From Macrostomum hystrix (taxonomy: Eukaryota; Animalia; Platyhelminthes), in contig CATNEN010000025.1 in NCBI GenBank assembly GCA_950097015.1, forward strand, positions 3,658,001-3,722,000: a stretch of 64,000 bases of DNA. Direction: 5' to 3'. The notes under the pieces are model-generated. The model was not told where the DNA came from. It did not search any database and was given only the letters and a program-made list of their open reading frames with translations. Within the stretch, counting starts at the first letter, position 1; the number at the start of each line of letters is the position of its first letter. Positions 1-64,000 of this stretch are shown here, one piece after another. The translations under genes were made by a program, and so were the position numbers.

Positions 1-204
1 TTACAGCAGTTTTATCGATCCAACCAACGTCTGCCCTAGACAGTTTGAACTGGCTGTGATTCACTTGCAATTACGTATAAAATGAGAGCAGTCTTTCCTA
101 TGTATGTCAAATGTTGCACTTTCAGCTTTAGAATTAGCTTCATAATAAAAGCTGAGGCGACACAATAAATAAGTCTTCAAACACACTAAAAGAAAGGCAA
201 GTCA

Positions 205-1229
205 ATGCCCAAGCTGCTAGTGACCGGCTTCGGTCCATTCAGCGCCTGCTCGGTCAATTCTAGCTGGCTATTGGCCCAGGCGGTGCGCGATCGTCTAGCC
301 AAGACTCAGCCATCCCTAACGGTTGTCGCAGTAGAAATCCCCGTTGAATATGCCATCGTAGCTGACAAAGTCCCGGCCCTCTGGTCAGAGGAGAAGCCAG
401 ATCTGGTGCTGCACCTGGGCTATTACGGCACTGGTAGGGCATTGCGTATTGAACGTAGGGCTAGGAATTCACCCTACTGCAGGCCGGACTATTGCAATTG
501 CACATGCGAGCAGGCCTTTGGTCGGTCTGTCTGTCACAAGGATGTCGAGGCGGATGTTGCCTACCGCTGCGGCCTCGATCTTGACCGAGCGGTGGAGGCT
601 GTCAAGCGAGATTTTCCCAACGGAGAGGTGAGGGGAGAGGTTGAGAGTGGACAGGTAGCGGGTGTTAGTGTAGGGCTAGCGGGTGCTAGTGGAGGGGCAG
701 CGGGTGGTAGTGAAGGGGCAGCGAGTGGTAGTGAAGGGGTAGCGGGTGGTAGTGAAGGGGTAGCGGGTGGTAGTGAAGGGGCAGCGGGTGGTAGTGGAGG
801 GGCAGCGGGTGGTAGTGAAGGGGCAGCGGGTGGTAGTGAAGGGGTAGCGGGTGGTAGTGAAGGGGCAGCGGGTGGTAGTGAAGGGGCAGCGGGTGGTAGT
901 GAAGGGGCAGCGGGTGGTAGTGAAGGGGTGGCGGATGGTAGTGGAGGGGCAGCGGGTGGTAGTGAAGGGGTAGTGAGGGGTAGCATTATGTCGGAACAGC
1001 TAAAGATAGAATCAAGCCCATTCAACACCCAAAGGTGGAGCTGGTAATGTCTGATGACGCCGGGCTCTACCTGTGCGAGTTTATCTACTGCGTTAGCTTG
1101 CACTGCGACGCCAAGCGCTGCGTGTTTGTTCACGTGCCCGACTGCGTTGGAAACGATGATAAACTGCAGCTGCTGTCCGCCGGTCTATGCAGTCTAGTCA
1201 ACGACCTGCTGCGTCAGTTGGAACTTTGA
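205..1229 (+). CDS. PGPEP1: Pyroglutamyl-peptidase I (peptidase C15), two exons 205-627 and 1035-1229, about 205 aa
   Basis: N-terminal LLVTGFGPF..VNSSW motif, Glu in IERRARN, Cys in DAGLYLCEFIY, His in FVHVP (Glu-Cys-His triad). Donor GAG|GTGAGG at 628; AAAG| acceptor at 1034 restores phase 0 (an alternative in-phase AG exists at 1016). Confidence 0.92.
655..982. repeat. 21-bp minisatellite (GCAGCGGGTGGTAGTGAAGGG), about 15 copies, inside the PGPEP1 intron
   Basis: Directly visible tandem units; source of the GSEGAAG repeats in ORF 205-1047. Confidence 0.95.
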
Positions 1230-2070
1230 TGAGCTGTTTCATCATCATCATTTCATGTGTTGGAAGATTTGTATAAGAGGCCTCTTTATCAGCTATCTGA
1301 TAATTGGCCCCTTTATCTGATAAGTGGTTCAGTTAAATGTATTTTTAAACTCTTGAAGATTACTCTTTATAGATTATAATTACTGCACACATTCACATTA
1401 ATTAAAATGTTTATCTAGGTATAAGCAGTATTGAAATTCCGCAATTATTTCTTACTTGATTAACTAATAAAGAGTCACTAATATTTGCTGATAAATATTG
1501 TTATTAATGATTCTAATTTGCTTATTTGCAAGCATTTTCTTATAATACTATGTTAGTTAATGGCTAAACTTGTTACCATTTTTCAAATGTGTCATGGTTG
1601 GAGGATCAGGTGTAGAACGATTCACGTCACAAATGATGCCCTGAATCTACACGCTTATCATTTCAGTTACATGACTGAATAACTTCCTGAAACTATTTCA
1701 TTCCGAAAATGTTATTGCTGGTGATTTTCTATATCATGGCTGAATTATTGTAGTAAATTTTCATCTCATTCGGACCTCTTTTATCAAAGTTTTAAGTGCA
1801 TATTTTTTGCTGTAGAGTAACCTAGAATATATAATAATTGTAGCTGAGTACATTAATCATGTACTCATAGCAATTCAGAATACTGCCAAACCTCTAGGAT
1901 TACGAAATTCTATCTGATAAGTTTTTGTCTTCTTTGGCTTTCTATATTAAGTGTAAATTTAGCTAATATGAATTGATTTATATATTTAGAACGAAAAAAG
2001 CTCGAAAATTTCTTATTGATTTTTGCAACGGTCTGTTTGCTTTGCTTTATTATTTATTTGCCCATTTTGT

Positions 2071-3603
2071 CTCAGCCAGATCAGGCATCAATTGTGAGTC
2101 CTTATCTCAGCCAGATCAGAAATCAATTGTGAGTCCTTATCTCAGCCAGATCAGGCATCAATTGTGAGTCCTTATCTCAGCCAGATCAGAAACCAATTGT
2201 GAGTCCTTATCTCAGCCAGATCAGGCACCAATTGTGAGTCCTTATCTCAGCCAGATCAGAAACCAATTGTGAGTCCTTATCTCAGCCAGATCAGGCATCA
2301 ATTGTGAGTCCTTATCTCAGCCAGAGCAGAAACCAATTGTGAGTCCTTATCTCAGCCAGATCAGGCATCAATTGTGAGTCCTTATCTCAGCCAGATCAGA
2401 AATCAATTGTGAGTCCTTATCTCAGCCAGATGAGACATCAGTTGTGAGTCCTTATCTCAGCCAGATCAGAAACCAATTGTGAGTCCTTATCTCAGCCAGA
2501 TCAGGCATCAATTGTGAGTCCTTATCTCAGCCAGATGAGACATCAATTGTGAGTCCTTATCTCAGCCAGATGAGACATCAATTGTGAGTCCTTATCTCAG
2601 CCAGATCAGAAACCAATTGTGAGTCCTTATCTCAGCCAGATCAGGCACCAATTGTGAGTCCTTATCTCAGCCAGATCAGAAATCAATTGTGAGTCCTTAT
2701 CTCAGCCAGATCAGAAATCAATTGTGAGTCCTTATCTCAGCCAGATCAGAAATCAATTGTGAGTCCTTATCTCAGCCAGATGAGACATCAATTGTGAGTC
2801 CTTATCTCAGCCAGATCAGAAACCAATTGTGAGTCCTTATCTCAGCCAGATCAGGCACCAATTGTGAGTCCTTATCTCAGCCAGATCAGGCACCAATTGT
2901 GAGTCCTTATCTCAGCCAGATCAGAAATCAATTGTGAGTCCTTATCTCAGCCAGATCAGAAATCAATTGTGAGTCCTTATCTCAGCCAGATCAGAAATCA
3001 ATTGTGAGTCCTTATCTCAGCCAGATGAGACATCAATTGTGAGTCCTTATCTCAGCCAGATCAGAAACCAATTGTGAGTCCTTATCTCAGCCAGATGAGA
3101 CATCAATTGTGAGTCCTTATCTCAGCCAGATCAGAAATCAATTGTGAGTCCCTATCTCAGCCAGATGAGACATCAATTGTGAGTCCTTATCTCAGCCAGA
3201 TGAGACATCAATTGTGAGTCCCTATCTCAGCCAGATGAGACATCAATTGTGAGTCCTTATCTCAGCCAGATCAGAAATCAATTGTGAATCCTTGTCTCAG
3301 ACAGATCAGAAATCAATTGTGAGTCCTTATCTCAGCCAGAGCAGAAACCAATTGTGAGTCCTTATCTCAGCCAGATCAGGCACCAATTGTGAGTTCTTAT
3401 CTCAGCCAGATCAGAAATCAATTGTGAGTCCTTATCTCAGCCAGATCAAGCATCAATTGTGATTCCTTATCTCAGCCAGATCAGGCATCAATTGTGAGTC
3501 CTTATCTCAGCCAGATCAGAAATCAATTGTGAGTCCTTATCTCAGCCAGACCAGGCATCAATTGTGAGTCCTTATCTCAGCCAGATCAGAAATCAATTGT
3601 GAG
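2071..3603. repeat. 35-bp tandem array (CTCAGCCAGATCAGGCATCAATTGTGAGTCCTTAT), about 44 copies
   Basis: Period read directly (CTCAG at 2071, 2106, 2141); variants confined to a central GGCAT/AAAT/AAAC/GACAT segment. Confidence 0.97.
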
Positions 3604-3664
3604 CGCTTAATATAACCCTTATTTTCGAAATTTCAGACCTGCTCATCGCCTAGCAACTGTTGCC

Positions 3665-4145
3665 ATGCAAACTGACGCGTACAATGCAACTACTACTACT
3701 ACTTCAGTCCGGCAGGAGGGTCCGGGCATCGGGCTAGATCGAGAATATCCCAAATCAATCATGGGAATCCTGATGATTGTAGCCTCTGTAATGGGAATTA
3801 TCCTAATTATCTGCGGCTCAATTTTTCCCTGGTCCTACTTAGGCGGCGGCTACATAGTATTCGTCGGCATTCTGGTCTTCTTCGGCACTGGCACCCTGTT
3901 TGTACTCTATCTGCTGCGCGTGGTGCCACGAATTCCTGGCCCGTTCGGCCTAATTGTGAGTACACAATCTTTATCTTTACCATTTTAATCCGATGCTGGA
4001 TTCATTATCGACTGATGGATTAGAAAGGATCTTATAAACTTTCCAGATGCTGATCTATCTGCTTGTTGTTATCGTCCTTGCCATTATCGCTCTGATTGTG
4101 GCTGCATCGAAAGGATGGAACAGCGGGGCTGCCATTGCCAGCGCT
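3665..4145 (+). CDS. MARVEL-domain 4-TM protein (plasmolipin/CMTM-like), coding exons 1-2 (3665-3955, 4047-4145)
   Basis: Three hydrophobic helices; donors ATT|GTGAGT (3956) and GCT|GTGAGT (4146); acceptor TTTCCAG| (4046); all phase 0. Upstream acceptor TTTCAG at 3636. Confidence 0.75.
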
Positions 4146-4676
4146 GTGAGTGTCTATTTTCTATATTCTCATTCAACATTAATTAAACTGACGTGGAATG
4201 GTTTCGAACACGGAAAGTTAAAAAAAGTAAAATGAACTTTTCTGCTGTTAGAAACGAGAAATGTTTAATTAGCTTTGGAGTTTTCTATGTTTCCTTGTAA
4301 GTAAATGCAATGCATCTTGATTTTTACTTGATTTCTAAAAGGCTTTAGTCTCACAGAGCCAGACTTTTGTCGCCTCTCGAAGGCCTAAAAATCGCGCAAT
4401 GCTTCTCATCTACGCGCTAAAATAATATTATATATAATACTAGCTTTTTTTGCCCGTTGTTTTTGGGGCAGAAATTTAAAGCAAAGCAGTAAGCAATTCA
4501 CGTCTCTGTATTAACTTTATAGTGAAGGTCACCATTTATTTATTTACTGCATTAATGAAAAGTGAAGAGTTTGTTTAAGGGCGTTTTAAGTAAAAAATAA
4601 GTGAAAAGTTTGTCCAAACAGCCCCCTCTTGATTACTTCTTTAGAAACATGTCTCTTAGCCACTCCTCTATACAGT

Positions 4677-4968
4677 CAGTGGCAGATCCAGGAATTTTGT
4701 TTTGGGGCGGTCTGTCAGGGGAGCGCCATGAGAATCACAGAGGGGGTTCCAGCGGCCGAAAAAGGGCGCCAGGAGCCAAGAAAGGGCGCCAGCGGCTGAA
4801 AAACGGGAGCCAGCGGCTGAAAAAGGGGCGCCAGCGGCTGAAAAAGGGGCGCCAGCGGCCGAAAAGGGGCGCCAGTCGCAGCACTGGCGCCCCTGGTGGG
4901 GGCATCTTATTCCGATGATTAAAATTTAGGGGGCGACTGCCCCCCCGCCCCCCCTAAATCTGCCTCTG
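4677..4968. mobile_element. hAT-type MITE, 292 bp
   Basis: Imperfect TIR CAGTGGCAGATCCAGG / CCTAAATCTGCCTCTG; perfect 8-bp TSD TATACAGT at 4669-4676 and 4969-4976; internal GGGGCGCCAGCGGCTGAAAAA repeats. Confidence 0.9.
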
Positions 4969-5120
4969 TATACAGTATGCATGTACACGCGTATACATAA
5001 AGAAAATAGCCATGGCATAACAATAACAATGTCAAAGAAACAAAATTAAACTGTTTCAGAGTTCAGAGTTAGACAGGTCAAGGTCAATTCGTGACTACTT
5101 TTCTATTAATTGCTTGCGAG

Positions 5121-6086
5121 TCACCTCAAGGCCTGGGGATACACCACATTCTTCGTTCTTCCCCTTGGTGCGAAAATGAATAGGCCAGCTGGATTTCCAA
5201 CACGGGAGCAGGCGACACAAAGCTGCCCATGCGAGAAGCAAGGAGTCTCCAGGTTGATGCCAGCCACCTTCAGCGACTGTCCCTGAGCCTTGTTAATAGT
5301 CATCGCAAAGCACACTCTCACAGGGAACTGCAGTCGCTTGAACTGAAATGGCAGGTCCGTGGGGATAATTGGAATCCGGGGAACGAACACAGACTCTCCT
5401 CTGCCAGATCCAGTCATTATCGTGGCCTCAATCACGTGTGGGAAGAGCCGCCTGACTATCAGTCTGGTGCCGTTACACAGCCTTGGCGCATTCAGGTTGC
5501 GGAGGAGCATAATTGGTGCCCCAACTTTCAGCTGCAAGTTGTGCGATGGAGTTCCAGGAGGATCTAGAGAGTTCAGAAACTCAACAGGATACTCCACAGC
5601 GGTGTCATCAGTCAACGTTGTATCAATTGACTTGTAGGTGAAAACTGCACCTGGCAACTCCTGAAGCAGTTGGTAGTTAATTTCGTTGGCGGCATCATTT
5701 CTAGGACACAGAATTGCCCTCTCTGACAGCCAGTCAACGTCAGCATATCGAACCATCAGGTTCGGGTAAACTTTTGCCTTGAGCTCCTGCACTGACTGCA
5801 CAATGGTTCCGATTGTAGCGATCGATGACTGCCCATCCTCGGTGCTAATCTCCAGCAGACCATTGCCGATTCGCAATAGATTGGCAGAGAACTCATGAGC
5901 TGTTTCGTCTCCTTGAATTGTAGCTCTCATGTTTGTTCGTAGGTGCAACTTCACAACCGATGGCCACAGGTGAGATGATTTTAGGCAAGCATTAATCTCA
6001 TCAGCAGGAGTGCCACGCGGAATCACAGGCAGTGTCTGTCTAAAGTCTCCAGACAGCAGCAGAGTGACACCACCCATCAGTTGATC
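5121..6086 (-). pseudogene. C-terminal fragment of Helitron Pif1-family helicase
   Basis: Motifs LLLSGDFRQTLPVIPRG, LCNGTRL, QFPVRVCFAMTINKAQGQSL, FSHGQLCVACSRV. N-terminal Rep and helicase motifs are absent. The ORF-track start at 6251 runs into the hAT terminus and is spurious. Confidence 0.9.
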
Positions 6087-6638
6087 GCCAGCCTCTCTCT
6101 TTCTTCTATCCCAGGCTGGCTGGAGAGAAATATCGACCGGAGAGTAGGGATGCCAACTCCGGTTAACCGGTTTGCCAAAAAACCGGTTTCGGGCCGAAAA
6201 ACCGGTTTTGAAAAAACCGGTTTTTTGGTCCGGTTTTTCACGGTTTTTCACATGCTTATTAAAATTCTAAAATGGAATACAATCTAGATATAAAGAGTCA
6301 CAAGACTCACAACAACGTGACAAATGTCACAACCACAACAATACACATCACAATTCATAATGTCGCAAACAATTCAACGTGAGTCGTGACTCTTGAAAAT
6401 TAGAAATTTAAATTCAATAATTTCTTCGAAATCAAAAGTGAAAATATTATAACGTAAAATAGAATGGGATTTGTCTTGGGCAATTTGTGTTTCGTAACTT
6501 TCGTATCACCACCTACGGCTACTAGGATGGGTTTCAGACTTTCAGCTAGGCTTTCAGCATTCAGTGATTCAGATTCAGTCATTTTTCAGGGCTTCCAGAT
6601 CCAGAAGTTTTAACTTTTAGCTTTCAGCTTTCTAGTTT

Positions 6639-6973
6639 CCCGTACAACGTACAAGTACAACGTACAAGTACAAGTACAACAATCCGAGTCCCGACTCCCG
6701 ACCCGATCCCGACGTCGACCGTCGGCCGACATCGCTGTAATGTAACATTACCACTTTTCCTATCTCCCGGTCCCGAGTCCCGAATCCGATCCCGACCCGA
6801 CCCGACGTCTAGCAGACGTCTAAATCTAAATAAACGTCAAACGTCGGTTGGTTGGTGTTGGTGGTCAGGACTCAGGACTCAGGAGATGGTAAAAGCGGTA
6901 ATGCTACAGCGACGTTGGCCAACGTCGAAAAAGTCGCCAACATTGGCTGATGTCGGATTGTTGTTTGTACGGG
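6639..6973. repeat. Imperfect palindromic module (CCCGTACAA...TTGTACGGG) inside the hAT 5' region
   Basis: Left arm ..GGCCGACATCGCTGTAA..TATCTCC is mirrored by right arm GGAGAT..TACAGCGACGTTGGCC; a related copy lies at 13653-13864. Confidence 0.65.
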
Positions 6974-7827
6974 TTTCCATATCATATCACTGGCTGGCAC
7001 TGGCAGGCAGCATTGCCATTGCCATTAGCTCAGCATTATCTTTACTCAGGACAGGACAGGAGTCAGGAGTCAGGACTCAGGACTCAGGAGTCTAGGAGTT
7101 AGGTTAGGTATTTACTATTTAGTATTTACTATTGAGTATAGGCCCAAGTGTCCAAGCCCAACCATTTGCTAATTTCTCTTCTAATCAGTCTAATGAAGGA
7201 GCTCTATATATAGTCTACTATCATCTGTAACTATATGTAACTGTAATCTATAAGCATAATTAAATATGTACAAAGTGCATTGTACTATGCATGGGCCAGT
7301 GTGGGCTGTGTGGCACTTTAAAATCCAAATTCAAAATATGTGAGTTAAGCCTGACTATTGTCAATGACAATTAAATAAATTTATTTAATTCTAAATATAA
7401 ATGCTAAGAAAATGAATAATTTTTTTGTAAATTTGTAATTGCAAGTATATATATATATCATATAGTAAAATTTCTTAGGAAAGGTTTGAATTACTTATAT
7501 AGCCAAGGGAAAGCCCAAAGGGTCCTAAGGGTAAAGGTGCAACCAGGTGGGCTTTAGCCATTCGTCATTACTACTCATTAGCCTTAAGTCATAAGTCATT
7601 AGCCTTAGCCAACTATATATTTCTGTCAAATTTCAAAGTGAAATCTCCATGGTTATATCATATATAAAATGATAGGGTAGGCCTAATAATATTTTTTTAC
7701 ATATTTCTAAATATTTTATTTGAATTCATAAGTAATAAATAACAACTACCATTGAATATAAGTAAAAAAATCTAATCTAATTAATTGCAGATCATCATCA
7801 GGATTCAGGACATCAGCAAAGATACAA

Positions 7828-9912
7828 ATGTCTAGTCTTCCAAAGTCTAGCATATGGACGAATTTTCAGAGAATTTCTGAAAAGCAAGCTAGTTGCAATA
7901 TTTGCAAGACTACAATCCAGACTAAGGGAGGATCCACTTCGGCCATGCATGCGCATCTGAAGAAGTTACATGATATCAAACTTCCTGTTTCTGGGACAAA
8001 TACTAAGTCTGGAAATAGCAGAATGCCTCGTGCTACTAGCAGCATTAGCCAACCTTTGCAAGATAGCCAAGCTGCCCCCACTGCCACAGCTGCAGCTGGC
8101 CCAGTTGTCCAAGCTGCCCTAGCTGGCCCAACACCTGCAAAGCAGTCAAAAATAGTTGAATTTCTGTCTCGTAAGCCAGTGGATGATAATGCTATTTTTG
8201 CCAGAATGGTAGCCAAGGATGGAATTGCATTTCGATTGTTTGTAACATCTGAGGATATTCGAAGTGGTCTCCAAGCACGTGGAGTGCATGTCCCCAAGTC
8301 AAGGGAGACAATCAAGGCTCGGGTGATGTTGTTTGCAGACTCAGTTGAGGCTGAAATAAAGACAGATCTTTGTGCGCGACGCAAATGTGGTGAAAGGTTT
8401 GCCCTGACACTTGATGAGTGGACAGGTATAAACAATCGTCGTTATATGAATGTGAACATTCACTTAGCCAATCGAAGTCATCACAATCTTGGACTTGTAA
8501 GAGTTCATGGATCAATGAATGCTGAGGCTTGTTTGCAGCTTGTAACTGAACATGTCAGCAAGTTTGGAGTAGATGTCACCAAAGACATCATTGCTTGTAC
8601 TACAGACGGAGCATCAGTGATGGTGAAGTTTGGAAGGTTAATTCATGCTGAGCACCACCTGTGTTTTGCACATGCAATTCATCTGGCTGTATCTGATGTG
8701 CTTTATTGTCCTGTTGCTACCGCAGTTACATCTACTGTTTCTGTTTCTGATGTCGAAGCTGATGCATGTGATGATGCTGAAGTGGCCATGCTGTGGGACT
8801 TGTCTGATGAAGGAACTGATGGCAATGCTATGCAACTGAATCCTACTATTCAAGAACTCATTGTCAAAGTTCGCGATGTTGTCAAGTGTTTTCGCGGAAA
8901 ACCTGTGCGCAATGACACACTTCAGTCATTTGTGAAGGCAAGTCATGGATCTGAGCTTAGTCTCATCCTTGATTGTCGGACTCGGTGGAATTCCTTGCTG
9001 AGTATGGTGGATCGCTTCTTGCTGCTTTTGAAGCCCATACAGCGAGCACTCTTGCAACTTGATCTCGAATTCCCATTGGATCGCCAAGACATTGCACGCT
9101 TGAATGAAATCAACCAGGCCCTCAAACCTGTAGAGCTAATTGTGAAGACACTATGCCAGCGTGATTGCACAATCGTCACTGCAATCAATGCAGTAGAGTT
9201 CGCCATACTGAAGCTGTCAAGCCAAGAAAGTGACCCTGCACAGGATCTTTCCAGCTCACTTAAGCTGCGTATTCAAGAGCGCAGCGGACCCATAGTCACT
9301 GCAGCCAAGTTTCTCTTCCAATATGGAGCTACTGACTCAAAATCTGAGCTCAATGCCGTTAAGTATACTTTAATTGCTCTCGCCAAGAAACTAGAACTGT
9401 GTGCACAGCCTGAGGACAATGCCGATCAAACTGCTAGTGAAAGTGGAGCAGCTGCAGCAGGTCTTAACATGAATCTGGAATTGTCAACACGCTCGGAGGA
9501 GTTGGCAGCATCATCTTTACCAGCACCAGTAGCTGCGTGTTCAAGACCAGCTGAAGCAATCGACAGCAATCGGGCAAATCAGCAAGAGGTCTGCATAGGC
9601 CTAGAAGACCAGCTGAAGTTATTTTTGCAACAGAAGAATGAGCAGCCTCGAAATCGAAACCAAAGCATGACACTAGAAAGTCGAATTGGCCGCGAGATTG
9701 AGTTCCTCCGTATTGCACAGCAACGAGGCACTTTGCTCACGCAACTATACCAAGGACTTCAGCTAATTCCACCTACAAGTGTCGAGGCTGAACGTGCGTT
9801 TTCTGCAAGTGGATCTTTCCTGTCGAAAGTGCGATCTCGACTGACTGACACTACACTGTCAAGGCTCGTCATGCTCCGCCATTACTTTTTAAAGCGTGAA
9901 AGGGACACATGA
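7828..9912 (+). CDS. hAT transposase, 694 aa, with N-terminal BED zinc finger
   Basis: BED finger IWTNF..CNIC..HLKKLH; catalytic LTLDEWT, TTDGAS, CFAHAIHL, TRWNS; dimerisation domain PPTSVEAERAFS; uninterrupted ORF. Confidence 0.95.
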   Translation: MSSLPKSSIWTNFQRISEKQASCNICKTTIQTKGGSTSAMHAHLKKLHDIKLPVSGTNTKSGNSRMPRATSSISQPLQDSQAAPTATAAAGPVVQAALAGPTPAKQSKIVEFLSRKPVDDNAIFARMVAKDGIAFRLFVTSEDIRSGLQARGVHVPKSRETIKARVMLFADSVEAEIKTDLCARRKCGERFALTLDEWTGINNRRYMNVNIHLANRSHHNLGLVRVHGSMNAEACLQLVTEHVSKFGVDVTKDIIACTTDGASVMVKFGRLIHAEHHLCFAHAIHLAVSDVLYCPVATAVTSTVSVSDVEADACDDAEVAMLWDLSDEGTDGNAMQLNPTIQELIVKVRDVVKCFRGKPVRNDTLQSFVKASHGSELSLILDCRTRWNSLLSMVDRFLLLLKPIQRALLQLDLEFPLDRQDIARLNEINQALKPVELIVKTLCQRDCTIVTAINAVEFAILKLSSQESDPAQDLSSSLKLRIQERSGPIVTAAKFLFQYGATDSKSELNAVKYTLIALAKKLELCAQPEDNADQTASESGAAAAGLNMNLELSTRSEELAASSLPAPVAACSRPAEAIDSNRANQQEVCIGLEDQLKLFLQQKNEQPRNRNQSMTLESRIGREIEFLRIAQQRGTLLTQLYQGLQLIPPTSVEAERAFSASGSFLSKVRSRLTDTTLSRLVMLRHYFLKRERDT

Positions 9913-12900
9913 TTGCATTGCATTCACATTTCCCTCCCTGTATTGTCAAACATTTCAAGGACTTATGGAAGTGAAATTAAGTTAAAAGTCAATTGTCCTA
10001 GAATAGGACATGAGTCACATGACCATATTAGAGTTGGATTACTAAGAAAAGACTGAAGAGTGAAAGAGTTTTGAGAAGTTGACAATAAGAAGAGATACAT
10101 TTAGATTGAGCAGGATAATGACAGCAGATGAGATAAGTTGAGTGGAATAGTGTGGAAAAATGATAGAGTAGAGTAGAAGATATGGAAGTAGCTAAACTCC
10201 TATACACATGCACTTCGAGTTCGAGTAGAGTAGAAACTAGTTTGTAGCTTGAAGCCTGCAGGGTTTGTTGCGCAATTTTTTACGACAAAATTGTCTTTGT
10301 GTCTGTGTCTGGTCTTTTTCTTTATCTTGTTTTTTGTTTGCTTGCGCCAATTCCAATGCCAAATGCCGAATAATTTTTGAAGAAAAAAACATGACTGTCT
10401 GAAATGTGAGAATGCTGGCTGATGCCAATTGCCAAGTTGCCAACGAATTAAGAGAATGAAATGACAATAAAGCACGTCACTGACATTATTAGTCAGATTC
10501 GTGCCTCGTGTTTATTATAACTTATTAATTTATTCAATAGTATTATGCTTCGCAAATTATAATATTAAACAGCAACAGCAAGTCAAAGCCTTCAAGGGTC
10601 AAACAAAGCAGGGGGAAACAAATGACAAATATGTAAAAGAGGTATCTAGCATGCATTTTAAAGCCGCAAGTTCATTTGTTATTTGTTTACGAAATTGACG
10701 CACAAACCGGTTTTTAAAAACCGGTTTCCTGAAAAATACGGTTTTTAAAACCGGTTAACCGGTTCTCAAAAGAGCACGGTTTTTGGCATCCCTACCGGAG
10801 AGCCCTGCGCACTGGGACGCCACCGCACTCACCGCACTCAGTCTCAGTGCTGCTTGGGGGCCAGTAGACAGTCTAGGGGTTTGGGCTGTGTACATTCACG
10901 GCTTGAAATACAATGTACAGTCTGGGGCTTCGGCGCCCGGGGAAGGGAGGGGGTGGCTGTAATAAAATTTGGCCCGCAGAGTGGCGGAGGGGAGTTGGGG
11001 TGGCTGTCCTCTGAAAACAAAAAGTGACTCACTTTGAGATGATGCAGCTTTGCTCTGGATTGAGTAGAGATGTTCAAAATTGACAGCATTGTTGGAAAAC
11101 ATGTAAAGTGTAAGTGGATCAAATTTGGAGAAAATCTGACAAAGTGGGGCGACGATATGTCGAATTGAGTGATTTTTTGACGATTTTTGAGCAGTTTTTT
11201 GCACTTTTGAGCAGGAAGGAAATGATTTTTCGGGAATTTGAGTAGCCTATTGCACTCAGCGTAGGTGGTTTTAGGTATGTGCAAAGTTTGGTGCGATTTG
11301 GTTGAGCGGTTTCGGCGTCTATAAAGACAAAAGGTTGCACACAGACAGACAGACAGACAGACAGAGTTTTCACTTTTATATATATAGATTTTAGCCAGCG
11401 AGGAGACAATACACACACGCATACACATACAGATCTGCGATGGGCTACATCGAGGGGAGGGTTGAAGGGGAATGAAAAAAAAGAATGAAAATATTTTCAT
11501 TCGAGTATGAAAAAACGCGAGTTTAATTGTTTTAATGTAGCTAAATATGAAAGTTAGCAAGTTTATGACAAAAATTGGAGACTCACTAAATCAATTCTAA
11601 GTCCAATCTGACTCACCGTGAAATCGAGTTTCCATTTCACACAGGCAATCGTTTGATGGAAGCGATTCCTAATACATTATTATTAGTTTATCTTCATTAA
11701 TCATTATACTCATCTATACTCAGAAATCATAAATTATTCACTTACCAATAATCGGACCAATTTTACGTTCTGATCGTAATGAATAACTGGATTTTACTAA
11801 TTAGAATCTAATTAACAGCTTTTAAATTTGCTGGTGTGTCAGACAAATCCAACAGATCCAAATCATTAGACAGAGCTTACTTAAAGAAAGGCCCATACGG
11901 CTTTTTATCACAGAAAAACACTCCGTTACAGGCTATCATGTTACTGGAGCATTTTCACCAAAAATTGTAGGTTTTCAAAACTCCCGAAAAAAGAAAAATG
12001 TTGTAATTGATATTTTTGGTAGAAAGCCTACTGAAACTAAGGTACGAATCCTTGAAATTACTTGCATAATGCCACAAGTTGATGAAAAGTCTGTTATTGA
12101 TTTAATTCAATGTGAAATTATGGTTCTAGACATGGACTCTTGCAGAAAGTCTTGCCGGTTAATGGCCATTGATGAATTCAGGGTGTCCGCGCAAAATTCA
12201 ATATCAATTTCCAGGTTTTTCCAGGTTCAAATAAGTCGAGCGTAAAGCTCCAGGTTGCTACCTGATGGAGCTTTATAAAATGAAACGTATGTACGCAGCG
12301 ATGTTTCTTGATTTAGTGTTTCCTACTACGAACTATGTATTATATTTCATAGTAAAAATGGGCCACTGTCAATGAGCAATCAACGAAAAGAAAAAGGGGA
12401 CATGATCCGAAAAGATATGCAAAATTCAGTTTAGCAAAGTTGCCACGTACTGTAGCAGCTCGTATCAGTACTGCAGGGCATTACGGATCACCGATTTAGC
12501 TAAATTTTGCCGGTTTAAAATTGCAGGTCCATTTTTGCCATTTTCGACACTTTTTGAGCAAGGTTCAAAAAACAGAGATAGGCAAAATACACTACACAAT
12601 GTAAATGAATGGAAATCACGAAACTCATGAAAAATGTGAAGCTAAGTGACACTATAAGTGGAAATAAAAGCTTGTCCTTTCTTTTGAGTATCTGTATTTT
12701 TGGATAAATTGTAAAAACGAAGAATATAGCTTTAGCTAGCTTTTATGCATCAGCACATGTATAGTATTATGTACATTATTACCATCAATTATGGTTGTTT
12801 GCCGAAACAAAAACATAAATAGTACAGGAAATTATTAAAATATATAATATATTCATATCCAGCAGAATTGCAATATGGTAAGCATGAGGCATCACTTAAT

Positions 12901-13652
12901 TAAAATGCTTCGTGTTATAAAAAACATTAATTACGAATAGAATCGCCACTCTTGAATCAATTTAGTGCAGTACGAAAATATGAAGCCTAATTGAGTCTGA
13001 TTGCTTGTGACTGCTTGAACATGCAGATTTCAACACTTAAAGTGAGATAAAATCGTGTGATCTTTTCAACGTGTTCTAAAAAGCACTTTTTAGACAAAAC
13101 TGAAAAGTTATTGATTATATTATTCGAAAGTGCAATTTGAGTTGTTTCAAATAGCCAAAATGATGCAATATATAAACGAAATTTCATAGAAAGAGTTTGC
13201 AACTACTAAAATTCAACAGTTCTGCTGCACTGCTTACATCTTATATGCCTAACAACAATACACAATACTAGCAGGTTCTTTATAAAAACACTTGATTTTT
13301 ATGACTTTTCTATATATACACGAGTTGTACTGGACCATTATATCGTGATCAGAAAATTGCGCAAGGTATAAAAGGGTAGGTGGAAAAATATTTTGGCTAA
13401 TAATAATTTTCAAATAAAAATACGAAAATGCTGTTGCAACATAGGCACAAAAATTGGAGTACACAATGATACATTAAGTAGCAGAATTTGCCACAAACAA
13501 AAGCATAGCTTAAGTGTTCAAAAATAAGACTTAGCAGTTTTTCATCACCCAATTATTGTGGCAAGGTGCTTTAGAAAATTCTAAGTGAGTGACATGTGTA
13601 ATCAAACTGTGGAATCAGGCAGATCCATATATGATAGACGTTTGAGTGCAAA

Positions 13653-13864
13653 CCCGTACAACAAACCGACGTGGGCCGACGTTTCTAACATTTCCGACGT
13701 CTACTATAATGTCGCTGTAGCAATATTTTCTTGTATCTCCCGGCCTCCAACTGACCTTCAGAGGTTCAAAGGTCCGCTAGATATCAGGAGATATAAAAAT
13801 TGTCAGGAGATAAATAGAAAATCGTTATGTTACAGCGACATCGGCCGATGTCGAAAAAGTCGCC
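13653..13864. repeat. Second, truncated copy of the palindromic module
   Basis: Shares CCCGTACAAC, GTCGCTGTA, TATCTCCCGG, CAGGAGAT and TACAGCGAC..GGCC..GTCGAAAAAGTCGCC with 6639-6973. Confidence 0.65.
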
Positions 13865-15410
13865 TTTTTCGCTGCTGCCACTTCGCCAGTGCCATTCGTA
13901 GGCATTTTCTTGGACCGCTGACTACCGGCGGCTGTCTCAGCTGGCCGCTTCTTCGCTGCTGCCACTTCGCCAGTGCCATTCGTAGGCATTTTCTTGGACC
14001 GCTGACTACCGGCGGCTGTCTCAGCTGGCCGCTTCTTCGATGCTGCCACTTCGCCAGTGCCATTCGTAGGCATTTTCTTAGACCGCTGACTACCGACAGC
14101 TGCTTCAGTCTGGCGAGATACTGGATTTCAAACAAAAGCAAGGAATGCCTCTGGTCCAACAATTTCCGGTTGCTGCATGTTTGCCAGACCAGAGATAATG
14201 CCACCAATCGCGAATCGTGCGGTCATGCTCATTGACTTCATAGTGGCCTGATATGATTGGCGAGCGACATTGGGCTTATGGCACAACCGGATCACAACCT
14301 TTTTTTGATTTTCGTCCAGATACGTAGCCGAGTATGTTTCGATAAATTTACGGTAGGTCGTATTAGTATCCTGCTCGATGTCCGGATTTTTGGCTCGCTC
14401 TCTGGTCCACACCCTGGCAAAGCCACCCGTGCCGAACGGGAAGAGTTTATCAGATGGTGACGCCGTCTTCGCTCTTTCCTGAATATAAAGTTCAAGAATT
14501 TCGACGACACTATCAGCCGCAACTCTCCAGGCACCATAAATGTTTGATGTCTTGTGCTCTTTGACAAAAAGTTCTCCCTCTTTATCATTCAGCCACTCGA
14601 GACCTTCTATGGTTGCATTTGTTATAATATCTGGCCTATTGGCGTTGTCATTAGAGAAGCACATGGCAGCAGAAATGCTAACTATGACGTCGTTGGATAA
14701 AATTTTGGATTTGGCGGCCAATTCAGCCTTGGAAATGAGTAACCGAACATGCGAGTGCAGACTTTCCACTTCATCCAGCTTAAGCAATTGTTTGTCTAGT
14801 ACGTTGCGCAATCTGGCATCATTCGACCGACTAACTTTAAGGCCATACGCCTTATCCGCTTTAAGCGCTCTTCGAATTCCATCAGATAACATTTAAGGCC
14901 TAAATTTCGAAGCTCAACAAGACGGCGTGCTCGGAAAAAAGATACCAAATGCGTTAACGCGTTAATACACGAACGACCCGCAGACTTATTTCGCTTTGAG
15001 TCCTCTTCAACGAAAGCGCTAACTTTATCTCGAAATTATTCAGTCAAAATTGAAAGCAGGTCTCTTAGTTCGCAAGCCTTAGTTAGTCTCGAAAGAGCGC
15101 CAACATTTTTTGGATAGACGACGCCTTCAGAGCGCCACCTTCCCACGTTGCCAGCTATTTGCCTAAAGTTCGTCTTCTAGCAGGCTAACATCTTTTTTGC
15201 TTCGATTGATGCTTCAAGGGCTTGAAATTTTTCGAAAGCCTTCTTGGCCGCATCTTCTCCAGGTTTATAATAATGGTACCGTACTCTATGAGCGGTCATT
15301 GACCGCTTCTCGAAGAGCACACCACATTCAGGAAACTTGATTTTTCGAATCGAGTCGTCTGCAATCTCTTGTTGGTTGAATACCTTAACCTCTGTCACCA
15401 GATCGTCCAT
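13825..15410 (-). pseudogene. Decayed zinc-finger plus tyrosine-recombinase gene (Crypton-like mobile element), about 528 codons
   Basis: YR-like motif order NANRPDII, VKEHKT..YG, NTTYRKFIET, RLCHKPNVARQSY; degenerate C2H2 finger FPEC..HRVRYH at the N-terminus. The reading frame continues across TAG (15177), a TAA, one frameshift near 14870 and TGA (14128) into a basic repeat tail. Confidence 0.7.
13868..14104. repeat. 84-bp tandem repeat, about 2.8 copies, encoding MPTNGTGEVAASKKRPAETAAGSQRSKK in the recombinase frame
   Basis: 28-aa periodicity in ORF 13825-14073; 14892-14073=819, so it is the same frame as the YR ORF. Confidence 0.9.
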
Positions 15411-16433
15411 ATTTTTGAGCCCAGGATGTCCTTGTGGCTCTCACGCAAATGTTGGCGAATCCGGGAATTATAAATTCTGGATATGAATTCTGGATTCTGG
15501 ATATAAGGACTGGATATGAAGCCAGGTCTTCTCTTTCTTGCACCAACCCACTCCCAACATGTACAAACAACGCACACACTCACCCTATCTCAAACCCTTC
15601 ATTGCAACCCTAGGTGGCCTGTTCTTTTCTATACTTTGCCTCAAGGCGAGTTAACTTTAACACACTTGAAGCCGATGTCGACAGCTTTGAAAACATAAAG
15701 AAAATATTATTCGCTTGCATCAGTTCAACATTCTCTGAACTGCGGATGCCACTCGTAATATTTTTTATTTTGGGAATTCTTCTGCAAGTGCAATTATTTA
15801 GTCCGCCAAACAGAGCCAAACTTGCAACAGAGACCCACTACCAACAGAGACAACCCACTTCTACATGTAACAGTACACCACTATGAGTAATGAGCAGCGC
15901 GTTTTTTGTTTGTACACATGATAGAATTAGAGTTATGCTCGCAACACACGAAGTGCCATACACCTTTTTTTGTGGATTAGTTTGACGGGTAAAAAATTCC
16001 ACCTAATCTGCGGTGGTGTATACGAGATGGCACAACTCGTATAAAGTAAATCACTGTTTAAAAGTCACCATGCTTTAGATACTGCTTACCAGTAGTCAGA
16101 TAGACACAGCAAACCTTTTATTTAAATCTGTACAAAAAGGAAGGCTGCAATACCTGTCTTGACCTAAATCCTCGAGTGTAAAAAAAAGCTCGAGCTAGGC
16201 GTGGAGGAATTATACATGCGGTGAATCAGCCTAATCAGGTGCAGACAGAAACACACGCTCACACACACACACATCTGGCCTAGAGGTTGATGTAAGTATG
16301 GGCGTAAATTGCACGTCAAGCCCCCTGAGTAGCATTTTAAAATGATTGTGGCCTAGCCGCGAATTCCATCTGTCACTCTTGATTTCTGTGATTTTCTCAT
16401 CATTCTGAGATTTTGCCCACCTAAAAAACGCAG

Positions 16434-16664
16434 GTGTTCAGCGTCCCAGTCATCGGCCTGCACGTCGCCATCGGCTACTTCCTGTTTATGAAATGGCGCA
16501 AATCGACGGGCGCTCTGGATCACGAATTTCATCGCGGCGAATGCGGCCACTCCTACAGGACCGAGCAGACCACGACTTCGACCGCTGTGGGCGGCGGCGG
16601 CGGCGGTGCCAACCCCGGCTCGGACTATCGCGTCGAGGCACCGCCGGCCTACGGCAATTATTGA
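16434..16664 (+). CDS. MARVEL-domain protein, last coding exon (4th TM helix plus cytoplasmic tail; total about 206 aa)
   Basis: Acceptor ACGCAG| at 16433, phase 0, gives AAIASA|VFSVPVIGLHVAIGYFLFMKWRK; tail ends with a PPAY motif. Confidence 0.72.
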   Translation: MFSVPVIGLHVAIGYFLFMKWRKSTGALDHEFHRGECGHSYRTEQTTTSTAVGGGGGGANPGSDYRVEAPPAYGNY

Positions 16665-17688
16665 TCTTTCGTCGAATTACTTTATAAAGTTAAGGGCTTC
16701 AAATCCTGACAATTTTGTTTGGAAAGTTCAGCTTCTCTCCGTCTTGCAAGTATGATAAAAAGTTCTGACCTGACCCTTCAAGTTTGTTGATTTTGTCCTA
16801 CAGTTTTCCAATTATTTATTCCGATGCAAAATATACCCGCTTTATTTTTATATCTTGTGAAATATCCCATTCAGTTAGCTAACTTTTTCACTTAACCAAT
16901 TAGGCCCATTCAACTAGTTATTCCCTTAGTTTGTCTATTATCCCATCTAGGTTGAAAATTATCCCACCTCAGTTTGATTATTATCCGATTAAGTTTAAAA
17001 CCCCCTCCATTAGGCTAATTATTCTATTTTGGTTAGTTAGTTCTACTCCCTGCGTTTTGCGCAATTATCCCCTCCGCTAAGCCTATTATCCCATTCAGGT
17101 GGCAAATTATCATCAATCGGTTAGCTAATTGTCACTCATTTTTATAAAACTTCAAAAACTCAACACACCAATTTCTATATATACTGTCCCTCAAGTTATT
17201 TATAATCAGCTGCGCTGTGTTTTCCAGTGTAAATAAAAACTTATATTTTGTGCCTCAATAAGTGAGTCCACAGCACTAATACGTATTTATTCTGCAATCG
17301 TGTTACACTGTGGCGTCTTCTTAAGAGACAAGTCTACAGATTATTTATGATTGGTCTGATTTCATGGCACAAGTTGATGCTTACTGGATTACATTGCTTC
17401 TGTGACCATTTTATCAGAAACACATTTTTATTGCGCATTAAAATAATATTCCATTTTTTATTCAGAATCTCTTTACGAAATTTTTGACGTCCTAACAACA
17501 GCTTGGCCAATTTTTATTGTTATCTAATTTTTTTTCCTGTCTATTTCGACCATAAACATATTGGTTTTCGAAATCATTGTACTAAAATTTCATAAAAACT
17601 ACTCGTTCATTCTAACTAGCATAGAAAAGCTTTACAATGTGTTAGAAACTTATTTTTACACCATTCTATTGCCACTAGGCCATTCTCT

Positions 17689-18812
17689 GCTGGGTGAGTG
17701 GATGGATAGCTTGGTGAGTGAATGGATAGCTTGGTGAGTGAATGGATAGCTTGGTGAGTGAGTGGATAGCTTGGTGAGTGAATGGATAGCTTGGTGAGTG
17801 AATGGATAGCTTGGTGAGTGAATGGATAGCTTGGTGAGTGAATGGATAGCTTGGTGAGTGAATGGATAGCTTGGTGAGTGAATGGATAGCTGGGTGAGTG
17901 AATGGATAGCTGCTGGGTTATTGAATGGATAGCTGGGTGAGTGAATGGATAGCTGCTGGGTTATTGAATGGATAGCTGGGTGAGTGAATGGATAGCTGGG
18001 TGAGTAAATGGATAGCTGGGTGAGTGAATGGATAGCTGCTGGGTTAGTGAATGGATAGCTGGGTGAGTGAATGGATAGCTGGGTGAGTAAATGGATAGCT
18101 GGGTGAGTGGATGGATAGTTGGGTGAGTGGATGGATAGCTTGGTGAGTGGATGGATAGCTGGGTGAGTGGATGGATAGCTTGGTGAGTGGATGGATAGCT
18201 GGGTGAGTGGATGGATAGTTGGGTGAGTGGATGGGATAGCTTGGTGAGTGGATGGATAGCTTGGTGAGTGGATGGATAGTTGGGTGAGTGGATGGATAGC
18301 TTGGTGAGTGGATGGATAGTTGGGTCAGTGGATGGATAGCTTGGTGAGTGGATGGATAGCTTGGTGAGTGGATGGATAGCTGGGTCAGTGGATGGATAGC
18401 TTGGTGAGTGGATGGATAGTTGGGTCAGTGGATGGATAGCTTGGTGAGTGGATGGATAGCTGGGTGAGTGGATGGATAGCTTGGTGAGTGGATGGATGGT
18501 TAAATGAGTGGATGGATAGTTGGGTGAGTGAATAGGTGGTTAAATGAGTGGATGGATAGTTGGGTGAATGAATGGATAGCTAGGTGAGTGGATGGATAGT
18601 TGGGTGAGTGAATAGGTGGTTAAATGAGTGGATGGATAGTTGGGTGAGTGAATAGGTGGTTAAATGAGTGGATGGATAGTTGGGTGAATAAATGGATAGC
18701 TAGGTGAGTGGATGGATAGTTGGGTGAGTGAATAGGTGGTTAAATGAGTGGATGGATAGTTAGGTGAGTGGATGGATGGGTGGGCGAGTGAATGTACGGT
18801 TGTGTGAGTAGC
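17689..18812. repeat. 20-bp minisatellite (GGGTGAGTGGATGGATAGCT), about 55 copies
   Basis: Directly visible, with a gradient of variants along the array. Confidence 0.95.
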
Positions 18813-19117
18813 TCGTAGTTCGGCAAAATAGGCACAATCGAATTCACTCTACATATAATTATTAACGTTCCAGTGATTTCAGCTAGACATGTTTTTTTTC
18901 TAATTGCTTGAACTTTTTACTTTTAAATACGCTTCGCAAATGATCTGTGCGCAAAAAATGTTAATGACTTTTCATTCTGCGGTCCAGAAGAACTAAGAAA
19001 TATACTACGGGGCGAAAGTTTTTCATCTTAAACCCATTAATTAAAATAATACCCGCTCATACCTTCAGTTTCAGTGCTTACAGCATGTGTAAATTACAAT
19101 TTGACAATTACAAACGG

Positions 19118-20680
19118 ATGTGTGTACAGCCCTAGTGCTGTGATTTTTGTACAGCCCTAGTGCTGTGATGTGTGTACAGCCCTAGTGCTGTGATGTGTGT
19201 ACAGCCCTAGTGCTGTGGTGTGTGTACAGCCCTAGTGCTGTGATGTGTGTACAGCCCTAGTGCTGTGATGTGTGTGCAGCCCTAGTGCTGTGATGTGTGT
19301 GCAGCCCTAGTGCTGTGATGTGTGTACAGCCCTAGTGCTGTGATGTGTGTGCAGCCCTAGTGCTTTGATGTGTGTGCAGCCCTAGTGCTGTGATGTGTGT
19401 ACAGCCCTAGTGCTGTGATGTGTGTACAGCCCTAGTGCTGTGATGTGTGTGCAGCCCTAGTGCTTTGATGTGTGTGCAGCCCTAGTGCTGTGATGTGTGT
19501 ACAGCCCTAGTGCTGTGATGTGTGTACAGCCCTAGTGCTGTGATGTGTGTGCAGCCCTAGTGCTGTGATGTGTGTGCAGCCCTAGTGCTGTGATGTGTGT
19601 ACAGCCCTAGTGCTGTGATGTGTGTGCAGCCCTAGTGCTTTGATGTGTGTGCAGCCCTAGTGCTGTGATGTGTGTACAGCCCTAGTGCTGTGATGTGTGT
19701 GCAGCCCTAGTGCTGTGATGTGTGTACAGCCCTAGTGCTGTGATTTGTGTACAGCCCTAGTGCTGTGATGTGTGTACAGCCCTAGTGCTGTGATGTGTGT
19801 ACAGCCCTAGTGCTGTGATTTGTGTACAGCCCTAGTGCTGTGATGTGTGTACAGCCCTAGTGCTGTGATGTGTGTACAGCCCTAGTGCTGTGATGTGTGT
19901 ACAGCCCTAGTGCTGTGGTGTGTGTACAGCCCTAGTGCTGTGATGTGTGTACAGCCCTAGTGCTGTGATGTGTGTGCAGCCCTAGTGCTGTGATGTGTGT
20001 GCAGCCCTAGTGCTGTGATGTGTGTACAGCCCTAGTGCTGTGATGTGTGTGCAGCCCTAGTGCTTTGATGTGTGTGCAGCCCTAGTGCTGTGATGTGTGT
20101 ACAGCCCTAGTGCTGTGATGTGTGTACAGCCCTAGTGCTGTGATGTGTGTGCAGCCCTAGTGCTTTGATGTGTGTGCAGCCCTAGTGCTGTGATGTGTGT
20201 ACAGTCCTAGTGCTGTGATGTGTGTACAGCCCTAGTGCTGTGATGTGTGTGCAGCCCTAGTGCTGTGATGTGTGTGCAGCCCTAGTGCTGTGATGTGTGT
20301 ACAGCCCTAGTGCTGTGATGTGTGTGCAGCCCTAGTGCTTTGATGTGTGTGCAGCCCTAGTGCTGTGATGTGTGTACAGCCCTAGTGCTGTGATGTGTGT
20401 GCAGCCCTAGTGCTGTGATGTGTGTACAGCCCTAGTGCTGTGATTTGTGTACAGCCCTAGTGCTGTGATGTGTGTGCAGCCCTAGTGCTGTGATGTGTGT
20501 ACAGCCCTAGTGCTGTGATGTGTGCACAGCCCTAGTGCTGTGATTTGTGTACAGCCCTAGTGCTGTGATGTGTGTACAGCCCTAGTGCTGTGATTTGTGT
20601 ACAGCCCTAGTGCTGTGGTGTGTGTACAGCCCTAGTGCTGTGATGTGTGTACAGCCCTAGTGTTGTGATTTGTGAACAGT
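19118..20680. repeat. 25-bp minisatellite (ACAGCCCTAGTGCTGTGATGTGTGT), about 62 copies
   Basis: Period 25 (ACAGCC at 19151, 19176). Confidence 0.97.
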
Positions 20681-22185
20681 CTGAGTCAGCTGGAGTACAT
20701 GCAAAAACATAATTAAAAGCGAGACGATGGTACTTCAAATCAGTTTTTGCTGCTAAAGCTAGTTTTGGATAATTATGGAACTTATGCTTTTGGAAATAAT
20801 ATCAATAATTTAGTTCGATGCCGATCTTATATTTCAATAAAAGTATATAGTTGGGTAGGTGTATGCACATGTTAATATCTTGGAGCGACAGTGCAAGGAT
20901 GTGCCAAAATCAAGCAGTGTTGTGCAGCCATCAGTCAATTGTTCTTCCACTCTGCACTGAATTGCAACCGAACATTCGCGTTGCTCTACTAGTAGTAGCG
21001 CGAAAAGTAAATTGCGCCTCAAAACCGGATGGAGGCAAAGGTAATTCAAGCTTGCTAATAAAATGAGGTCGTAGAATCTTTCATTGATAGTTGGTGCCAA
21101 AAGCAAAGGATAGTTTAAATTAAACAGCTTAATTGCACAAACATCACCGTTTTAGACACTTAGCAGCTAGCAACCAAAAATGCTCCAAACTTTTAAGAAT
21201 CAATTGCTTTCTGATGTCAATGTGTTGGCAACACTTGCTTTGGCTATGAAGCTAAGTGTCTGCTTCTCCAAGAAGAAAAAACTTCAGAAAAAATCAAGAA
21301 CTAACTTACTGCCGCAGCAAAGTGACAAATAAATAGCTGGCGTGTTGAACTACAGGTGTTATGTACAAAGCAATCGTCATATTCACCTGGATTTGCAAGT
21401 AAATTATACTACTATGAAACTAATTGGGCATTGCTGAGCTATGAACTTCGAAAACGAAAAAACTAATAAATGGAAAGTCTGTCAAGTCGGGACGAGGCGA
21501 GAGAGCGCAGTCAACGCTAAGCTAATTCCGGTTATATAAAAGTATTCAAACAGAGCTCACTAACTGCAAAGCATCCAACTAGAAGGTAAACTAATTGCAA
21601 AGAAGTATAAATATATATTCAGTCAGAGTCAAGAGTAAGGGATTATAGGGAAATCGCAGAGTAAGTTTGGTTAAATCATTATCAAATGAAGACTTTGGGC
21701 CCAATCAGAAGCCAACATTATGACAGGAGTTTCCGACCGTGCGGCATCAGCTGAAACTGCCTGCAAATATTTTGTTATATTGTGTCTATATAGTACAACA
21801 AGGGATATCGTACTTCAGTAAGATTATAGAAGCTGTGAACACAATGTCAAAATAAGAACAATATGATGATTAACATAAAACTACTCTTTATCTACGGTTC
21901 GGTGTTCCTTTTGAAGTCGCCATTGTTCAATCTACACAAGAAAAATGTACAGATAATTTTATAATTAACTTAAAAACCAAGTAGCACTACTATGCATTGG
22001 TTGGTAATCCCACAACACAACGAAGTTAACATCTATGTAAGGAAAAAACAAACAAACTTTCATGCTAAATTATACTTATTCTGATAACTTAAAGATGCAT
22101 TTTATAAAACCTATTCCGTAGGCCTCGAGGAAAAATCTGGCAATGCTGAGCGTTTCCAACACCTATCAGGCTTTCCCGCCTAGAG

Positions 22186-23316
22186 CAGTGGTTCTCAACC
22201 TGTGGGTCGCGACCCCCAGTGGGGTCGCGTGACCATTTTCTGGGGGGTCGCAGAAAAAGGAAAAAGTTTTTGGGTAGGAACTCTTTAGAGATATTAGAGT
22301 AAAACATTTTTAGTAAAACTAAAAGTAAGTCAAAGGCTGTTAGCTATATTGCAATGGCTATAGCACTAGCGGCCTAGCACTCAACTTGAAGTCACAACAC
22401 AAAATATGCACGCAGTCGCAAGCTAAGCCTGTTCTGCTAGATATGGGCTGAGTCACACGACACCACACGACAAGCAAAACAAACTTTCCTTCTGTCTCCC
22501 TTCTACCTTGTTACCCCAGCGAATTTAAAACGAACAATCGCAACTCCTTACCCAGAGGAGGAAATCCTCTCACCAATCTACCCCCACATTCAAACGCATT
22601 CCCGTTCCTTTTGGCTTAGCTGATTGGAGGCACAATATCCTGCTTATGATTAGGGTTAGGATTAGAGAGGCATCTGCTCAGATATTCAATCTCATCTGTT
22701 GTTAATGGCATCGTCTGAAACTCGCCTAAGCGCAGTTATAATGAAGCATTTCTTGAGTTAGGTTTCACAACTGCGAATGAAATATCACAATGTGTTTATC
22801 TGCGAAGTCACATTGTCAAAGGAGTCAATGAAACCAAAAACTCAAGCGCCATCTGCAAACCCAGCACCCTGAAGTTGCGACTAAGCCACGCGAGTATACT
22901 TTGTGGAGAAGTTAAGGCATCAAATTCCATCAGTTGGTATCACTGAACCAGCGTGCACAGGCAGCGTGCACAGGACAGAACAGTGGTGCTGTGAAACGCA
23001 TCCAAGATGTCGCGCCTGACGCTAGCTGGACACTGCTTCATCCATCGTGAAGCACTGGCAGCCAAAGACTTTTTAGTTGACCTCCACGCCGTCTTGACAG
23101 ACGTTCCCGTGGTGAATTTCATCAAAAGCCGACCTCTGAATCATCGACTGTTCACGGCACTGTGCGAGGAAATGGGGGCTGAGCACAGTTCCCTCCTCCA
23201 CACCGAAGTTCCCTGGCTATCGCGTGGTCGCATGCTTATAAAAGGGGTCGCAAACAAACAAAAAAGATGCAAGGGAATAAATTAGGGTCGCCTGAAAAAA
23301 AGGTTGAGAACCGCTG
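22186..23316 (+). mobile_element. Internally deleted hAT element of the Buster/Charlie group
   Basis: TIR CAGTGGTTCTCAACCT / AGGTTGAGAACCGCTG; TSD GCCTAGAG (nnnTAnnn) at 22178-22185 and 23317-23324; degraded transposase motifs HCFIHREALAAK, VVNFIKSRPLNHRLF, HTEVPWLSRG. Confidence 0.92.
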
Positions 23317-23373
23317 GCCTAGAGTACCATTTGAAGCAGGGGTCAAATAATTGACTAAGGCAACCGCACGAAA

Positions 23374-23720
23374 CTCTCCTGTCTCATCTCTCTCCTGTCT
23401 CATCTCTCTCCTGTCTCATCTCTCTCCTGTCTCATCTCTCTCCTGTCTCATCTCTCTTCTGTCTCATCTCTGTCCTGTCTCATCTCTCTCCTGTCTCATC
23501 TCTCTCCTGTCTCATCTCTCACCTTTCGAATCTCTCTCCTGTCTGTTCTCTCTCCTGTCTCATCTCTCTCCTGTCTAATCTCTCACCTGTCTTATCTCTC
23601 ACCTGTCGAATCTCTCACCTGTCTCATCTCTCTCCTGTCTCATCTCTCCCCTGCCACTTCTCTCGATGTCTTATCTCAAACCTCCCTAACTCAGTGATGT
23701 CTTGTCTCACCCCTGTCTCA
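23374..23720. repeat. 16-bp pyrimidine-rich repeat (CTGTCTCATCTCTCTC), degenerating rightwards
   Basis: Directly visible. Confidence 0.85.
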
Positions 23721-25449
23721 CTATTTTACCCGCAAGGTGCGAGTACATAACTTTGCGTTCAAGTGTTGATTCTTAGAAAATAGCGAATTTTTAATTGTAT
23801 GATTAATGAATTCGGATATAATCCCTTCTACCAAAATTCAATTAACAGCTTTGGATCCAACAAGGAAATAAAATTCTAATTGCCCCTTTATGAAATAGAT
23901 TTTAAAAGCTGTTTAACGAAACCCATGAATTTCTAGAATCCTTAGGCTTAGTTTTTTTCAAAAGTCGCTGAATTTGAAGTTAGCAGATCCGCAATATGGA
24001 CGTGGGATTTAGATTTTAAGTTCCATTGTAGCCAAAACAGGTTTTAGAGCTAGTCAGTAAAAAATGCAAAACAACAGTAATGAATAATATAGAATGACAG
24101 CTAACATACTTACTAATACTAATAATATCTTAAACAGGAATTCAACCATTGGAGAATATTTTGGTCTTTCGTAACCCCCCCAGCCGCATTATAAACTACT
24201 TTTTGCTCTATAACAAGTTTATCTACTAGTAGTAGCATAAAATTGAAAGAAAATAAAAAATAGTGAGCACAAAAGAACAGACAAATGGCCATAATTACTG
24301 CTGGTTTACAACGATTTACACGAAAATGGCTAGAAGTTTTGTTAAAATGAGCAATCCCAGTATATTAGTACGCGGACACAGACGGTATAGTTACCTATGC
24401 TATTGGACTGAGACATGCTCTTGCGTAGCATTTTCGCATTGAATTTGCTTTGCCGTTGGTTTGTGGTCGTGTTAAAGAGAGTTGCGGACACCGATTGAAG
24501 CTATTGCAGTTGCTCTTTCACAGTTAGTTATTCCTATAGCTTATTAGTAGCATATTGTAGAAAAAAACTAATTGCAACCATATGCAGTACTGTGTGGGAT
24601 GATTTGAGAAGCACGAAGCACTGATAAAAATTATGGAAAAAAAGAAGCGATTAACTAACAAAATAAGCTAGACCAATCATGAAGCTCATTGACATGATTG
24701 TTGCCAAACAGACATATAAGTTTGATTGGCTGATGACTTCGTTGTTGCTATTTTTAGAAAAAGCTTGCGGGGAACCCTCTTTTTTGCACGTGACTGTTAT
24801 CAGCAGCCAATGATAACTATATGATAACTATTTATCAGACCCAGGTGTTTTGTCCTATTCAAAGTTTCCTAGAAATGTTGTTATAAGACTGTGAGTTTAA
24901 TGGAGTGAATTTTAATATGGTAATTTAATTAGCGTCGTTTTAAGAAGGGTAGTTAGCTTGTTTACATTGGAAAATACTATTTTTAAGCGGGCTAGCAAGC
25001 TTTCAGAATTGCAGGATATACACTTACAAAGATATGTCTTATTGCTCAAGATAATTGTATAACAATAAAAAACTATAGATAGCTCGTATAATCTATAATG
25101 ATAATTGTTTAGCTTGTTATCAAATGCTAGATTTTGGACGAGAATAAAACATAAAAACAATAAAAACAAGTTTTTGTATATGTGTTTGCAGAGTTTCATC
25201 TATTGGCATCAAATCAGTGGTCAGTCTAATACATAAAAATCAACAGTATATACATTTTCCCAAGCAACGAGTTCCTATTATCACACTAATTTAGCTACAA
25301 GTCTTCATTTCAAAATAGAAATGAGGAACCACATGACGATGTGGAGCTAAAAGAGCTCTCTCAAACTACTGCACATTAGTTGTAAGTAGCATGTATGGCG
25401 TGCGAGCAAAACCACTCACCAAGCAGCAGATTCGCAGCTCTGATAAATT

Positions 25450-25835
25450 TCAGTAGGGCCTGGCCTCTCCCTTGGGCCGTTTCAGCTGCACCTTCAGCCG
25501 CTTGGTGCCAATCTGGAAGCCGTTCATAGCCTGGATGGCCGCCGCGGCCGAGGCGGAATTGTCGAAGCTGACGAAGCCGAAGCATTTGCTCTGATTGGTT
25601 GCCCGGTCTACGTACACCTTGGCGGAGATCACGGTGCCGAATGGGGCGAACATCTGGGCCAGCTCCGTGTCGCCGAACTCCTGCGGCAGGTGGTAGATGA
25701 ACAGGTTGCAACCGTCGGGACCAGTCAGGATGAACTCCTTGGAGCCGTCCTTGTGCTGAACGGGCATCGTCAGGGCCTGCTGAGTCAGCGAGATGAACGG
25801 ATTGTAGGCCGCGGCCGCTGTCGGATAGGCCGCAG
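25450..25835 (-). CDS. CELF: CELF3-6/UNC-75-type RNA-binding protein, exon G (RRM3, stop)
   Basis: [53 protein letters not shown]; phase-1 acceptor GGCAG| at 25836. Confidence 0.93.
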
Positions 25836-26377
25836 CTGCCAGCGGTTGAGGGAGTGGACGGCGTTTTATTAATTGCGATTGCGACAGATGCAATTCAGTC
25901 TACTGACTAAAGTAGAGATGTAAAGACATGAACTGTAAATTCTTTCGCGTTGCACTAAAAACGCACTAAAAAATTATAAAGATTGTAATTTTAATGCCTA
26001 ATTATAATTTTGTAGTTAGTGTAGATTTTGAATACTGCAGCCAAGGACCAGTATACTGAAATAGAGTGTATTAGCATTAGTATCAATTAACAAAGTTTAT
26101 TAACATAAATAACTTCGGAAAAGCATTTCTATGAATAACTTGAACGCACCTATGCCGCTGTATGGATTCATCGCGGACGAGTACATCTGCTGCAGAGGAT
26201 CGGCTGAAAGGATGGAGTTTGTTGCAACATGCACTTGATGAAAAACTGCTTTGTTCACTATTGTTGCTAATGGAGATCTGGAAACTATTACTGGAGTTTA
26301 TTTGTTTTTTTAAACTGATTTTACAGGCCACAGTGACTACTGAGGATAAAGAGGGCAGCCACCGATAATTTAGGGGG

Positions 26378-26725
26378 ATGCTACCATAGATTTGGGGCTA
26401 CCAACGTGGATTGGGAGGCGGCCACCGTGGATTTGGGGAGGCAGCCACCGTGGATTTGGGGAGGCGGCCACCGTGGATTTGGGGGGCCAGCCACAGTGGA
26501 TTTGGGGGGGCAGCCACCGTGGATTTGGGGGCAGCCACCGTGGATTTGGGGAGGCAGCCACCGGGGATTTGGGGACAGCCACCGTGTATTCGAGGGGCAG
26601 CCACCGTGGATTTGGGGGGCAGCCACCGTGGATTTGGGGGGCCAGCCACCGTGGATTTGGGGAGGCAGCCACCGTGGATTTGGGGAGGCGGCCACAGTGG
26701 ATTTGGGGGGCAGCCGCAGTGGATT
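26378..26725. repeat. G-rich minisatellite of about 23 bp (GGCAGCCACCGTGGATTTGGGGA)
   Basis: Directly visible; the multiple overlapping ORFs here are repeat artefacts. Confidence 0.9.
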
Positions 26726-26952
26726 AAAGAATCATCGATCATCCGATTGAGTGGTGGGTGGGATCTCCCAGTCTACGCCCCTGAGCTTTTCATTCCTCAT
26801 TCATTTTCCTCACATCATCTTGATCAGACAATCCACAGGATAAAGTGTTCCCACACGGCTCCCATCGGTAAATTGCTCTCGGAAAATCGACTCTGAGCAG
26901 TTGATCATAATTAGGTCTCAACACGCCAATAATCAATGGCGGAAGCGCTCAC

Positions 26953-27394
26953 CTGCGCCGTTCATGTAGGGACTCGGAATGCCACTGGCCGCGTACAGAG
27001 CGGCTGCCTCGGCCGCTGCAGCTGCTGCAGCCACCGCCGAGTGACTCACACCGCCGCCGCCGCCGCTGCCGCCGCCGTTGCCGCCGGTTCCGCCTCCGCC
27101 GGCGGCGCCTCCGCCAGACCCGCTGACGCCGTTCAGGCCGGCTCCGCCGCCGCCTCCGATTGCAGACGTTGAGCCAAGCATCGCCACCGTCAGCTGCGAC
27201 GTTGTCTGAGCGCCGCCAGACGATGAGGCGACGACCGCGGCGGCGGCAGCGGCTGCGGCTAAACTGCTCAGGCTCGAGTGCTGCTGCTGGGGCGGCGGCT
27301 GAGGCTGCGAATGGGCTGAAGCTACAGCGCCTCCCTGAAGCTGAAGCGCCAGGGCAGCCACTGGATTGACGTAGCCGGAGGTTGGGGTCAGGCT
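26953..27394 (-). CDS. CELF: CELF exon F (Ala/Gly/Gln-rich divergent domain)
   Basis: Acceptor TTTCCAG| at 27395, donor GCAG|GTGAGC at 26952; 442 nt, phase 0 to 1. Confidence 0.8.
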
Positions 27395-27464
27395 CTGGAA
27401 AGGGGCGATAATTACGCTGAACAACTTGCAGCTGTCTGCGCACTTTTTATAATCAAATTGAAAA

Positions 27465-27700
27465 AATAACAATAATACAATAACTGGTTACACCTGCCCC
27501 AACTGAGCCAGATGTGCAGCCGACAGCCACATCCACCCTCAATTACCCCCAGCTGCTGCTGGTACCCATTTAACAGCTGGTTGAAGTGAAGCGATGACGA
27601 GTTAAGTGTCTTGCTAAAATAAAAAAAGATTTTAGTGGGGCCAGGAATCGAACCCTTGATCTTCAAGTCGAGATTCAGGTGCTCAAACCACAAGGCTACC
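27465..27700 (-). mobile_element. tRNA-derived SINE, internally deleted copy
   Basis: Box A TAGCCTTGTGGTTTGAGC, box B GGTTCGATTCC, body TTAGCAAGACACTTAAC..CCAGCTGTTAAATGG..GCTGTCGGCTGCACATC..GGGGCAGGTGTAA, ATT-rich tail; matches the copy at 37087. Confidence 0.8.
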
Positions 27701-28389
27701 CACCCGCTTGGTTCCTACAAAGTTAGTTATTTTACCTACCAGGCTGAGACTTGGCAGGAAGATGTAGCCAAATGAGCTGTTAATCCCAGCAGTGGCTGCG
27801 TTGTGGTCATTTATACTCCTGCTGCCGCCACAGTCGCCAATCAATTCGGCTGCCTGATTGTCTATGGCACTCATTTTCTAGGAAACTTCAGTTGGAATTC
27901 TCAGTGAATGCACTGGCTATACTGGGAAGATCTGCGCACTCGAAGTTAAGTCAGACCCAGTTTTTATCTGCAGTGTAACGAGACCCACCGTTTCAATCGA
28001 TTTTATAATTTAGCACCAAAAAATTATAGTTTGCTTTTGAGAACAGTACGAAGTTTAGGCCGGAAAACAGAGCAACAAGTCTGAGCGCCATTTCAGACAA
28101 ACCTTGAGGAGCTTCTGTTCGGAATTCCAGAATAATCTACTCACAAGGGGAGGCCTGTGGGAAAAGGCCAACACAGAATTGTAATAGTTTCTACAAAAAA
28201 AAATTTACGCTATCGAAAATATCCAGATCAAAGTCAATAGACGAAGTGTAGCTTGGGAATCACTAGCTATACTGATTTCATTATAATTTCTCTTTTTGTT
28301 TGAATTGCAGGTAGAATTAAGTGAAAATTAAAATCAGTTCGGTCATTATTTTAGATAGCCATTTTTTCTACTATAATCAAAGACCTCAC

Positions 28390-28512
28390 CTGGCCTATTG
28401 AGGTGACGCCTGTGTTGATGAGGCCCAGCGGACCGACCATCTGCTGCAGCTTGCGCAACTGGCGCTCCTTCTCATTGTCGGCGAACTTCACCACAATGGA
28501 ACTGCTGGCTCC
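28390..28512 (-). CDS. CELF: CELF exon E (end of RRM2)
   Basis: [25 protein letters not shown]; acceptor CCGCAG| at 28513, donor CAG|GTGAGG at 28389. Confidence 0.93.
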
Positions 28513-28540
28513 CTGCGGTGAAAGATTGCGATTTGGGAGT

Positions 28541-28780
28541 CACCTGTTAGACTGTTAAGTCACCTGTTAGACTGTTAAGTCACCTGTTAGACTGTTAAGT
28601 CACCTGTTAGACTGTTAAGTCACCTGTTAGACTGTTAAGTCACCTGTTAGACTGTTAAGTCACCTGTTAGACTGTTAAGTCACCTGTTAGACTGTTAAGT
28701 CACCTGTTAGACTGTTAAGTCACCTGTTAGACTGAGAGGTCACCTGTTAGACTGTGAAGTCACCTGTTAGACTGAGAGGT
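28541..28780. repeat. 20-bp minisatellite (CACCTGTTAGACTGTTAAGT), 12 copies
   Basis: Directly visible; ends about 27 nt from the exon E acceptor. Confidence 0.97.
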
Positions 28781-29424
28781 TAGGCAGCCAAAGTGGCCAC
28801 TTAATAGACCACTCAAGTACTCGTAGGCGAGCGAGTGTGCCTAGTTGCAAGAAGTGACATTTGACACCGGGGACGTTACTATGGACGCAGGCAGATAAAG
28901 CTGGAAACACAAGACTATCAAGCGAAGAAAGCGACCAATAGAATTAGTTTAAGGCCGCACAAAGAGGAGATTCTGGTCTAGGAGATAGCTGCACTCCCCA
29001 TTCCAGACCAACCTCTTGTATTTCCCTTGCAGGACCTAATCTCCCAGATGCCACACCCTAAAATATTGGCTGCCCTTCGCCAAATACATGACAGTCAATA
29101 CACCGTGCTTTCTCTCATATTTCTCTCTCTCGTGTGTACGTGTGTGTGTGTGTGACCTCACATTTGTTCACTTAGTTAATGGATTAGGATAGTAAGCGAT
29201 AAGCGACAAAGTGAGGAATGACAGCAACGACTAATAAAGATGAGAGAAAGCATTGATTCATGCTGAACCTCTAGAGTCCATCTCATTCCAAATCTCTTTG
29301 AGCATCTCCCGCCTAGTTTCTTGTCTGTGGTGCATGATTGGCCGCCGCATGAGTCGAATAAATTTTCTGCGACCTTGTCTCTCCCGGAATTTCATTTATA
29401 ATCATGCTATAATATGCTACAGTA

Positions 29425-30947
29425 TCAGAGAGCCTCACCCAATGAGCCTTGTATCACAGCAATGCCCTACACCATCACAGAGCCTCAACCAATGAGCCTT
29501 GTATCTCAGCAATGCCCTACACCATCACAGAGCCTCAACCAATGAGCCTTGTATCACAGCAATGCCCTACACCATCACAGAGCCTCAACCAATGAGCCTT
29601 GTATCTCAGCAATGCCCTACACCATCACAGAGCCTCACCCAATGAGCCTTGTATCTCAGCAATGCCCTACACCATCACAGAGCCTCACCCAATGAGCCTT
29701 GTATCACAGCAATGCCCTACACCATCACAGAGCCTCAACCAATGAGCCTTGTATCACAGCAATGCCCTACACCATCACAGAGCCTCAACCAATGAGCCTT
29801 GTATCTCAGCAATGCCCTACACCATCACAGAGCCTCAACCAATGAGCCTTGTATCTCAGCAATGCCCTACACCATCACAGAGCCTCACCCAATGAGCCTT
29901 GTATCTCAGCAATGCCCTACACCATCACAGAGCCTCAACCAATGAGCCTTGTATCTCAGCAATGCCCTACACTATCACAGAGCCTCACCCAATGAGCCTT
30001 GTATCACAGCAATGCCCTACACCATCACAGAGCCTCAACCAATGAGCCTTGTATCACAGCAATGCCCTACACCATCACAGAGCCTCAACCAATGAGCCTC
30101 GTATCTCAGCAATGCCCTACACCATCACAGAGCCTCAACCAATGAGCCTTGTATCTCAGCAATGCCCTACACCATCACAGAGCCTCACCCAATGAGCCTT
30201 GTATCTCAGCAATGCCCTACACCATCACAGAGCCTCAACCAATGAGCCTTGTATCACAGCAATGCCCTACACCATCACAGAGCCTCACCCAATGAGCCTT
30301 GTATCACAGCAATGCCCTACACCATCACAGAGCCTCAACCAATGAGCCTTGTATCACAGCAATGCCCTACACCATCACAGAGCCTCACCCAATGAGCCTT
30401 GTATCACAGCAATGCCCTACACCATCACAGAGCCTCAACCAATGAGCCTTGTATCACAGCAATGCCCTACACCATCACAGAGCCTCACCCAATGAGCCTT
30501 GTATCACAGCAATGCCCTACACCATCACAGAGCCTCAACCAATGAGCCTTGTATCACAGCAATGCCCTACCCCATCACAGAGCCTCAACCAATGAGCCTT
30601 GTATCTCAGCAATGCCCTACACCATCACAGAGCCTCAACCAATGAGCCTTGTATCACAGCAATGCCCTACCCCATCACAGAGCCTCAACCAATGAGCCTT
30701 GTATCACAGCAATGCCCTACACCATCACAGAGCCTCACCCAATGAGCCTTGTATCACAGCAATGCCCTACACCATCACAGAGCCTCAACCAATGAGCCTT
30801 GTATCTCAGCAATGCCCTACACCATCACAGAGCCTCAACCAATGAGCCTTGTATCACAGCAATGCCCTACACCATCACAGAGCCTCACCCAATGAGCCTT
30901 GTATCACAGCAATGCCCTACACCATCACAGAGCCTCAACCAATGAGC
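29425..30947. repeat. 50-bp tandem array (AGCCTCAACCAATGAGCCTTGTATCACAGCAATGCCCTACACCATCACAG), about 30 copies
   Basis: Directly visible; abuts the exon D donor (10 nt). Confidence 0.97.
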
Positions 30948-30958
30948 AGGGCACTCAC

Positions 30959-31167
30959 CGCCATAGTCTGACTGCCGTGCAAGTTGTTGATGGCATTCTG
31001 CGCCTCACTATGCGCGCTGTATTTGACGAACGCGCAGCCCTTGCTGTTGCCTGCCTGGTCACGCAGAATTGTGCACTCCTCTATACGGCCGTAGGGCTCA
31101 AACAGGCGACGAATGTCATCTTCTGACTGCTGCTTGGACAGCATGCCGACAAACAGCTTGCGGTCGT
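30959..31167 (-). CDS. CELF: CELF exon D (RRM2)
   Basis: [42 protein letters not shown]; acceptor TTTCCAG| at 31168, donor GCG|GTGAGT at 30958. Confidence 0.95.
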
Positions 31168-31291
31168 CTGGAAAATTTTAATCACCAATAGATTCGGAGT
31201 CTTGAACAACATTGGCGATAAATTGGAATTGAGATGCTTGGCGTTCATTTGGTTTGGTTTTTGTCATAAGCACTTCAGAAGAAACTCAGTG

Positions 31292-31884
31292 GCTTCAGTC
31301 ACTGTCACACAGATTCTAGAGTTGCAGCTTCAGTCACTGTCACACAGATTCTAGAGTTGTAGCTTCAGTCACTGTTACACAGATTCTAGAGTTGCAGCTT
31401 CAGTCACTGTCACACAGATTCTAGAGTTGCAGCTTCAGTCACTGTCACACAGATTCTAGAGTTGCAGCTTCAGTCACTGTCACACAGATTCTAGAGTTGC
31501 AGCTTCAGTCACTGTCACACAGATTCTAGAGTTGTAGCTTCAGTCACTGTCACACAGATTCTAGAGTTGCAGCTTCAGTCACTGTCACACAGATTCTAGA
31601 GTTGTAGCTTCAGTCACTGTCACACAGATTCTAGAGTTGCAGCTTCAATCACTGTCACACAGATTCTAGAGTTGCAGCTTCAGTCACTGTCACACAGATT
31701 CTAGAGTTGCAGCTTCAGTCACTGTCACACAGATTCTAGAGTTGCAGCTTCAGTCACTGTCACACAGATTCTAGAGTTGCAGCTTCAGTCACTGTCACAC
31801 AGATTCTAGAGTTGCAGCTTCAGTCACTGTCACACAGATGCTAGAGTTGCAGCTTCAGTCACTGTCACACAGATTCTAGAGTTG
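31292..31884. repeat. 35-bp tandem array (GCTTCAGTCACTGTCACACAGATTCTAGAGTTGCA), about 17 copies
   Basis: Period 35 (GCTTC at 31327, 31362). Confidence 0.97.
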
Positions 31885-32679
31885 ATGTCTCGCGAGACAT
31901 TCTCAGGGTCAGGCGTGTTCTCAAACATCAAATTTAATGGCCTCGAGTGCAGCCAGTGACAAATTCCAAGCATCCGGTAGTTTGAGAGTAAATCTTGCAG
32001 TCTTCCCAAGATAGGAAATTGTTCTACACGGAAAGTCGAAGAACTCATAAACATTCGCAAGTGAATTTCCCGATTTTGAAGGCGAGATCCTTCCTGCCTG
32101 TTCGCCGCCTAATTCTGGGATTAGCGAGTTCAGCTGACTGGGAGCAGGCACGCACTGGGAACGCAGTGAAAGCAGCTTAATTTGGTGTCCCCCGTGCCGA
32201 CTCGAAATTAGGGACAAATTCCTAATGCAACGAGTCCCTGAGACACAGACCTTGATTCGTTTGTGTCTAATTTCGCTCCAACTGAAAGCGTAACTATATA
32301 CACAAATATATAGTACTTGAGCACCCCTGTATGCTAGCCTAATCCTAAAGCCGCTCCATTTTCACTTCATCTGACTGCTCATTCAAGCTTGGATCAGACT
32401 AGCTTTACGAGTACAAAACTTCCCCTTCATCGACTCAATCCAAACTACTTTTCCATCATAGCCGAGTTGTGTGTCTAAGCAAACTGTATCGAAGTTTTGT
32501 CTAGAAAGATGTGTGTGCCTAGAAACAACGATATTTTTGCTTAAGTTCTGGATTTTCATAGATTTGGTTGAATATTTTGGGGTATTACGAGCTTATATAA
32601 AGACTAAAAATACACACGTTGTCTACTGTTATTGCGTGAACTGAAGCTGTGTATTCGCCTGGAGCTGGCGAGTACTCAC

Positions 32680-32971
32680 CCTCGTGACCTGGCAGGTGGG
32701 CCAGCTGAAATTGGATTAGCTTCACCTTGTCTGCGTTACAATGCGGAGTCGGCGTGCCTTCAAACTTACACAATTCACCACCGCCACTGCCACCAAACTG
32801 GTTAACCTGCTGCTGCTGCTGCTGCTGCTGTTGCAGTTGTCCAATAAAGTCTGCCGCCTTCGACATCTCAGCCTCCGTCATGCCGTGCTCAATCAGCATG
32901 GCGAGGTCGCCGCCGCTCAGTAGATCAGCCACCCTGACTCGCTCCGAGAACTTAATATTAGTAGTTTCCAC
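32680..32971 (-). CDS. Candidate alternative (probably first) CELF exon with poly-Gln
   Basis: Open frame with Q9; donor GAGG|GTGAGT at 32679 is phase 1, matching the exon D acceptor. The 5' boundary is undetermined. Confidence 0.45.
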
Positions 32972-34540
32972 TCGCCAGTGTCATGGATGACTCCACTGGT
33001 TGTATATGCTCTCTCTCCTCTGGCTTGCTATTTCCTCCCTGTTTGTGCTTGCATATCCCGCCAATATATCCTTCTTTGTGCTTCTCTCCTTCTCATCCTC
33101 CTCGATGCGAGTTGGCATGTACTCACTGAACTCACTGTACTCACTGCCCCCACCCCAACCTCACTGCCCAAACATGCGGATCTGGATCAGCTTTGGTTTC
33201 ATTAAGCTCAGTCTCCCACCCTTGCATCCCCAAATCCCCCTGTTTCTTCCCAAGCCAATACCAGGGCCTCCCAAAGCAGAGTCTCTTCATCCCAGCTTCA
33301 GCACGGCAAGCCCAACAAAAGCCAATCAATAAGGAGGATGGGGAACTGGGCCGGGGGGAGAATTCCCCTTTCTATCCATGCGCATCTGTGCTTGAAAGAT
33401 CCCAATGGGATCTGCAGAGTGAGCAGGCCCTCTCTCTCTTCAACTTCTCTATCCCCATCTGGGCTAATCCACAAATAGACCAACACTGGGCAGGAGTTTC
33501 AGGAACCCCTCCAGCTGGCCAAGCCGATGCAGTCGAGGCACTCGCTCATTGTGTGCAGAATTTATTCAGCCGATTACTAAGCCAAACCAATTATTATTAT
33601 TTCATACTCAAAGGTCCCAATTTTCAGAACCGCTCGCTATTCCTAGTCTAACAGCTGGGATCCTGGGGATAAGGGATGAGATGTGGATATGGGATCTCTG
33701 ACCCAGCTAATCCACAGAGCCCAACGCTTGAGTCGAATGCTGCACGGGGATGCATTTGCCCGAGACGGGAGAGGAAGAGAGAAATGAGGGGAGAAGGGGA
33801 AAGGCAGAGTTGAAAGGGACGCAGGCCGAGCTGCGGAGACGCCCCGGTCCGATTTTTTTTGACAAGTCGAATCCATCCCCCAATCCCCATAGCCCCTCCT
33901 CTAACTCCTTTTCTAGCCGTGTTGCCAGACCATTTTTTAACGAACGCTCTCCCTCCACTGTAGATGCAATGTTCCCAAAGCTGATTGGGAAGGCAGCCAT
34001 GTCCAGCCATATGGCCGGCAAATAAGGCGATATTGAGAAGCCCAGGGTTCTCAAGCAGTCATGTGTGTGAGGGTGTTCGCTCCTCACGTCACCGATATGA
34101 GCTGTGAATTCTCCCAGCTACCCAATAATCCCCCTGCTATACGCTATTCTATTATTTCTATTCAGATCTTTTTCACTTCAGTTCAGAAAACAGTATCTTC
34201 AGCGATGCCTTGTTGGGTAGGATTTGGGAATCCGGTTGTCGCAGAGGACTCACAGACGTGTGCCAGTCTCCCAGAGGATTACGATGAAGGCGGCGGCCAT
34301 TATAAAGGGACACCTTGATACAGGCATTTGGAAATGAATTTCATTTCACTCCTAGATCATGTTCGATTCTCAGTTATTATCTCTTCTCAGACATGAAATT
34401 AATCACCTTCTTTAACACGCCCACGAATTTAATTACGAATTTCAGACAACATTCCACACAGCTTAGCAGCTCCATTATCTAGCTCATTGGCGTGCGTTGG
34501 TTCATTCACTCATACGCTGGTACTAACTCGCTGGATACCA

Positions 34541-34987
34541 TCCTTCCCTTCCTTCTTCCCTAGATTCATCCCTCCCTCCCTTCTTTCTTCCCTAGATTCC
34601 TCCGCCTCCTTTCTTTCTTCCCTAGATTCCTCCCTCCCTCCCTTCTTTCTTCCCTCGATTCCTCCGCCTCCCTTTTTTCTCCCCCAGATTCCTCCCTCCC
34701 TTCTTTCTTCCCTAGATTCCTCCCTCCCTTCTTTCTTCCCTAGATTCCTCCGCCTCCCTTCTTTCTCCCCCAGATTCCTCCCTCCCTTCTTTCTTCCCTA
34801 GATTCCTCCGCCTCCCTTCTTTCTTCCCCAGATTCCTCCACGTCCCTTCTTTCTTCCCTAGATTCCTCCCTCCCTTCTTTCTTCCCTAAATTCCTCCCTC
34901 CCTTCTTTCTTCCCTAGATTCCTCCCACTCCCTTCTTTCTTCCCTAGATTCCTCCCTTCCTTCCTTCTTTCTTCCCTGGATTCCTAG
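34541..34987. repeat. Pyrimidine-rich minisatellite of about 28 bp (TTCTTTCTTCCCTAGATTCCTCCCTCCC)
   Basis: Directly visible; about 45 nt from the exon C donor. Confidence 0.9.
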
Positions 34988-35031
34988 TTAAAGTAGCTAA
35001 CAGTGTTAGGTAAAGCAGCAGCAAAACTCAC

Positions 35032-35080
35032 CAGATCTGACCTCGCTATCCGCCGGCTTGACCTGCATCGGCCTGCTCAT
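35032..35080 (-). CDS. CELF: CELF exon C (49 nt, RRM1-RRM2 linker)
   Basis: MSRPMQVKPADSEVRS; acceptor CCTTCCAG| at 35081, donor CTG|GTGAGT at 35031. Confidence 0.92.
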
Positions 35081-35967
35081 CTGGAAGGAGAGCATGGCGC
35101 AGGAATCGTGTCGGATTCGACTCAAATATAGGATGAACTTCTGACGGCAATGCGCCTGTGGTGTTTGCATCTTCTCTTAAAGCCAGCCTTTTCTACCTGC
35201 TCCATAGCCCATAATATGGCCCCTCCCCAGTCCTCCCATTTGTCTTTCACTCTAAACCGGAATAAAAGTGGCTGGCATCTTGCTGAAGCGAGTCAGTATT
35301 TTACTCTTAAAAGAGAGAACGAGAGAGATAGAGGCCGCGAAACTGCGCACAATACTGTACGAACAAGCGACATCCCCCCAAACACCGGTCTCCTAAAACT
35401 GCTCCCATCTTTTTTGTTCTCATTCCATCCCATTGTTCTGTTTTTTAGCCTTTAAACCTCGACACTAGCGAGCTGGTCAGAGCTAATCCTTGCTTTGATT
35501 TCATTTTTTTCTTGCCTTTATTTAAATCTAAAATGCATACTCTAAGTAGTACCAACAGGGACATTTGCTGCAATGAATCAAAACACAGTTGCTAACTTTA
35601 AATTTTACGAACAAGACTTTGTGGCAACTGAGAATCGGTTTCCTAGAATCCGATTTCCTTAAATATTGTTCATAGAATAGTTTTCCTAGAATCGCTTTCG
35701 ACGAGTCGCATTCCTGTAAATAACTTTACTCGAATTATAAAACAATAGTTATTTTCATAGAAACACTATTCTTAGAACCGCATATTCCTAGGCTTTCTTA
35801 GAATCGCCTTCTTCAAATCGCATTCCTAGAATGGATTTCCTTAAATCATCTTAATTTAAAAGCTTTCTTAGAATCGCTTTACTCATATTCACATTTCAAA
35901 AATTTTATTGAAGGAATTTTTATATGAGCACGTTTTTTATAACCGCTTTTCTAGAATTGCTTTCTTC

Positions 35968-36131
35968 GAATCGCATTCCTAGAATCGCATTCCTAGAATC
36001 GCATTCCTAGAATCGCATTCCTAGAATCGCATTCCTAGAATCGCATTCCTAGAATCGCATTCCTAGAATCGCATTCCTAGAATCGCATTCCTAGAATCGC
36101 ATTCCTAGAATCGCATTCCTAGAATCGCATT
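35968..36131. repeat. 14-bp repeat (GAATCGCATTCCTA), about 12 perfect copies inside degenerate flanks 35635-36335
   Basis: Directly visible. Confidence 0.92.
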
Positions 36132-37086
36132 GATAGAATGGCTTTCGTGGAATCGCTTTGCTCGAATTTCAGTACAAGTGTTATTTTCAAATAATCACTT
36201 TCTTAGAATGGCTTTCCTAGAAACGCTTTACTCAACTTGCAGCATAATAATAATTTTTTAGAATCGCTTTCCTTTAACACTTTCTTATAATTGCATTTCT
36301 AAAATCACTTGCTAGAATCGCATTTTACGAATCGCCTTTCGATGATACCTCAATTTGAGACTGTCCACTTTCTGACAATGACATCTGGCAATCACAATAG
36401 AATTCAATAGAATTGCTTTTAGATCGCAAATTACGCTATGATCAATTTACCGTTTGCGTAAATTCTGCCGCAGTTCTCGCTCTAGTCGCATTGAGATGTA
36501 AAATTAGCCTAAATTATGAGTAGCTTCCACTAGACCATGGCGTGCATGCCAGCTCTGTGCAAGTAGCGATTCTATTTTTAGAACTGACCCAAGATTTTCA
36601 CTGGATGCTACCCGAAATGGTTGATTTTCCATCAAGAATAAATATAGAATCAGCCTGATGGTGCAAGCTAATAAGGTATCAACTGGCTTGTCCTGAGGTT
36701 ATAAAATCTCTGCAAAAATCTATTGGCCCGCTCAGCAGCAGCTCGTTCTATTGGCAATGGCGCAAACTGCACGAGACAGCAGCCCGGATAGTCGAGCCAG
36801 CCGCAGCAGCGGTAGCCATGGCAACCAGCAGAGGCGCCAAACCACCCTCAAAGCTGTCGGCCGGTGGATCCTGAAGCACCTGATTAGCTTTGACGATCCG
36901 AGAAGGCCCAGACTAGAGCACCAGAGATCTATGGGTTGTCGCCGTCTGCCTTAGTGACTCCGTGTGACAAGTGCAGTCAGTTGCGTATGCTTTTACCGCT
37001 TTGTGTATTATAGATCGTTACTAATGTGAGAGCTTGTAGCTCGAGAGGGGAGTCGGGAGTTCGAATCTCAGCCAATCGCAACCAAA

Positions 37087-37388
37087 GGGAGGTTGTAGCC
37101 AAGCCTGGTGGTTAGAGCGTCGGACTTACGACTTGAAGGTCGGGGGTTTGATTCCCGATTCCACTGCAACAAATTGTGTCCCTTAGCAAGACACTTAACT
37201 CTGCACTACTTCAGTTCACCCAGCTGTTAAATTGGCTAGGTTAATTGAGGGTTGGTGTGGCTTTCCCCAGTCCATGGACTGGACAGCCGTACGCAGCCTT
37301 CAGATGCCCCGCGGAATAGCTGCGGCTGTGCTGTCGGCTGCACATCCGGCCCGATTGGGGCAGGTGTAATCAATTATTATTCTTATTA
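37087..37388 (+). mobile_element. tRNA-derived SINE (CORE-like central block), near full length
   Basis: Box A TGGTGGTTAGAGCG, box B GGTTTGATTCCC, TGTGTCCCTTAGCAAGACACTTAAC block, (ATT)n tail. Confidence 0.82.
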
Positions 37389-38077
37389 TGTTAACCAGAG
37401 CTATAAAAAACCAAAATGATCTGGGGTAGAAATTTGGATTGGTTTTTGTTCGCCCCCGCTGTCCACGGACTGAACAGCTGTACACAGCCTTTGGAAGCGC
37501 CCCACTTAATAGTTGCGGCTGTTACTTTTCATGATATAATTTTGTATTATATGCATTACCCATGTTGTAAGTAACTATTCAACTAACCAGAATTTTTACT
37601 ATGAAAAGTATTCACTTTTGGCATTGTCAGAATTTTGCATTCATTTTTTCACAAAACAAAAATTTGTAATTTTTTTGTGTAAATACTTACCATCTCGATC
37701 ATTAATTTTGTTTGAAAATTGTCATAAAATAAGTATTCAATATTTTTTATAATATACGATGCGACAAATAAAAAATCTCTACCGTACGGTACTCTCTTAA
37801 TAATACAAAAACACCGACAAATGTACTCTTCTTGGACGTACATTTTTATACAGAGCTATGTTGGACAGTTCACAAAATAGGAACGAAAATTAAAGAGGTC
37901 TATTTTTAGCATTGACACAATAAGCAAAGCTATTTAGGTGTCAACAAACCATTGCGCGTTAATACTTTGGAACTGACAAGTACTAAAATATGCGTACCAA
38001 TGTGTAAATTAATTCATCATAGACTAGCTCTGTCGCATCTAGAGATCCTAATACCCCTAGAGCACCTAGAACCCTAT

Positions 38078-38752
38078 AGATCCCCAGATCTCTAGATCCC
38101 CAGATCTCTAGATCCCCAGATCTCTAGATCCCCAGATCTCTAGATCCCCAGATCTCTAGATCCCCAGATCTCTAGATCCCCAGATCTCTAGATCCCCAGA
38201 TGTCTAGATCCCCAGATGTCTAGATCCCCAGATCTCTAGATCCCCAGATCTCTAGATCCCCAGATCTCTAGATCCCCAGATCTCTAGATCCCCAGATCTC
38301 TAGATCCCCAGATCTCTAGATCCCCAGATGTCTAGATCCCCAGATCTCTAGATCCCCAGATCCCTAGATCCCCAGATCCCTAGATCCCCAGATCTCTAGA
38401 TCCCCAGATCCCTATATCCCCAGATCTCTAGATCCCCAGATCTCTAGATCCCCAGATCTCTAGATCCCCAGATCTCTAGATCCCCAGATCTCTAGATCCC
38501 CAGATGTCTAGATCCCCAGATGTCTAGATCCCCAGATCTCTAGATCCCCAGATCTCTAGATCCCCAGATCTCTAGATCCCCAGATCTCTAGATCCCCAGA
38601 TCTCTAGATCCCCAGATCTCTAGATCCCCAGATGTCTAGATCCCCAGATCTCTAGATCCCCAGATCCCTAGATCCCCAGATCCCTAGATCCCCAGATCTC
38701 TAGATCCCCAGATCCCTATATCCCCAGATCTCTAGATCCCCAGATCCCTAGA
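38078..38752. repeat. 16-bp minisatellite (GATCCCCAGATCTCTA), about 42 copies
   Basis: Directly visible; reverse-complement degenerate copies at 39253-39527. Confidence 0.95.
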
Positions 38753-39252
38753 AGATCTCTAGAAGATCCTATTATTGGTCCCGCTGCATCCATTTCGACC
38801 ATGTCCAGCTTATCTTGTCTACTTCCGGTACAAAATCGGTGTTTCTTTTTATCTAGAGCAAAAGTTCTTATGCAGCTACTTGGAAGTAAAGTAATGAGCA
38901 CCCGGCTGGTAATTAAAGTGAAAAGCATCGAATTTCGGGGGTCACTCACCCCTGGCAGTGTCTGCTTCTCGTGTAGGGCGGCTTGGCAGTGAAGAGCGCT
39001 CTCGCGGTGGATATAGGTGAGAAATGCGCAGCCTGCGGTATCAAGGTGAGCAATATTTTGAGCAACTGATAGACAATTTGTTATCTAAGGGTTTGGTAGC
39101 ACAAAAAATGAAAATAAAATAGCTTTTCACACCGGAAAAACGCGAGATAAAAAGAAACAGCGGTTTTGTACCGGAAGTAGACAAGATAAGCTGGACATCG
39201 TTGAAATACTCGTAGATGCAGCGGGATCAATAATAGGATCTTCTAGAGATCT
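38753..39252. repeat. Inverted repeat with unique arms of about 100 bp (38753-38854 / 39145-39252) enclosing CELF exon B
   Basis: AGATCTCTAGAAGATCCTATTATTGGTCCCGCTGCATC..GTCCAGCTTATCTTGTCTACTTCCGGTACAAAA..TGTTTCTTTTTATCT matches the reverse complement of 39145-39252 with few differences. Confidence 0.9.
38950..39032 (-). CDS. CELF: CELF exon B (second half of RRM1, 83 nt)
   Basis: (G)[27 protein letters not shown]; acceptor CCGCAG| at 39033, donor GGG|GTGAGT at 38949. Confidence 0.93.
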
Positions 39253-39537
39253 GGGGGTCTGGGGATCTAGGGATCTGGGGATCTATGGATCTGGGGATCT
39301 AAGAATCTGGGGATCTAAGGAATCTAGGGATCTAGAGATATGGGATTTAGGGAACTGGGGATCTAGGAATCTAGGGAACTGGGGATCTAAGAATCTGGGG
39401 ATCTAGGGATCTAGAGATATGGGGGATCTAGGGAACTAGGGATCGAAGAATCTGGGGATCAAGGGATCTAGGGAACTGGGGATCTAGGGAACTGGGGATC
39501 TATGGATCTGGGGATCTAGGGATCTCCAGATCCACTT

Positions 39538-39655
39538 GCCTGCGGTGTCAAGGTGAGCAATATTTTGAGCAACTGATAGACAATTTGTTTATCTAAGGGT
39601 TTAATGGCACAAAAAAATATAAAAAGAAAATAGCTTCTCACACCGGAAGAAAGCT
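39538..39655. repeat. Direct duplication of 39031-39140, including the exon B 3' splice site
   Basis: GCCTGCGGT(A/G)TCAAGGTGAGCAATATTTTGAGCAACTGATAGACAATTTG..ATCTAAGGGTTT..AATAGCTT..CACACCGGAA is present twice. Confidence 0.9.
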
Positions 39656-40599
39656 TCCGGCTTTGAAACAGGCAGAAAAACGAATATGAATGTCAAATTC
39701 CAACAAAAAATTATAGAAACCAAGTTAATATGTATGACAGTTATACAGATCTTATAATCGAAAACCAACTTCATCACAGGTGAAAGAAAAAATTAAACCC
39801 TTTAGTTTGAGAATCTTCCCTTGAAAAGCAAATCGCAAAAATTAGGCAAAAAAGTCAAACTAACATTCGCAATGTTTCCAGGAAAGTCTACCTGAAACCG
39901 CTACAGCAACTCGTGCTTTTGATCATGAACCGAAATTCATATTTAGTCGATTTTTTTGCGTTGAACTTGAAATTCAAGCAAACTCGCGTGGGCTGAAAAG
40001 TTTTTTAGGAGCATCAAAATAGGATTTTAGGCACAGATACTTGTAATCAGCATGGATTCGATCAGAAAGAAGGATTTGGGAATAAAAGTTTTACTGCTCG
40101 TTATTGAAACTTTTAAGCATTTGATTTTAATTATTTTCGACTAAAAAGTCTTAATTTTTTGACCGAAAGATCGGGAGTTCGAATCTCATCATTCATTTGT
40201 TTATTCCTACTACTGGCAAAGTCTACGATCTCAATTCCATTGCAGCAACAGCAGAAGCTGTTTATAGCTAACGGAAGGATTGCTGAGGAGGCCAGACAGC
40301 GAAATCGTTGGGAAATTGGATGCGAATCGGGAGGTTGGGAGAAATAATTGTTCCCGCATGAAGACAAATTTCCGCCGCTCCGCTCAGCGCGGAAGACAAC
40401 AGACTCAGCAGCAACTGCTTCTCCAGCAACTTCCGATCCCATGACTGAGGGGCGGCCCGTTGTCTTCCTGCTCAGCTTTCGCTCTGCTGATTCTGAAGAA
40501 TCCGAAATAGGCGGAGAAGGGGCGAGGCGAGGGCGAGATGCGACGAAGGAGCGGCGAAAAGCGGAATTAAAAAATGTCGCATAAAAGGAGGTGCGAGTT

Positions 40600-41240
40600 A
40601 GGGCGGATTAAAGACGGTTGGATTAAAGAGGATGGGTTAACGAGGGACGGATTACAAGGGTGTGGATCAACGAGGGTAAAATAACGATGGGGGATTAATG
40701 AGGGTGGATTAAGAAGGAATGGAGTAAAGTGGAGCGGATTAACGAGGGTAGGTTAAAATGAGAAGGATTAAAGTAGGGTGGATTTACGAGAGGAAAATTA
40801 TAAAATGATGGATCAAAGTGGGGTTGAATTAACGAGGAGGTGGATTAACGAGGAAGTGGATTACCGAGCAGGTGGATTAACGAGGGTGGATTAACGAGGG
40901 GTGGATTATCGAGTAGGTTAATTAACGAGTAGGTGAATTAACGAGGAGGTGAATTAACGAGGAGGTGAATTAACGAGGAGGTGAATTAACGAGGAGGTGA
41001 ATTAATGAGGAGATGAATTAACGAGTAGGTGAATTAACGAGAAGGTGAATTAACGAGTAGGTGAATTAACGAGGGGTGGATTAACGAGTAGGTGAATTAA
41101 CGAGTAGGTGAATTAACGAGGAAGTGGATTAACAAGGAGGTAGATTACCGAGCAGGTGGATTAACGAGGGTGGATTAACGAGGGGTGGATTAACGAGGAG
41201 GTGGATTAACGAGGGGTGGATTAAGTCGAGGTCGATTAAA
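40600..41240. repeat. Degenerate repeat of about 16 bp (GGTGGATTAACGAGGA / GGTGAATTAACGAGTA)
   Basis: Directly visible; most homogeneous at 40915-41130. Confidence 0.85.
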
Positions 41241-43287
41241 GAAGGGCATAGAAAGGCGGGTTCAATATAGGGGCGAGTGATTTTGTGTGGCGAAATCGGT
41301 TGAGTTCTGGCTTTGGCTCGGCGCGCAGGTGCGAATAAATTAATCGTTCTGGCCGTCTCAAAATTATAAAAAACAGCTGGGCCAAATCTTGAGTGAGGAT
41401 TGGGGGTGCCATTCGGCTCTCGATGGCCCATTTCGGCTGCTGAGGAATACAGGGATGAGGCCAGTTGGGGATCGGGTTTTTTAAAAGTGACGCGAGAAGA
41501 ATAAGGGGCGGGATAGAAAGTCAGGATGAGGATTAGGGTACGCTGGGAGGATGCCCCGCCGTCTCAAAATCTGGCCTCGCCTTGCTTTCGCCCTCGCCGA
41601 ACCGTCAGCTCCCCCTTCCCCACCGTTCGTTTGTTGCATTCGCCCTCCGCTCCACCCTCAGCCTGTTGCCACCTGGTGCTCACACCGCCACCAACCAGCC
41701 GGATGAGGAGGAGGGTTGGTCGGCTCTTGCCAGCCGCGCCAACGTCCTTCCCGCTTTGATAAATTTTTAATTACTGCCCGCCCACCTCCACCACCCCAAC
41801 TGGCTGCTTCGGTGAGCGCTGGGAAATCATTACCGAAGCGGCCCTCCGTAGGTGAGGAGTGTCGACCCTCCCCAGCCGATCCCCCTCTCAGGGTTTGTAA
41901 TCCCCCATTTTTTCAACTCCCTGTCTGCTTGTGCTTGCGCGTGTACGGACAAGGGGATAAAAATGCGGGATTAACAAAGAAGAATATGGGATAGGGGTTT
42001 GAGGATCTGAGGATAAGCAGAAGGATTCGGGCCGATTGAAAATCCAAGGGGATTGACGATTGTTTCAAAGAAGGAACTGAAGAAAAAAGCGAAATTGTAC
42101 CTGCATAAAGCGCTAAATCTGTGCTTTTTGAGTCTGATTTCCTTTGCGAGTATCGAAGGACCGAGTCGCATCTTTTGAGAGCAGCAGAAAGCATCTCTTT
42201 GCATACCCTGCCCTCAACAACTCGAAATTCTTGCCAGAAAAATCTACACGCGGTGGCAGCCGAATTGCCCGGAGGGCGTCGCGGCCGCCGCCGCCTCGTC
42301 CAGCTGGGAAAATCTCACGCGCCCACAATCCCCAAGGCAATAATCCGACAACTAGACGGGTGGCACCTCCCAGTCACTCGAGTGTACTTGCTAGAGTACT
42401 CAACAATGACAAGGCGATTTTCTGCAGTGTCTTCGATTCGGGAACATTTTCTACGGATAGATTAAATCTACTAATATAATGGACCTTAGGGCATTCCAAA
42501 GTGGCTGGTTTAAATACAAGACAAGATATGGACAATCTTAAAAAAATTTCTTTTTCAATCTTTTTCACTCTGCGCTTGTATGAAATTAGAAGGAGTTCTC
42601 TTCAGTTGTAGTTTCTGCAATATGGCTGATTTAATGGAAGTTTCTTCAATGCGGCTGATTTAACGGAAGTTTCTGCAATCTGGCGGATTGAACGGAAGTT
42701 ATTTAACTTTTGATTGGATTTAACGTATTTATGGGTAGAATTAAACGAAATGGATCAGACCTGGCAGTCAAGAAAACGTTATCATATTAATGTGCACAAT
42801 TTTTTTCTCATTTTTTCTCGCTCTTGCGTTTGTTTTGTTTTTCACGCAGCCTTTTGACTGCACTTTCTGCTCTCTCCCTCTGTCTTCAACTTAGCCAGCC
42901 ATTATTTTTCTTCTCTTTCCCTCGTCTCTGATTGGCTCACTCTTCGTTTCTCTTTCCTTCCCCCTCCCCCCACTTTCTGGCCCGTCCTCACACCTCCAAC
43001 CCCTCTTTGTCTCGTGTTTTTTAAATATAATGGCTATCGGCCTTAATCTGATTCACACTGCAGTCATCGTACACACGATTATACATCGAAAACTAGTAAT
43101 TTGATGGCTGTGAACGAGCCTTTACTGCGAAAATTCAATTCATTTCTTTACTTTCTTTTTATTATCGATTGTGGAAGTCATTGCAATGCCTAATTTAAAT
43201 TAATAGAAAAAATCATATCTTTTCATTTCTTGGTGTTTTAAATCAAGAAAATATATCTGAAACCAGTTGCAAGATTTAGGAAAGTGC

Positions 43288-43735
43288 TAGATTGGGCTTT
43301 GTGTATTCAGGATTAGGATTTGAGAATTCTAGATTGGGCTTTGTGTATTCAGGATTAGGATTTGAGTATTCTAGATTAGGATTTGAGCATTCTGGAACAG
43401 GATTTGAGTATTCTAGATTGGACTTTTTGTACTCTGGATTAGGATTTGAGTATTCTAGATTAGGATTTGAGTATTCTAGATTAGGATTTGAGTATTCTAG
43501 ATTAGGATTTGAGTTTTCTAGATTAGGATTTGAGTATTCTAGATTAGGATTTGAGTTTTCTAGATTAGGATTTGAGTATTCTAGATTAGGATTTGAGTAT
43601 TCTAGATTAGGATTTGAGTATTCTAGATTAGGATTTGAGTTTTCTAGATTAGGATTTGAGTATTCTAGATTAGGATTTGAGTATTCTAGATTAGGATTTG
43701 AGTATTCTAGATTAGGATTTGAGTATTCTGGATTA
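43288..43735. repeat. 21-bp minisatellite (CTAGATTAGGATTTGAGTATT), about 21 copies
   Basis: Directly visible; the ORF 43292-43765 (SRLGFEY)n is an artefact. Confidence 0.95.
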
Positions 43736-44901
43736 TGTTTTACGAATTGTAAAAATTGGGCTTAAAAATTCTCAAAACTGAGCCGGGTGAGACACTTATT
43801 TTAGATTCCCAGTTATTGAAATGAAAAGGCTAGATATTTATAAAATAGAAAGCTAAAAAATGCACATGAAGTATGGAAGTACAAGTGAGAACGGGTTTGA
43901 GTCGCTCTATTTATTAATAGTGATTTAGAACAATCCACATAAGAGTTTTAGGCCCGATAGTTGAGCAGTTTGAGATGGCGGTCGTGCAGCAGGCCAGCTA
44001 TATGGAATATAACTCAATGAGAGATGAAATATAAATCCGAGTCTGCATTGATGAATGACCCGCAGCGCTAGAAATGCATCTAGGCAGGTGTGCGGCAGGT
44101 ATAGGAAGAAGCTAGTAAGCGGGGCGGACGACTGACTGCAGTGGGCCGCCTGGGGATTAGGGGGCAGTCCTTGGGTTTCGAGTCGACAGGTGCGCTTTCA
44201 GATGCAGTCCTAGGCCGTGCGACAGAACAGGCGAGGCTTTCAAAACTGCCAAATTTTGACTGATGGCTAAGGGAAGCTTTGGTGGAGCCGAGTGGGAAGG
44301 CTGGCGTTTCCTAGAAATCTCTACAAAGCTCTGGTACTTCTTTTTTGCGGGAGAATATCGAGAGTAGCTTTTCAGCCGCGGCGCTTCATCTGCGAGTATC
44401 TGGGTTCGCAACAAGTCACCCACCCACCCCACAGCTTAGGCATTCGACGGCTTTTTGTTACAAGAAATATAGAATTCAAAGGGGAGAAATGGGAGAAAAC
44501 GATGCAGTGATCCCGGGACACGCGAGGCCGCCCGCTTTCAGCGCCAGCTCAAGCGTCCCTGAGCCATCTGCTTTGGCATTCTGCCGATCGGCAATAGCAC
44601 GCGATTCCCAGGCGGGGCGAAGAGAGAAAGAGCGGTGGGGATGATGAGGGGGATATTTTTGTTTAGCTGGGGATAAATTTTCATGGCTGCAGCAGGACTC
44701 AAGCCTCGGAGACTGATGATCTGGGGCCGATGACACAGACAGCTAATCCACAGCCTCGGGAAGTCAACGAATTCAGAAAGACGGAAATAGACAAAAGCAG
44801 CACTCCTACACAATGAGAAGTCAAATGCGGCCGCTCCTGTCTTGCATAACACCCACCTAGAGCACTTTTATCATTGCAAAACACGCACCTAGGTACCTAG
44901 G

Positions 44902-45536
44902 TAGAACAGTTCCATCCTGGCATAACACCAACCTAGAACAGTTCCATCCTGGCATAACACCAACCTAGAACAGTTCCATCCTTGCATAACACCAACCTAG
45001 AACAGATCCATCCTGGCATAACACCAACCTAGAACAGATCCATCCTTGCATAACACCAACCTAGAACAGATCCATCCTGGCATAACACCAACCTAGAACA
45101 GATCCATCCTTGCATAACACCAACCTAGAACAGATCCATCCTTGCATAACACCAACCTAGAACAGTTCCATCCTTGCATAACACCAACCTAGAACAGATC
45201 CATCCTGGCATAACACCAACCTAGAACAGATCCATCCTTGCATAACACCAACCTAGAACAGATCCATCCTTGCATAACACCAACCTAGAACAGCTTCACC
45301 CATGCATAACACCAACCTAGAACAGATCCATCCTTGCATAACACCAACCTAGAACAGTTCCATCCTTGCATAACACCAACCTAGAACAGCTTCATCCTTG
45401 CATAACACCAACCTAGAACAGATCCATCCTTGCATAACACCAACCTAGAACAGTTCCATCCTTGCATAACACCAACCTAGAACAGATCCATCCTGGCATA
45501 ACACCAACCTAGAACAGCTTCACCCATGCATAACAC
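44902..45536. repeat. 32-bp tandem array (ACCTAGAACAGATCCATCCTTGCATAACACCA), about 20 copies
   Basis: Period 32 (GTTCC at 44941, 44973); about 25 nt from the exon A donor. Confidence 0.95.
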
Positions 45537-45562
45537 ATTGAATAGTTTTGAACAGTTCTCAC

Positions 45563-45812
45563 CCTTGTGAATGCCAGTCAGCTTGTCTTTGAGCACACTG
45601 AGCTCAAGAATGGGGCCGAACTCTTCGAACAATGGCCGCAGGTCCAGCTCTTCCATGTTGCGCGGAATTTGGCCTACAAACAGTTTCAGGCGCTCCGCCT
45701 TGGCCACCAGCGGAGTGCCTCCAGGGCGAGTGGCGTCGAATACTGGCTGCTGCTGCTGCTGCTGCTGCTGATAGAGATGATGAGGCTGAAGATGCTGTTG
45801 ATGATGCGGCAT
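45563..45812 (-). CDS. CELF: CELF exon A (poly-Gln N-terminus, first half of RRM1); full gene about 513 aa over 7 exons
   Basis: [43 protein letters not shown]; donor AAGG|GTGAGA at 45562; upstream acceptor AATTCAG| at 45843. Exon lengths 250+83+49+209+123+442+386=1542 give a continuous frame. Confidence 0.9.
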
Positions 45813-46243
45813 TTCGATATATCGGCCCACTGACTGGCTAATCTGAATTGAGCAGAGTGACATTCGCACTATCGGTTCCGTGTATCGGTTGAGAAGAGCA
45901 GATCAGCAATGCCCGGCAGTTCTTATTGCTAGTCTCACCTGGCACTGATTTGGCTGACAACACAAAGGAGGAGACTAACGCTAAGGGTGAGGAAAATACA
46001 GGTTTTGATTGAAAATAGTGTTGCTGCCTACTTGCCGAATCAAGCTGTCAGAGCCGATTTCCAGCCTTCCTCCGTAGAGATCATCTGATTGGCCAGACTG
46101 CTCCTTCAGCAAGGCTTAGAGATGACAGAATGAGAATGAAATGAGATGCAGGCAGAAAATAAGCGAAAATTGCTACAACGTGGCCAGTCAAAAAGCGAAC
46201 TAGTTACTAACAGTTCGAATAGAATAATGTGTAAATGAGACAA

Positions 46244-49200
46244 TACAGCTGTGTGACTGAGCTGAGAGAGGACAGCTGTGTTACTGAGGTGAGAGAGGAC
46301 AGCTGTGTGACTGAGCTGAGAGAGGACAGCTGTGTGACTGAGGTGAGAGAGGACAGCTGTGTGACTGAGGTTAGAGAGGACAGCTGTGTGACTGAGGTGA
46401 GAGAGAGGACAGCTGTGTGGCTGAGCTGAGAGAGGACAGCTTTGTGACTGAGGTGAGAGAGGACAGCTGTGTGGCTGAGCTGAGAGAGGACAGCTTTGTG
46501 ACTGAGGTGAGAGAGGACAGCTGTGTGACTGAGGTGAGAGAGAGAGGACAGCTGTGTGACTGAGCTGAGAGAGGACAGCTGTGTGACTGAGCTGAGAGAG
46601 GACAGCTGTGTGACTGAGGTGAGAGAGAGAGAGGACAGCTGTGTTACTGAGGTGAGAGAGGACAGCTGTGTGGCTGAGGTGAGAGAGGACAGCTGGCTGT
46701 GTGAATCAGGTGAGAGAGAGGACAGCTGTGTGAATGAGGTGAGAGAGAGGACAGCTGGCTGTGTGAATCAGGTGAGAGAGAGGACAGCTGTGTGAATGAG
46801 GTGAGAGAGAGGACAGCTGTGTGGCTGAGGTGAGAGAGAGGACAGCTGTGTGGCTGAGGTGAGAGAGAGGACAGCAGTGTGACTGAGGTGAGAGAGAGGA
46901 CAGCTGTGTGACTGAGGTGAGAGAGAGGACAGCTGTGTGACTGATGTGAGAGAGAGGACAGCTGTGTGTCTGAGGTGAGAGAGAGGACAGCTGTGTGTCT
47001 GAGGTGAGAGAGAGGACAGCTGTGTGTCTGAGGTGAGAGAGAGGACAGCTGTGTGACTGAGGTGAGAGACAGGACAGCTGTGTGAATGAGGTGAGAGAGA
47101 GGACAGCTGTGTGAATGAGGTGAGAGAGAGGACAGCTGTGTGAATGAGTTGAGAGAGAGGACAGCTGGCTGTGTGAATCAGGTGAGAGAGAGGACAGCTG
47201 TGTGAATGAGGTGAGAGAGAGGACAGCTGTGTGGCTGAGGTGAGAGAGAGGACAGCTGTGTGGCTGAGGTGAGAGAGAGGACAGCTGTGTGACTGAGGTG
47301 AGAGAGAGGACACCTGTGTGTCTCAGGTGAGAGAGAGGACAGCTGTGTGTCTGAGGTGAGAGAGAGGACAGCTGTGTGGCTGAGGTGAGAGAGAGGACAG
47401 CTGTGTGTCTGAGGTGAGAGAGAGGACAGCTGTGTGACTGATGTGAGAGAGAGGACAGCAGTGTGACTGAGGTGAGAGAGAGGACAGCTGTGTGACTGAG
47501 GTGAGAGAGAGGACAGCTGTGTGACTGATGTGAGAGAGAGGACAGCTGTGTGTCTGAGGTGAGAGAGAGGACAGCTGTGTGACTGAGGTGAGAGAGAGGA
47601 CAGCTGTGTGAATGAGGTGAGAGAGAGGACAGCTGTGTGAATGAGGTGAGAGAGAGGACAGCTGTGTGACTGAGGTGAGAGAGAGGACAGCTGTGTGGCT
47701 GAGGTGAGAGAGGACAGCTGTGTTACTGAGGTGAGAGAGGACAGCTGTGTGACTGAGGTGAGAGAGAGGACAGCTGGCTGTGTGAATCAGGTGAGAGAGA
47801 GGACAGCTGTGTGGCTGAGGTGAGAGAGGACAGCTGTGTTACTGAGGTGAGAGAGGACAGCTGTGTGACTGAGGTGAGAGAGGACAGCTGTGTGTCTGAG
47901 GTGAGAGAGGACAGCTGTGTGACTGAGGTGAGAAAGAGGACAGCTGTGTGACTGAGGTGAGAGAGAGGACAGCTGTGTGACTGAGGTGAAAGAAAGGACA
48001 GCTGTGTGACTGAGGTGAGAGAGGACAGCTGTGTGTCTGAGGTGAGAGAGGACAGCTGTGTGGCTGAGGTGAGAGAGGACAGCTGTGTTACTGAGGTGAG
48101 AGAGAGGACAGCTGTGTGACTGAGGTGAGAGAGAGGACAGCTGGCTGTGTGAATCAGGTGAGAGAGAGGACAGCTGTGTGAATGAGGTGAGAGAGAGGAC
48201 AGCTGTGTGAATGAGGTGAGAGAGGACAGCTGTGTGACTGAGCTGAGAGAGGACAGCTTTGTGACTGAGGTGAGAGAGGACAGCTGTGTGACTGAGGTGA
48301 GAGAGAGGACAGCTGTGTGAATGAGGTGAGAGAGAGGACAGCTGTGTGGCTGAGCTGAGAGAGGACAGCTTTGTGACTGAGGTGAGAGAGGACAGCTGTG
48401 TGGCTGAGCTGAGAGAGGACAGCTTTGTGACTGAGGTGAGAGAGGACAGCTGTGTGACTGAGGTGAGAGAGAGAGGACAGCTGTGTGACTGAGCTGAGAG
48501 AGGACAGCTGTGTGACTGAGCTGAGAGAGGACAGCTGTGTGACTGAGGTGAGAGAGAGAGAGGACAGCTGTGTGGCTGAGGTGAGAGAGAGGACAGCTGT
48601 GTGGCTGAGGTGAGAGAGAGGACAGCTGTGTGACTGAGGTGAGAGAGAGGACACCTGTGTGTCTCAGGTGAGAGAGAGGACAGCTGTGTGTCTGAGGTGA
48701 GAGAGAGGACAGCTGTGTGACTGAGGTGAGAAAGAGGACAGCTGTGTGACTGAGGTGAGAGAGAGGACAGCTGTGTGACTGAGGTGAAAGAAAGGACAGC
48801 TGTGTGACTGAGGTGAGAGAGGACAGCTGTGTGTCTGAGGTGAGAGAGGACAGCTGTGTGGCTGAGCTGAGAGAGGACAGCTGTGTTACTGAGGTGAGAG
48901 GACAGCTGTGTGTCTGAGGTGAGAGAGGACAGCTGTGTGGCTGAGGTGAGAGAGGACAGCTGTGTTACTGAGGTGAGAGAGAGGACAGCTGTGTGACTGA
49001 GGTGAGAGAGAGGACAGCTGTGTGAATGAGGTGAGAGAGAGGACAGCTGTGTGAATGAGTTGAGAGAGAGGACAGCTGTGTGAATGAGGTGAGAGAGAGG
49101 ACAGCTGTGTAAATGAGGTGAGAGAGAGGACAGCTGTGTGAATGAGGTGAGAGAGAGGACAGCTGTGTGAATGAGGTGAGAGAGAGGACAGCTGTGTGAA

Positions 49201-49380
49201 TGAGGTGAGAGAGGACAGCTGGCTGTGTGAATCAGGTGAGAGAGAGGACAGCTGTGTGACTGATGTGAGAGAGAGGACAGCTGTGTGACTGATGTGAGAG
49301 AGAGGACAGCTGTGTGACTGATGTGAGAGAGAGCACAGCTGTGTGACTGAGGTGAGAGAGAGTACGGCTGTGTGACTGAG
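46244..49380. repeat. Minisatellite of about 25-33 bp (GTGACTGAGGTGAGAGAGAGGACAGCTGT), roughly 110 copies
   Basis: Directly visible; unit length varies with the (GA)n count; blocks of variants recur. Confidence 0.95.
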
Positions 49381-49789
49381 CAAAGACAGGTTTAAGACTG
49401 AAAAAATGTATTTGAGCAAGTGAATACGCTTGTAGAATTTGTGAGCATGGCTGAGTTCGCATATTTTGAATCAGTGAGTTGGCTGTCCTAGCTTTGAAAC
49501 TAGCAGCGGAAGTTAATTGAAAGTCTTTTATCCTCGGAGAAAAAAGAGAAATATCCAGCTCAAATCCCAGTTAGGGAAGCCGAATTCGATATCAGCTATC
49601 GGGAAAGAAGGAAAAGGAAGGGCGAATTTCACGGAGAAATAATTTGCAGCCTGTAGAATTTATAAGCGTAGTTATCGCGTTTCCAGAAGCCAGAAACTGC
49701 TCGAAGGCCCACACGCTGAGAACGAAATGCGTTAGTTCCGAGTGCTTCAATCACTGGCGGACTCGTGTGAGTAAAGAGGCCAATCTCAC

Positions 49790-49925
49790 CTGCGACCCAA
49801 GCTCCTAACCCGCTTTCCACTTCTGCTGCTCTGCCCTCTTCAGTGTTGAGAAGCTGTTGAATCGTTTCTTCCCCAGTCCTTCTGCTCGGGCTACAGCTGC
49901 GAGAGGCTTCGCTCGTGGCCTGCAT
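49790..49925 (-). other. Candidate upstream CELF exon between two satellite arrays
   Basis: ATG-initiated open frame ending at a good donor GCAG|GTGAGA (49789); no homology support. Confidence 0.3.
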
Positions 49926-49977
49926 ATGTATCGGGTGTCAATTAAAAACTGAGATTCTCGCATTTTCACCCGAAAAA

Positions 49978-52567
49978 TAACACTGCATAACACACTGCAT
50001 CCATTGCATAACACACTGCATCCATTGCATAACACACTGCATCCATTGCATAACACACTGCATCCATTGCATAACACACTGCATCCATTGCATAACACAC
50101 TGCATCCATTGCATAACACACTGCATCCATTGCATAACACACTGCATCCATTGCATAACACACTGCATCCATTGCATAACACACTGCATCCATTGCATAA
50201 CACACTGCATCCATTGCATAACACACTGTATCCATGGCATAACACACTGAACAGCTGTTCCATGGCATAACACACTGAACAGCTGTTCCATGGCATAACA
50301 CACTGAACAGCTGTTCCATGGCATAACACACTGAACAGCTGTTCCATGGCATAACACACTGAACAGCTGTTCCATGGCATAACACACTGAACAGCTGTTC
50401 CATGGCATAACACACTGAACAGCTGTTCCATGGCATAACACACTGAACAGCTGTTCCATGGCATAACACACTGAACAGCTGTTCCATGGCATAACACACT
50501 GAACAGCTGTTCCATGGCATAACACACTGAACAGCTGTTCCATGGCATAACACACTGAACAGCTGTTCCATTGCATAACACACTGAACAGCTGTTCCATG
50601 GCATAACACACTGAACAGCTGTTCCATGGCATAACACACTGAACAGCTGTTCCATGGCATAACACACTGAACAGCTGTTCCATGGCATAACACACTGAAC
50701 AGCTGTTCCATGGCATAACACACTGAACAGCTGTTCCATGGCATAACACACTGAACAGCTGTTCCATGGCATAACACACTGAACAGCTGTTCCATGGCAT
50801 AACACACAGAACAGCTGTTCCATTGCATAACACACTGAACAGCTGTTCCATGGCATAACACACTGAACAGCTGTTCCATGGCATAACACACTGAACAGCT
50901 GTTCCATGGCATAACACACTGAACAGCTGTTCCATGGCATAACACACTGAACAGCTGTTCCATGGCATAACACACTGAACAGCTGTTCCATGGCATAACA
51001 CACTGAACAGCTGTTCCATGGCATAACACACTGAACAGCTGTTCCATGGCATAACACACTGAACAGCTGTTCCATGGCATAACACACTGAACAGCTGTTC
51101 CATGGCATAACACACTGAACAGCTGTTCCATGGCATAACACACTGAACAGCTGTTCCATGGCATAACACACAGAACAGCTGTTCCATTGCATAACACACT
51201 GAACAGCTGTTCCATGGCATAACACACTGAACAGCTGTTCCATGGCATAACACACTGAACAGCTGTTCCATGGCATAACACACTGAACAGCTGTTCCATG
51301 GCATAACACACTGAACAGCTGTTCCATGGCATAACACACTGAACAGCTGTTCCATGGCATAACACACTGAACAGCTGTTCCATGGCATAACACACTGAAC
51401 AGCTGTTCCATGGCATAACACACTGAACAGCTGTTCCATGGCATAACACACTGAACAGCTGTTCCATGGCATAACACACTGAACAGCTGTTCCATGGCAT
51501 AACACACTGAACAGCTGTTCCATGGCATAACACACTGAACAGCTGTTCCATGGCATAACACACTGAACAGCTGTTCCATGGCATAACACACTGAACAGCT
51601 GTTCCATGGCATAACACACTGAACAGCTGTTCCATGGCATAACACACTGAACAGCTGTTCCATGGCATAACACACTGAACAGCTGTTCCATGGCATAACA
51701 CACTGAACAGCTGTTCCATGGCATAACACACTGAACAGCTGTTCCATGGCATAACACACAGAACAGCTGTTCCATTGCATAACACACTGAACAGCTGTTC
51801 CATGGCATAACACACTGAACAGCTGTTCCATGGCATAACACACTGAACAGCTGTTCCATTGCATAACACACTGAACAGCTGTTCCATGGCATAACACACT
51901 GAACAGCTGTTCCATGGCATAACACACTGAACAGCTGTTCCATGGCATAACACACTGAACAGCTGTTCCATGGCATAACACACTGAACAGCTGTTCCATG
52001 GCATAACACACTGAACAGCTGTTCCATGGCATAACACACTGAACAGCTGTTCCATGGCATAACACACTGAACAGCTGTTCCATGGCATAACACACTGAAC
52101 AGCTGTTCCATGGCATAACACACTGAACAGCTGTTCCATGGCATAACACACAGAACAGCTGTTCCATTGCATAACACACTGAACAGCTGTTCCATGGCAT
52201 AACACACTGAACAGCTGTTCCATGGCATAACACACTGAACAGCTGTTCCATTGCATAACACACTGAACAGCTGTTCCATGGCATAACACACTGAACAGCT
52301 GTTCCATGGCATAACACACTGAACAGCTGTTCCATGGCATAACACACTGAACAGCTGTTCCATGGCATAACACACTGAACAGCTGTTCCATGGCATAACA
52401 CACTGAACAGCTGTTCCATTGCATAACACACTGAACAGCTGTTCCATGGCATAACACACTGAACAGCTGTTCCATGGCATAACACACTGAACAGCTGTTC
52501 CATTGCATAACACACTGAACAGCTGTTCCATGGCATAACACACTGAACAGCTGTTCCATGGCATAAC
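49978..52567. repeat. Compound array: about 12 x 21 bp (CACTGCATCCATTGCATAACA) switching to about 83 x 28 bp (CACTGAACAGCTGTTCCATGGCATAACA)
   Basis: Directly visible; switch near 50230. Confidence 0.97.
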
Positions 52568-52839
52568 AAATCGTGGAAGAACAAAATCGTTAAAGTATGA
52601 ACAGGTAAGTATTTCTTTACAAACCACATTTTATGGAATTATTTTTCATTAACTTTCATCTAGTTGAGAGAATTAAATTGGATACATTTTTGCATAGAAA
52701 ATATCCATGTAAGTACGCAACGTTTTTTATTTCATCATTGTAGATTTATTTTTTTATCATTTTTGTAAACAGTATGTGGATGCAAGGGTTGTTAGTTTGT
52801 ATGCACTCATGCCGTTAAGCTGTTAAGTTGATAGTCCTG

Positions 52840-53330
52840 ATAGTTGAAGCATTAAGATAGTTTATCCTAGTTTATCCAAGTCAATTTTTGGTAGTTGAAG
52901 CATTGACCTAGTTTATCCTAGTTTATCCAAGTCAATTCTTGGTAGTTGAAGTATTAAGATAGTTTATCCTAGTTTATCCAAGTCAATTCTTGGTAGTTGA
53001 AGTATTGACCTAGTTTATCCTAGTTTATCCAAGTCAATTTTTGGTAGTTGAAGAATTGACCTAGTTTATCCTAGTTTATCCAAGTCAATTTTTGGTAGTT
53101 GAAGCATTGACCTAGTTTATCCTAGTTTATCCAAGTCAATTCTTGGTAGTTGAAGTATTAAGATAGTTTATCCTAGTTTATCCAAGTCAATTTTTGGTAG
53201 TTGAAGAATTGACCTAGTTTATCCTAGTTTATCCAAGTCAATCCTGGTAGTTTAAGCATTAAGCTAGTTTATTCAGTTTATCCAAGTTTATCCAAGTTTA
53301 TCCAAGTTTATCCAAGTTTATCCAAGTTAA
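52840..53330. repeat. 51/52-bp tandem repeat collapsing into a 10-bp (AGTTTATCCA)n tract
   Basis: Period 51 (TTTATCCTAG at 52861, 52912); the 10-mer is a sub-motif of the long unit. Confidence 0.9.
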
Positions 53331-53340
53331 TCCGTGCTTA

Positions 53341-56300
53341 TCAGGCCAGGCGAGTCCAGATCTCCGCCGGTCCTCGACGCGCCCAGACGAGACCCGTCCT
53401 CGCTTCCAGCTTCAGCGCGGGATCCAGCCTGGTGTACCTGGAGAAGCGGTAAAAGCGATACAAATTAAATAAAACGAACAGACAGTTTTTCTATATTTTG
53501 TGCATCTTTTTTTACTAATAACAACGTATATTTTAAAAGTAGCTTTAAATATACTTTCAGGTTCTTAAACTTATTATTTTCCTAAAAATGGCTGGCAAAT
53601 GCTCACCTCAATTTCGTTGCAGCTTCGCGAGTACCCGATGTGATCTGTGGCGGCAGAGGAGCTGGCAGCAGCTGCGGCGACAGGAGGCGCCCGCCAGCGG
53701 ACATCGCCGCGGAAGGACTTACCGACGCCGTCTGGGGCCGCAGCAGCCGAATCGGCCAGCCGGATGGTCGACGAGGCGGTCGCCGGCGATCGCTGCCATC
53801 GCTCTCAACTGCACCGCGTTCGCGATCGAAGTCGATCACCAGACGATCGACCCGTTGCTGCTGGCACCATCTGGCTGCAGTCCCTTGAGGAGCTTCCTGT
53901 TGGCGCTGCCGAGTCCAAGCGTCAAGCGCCGTCCTGAGCACTCCAGCTACTAAGGATTTCTCACGTTCGCTGGCTGCGGAGAGCCAGGAGTGCACGACAG
54001 ATGGGTCATCAGTTTGCAGCACCTGGCACAGCAGGCTGAGCACGGCCAGTTCTTGCAGCTCCGCCTCAGCTGCGGCAGCGGCAGCGGCAGGGTCGTCTAT
54101 GGCAGTCGCGTCTCGACACGTTGAACCGTCGCGCGACATCAGCCACGACCGAGACGCTGCTGTTCGACGTCCGTTTCGGCTGGCCGGTGGCACAGCTGCT
54201 GCCGTTGCAGTTTTTGGTCGACGAAAGGACGGAGAGGCCGCTGGATGGGGTGCGGTAAAATCCCTTTCTATTAGAAAGCATAGCAAAAGTACTAATCTTG
54301 TTTCCAAGACTTTAACAGTAGGACTACCAAGCCATTCTCCCCTGAAAATACTTTTAGCTGCGGCCGAATGCTAACAGCGTCGGGTGGCGACTGATTGGTT
54401 GACAGCCTAGGCGAGGGTGTCCTGTGGTTGAGCTGCGCCAAATATTTAGGCTTGATCAGTGAAATTGGAGAAATCTGCGTCAGGTTGTCCATAGTGGCCT
54501 ATTTCCACCTGTTGTAGCCCTTGAAGGTCCAGCAGTCCATCTAGATAGAGGTGGGTGATCACCGAAGTTGGAGATGATGCAGGTACATTCGGGTGACATG
54601 CTGAGAAATTTTGAAGGCCTGGCAAGGCCGCACTGAGGCGCAGTGCTAATTCGTGTATTAGGGTGTATAAAAGTTACTAGCTCTTTTGAGAAAAATCCGA
54701 CTTTCGGCCAGAGACAGTGAATGTCTGGACGGTCTGAAGAGCTTGATTCTTTCAAGTTTCAGAAGATGCGCAACAAAAATTTGGCCTTGTTCTTGTTTGT
54801 ATTCTTGAGAGGTTTGTGTGCTTGCGTTGCTATGTTCGGGTACATTCGTGTACAATACATTTTCAGGGGAGAATTTCTCGCCCCCTTGGTAGTTCTACTG
54901 CCTAACAGTCTTTTTATCGTAATTCAAGTTTCCAATCGGTTGTTCCGATTGATCGGTTACCTGTTCTATGCTCCCGTGTTCGTTATCGTAACAGTAATGC
55001 TAGTCACGTTGATTAAAATATGTGCATTAATTCACTGATTAAAATCGACTAAACAGACAAACGGCAAGGCAAGCGTAGTTAGTTTTTTGAAGTTCACGTG
55101 AATAACGATAGCGAAACAATATATTTAAATTGAATCAAAGATTAATTTTAAGAGTTCATTTGCGATAGCCGTAGCTTGAAGAACTGTGGGCGTGGCCGGA
55201 GCCTCCGTGACCGTAGCTATCGTCGCCGTAGCCGTAGCTACCGTAGCTATCGTCGCCGTAGCCGTAGCTACCGTGGCTATCGTCGCCGTAGCCGTAGCTA
55301 CCGTAGCTATCGTCGCCGTAGCCGTAGCTACCTTGGCTATCGTCGCCGTAGCCGTAGCTACCGTGGCTATCGCCATAGCCGTAGCTTTCATAGTAGCTGT
55401 CGCCGTAGCCGTCGCCATGGCTACTTTCGTACTGGTAGTTTCCGTAGCTATCCTTTGGCGCCTTGTAAAGCACCTTCTTCCAGCCGTTCTTCTCCAGGTA
55501 GTGACTAACTAAGTGGGGCTTGCCGTACTTGTCGAATTCTTCCTCCTTAACATCGTCCGGCACAGAGTAATATTTTTGCTTGTAGTTGTGACAATTGGCA
55601 ACGACAACGAAAGCCGCAAGTGCCAACGCAACCGAAGCAAAGCGCATTTTGAGATTGTTTTTTGAACACGATCAGATAGGTTCAATGCTTATCAGCTGGG
55701 TGCAGTGTGGTCAGACCAGCTGACCGCCTTTTATCATCTCGCGTGAACGGGTGGTGTGGGGTCAGTAAGGAAAGGTTACCTTTCCATTGGTCAACTAAAA
55801 CTGGTTGGGGTGGGTGTTGTCTAGAGGTGGGTTTTAGCCGGCGTTGGAAGGCTGTATAGATAAATAGATAAGGGGGTAGAAGTTTGAATCGCTAAGAGTC
55901 CGCCAGCCAATCAGAAATTGAAAATAAATTTTTAAGCCGAGGCGATTCTTTCAACGCTCGGGGGTGGGTAAGAGAGAACGCGAGAGCGGCGAAAACTGGA
56001 TTCGCCTGGGCAGGCGAATTTGATATGTTGAATTTGTTATTTTTAGCATGTCTTGTTATAATTACAAGCGAAGGTTGTTTACTATTATCAGTTTTAACCT
56101 TCAAACGACCAGCGAGCGAATCATTAAATCAGTGAAGAATTAAAGTGTAAATAAATAAAACTCAATCTACACATAACTTGAGTGTTTAGTGTGTGTTTTT
56201 TATTTCTGTGCTAAAAAACCCTAATTTCTTTCCATTCTCTTCATACTTTTCCTTTTCTCTAGATTTCAAACGAACTATTTACCAGTTAAAGGAATTATTT

Positions 56301-57215
56301 ACAGGCGAGTGAGACACTAGCCTGTGAGACACTAGCCTGTGAGACACTAGCCTGTGAGACACTAGCCTGTGAGACACTAGCCTGTGAGACACTAGCCTGT
56401 GAGACACTAGCCTGTGAGACACTAGCCTGTGAGACACTAGCCTGTGAGACACTAGCCTGTGAGACACTAGCCTGTGAGACACTAGCCTGTGAGACACTAG
56501 CCTGTGAGACACTAGCCTGTGAGACACTAGCCTGTGAGACACTAGCTGTGAGACACTAGCCTGTGAGACACTAGCCTGTGAGACACTAGCCTGTGAGACA
56601 CTAGCCTGTGAGACACTAGCCTGTGAGACACTAGCCTGTGAGACACTGAAATGAAAGCGCAAAGCACATTCGCCTACCTGTCTTCCTGTGGGGATTGTCA
56701 TTGCTCTCATGCAGCACAGAGTACTGTTTAGCGAATCCGCGTAACACCTCCTGGTGCTTGCAGCCCAGCTGGTCCCAGAAGTTGTCATATTTATCTCTAG
56801 CGTCGCCTTCGCCATCGTCAAACAGCCGCTGTTGATTTAGTCGATATCGTCGAGTTCTGGCGGCGATGACGGCGGCATAATCGAGCCCGTTCAGCGTGTC
56901 CAGCGGTTGCCACAGAGTGTTGACATTCTGGAGCCAGCACTGAGTGTTCGGATCGCTAGCTGCTGAAGCTTGGCCAGGATCTTCCAGCATGTCGATGACT
57001 GGAGGGCCGCGTACACTAGCCAGGTGGCGACAGTTGGATGGATGCGGCCGGTGACCGCCAATCACACAGGCCATTCTGGCACCTGAAGGTGGCTCATAAT
57101 TAGCCACGCTTGCCTGTTGCTGCTGCTGCTGCTGCTGCTGCTGTGGAATCTGCAGCTCCAAGAAGCTGCGAACAAACAGACTGGCCGGATCAGCGTGTGG
57201 CAGCTGCTGAGCCAT
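53341..57215 (-). CDS. TBATA/C4orf17 (SPATIAL)-like protein; exons 57215-56678, 54267-53607, 53437-53341 (about 431 aa)
   Basis: HRPHPSNCRHL and ELAVLSLLCQVLQTDDPSVVHSWLSAASEREKSLVAGVL resemble, from memory, the two conserved TBATA/C4orf17 blocks. Splice phases 1-1 and 2-2 are consistent. Family assignment needs a profile search; extra exons are possible. Confidence 0.55.
55156..55647 (-). CDS. Secreted Gly/Tyr/Asp/Ser/His-rich repeat protein, 163 aa, single exon, nested in an intron
   Basis: Signal peptide MRFASVALALAAFVVVANC; 30-bp repeats encoding GYGDDS(Y/H/Q)GSY; upstream GATAAAA TATA-like motif near 55730. Confidence 0.8.
   Translation of the reverse strand: MRFASVALALAAFVVVANCHNYKQKYYSVPDDVKEEEFDKYGKPHLVSHYLEKNGWKKVLYKAPKDSYGNYQYESSHGDGYGDSYYESYGYGDSHGSYGYGDDSQGSYGYGDDSYGSYGYGDDSHGSYGYGDDSYGSYGYGDDSYGHGGSGHAHSSSSYGYRK
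56309..56648. repeat. 15-bp minisatellite (GAGACACTAGCCTGT), about 22 copies
   Basis: Directly visible, with one 1-bp-deleted unit; about 28 nt from the donor at 56677. Confidence 0.97.
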
Positions 57216-57524
57216 CTGGCTTATAATTTTGTCGCAGATTTCTAGAGGGCAAAGATTTTCTTGGTCTTCTTTTTTATGGCTTCTTCTGTCTCTGCCCCCT
57301 CTCTCTCTTTCTCTTTCCTGGTGTATTTCGCTATGAGTTTCAGAGACAGTCAAAGAGATAGGAAAGATGGAATGCTTAACACTCATCTCTATTGTTCTCG
57401 CTCTAAGCGAGCACTGCTGCACTAAACAAGTTTTTATAGTCTTCACCAGTTGGCATGGCTCTTGTTGAACGGGTCAGACAATGCACGGCTATGAGACTGC
57501 AATAAGGACTGTGTACTACCCTTG

Positions 57525-60500
57525 GGGATTTAGTAGGATTAATGTGGGATTTGGTAGGATTGATGTGGCATTTGGTAGGATTGATGTGGGATTCAGTAGG
57601 ATTTGTGTGGGATTTAGTAGGATTGGTGTGGAATCCAGCAGGATTGTTGTGGGATTTGGTAGGATTAATGTGGGATTTGGTAGGATTGGTGTGGAATCCA
57701 GCAGGATTGGTGTGGGATTCAGCAGGATTGGTGTGGGATTTGGTAGGATTAATGTAGGATTCGGTAGGATTGATGTGGGATTTGGTAGGATTGTTGTGGG
57801 ATTTGGTAGGATTGATGTGGGATTTGGTAGGATTGTTGTGGGATTTAGTAGGATTAATGTGGGATTTGGTAGGATTAATGTAGGATTCGGTAGGATTGAT
57901 GTGGGATTTGGTAGGATTGATGTGGCATTTGGTAGGATTGATGTGGGATTCAGTAGGATTTTTGTGGGATTTAGTAGGATTGGTGTGGAATCCAGCAGGA
58001 TTGGTGTGGGATTCAGCAGGATTGGTGTGGGATCCAGCAGGATTGTTTTGGGATTTGGTAGGATTAATGTGGGATTTGGTAGGATTGTTGTGGGATTTGG
58101 TAGGATTGATGTGGAAATTGGTAGGATTGATGTGGGATTTGGTAGGATTGATGTGGGATTCTGTAGGATTGATGTGGGATTTGGTAGGATTGTTGTGGGA
58201 TTTGGTAGGATTGATGTGGGATTTGGTAAGATTGATGTGGGATTTGGTAGGATTGATGTGGGATTTGGTAGGATTGTTGTGGGATTTGGTTGGATTGATG
58301 TGGGATTTGGTAGGATTGATGTGGGATCCAGCAGGATTGATGTGGGATTTGGTAGGATTGATGTGGGATCCAGCAGGATTGTTATAGGATTTGGTAGGAT
58401 GATTGTGGGATTTGGTAGGATTAATGTGGGATTTGGTAGGATTAATGTGGGATTTGGTATGATTAATGTGGGATTTGGTAGGATTGATGTGGGATCCAGC
58501 AGGATTGATGTGGGATTTGGTAGGATTAATGTGGGATTTAATAGGATTGATGTGGGATTTGGTAGGATTGTTGTGGGATTTGGTAGGATTGATGTGGGAT
58601 TTGGTAGGATTGATGTGGGATTCAGTAGGATTTTTGTGGGATTTAGTAGGATTGGTGTGGAATCCAGCAGGATTGGTGTGGGATTCAGCAGGATTGGTGT
58701 GGGATCCAGCAGGATTGTTTTGGGATTTGGTAGGATTAATGTGGGATTTGGTAGGATTGTTGTGGGATTTGGTAGGATTGATGTGGAATTTGGTAGGATT
58801 GATGTGGGATTTGGTAGGATTGATGTGGGATTTGGTAGGATTGTTGTGGGATTTGGTAGGATTGATGTGGGATTTGGTAGGATTGATGTGGGATTTGGTA
58901 GGATTGATGTGGGATTTGGTAGGATTAATGTAGGATTTGGTAGGATTGATGTGGGATTTGGTAGGATTGATGTGGCATTTGGTAGGATTGATGTGGGATT
59001 CAGTAGGATTTTTGTGGGATTTAATAGGATTGGTGTGGAATCCAGCAGGATTGGTGTGGGATTCAGCAGGATTGGTGTGGGATCCAGCAGGATTGTTTTG
59101 GGATTTGGTAGGATTCATGTGGGATTTGGTAGGATTGTTGTGGGATTTGGTAGGATTGATGTGGAATTTGGTAGGATTGATGTGGGATTTGGTAGGATTG
59201 TTGTGGGATTTGGTAGGATTGATGTGGGATTTGGTAGGATTGATGTGGGATTTGGTAAGATTGATGTGGGATTTGGTAGGATTGATGTGGGATTTGGTAG
59301 GATTGTTGTGGGATTTGGTAGGATTGATGTGGGATTTGGTAGGATTGATGTGGGATCCAGCAGGATTGATGTGGGATTTGGTAGGATTGATGTGGGATCC
59401 AGCAGGATTGTTTTAGGATTTGGTAGGATGATTGTGGGATTTGGTAGGATTAATGTGGGATTTGGTAGGATTAATGTGGGATTTGGTAGGATTAATGTGG
59501 GATTTGGTAGGATTGATGTGGGATCCAGCAGGATTGATGTGGGATTTGGTAGGATTGATGTGGGATCCAGCAGGATTGTTATAGGATTTGGTAGGATGAT
59601 TGTGGGATTTGGTAGGATTAATGTGGGATTTGGTAGGATTAATGTGGGATTTGGTAGGATTAATGTGGGATTTGGTAGGATTGATGTGGGATCCAGCAGG
59701 ATTGATGTGGGATTTGGTAGGATTAATGTGGGATTTGGTAGGATTGATGTGGGATTTGGTAGGATTGTTGTGGGATTTGGTAGGATTGATGTGGGATTTG
59801 GTAGGATTGATGTGGGATTTGGTAGGATTGATGTGGGATTCAGTAGGATTGTTGTGGGATTTGGTAGGATTGATGTGGGATTTGGTAGGATTAATGTGGG
59901 ATTTGGTAGGATTGATGTGGGATCCAGCAGGATTGATGTGGGATTTGGTAGGATTGATGTGGGATCCAGCAGGATTGTTTTAGGAATTGGTAGGATGATT
60001 GTGGGATTTGGTAGGATTAATGTGGGATTTGGTAGGATTAATGTGGGATTTGGTAGGATTGATGTGGGATTTGGTAGGATTGATGTGGGATTCAGTAGGA
60101 TTTTTGTGGGATTTGGTAGGATTGGTGTGGAATCCAGCAGGATTGATGTGGGATTCAGCAGGATTGTTGTGGGATTTGGTAGGATTGGTGTGGGATTCAG
60201 CAGGATTGGTGTGGGATCCAGCAGGATTGGTGTGAGATTCAGCAGGATTGATGTGGGATTTAGTAGTACTGATGTGGGATTCAGTAGGATGTGGGATTCA
60301 GTAGGATGTGGGATTCAGTAGGATGTGGGATTCAGTAGGATGTGGGATTCAGCAGGATTGGTGTGGGATTCAGCAGGATTGGTGTGGTATTCAGTAGGAT
60401 TGGTGTGGTATTCAGTAGGATTGGTGTGGTATTCAGTAGGATTGGTGTGGGATTCAGCAGGATTGGTGTGGGATTCAGCAGGATTGGTGTGGGATTCAGC

Positions 60501-60705
60501 AGGATTGGTGTGGTATTCAGTAGGATTGGTGTGGTATTCAGTAGGATTGGTGTGGGATTTAGCAGGATTGGTGTGGGATTCAGTAGGATTGATGTGGGAT
60601 TTAGTAGTACTGATGTGGGATTCAGTAGGATGTGGGATTCAGCAGGATTGGTATGGTATTCAGTAGGATTGGTGTGGGATCCAGCAGGATTGATGTGGGA
60701 TTCTG
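57525..60705. repeat. 21-bp satellite (GGGATTTGGTAGGATTGATGT), about 150 copies with recurring variant blocks
   Basis: Directly visible; unit length is a multiple of 3, which explains the 946-aa and 571-aa artefact ORFs. Confidence 0.97.
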
Positions 60706-61495
60706 CTGTTTTTCAAAACTATGACTGGACTGACATATTTAAAATAAAACTTTCTTTTCTTACAGCTCAGAGTGCTAAAATGCCATGTAATACTTCTAGT
60801 AGTTTTATTAGACTTTTATTTTATTTTTTTATTTCAGGTTTCGGAGGCATTCATGCGTAACCAATTTTAGCGCCCAAAACTGGAAAGTGCACTAAAATAC
60901 GCATTGCATGTAAAATTCGTAGTTATTTTTCAGCACAAATACCTCTTTCTACACCTTATCAGCTTTGTCTTGCAGACGAATTTAACAGCTCAGTTGGACC
61001 CCATTGCTTTGAAGAAAGGTGAGCAGTTGTAGATTGTAGCAATTTTTACAGATTAGAGTTCTACGAGTTCTACGAGTAGATTAGAGCTTCAGACTAGTTA
61101 CCCTGTGGTCCGAGGTTCGAATCGGGGTTCGCAACTGGCTGTAAATTTGGCCCCAACTGGTGAATTTTCTCTTATAATTCTATAAATTTCTGAGCAAGTG
61201 TAGTACCATTGCGTTTTGCCTGTTGGAGAAACTCTATGAAGCGCTATTTAAGCAGATCTAATTATATGTAAAAGTACCAGTTGTATCTGGTATGTGGAAA
61301 ACTATGTGGAATATATCTTTAAATAACTCTATCGTATTTGCATAGATTTGCGTCGTTTGTCACGTCTTAGTGTTTGCTAATTATTTTCTAATTTAGACTC
61401 TTTTACGATTAAGTGTGAGTGTGGCTGCAATTAAAGCCTGTATATGGTTGCCGTAAAAGTTAAAGGGAAAAATCTGTGCCACAGTCAGAAGAATC

Positions 61496-62400
61496 TGAGC
61501 AAGAGCATTAGCTAGAATCGAGGCAAGCAGAGAATCGAAGCAAGACACTCAGATGGAATCGAAGCAAGCAGAGAATCGAAGCAAGACACGCAGATGGAAT
61601 CAAAGCAAGAGCATTAGCTAGAATCGAGGCAAGCAGAGAATCGAAGCAAGACACTCAGATGGAATCGAAGCAAGAGCATTAGCTAGAATCGAAGCAAGCA
61701 GAGAATCGAAGCAAGACACGCAGATGGAATCAAAGCAAGAGCATTAGCTAGAATCGAAGCAAGCAGAGAATCGAAGCAAGATACGAAGATGGAATCAAAG
61801 CAAGAGCATTAGCTAGAATCGAAGCAAGCAGAGAATCGAAGCAAGACACGAAGATGGAATCAAAGCAAGAGCATTAGCTAGAATCGAAGCAAGCAGAGAA
61901 TCGAAGCAAGATACGAAGATGGAATCGAAGCAAGAGCATTAGCTAGAATCGAAGCAAGCAGAGAATCGAAGCAAGACACGAAGATGGAATCGGAGCAAGC
62001 AGAGAATCGAAGCAAGACACGCAGATGGAATCGAAGCAAGAGCATTAGCTAGAATCGAAGCAAGACACGCAGATGGAATCGAAGCAAAAGCATTAGCTAG
62101 AATCGAAGCAAGCAGAGAATCGAAGCAAGACACGAAGATGGAATCGGAGCAAGCAGAGAATCGAAGCAAGACACGCAGATGGAATCGAAGCAAGAGCATT
62201 AGCTAGAATCGAAGCAAGACACGCAGATGGAATCGAAGCAAAAGCATTAGCTAGAATCGAAGCAAGCAGAGAATCGAAGCAAGACACGAAGATGGAATCG
62301 GAGCAAGCAGAGAATCGAAGCAAGACACGCAGATGGAATCGAAGCAACCTGCGAATCAAAGCAAGCAGAGAATCGAAGCAAGATCCGTAGCTAGAATCCA
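61496..62400. repeat. 65-bp repeat built from three GAATCGAAGCAAG-containing sub-monomers
   Basis: AAGAGCATTAGC at 61607, 61672, 61737; rearranged sub-monomer order further right. Confidence 0.9.
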
Positions 62401-63268
62401 AGCCGTTCAGCAAGCTTAGCGAGAATAGCCAAGCTGCACTTTACACTAGCCAACCTTCTCACCCATGAACTTTTTCCCTCCCAAACGCAGGCAAGAGAAA
62501 ATGTTCTGCCCACTCACTTGCCAATTCGTGCTCAGCTACACCTTGGCGCGCTTTTCCCAGTTCGGGTGCTGGTTGGTGTATTTGTATTTGTTCAGGCCGG
62601 CAGAACTAATCCTATAAATATAATAGGATTATACTGGGATTGGATTGCAACAGCCGGTCTATCGGACCTTCAATATCGGCATAAGTGCATCAATGTGTCA
62701 AATAAAATACCCGTAGACTTTACAATTACTGACTATGGCAACAATTTGAGTCCACGTGCTCAACTGTAAAATTGCCACATGTTCCACCACCCCGCGGCCA
62801 TTCGCTGAGCTTTCTTCGAGTCCGTTTTGCTTTTAGAAGAGGCAGAGAGGGGGCGTGTTTTTGGCTACGCTCAAATTCTATAGAACTGGCTCTATCGGTG
62901 TGGTGCCTTTGGCTCGTTTTTGTTCTCTCTCTCTTCTACTAGGCAATTACTTGCAAAGCGGAGGGTGAGAAGGGGGAGAGGTGGGCCAGGGGTTCTCACA
63001 GACGACTCGCACAGCGGCACACAATCTGCAGCCAAGATTTCTCTCTCGTCTCTCCGGGCTAAAAAAAGTGGTGATTTAAAGCACTGGCCGCACACTGCCG
63101 GCGACACAAACCCTTCGGACATTCGGCTAGTTCTAAGAGCCTCACCGTCTCATTGCTCTTTCCGCACCAATTGAGTTTGGTGTCTTTAAACGAATCAAGT
63201 GTTTGATAGCAGCGGGTTTCAACATTAACCAAACACACTCTGAGCGATCCAAGGTTTTTTTCTGAGCA

Positions 63269-64000
63269 ATGGCGACTGGTGAAGTTGGCGACAAAGTTCT
63301 CAGTTCGCCCTCGCCGTCACCGTCGCCGTCGCCGCCACCGGGCCTGTCGGCGAGCCTCGCCCAGCGAGCCGAATCTCTATTCAGCCTGCTGGACACCGGC
63401 GGCTGCGGCTACCTCAGCCAGGCGGATCTGGCCCGCTGCTGCGGCGACGAAATCAACGTTGCCGACGTGTTCGCCCAACTGGACACGGACGGGGACGGAA
63501 GGATTGACGCTGCTGACTTCCAGTCGGCGATTGGACTACTCCTGACTGCGGGAGCGGCGACTTCGACGGAAACTGGCGAAGAGCAGCGCGAGTTAGAGGC
63601 ACAGCTGTGCTCAAAGTCCTTCTCGCAGGAGGACGGCTTGAACGCCGAGCCGCCGACTTCGCCGTCGCTTTTCGACGTCGATGACGAAGGCGTCGGCCAG
63701 CTGACCTGCCGAGACCAGGTTAGCGAGCTCCACCGACAGCTTGGCCGGCAGTGTCCGCAGCTGCTTGACACCTTCGAGCAGGTGATGGCCAGCGTGGCAA
63801 AGGATGTCACCGTGCAGGCGCGGGAGCGGCGCCAGCTGGAGGCGAGCTACCAGCGCGCCAGGGCTGAGAACGAGCGCCACGTGCGCCAAATGGAGGAGGA
63901 GGCCGAGGCGCAGATGGCCCGGATGGAGCTGCTGGCGCGGGAGCGAGAGCGGCGCCGCCTGGAAGAAGAATATCAGGAGCTGCTGCGCACGAAGGAGAGG
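63269..64000 (+). CDS. RASEF: RASEF/CRACR2A-like protein, N-terminal 244 codons (EF-hands plus coiled coil), running off the window
   Basis: ATG at 63269; EF-hand loops DTGGCGYLSQADL and DTDGDGRIDAADF, then QVSELHRQL..QLLDTFEQVM..QMEEEAEAQM coiled coil. Missing from the ORF track because there is no stop in the window; the Rab domain is not visible. Confidence 0.75.
   Translation, partial: MATGEVGDKVLSSPSPSPSPSPPPGLSASLAQRAESLFSLLDTGGCGYLSQADLARCCGDEINVADVFAQLDTDGDGRIDAADFQSAIGLLLTAGAATSTETGEEQRELEAQLCSKSFSQEDGLNAEPPTSPSLFDVDDEGVGQLTCRDQVSELHRQLGRQCPQLLDTFEQVMASVAKDVTVQARERRQLEASYQRARAENERHVRQMEEEAEAQMARMELLARERERRRLEEEYQELLRTKER

What the first reader, a model, noticed from the sequence alone, without database searches (positions are those of the whole stretch)
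38078..39527. CELF exon B sits in the loop of a roughly 380-bp RNA stem
Seen: unique arms of about 100 bp (38753-38854 / 39145-39252) are extended by oppositely oriented 16-bp satellite blocks. The 290-nt loop holds the whole 83-nt exon with both splice sites. Established: long flanking duplexes drive exon skipping, circularisation and ADAR editing. Loss of 83 nt frameshifts right after half of RRM1. Inference: a structure-based on/off switch for a neuronal-type splicing regulator, built from satellite DNA; also a potential DNA cruciform or endo-siRNA source.
Basis: partly seen in the sequence, partly recalled or inferred. Interest (0 to 1): 0.75.

Follow-up and report, generated by a model that had tools for sequence, protein, structure and literature searches.

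The report
Inverted repeat clamps a CELF exon
In the flatworm Macrostomum hystrix, an essential 83-base exon of a CELF splicing-factor gene sits between two mirror-image copies of intron sequence. They should pair into a roughly 390-bp RNA stem, but the layout looks like a local DNA-copying accident of a kind common in this genome, and nothing yet shows it is a switch.

Summary
On the minus strand, exon B (39032-38950, 83 nt) encodes the second half of RRM1 of a CELF3-6-type gene. It lies in a 290-nt loop closed by unique arms (38753-38860 / 39145-39252) that run on into oppositely oriented tandem arrays.

- **Stem:** about 395 aligned positions at 83%. The arms alone give -157.5 kcal/mol, and the ensemble pairing probability is 0.89.
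- **Skipping:** loss of exon B shifts the frame and gives a stop after 11 codons.
- **Origin:** the right arm and its array are flanked by a 113-bp direct duplication (39031-39143 / 39538-39654) that also copies the 3' splice site. This is the signature of a fold-back or template-switch inverted duplication.
- **Age:** the arms (K2P 0.061) and the direct copies (0.085) are equally diverged, so this was one event with no extra conservation of pairing.
- **Local, not a true satellite:** the arms occur only here, and no other locus of the 16-bp array was reported in the genome.
- **Base rate:** the genome matches Macrostomum hystrix by assembly size. In 264 kb around the locus, 32% is minisatellite and there are several other inverted duplications, one with no room for an exon in its 49-nt spacer.
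- **Earlier notes:** this scan already holds about 30 notes of exons between inverted minisatellites elsewhere in this genome.
- **Function:** no transcript data could be reached, so a splicing effect is plausible but untested, and a regulated switch is unsupported.

The parts
38077..38752 (-). Homogeneous 16-bp tandem array (42 copies, 96%). It forms the distal 3' side of the stem in the pre-mRNA. It carries a 304-bp higher-order repeat, so it expanded after the inversion.
   Evidence: lag-304 autocorrelation 99.2%
38753..38860 (-). Left unique arm (3' arm in the pre-mRNA)
   Evidence: Only two copies exist in the 220-Mb genome, and both are here.
38861..38949 (-). 89 nt of intron between the exon B donor (GTGAGT) and the 3' arm
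38950..39032 (-). Exon B, 83 nt: second half of RRM1 including the RNP1 motif (CAFLTY...TLPG)
39031..39143 (-). D1: acceptor-side intron (branch region, AG, first 2 nt of the exon). One of two direct copies.
39145..39252 (-). Right unique arm (5' arm in the pre-mRNA), the inverted copy of the left arm
39242..39525 (-). Degenerate inverted array (72-78% internal matches). It forms the distal 5' side of the stem.
39538..39654 (-). D2: direct duplicate of D1 (92%) with an intact copy of the 3' splice site. This decoy acceptor lies 507 nt upstream of the real one. Reading from it in exon A's phase meets a stop after 18 codons.
45563..45812 (-). Exon A: first coding exon as read here (ATG at 45812, not confirmed by any transcript), holding the first half of RRM1. 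It ends in phase 1.
35032..35080 (-). Exon C (predicted, 49 nt: MSRPMQVKPADSE...). It holds the stop reached when exon B is skipped.

Best explanation
The structure is a locally born inverted duplication inside the introns around exon B of a CELF3-6-type gene of Macrostomum hystrix.

Origin. During replication or break repair, a DNA end that had copied as far as the acceptor-side intron (D) switched to the opposite strand. It copied the left arm and part of its minisatellite backwards, then switched back to the start of D. This left the order array, arm, exon B, D1, inverted arm, inverted array, D2. The left array later expanded and homogenised, and the right one decayed.

Consequence for the RNA. 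The pre-mRNA can close a 290-nt loop, holding exon B, its branch region and both splice sites, with a duplex of about 390 bp. I infer that this is a tolerated by-product.

Expected effects. It probably causes some exon-B skipping, which would give a premature stop and probably nonsense-mediated decay. It may also attract ADAR editing. Most functional mRNA must still include exon B, because that exon encodes the RNP1 core of RRM1.

Status of each step. Shown: the anatomy, the uniqueness, the equal age of the copies, the thermodynamic stability and the frameshift. Inferred: the template-switch mechanism and any effect on splicing.
For: - Direct 113-bp duplication D1/D2 flanks exactly the inverted arm plus array.
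- Arms (K2P 0.061, 94.2 +/- 2.5%) and D copies (K2P 0.085, 92.0 +/- 2.5%) are equally diverged, which fits one event and shows no extra constraint on pairing.
- Differences between copies are mostly substitutions with a few indels. This fits real divergence better than read error or a chimeric read.
- The arms occur nowhere else in the genome, and every reported match of the array unit lies in this one array. So this is not a transposon family.
- The array-arm boundary is part of the inverted match, so the array predates the event.
- The left array carries a 304-bp higher-order repeat at 99.2%.
- The neighbourhood is 31.9% minisatellite (95 arrays in 264 kb).
- The neighbourhood holds other inverted duplications. 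One is a pair of 33-bp arrays with a 49-nt spacer, too short for an exon. Others are kb-scale palindromes at 95-97%.
- Paralogous exon-B loci lack any such repeat.
- Stability. Frameshift.
- Loop-out skipping by flanking inverted repeats is documented for Alu pairs (PMC13019027).
- Fold-back inverted duplication is documented in PMC3907307, PMC7467729 and PMC11724301.
Against: - No RNA-seq, Iso-Seq, small-RNA or long-read data could be examined, so neither the effect on splicing nor the assembly at this spot is verified directly.
- Microhomology at the inferred junctions is minimal (about 2 nt), and the junctions are blurred by later mutation.
- The orthologous locus in another Macrostomum species could not be fetched (look-up of encoding contigs closed). 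The age and polarity of the event therefore rest on within-locus comparison only.
- Equal divergence of arms and D copies rests on 5 and 9 substitutions, so a modest constraint on the arms cannot be excluded.
Confidence: 0.62

Rival explanations
1. Regulated structure-based on/off switch. Formation or melting of the stem, for example by helicases, ADAR editing or transcription speed, decides between exon-B inclusion and frame-shifting skipping. This would set CELF protein levels.
For: - Very stable stem with a loop holding the whole exon and its splice signals.
- Skipping gives a premature stop.
- Splicing factors, including CELF2, are known to autoregulate through frame-shifting exon skipping (PMC2715136).
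- ADAR-type genes are present.
Against: - No conservation signal: the arms have diverged like the neutral duplicate.
- The structure is absent from three paralogues with the same exon.
- The same kind of structure occurs nearby with no room for an exon and, by earlier unchecked notes of this scan, at about 30 other exons.
- The sense-strand duplex is slightly weaker than the antisense one (-157.5 against -167.4 kcal/mol). Wobble-compatible changes therefore do not favour the pre-mRNA.
Confidence: 0.08
2. Back-splicing driver. The flanking complementarity brings the exon B donor and acceptor together and yields a circular RNA of exon B, with linear exon-skipped mRNA as the by-product.
For: - Flanking reverse-complementary sequence is the best-established cis driver of exon circularisation (reviews PMC5814467, PMC6769675).
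- Circle formation is linked to exon skipping (PMC4479058).
- The arms lie only 111 and 89 nt from the splice sites.
Against: - An 83-nt single-exon circle is very small. From my own recollection of minigene work, not checked here, short exons circularise poorly.
- No back-splice reads could be examined.
- No paper linking circRNAs, reverse-complementary matches and flatworms was found.
Confidence: 0.12
3. Assembly artefact: a palindromic or chimeric PacBio read, or a mis-join inside the repeat array, created the inverted copy.
For: - The assembly was built with canu from PacBio continuous long reads (PMC10468722). Such reads can contain missed-adapter palindromes.
- Tandem arrays are error-prone to assemble.
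Against: - The inverted segment is only about 390 bp, deep inside a 9.7-Mb contig.
- It differs from its partner mainly by substitutions.
- It is accompanied by an equally diverged direct duplication.
- The assembly was polished with long and short reads to QV 42.8.
- A missed-adapter artefact would give a near-perfect, read-length palindrome.
Confidence: 0.05
4. Insertion of a foldback or MITE-like transposon whose terminal inverted repeats are the arms and arrays.
For: - Terminal inverted repeats with internal tandem subrepeats resemble Foldback-type elements.
- hAT and Helitron-like ORFs are in the window.
Against: - Arms and array are single-locus in the genome.
- The 'loop' holds a conserved ancient exon that continues the RRM1 reading frame.
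- The 113-bp direct repeat flanks one arm only, not the whole element, and is far longer than a target-site duplication.
Confidence: 0.02

Closest known systems
Loop-out ('jump') exon skipping by inverted intronic Alu pairs in primates (e.g. TBXT; PMC13019027)
   Same: - Reverse-complementary sequences in the two introns flank one exon.
- A stable stem is predicted, with the exon looped out.
- The repeat is lineage-specific and young.
- The expected outcome is an exon-skipped isoform.
   Different: - The arms are not transposon copies. They are one local inverted duplication of unique intron sequence plus a minisatellite.
- The loop is much shorter (290 nt) and the stem longer than typical Alu pairs.
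- Skipping has not been observed here.
Circular-RNA exons flanked by reverse-complementary matches (PMC5814467, PMC4479058)
   Same: Close, strong complementarity on both sides of an exon, which is the main known cis determinant of back-splicing.
   Different: - The exon is only 83 nt.
- There is no back-splice evidence.
- The organism's circRNA biology is undescribed in the literature I could search.
Autoregulatory frame-shifting exon skipping in splicing factors, e.g. CELF2/CUGBP2 exon 6 (PMC2715136)
   Same: A CELF-family gene in which skipping of one RRM-coding exon shifts the frame and creates a premature stop.
   Different: - In CELF2 the silencing works through protein binding to GU-rich motifs around the branch sites, not through an RNA stem.
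- That exon lies in RRM2, not RRM1.
- No autoregulation has been shown here.
Fold-back / template-switch inverted duplications (PMC3907307, PMC7467729, PMC11724301)
   Same: - An inverted copy sits next to its source, separated by a unique spacer.
- A short direct duplication accompanies it.
- The copies are of equal age.
   Different: - The scale is hundreds of bp inside a gene, not kb to Mb.
- The event is germline-fixed in a flatworm.
- The junction microhomology is no longer clear.

Membership tests
Exon looped out by flanking intronic inverted repeats | Reverse-complementary sequences in the upstream and downstream intron of the same exon | tested here: met
   395 aligned columns at 83%. 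The arms lie 111 nt upstream and 89 nt downstream of exon B.
Exon looped out by flanking intronic inverted repeats | The stem is thermodynamically favoured over local alternatives | tested here: met
   Arm-arm pairing probability 0.89 in a 1.9-kb context. The centroid keeps the stem. Arms -157.5 against -37 +/- 5 kcal/mol when shuffled.
Exon looped out by flanking intronic inverted repeats | An exon-skipped isoform exists and depends on the pairing | not testable with these tools
   No transcript data were reachable. The protein databases hold no M. hystrix CELF model.
circRNA-forming exon | Back-splice junction reads | not testable with these tools
   No RNA-seq access.
AS-NMD autoregulatory cassette of a splicing factor | Skipping or inclusion introduces a premature stop | tested here: met
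   Skipping gives a stop after 11 codons in exon C.
AS-NMD autoregulatory cassette of a splicing factor | The regulatory flanks are conserved among paralogues or orthologues | tested here: not met
   Three paralogous exon-B loci have no inverted repeat. The arms are single-locus. Orthologues could not be fetched.
Fold-back / template-switch inverted duplication | An inverted copy adjacent to its source, with a direct duplication at the switch-back point | tested here: met
   D1 39031-39143 and D2 39538-39654 bracket the inverted arm plus array.
Fold-back / template-switch inverted duplication | All duplicated parts are the same age | tested here: met
   K2P 0.061 (arms) against 0.085 (D copies); the identity ranges (94.2 +/- 2.5% and 92.0 +/- 2.5%) overlap.
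Fold-back / template-switch inverted duplication | Microhomology at the junctions | tested here: inconclusive
   About 2 nt (GC) at junction 1 and none clear at junction 2. Later mutation blurs both.
Foldback / MITE transposon | Multiple dispersed copies in the genome | tested here: not met
   The arms match only themselves. All reported matches of the array unit are at this locus.
CELF3-6 (Bruno-like 4-6) RNA-binding protein gene | RRM1 with CELF-type RNP2 and RNP1, and best matches to CELF3-6 | tested here: met
   - Pfam RRM_1 positions 1-36 fall in exon A.
- PDB best hits are Bruno-like 6 and 4 for both exons.
- Named database hits are all CELF3/4/5/6.
- Only RRM1 was examined. The exons were searched one at a time.

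The most novel reading that the evidence does not exclude
Macrostomum hystrix has a genome-wide mutational habit of making local inverted duplications of intronic minisatellites. This would play the part that inverted Alu pairs play in primates: dozens of exons, this CELF exon among them, would be clamped in long pre-mRNA duplexes. That would create lineage-specific exon skipping, circular RNAs and ADAR substrates. At this locus the stem would titrate the output of a neuronal splicing regulator through skipping coupled to mRNA decay.
Probability: 0.15. Interest if true: 0.6.

Novelty: new member of a known kind. Interest (0 to 1): 0.33.

Why it matters
If the stem forms in vivo, it would be a clean natural example outside primates of repeat-built RNA structure acting on an essential exon of a splicing regulator. 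The arms come from a local inverted duplication, not from transposons.

More broadly, this genome is about one third minisatellite in the sampled region and is rich in inverted duplications. It could therefore be a good system for asking how often such accidents are tolerated, edited or co-opted.

As it stands, the locus is a well-defined candidate rather than a demonstrated mechanism. Public M. hystrix RNA-seq and Iso-Seq data were made for the genome paper (PMC10468722), so the test is cheap.

Tried and rejected
- **Transposon origin:** rejected, because arms and array are single-locus.
- **Small-RNA gene in the arms or loop:** Rfam gave only sub-threshold MIR8024 hits (about 30 bits against a gathering score of 57). 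They come from the self-complementary AGATCT core of the array and are treated as chance.
- **Second, mutually exclusive copy of exon B in the gene:** none. The only other matches are three paralogous genes elsewhere.
- **Orthologous locus in another Macrostomum species:** The other locus-fetching tools cover only viral, metagenome or prokaryote collections, so conservation could not be tested.
- **Transcript-derived protein isoforms:**
  - The representative search and two word searches found the M. lignano protein A0A1I8IVX5 as the nearest relative. Its model stops at the end of exon A.
  - All other named hits are CELF3-6 proteins.
  - No M. hystrix entry and no exon-skipped ORF turned up.
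- **Wider genome sampling for a base rate:** The base rate therefore rests on 264 kb.
- **Spliced model:** Exons were searched one at a time by reference. The only joins were made inside one script: the last base of exon A was put in front of exon C, and in front of the sequence after the D2 decoy acceptor, to read the frame.
- **Human DNA:** the contig is not human.

Full report
**Organism and gene**

The window is contig 25, 3,658,001-3,722,000, of an assembly of 220,453,370 bases in 42 contigs. These are exactly the figures published for Macrostomum hystrix by Wiberg et al. 2023 (PMC10468722). The contig is not human.

A CELF gene lies on the minus strand.
- Exon A runs from the ATG at 45812 to 45563 (250 nt, phase 1). 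It carries positions 1-36 of Pfam RRM_1. It matches human Bruno-like 6 and 4 and CELF1/2 up to the residue where exon B begins.
- Exon B is 39032-38950 (83 nt), bounded by an AG acceptor and a GTGAGT donor. It encodes CAFLTY...TLPG. This aligns without gaps to residues 57-83 of Bruno-like 4 (E 8e-8) and to CELF1, 2 and 6.
- Exon C starts at 35080.
- Named relatives are all CELF3/4/5/6.
- Four paralogous genes in the genome share the same split of RRM1.
- Many truncated gene models from other animals end right after the same 'HKG', so the intron position looks ancient.

**The observation**

- The left array, 38077-38752, has a 16-bp period, 42 copies and 96% matches.
- The right array, 39242-39525, has the same 8/16-nt motif on the opposite strand but is degenerate, at 72-78%.
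- Between them, 38753-38860 and 39145-39252 are reverse complements. Identity is 89% by BLAST, or 94% outside one 6-nt indel.
- BLAST joins arm and array into one inverted match of 395 columns at 83%, with 291 nt between the arms.

As pre-mRNA, the 1450 nt fold to -848 kcal/mol, and the centroid keeps the arms and proximal arrays paired. The arms alone give -157.5 kcal/mol, against -37 +/- 5 when one arm is shuffled. In a 1.9-kb context the 5' arm pairs with the 3' arm with mean probability 0.89, and the two arrays pair with each other at 0.88. The longest uninterrupted helix in the arms is 35 bp.

Skipping exon B shifts the frame and gives a stop after 11 codons.

A 113-bp stretch of the acceptor-side intron, D1 (39031-39143), includes the branch region, the AG and the first two exon bases. 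It is repeated in direct orientation at D2 (39538-39654), immediately beyond the right array.

On the plus strand the order is: array, arm, 89 nt, exon B, D1, inverted arm, inverted array, D2. Equivalently, a block of 507 bp (D, inverted arm, inverted array) has been added.

This is the pattern expected when a growing DNA end takes three steps:
1. It copies through D.
2. It switches to the complementary strand at the inner edge of the left arm and copies the arm and part of the array backwards.
3. It switches back to the start of D.

Such fold-back or template-switch inverted duplication is described in PMC3907307, PMC7467729 and PMC11724301.

Supporting points:
- The two kinds of copy are equally diverged: arms K2P 0.061 (5 substitutions in 86 sites) and D copies 0.085 (9 in 113). 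This fits one event and gives no sign that arm complementarity has been preserved more than neutral sequence.
- The array-arm boundary lies inside the inverted match, so an array already existed at the time.
- The left array has since expanded: it has a 304-bp higher-order repeat at 99.2%. The right one has decayed.
- Junction microhomology is at most about 2 nt and is blurred by later change.
- D2 keeps an intact copy of the 3' splice site, 507 nt upstream of the real one and just outside the stem. Reading from it in exon A's phase meets a stop after 18 codons.

**Not a transposon, not a genome-wide satellite**

The arm sequence has exactly two matches in the 220-Mb genome, namely the two arms. 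All 41 genome matches of a two-unit array pattern (up to 2 mismatches) lie in the left array. Rfam finds only sub-threshold hits caused by the palindromic AGATCT core.

**How unusual is it in this genome?**

I joined the window with the next 200 kb.
- Of these 264 kb, 31.9% lies in 95 tandem arrays, mostly with 14-60-bp units.
- Besides the CELF locus there is a second short-range inverted array pair: a 33-bp unit with 9.7 and 12.6 copies and a 49-nt spacer that leaves no room for an exon (L021:4700-5504).
- There are also several kb-scale inverted duplications at 95-97% identity, one of which mirrors three different arrays.
- Earlier unchecked notes of this scan list about 30 cases of exons between inverted minisatellites in this genome. 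Two follow-ups reached the same verdict as mine: real, locally born, no evidence of regulation.
- The three paralogous exon-B loci have no flanking inverted repeat.

The arrangement is therefore best seen as one product of a frequent mutational process that happened to enclose an exon.

**How it probably works**

Shown:
- The duplex is overwhelmingly favoured on thermodynamic grounds.
- It needs only about 400 nt of transcription between its two arms.
- It encloses the branch region, both splice sites and the exon.

Established elsewhere:
- Such loop-outs promote exon skipping (PMC13019027, which traces the idea to the 'jump splicing' work of the 1980s).
- They also promote back-splicing (PMC5814467, PMC4479058).
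- Long duplexes are ADAR substrates across Metazoa (PMC9989829).
- Planarians have two functional ADARs (PMC8797187).

Tested here: the genome has two loci that combine dsRNA-binding domains with an adenosine-deaminase domain. They lie on contig 9 at about 212.6-215.4 kb and on contig 2 at about 4,197.9-4,205.3 kb.

Inferred:
- A fraction of transcripts skip exon B and are lost to nonsense-mediated decay.
- The arms may be edited.
- Most mRNA keeps exon B, since that exon encodes the RNP1 core of RRM1.

A dedicated, regulated switch is not supported. There is no conservation signal. The antisense duplex would even be slightly more stable than the sense one (-167.4 against -157.5 kcal/mol), although with so few differences this is weak evidence.

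**Limits**

- No transcript, editing, small-RNA or raw-read data were reachable.
- The protein databases hold no M. hystrix CELF model.
- Exons were searched one at a time by reference.
- An assembly error is unlikely but unverified. The copies are substitution-diverged, the inverted segment is small and deep inside a 9.7-Mb contig, and the assembly is polished to QV 42.8.

**Verdict**

The functional reading is plausible in kind but untested, and as an adaptive switch it is unlikely. The locus is a new member of a known kind: an exon flanked by intronic inverted repeats. Interest is moderate to low. The main value is as a ready-made test case, and as part of a genome-wide pattern.

Noticed in passing
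L021:4700-5504 (contig 25, 3,816,700-3,817,504): A second inverted minisatellite pair. Its 33-bp unit has 9.7 and 12.6 copies in opposite orientation, about 86% complementary, separated by a 49-nt spacer with no room for an exon.
   Followed up: partly
contig 25, about 3,800,457-3,818,413; 3,821,432-3,833,694; 3,855,124-3,863,163 (L018-L028): Kb-scale inverted duplications at 95-97% identity with 5.6-12-kb spacers. One mirrors three different minisatellite arrays in reverse order.
   Followed up: no
window 1-64000 plus L012-L031: 31.9% of 264 kb lies in 95 tandem arrays, mostly with units of 14-60 bp. The published repeat analysis of this genome left the nature of the repeats open (PMC10468722).
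   Followed up: partly
array consensus units across the same 264 kb: Minisatellite units are enriched for GATC/CTAG-type cores. GGGATC occurs in 9 of 95 units against 1.4 +/- 1.2 in shuffled units. GATC occurs in 20 against 10.7, and CTAG in 22 against 10.3. Other palindromic 4-mers are not enriched.
   Followed up: no
window 7828-9912 (+) and 5121-6251 (-): An intact-looking hAT transposase ORF (BED finger plus hAT dimerisation domain) and a Pif1-type helicase ORF (Helitron-like) lie downstream of the part of the CELF gene examined.
   Followed up: no
P0003 (UniRef A0A1I8IVX5, Macrostomum lignano): The nearest database relative is an 842-aa model whose last 66 residues are the CELF exon-A sequence. 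It stops exactly at the exon A/B boundary. The long N-terminal part looks unrelated, so the model is probably chimeric or truncated.
   Followed up: no
window 39090-39140 (minus strand, D1): Two UGUG motifs lie 65-100 nt upstream of the exon B acceptor. CELF proteins bind GU-rich elements, but two occurrences in 113 nt is close to chance.
   Followed up: no
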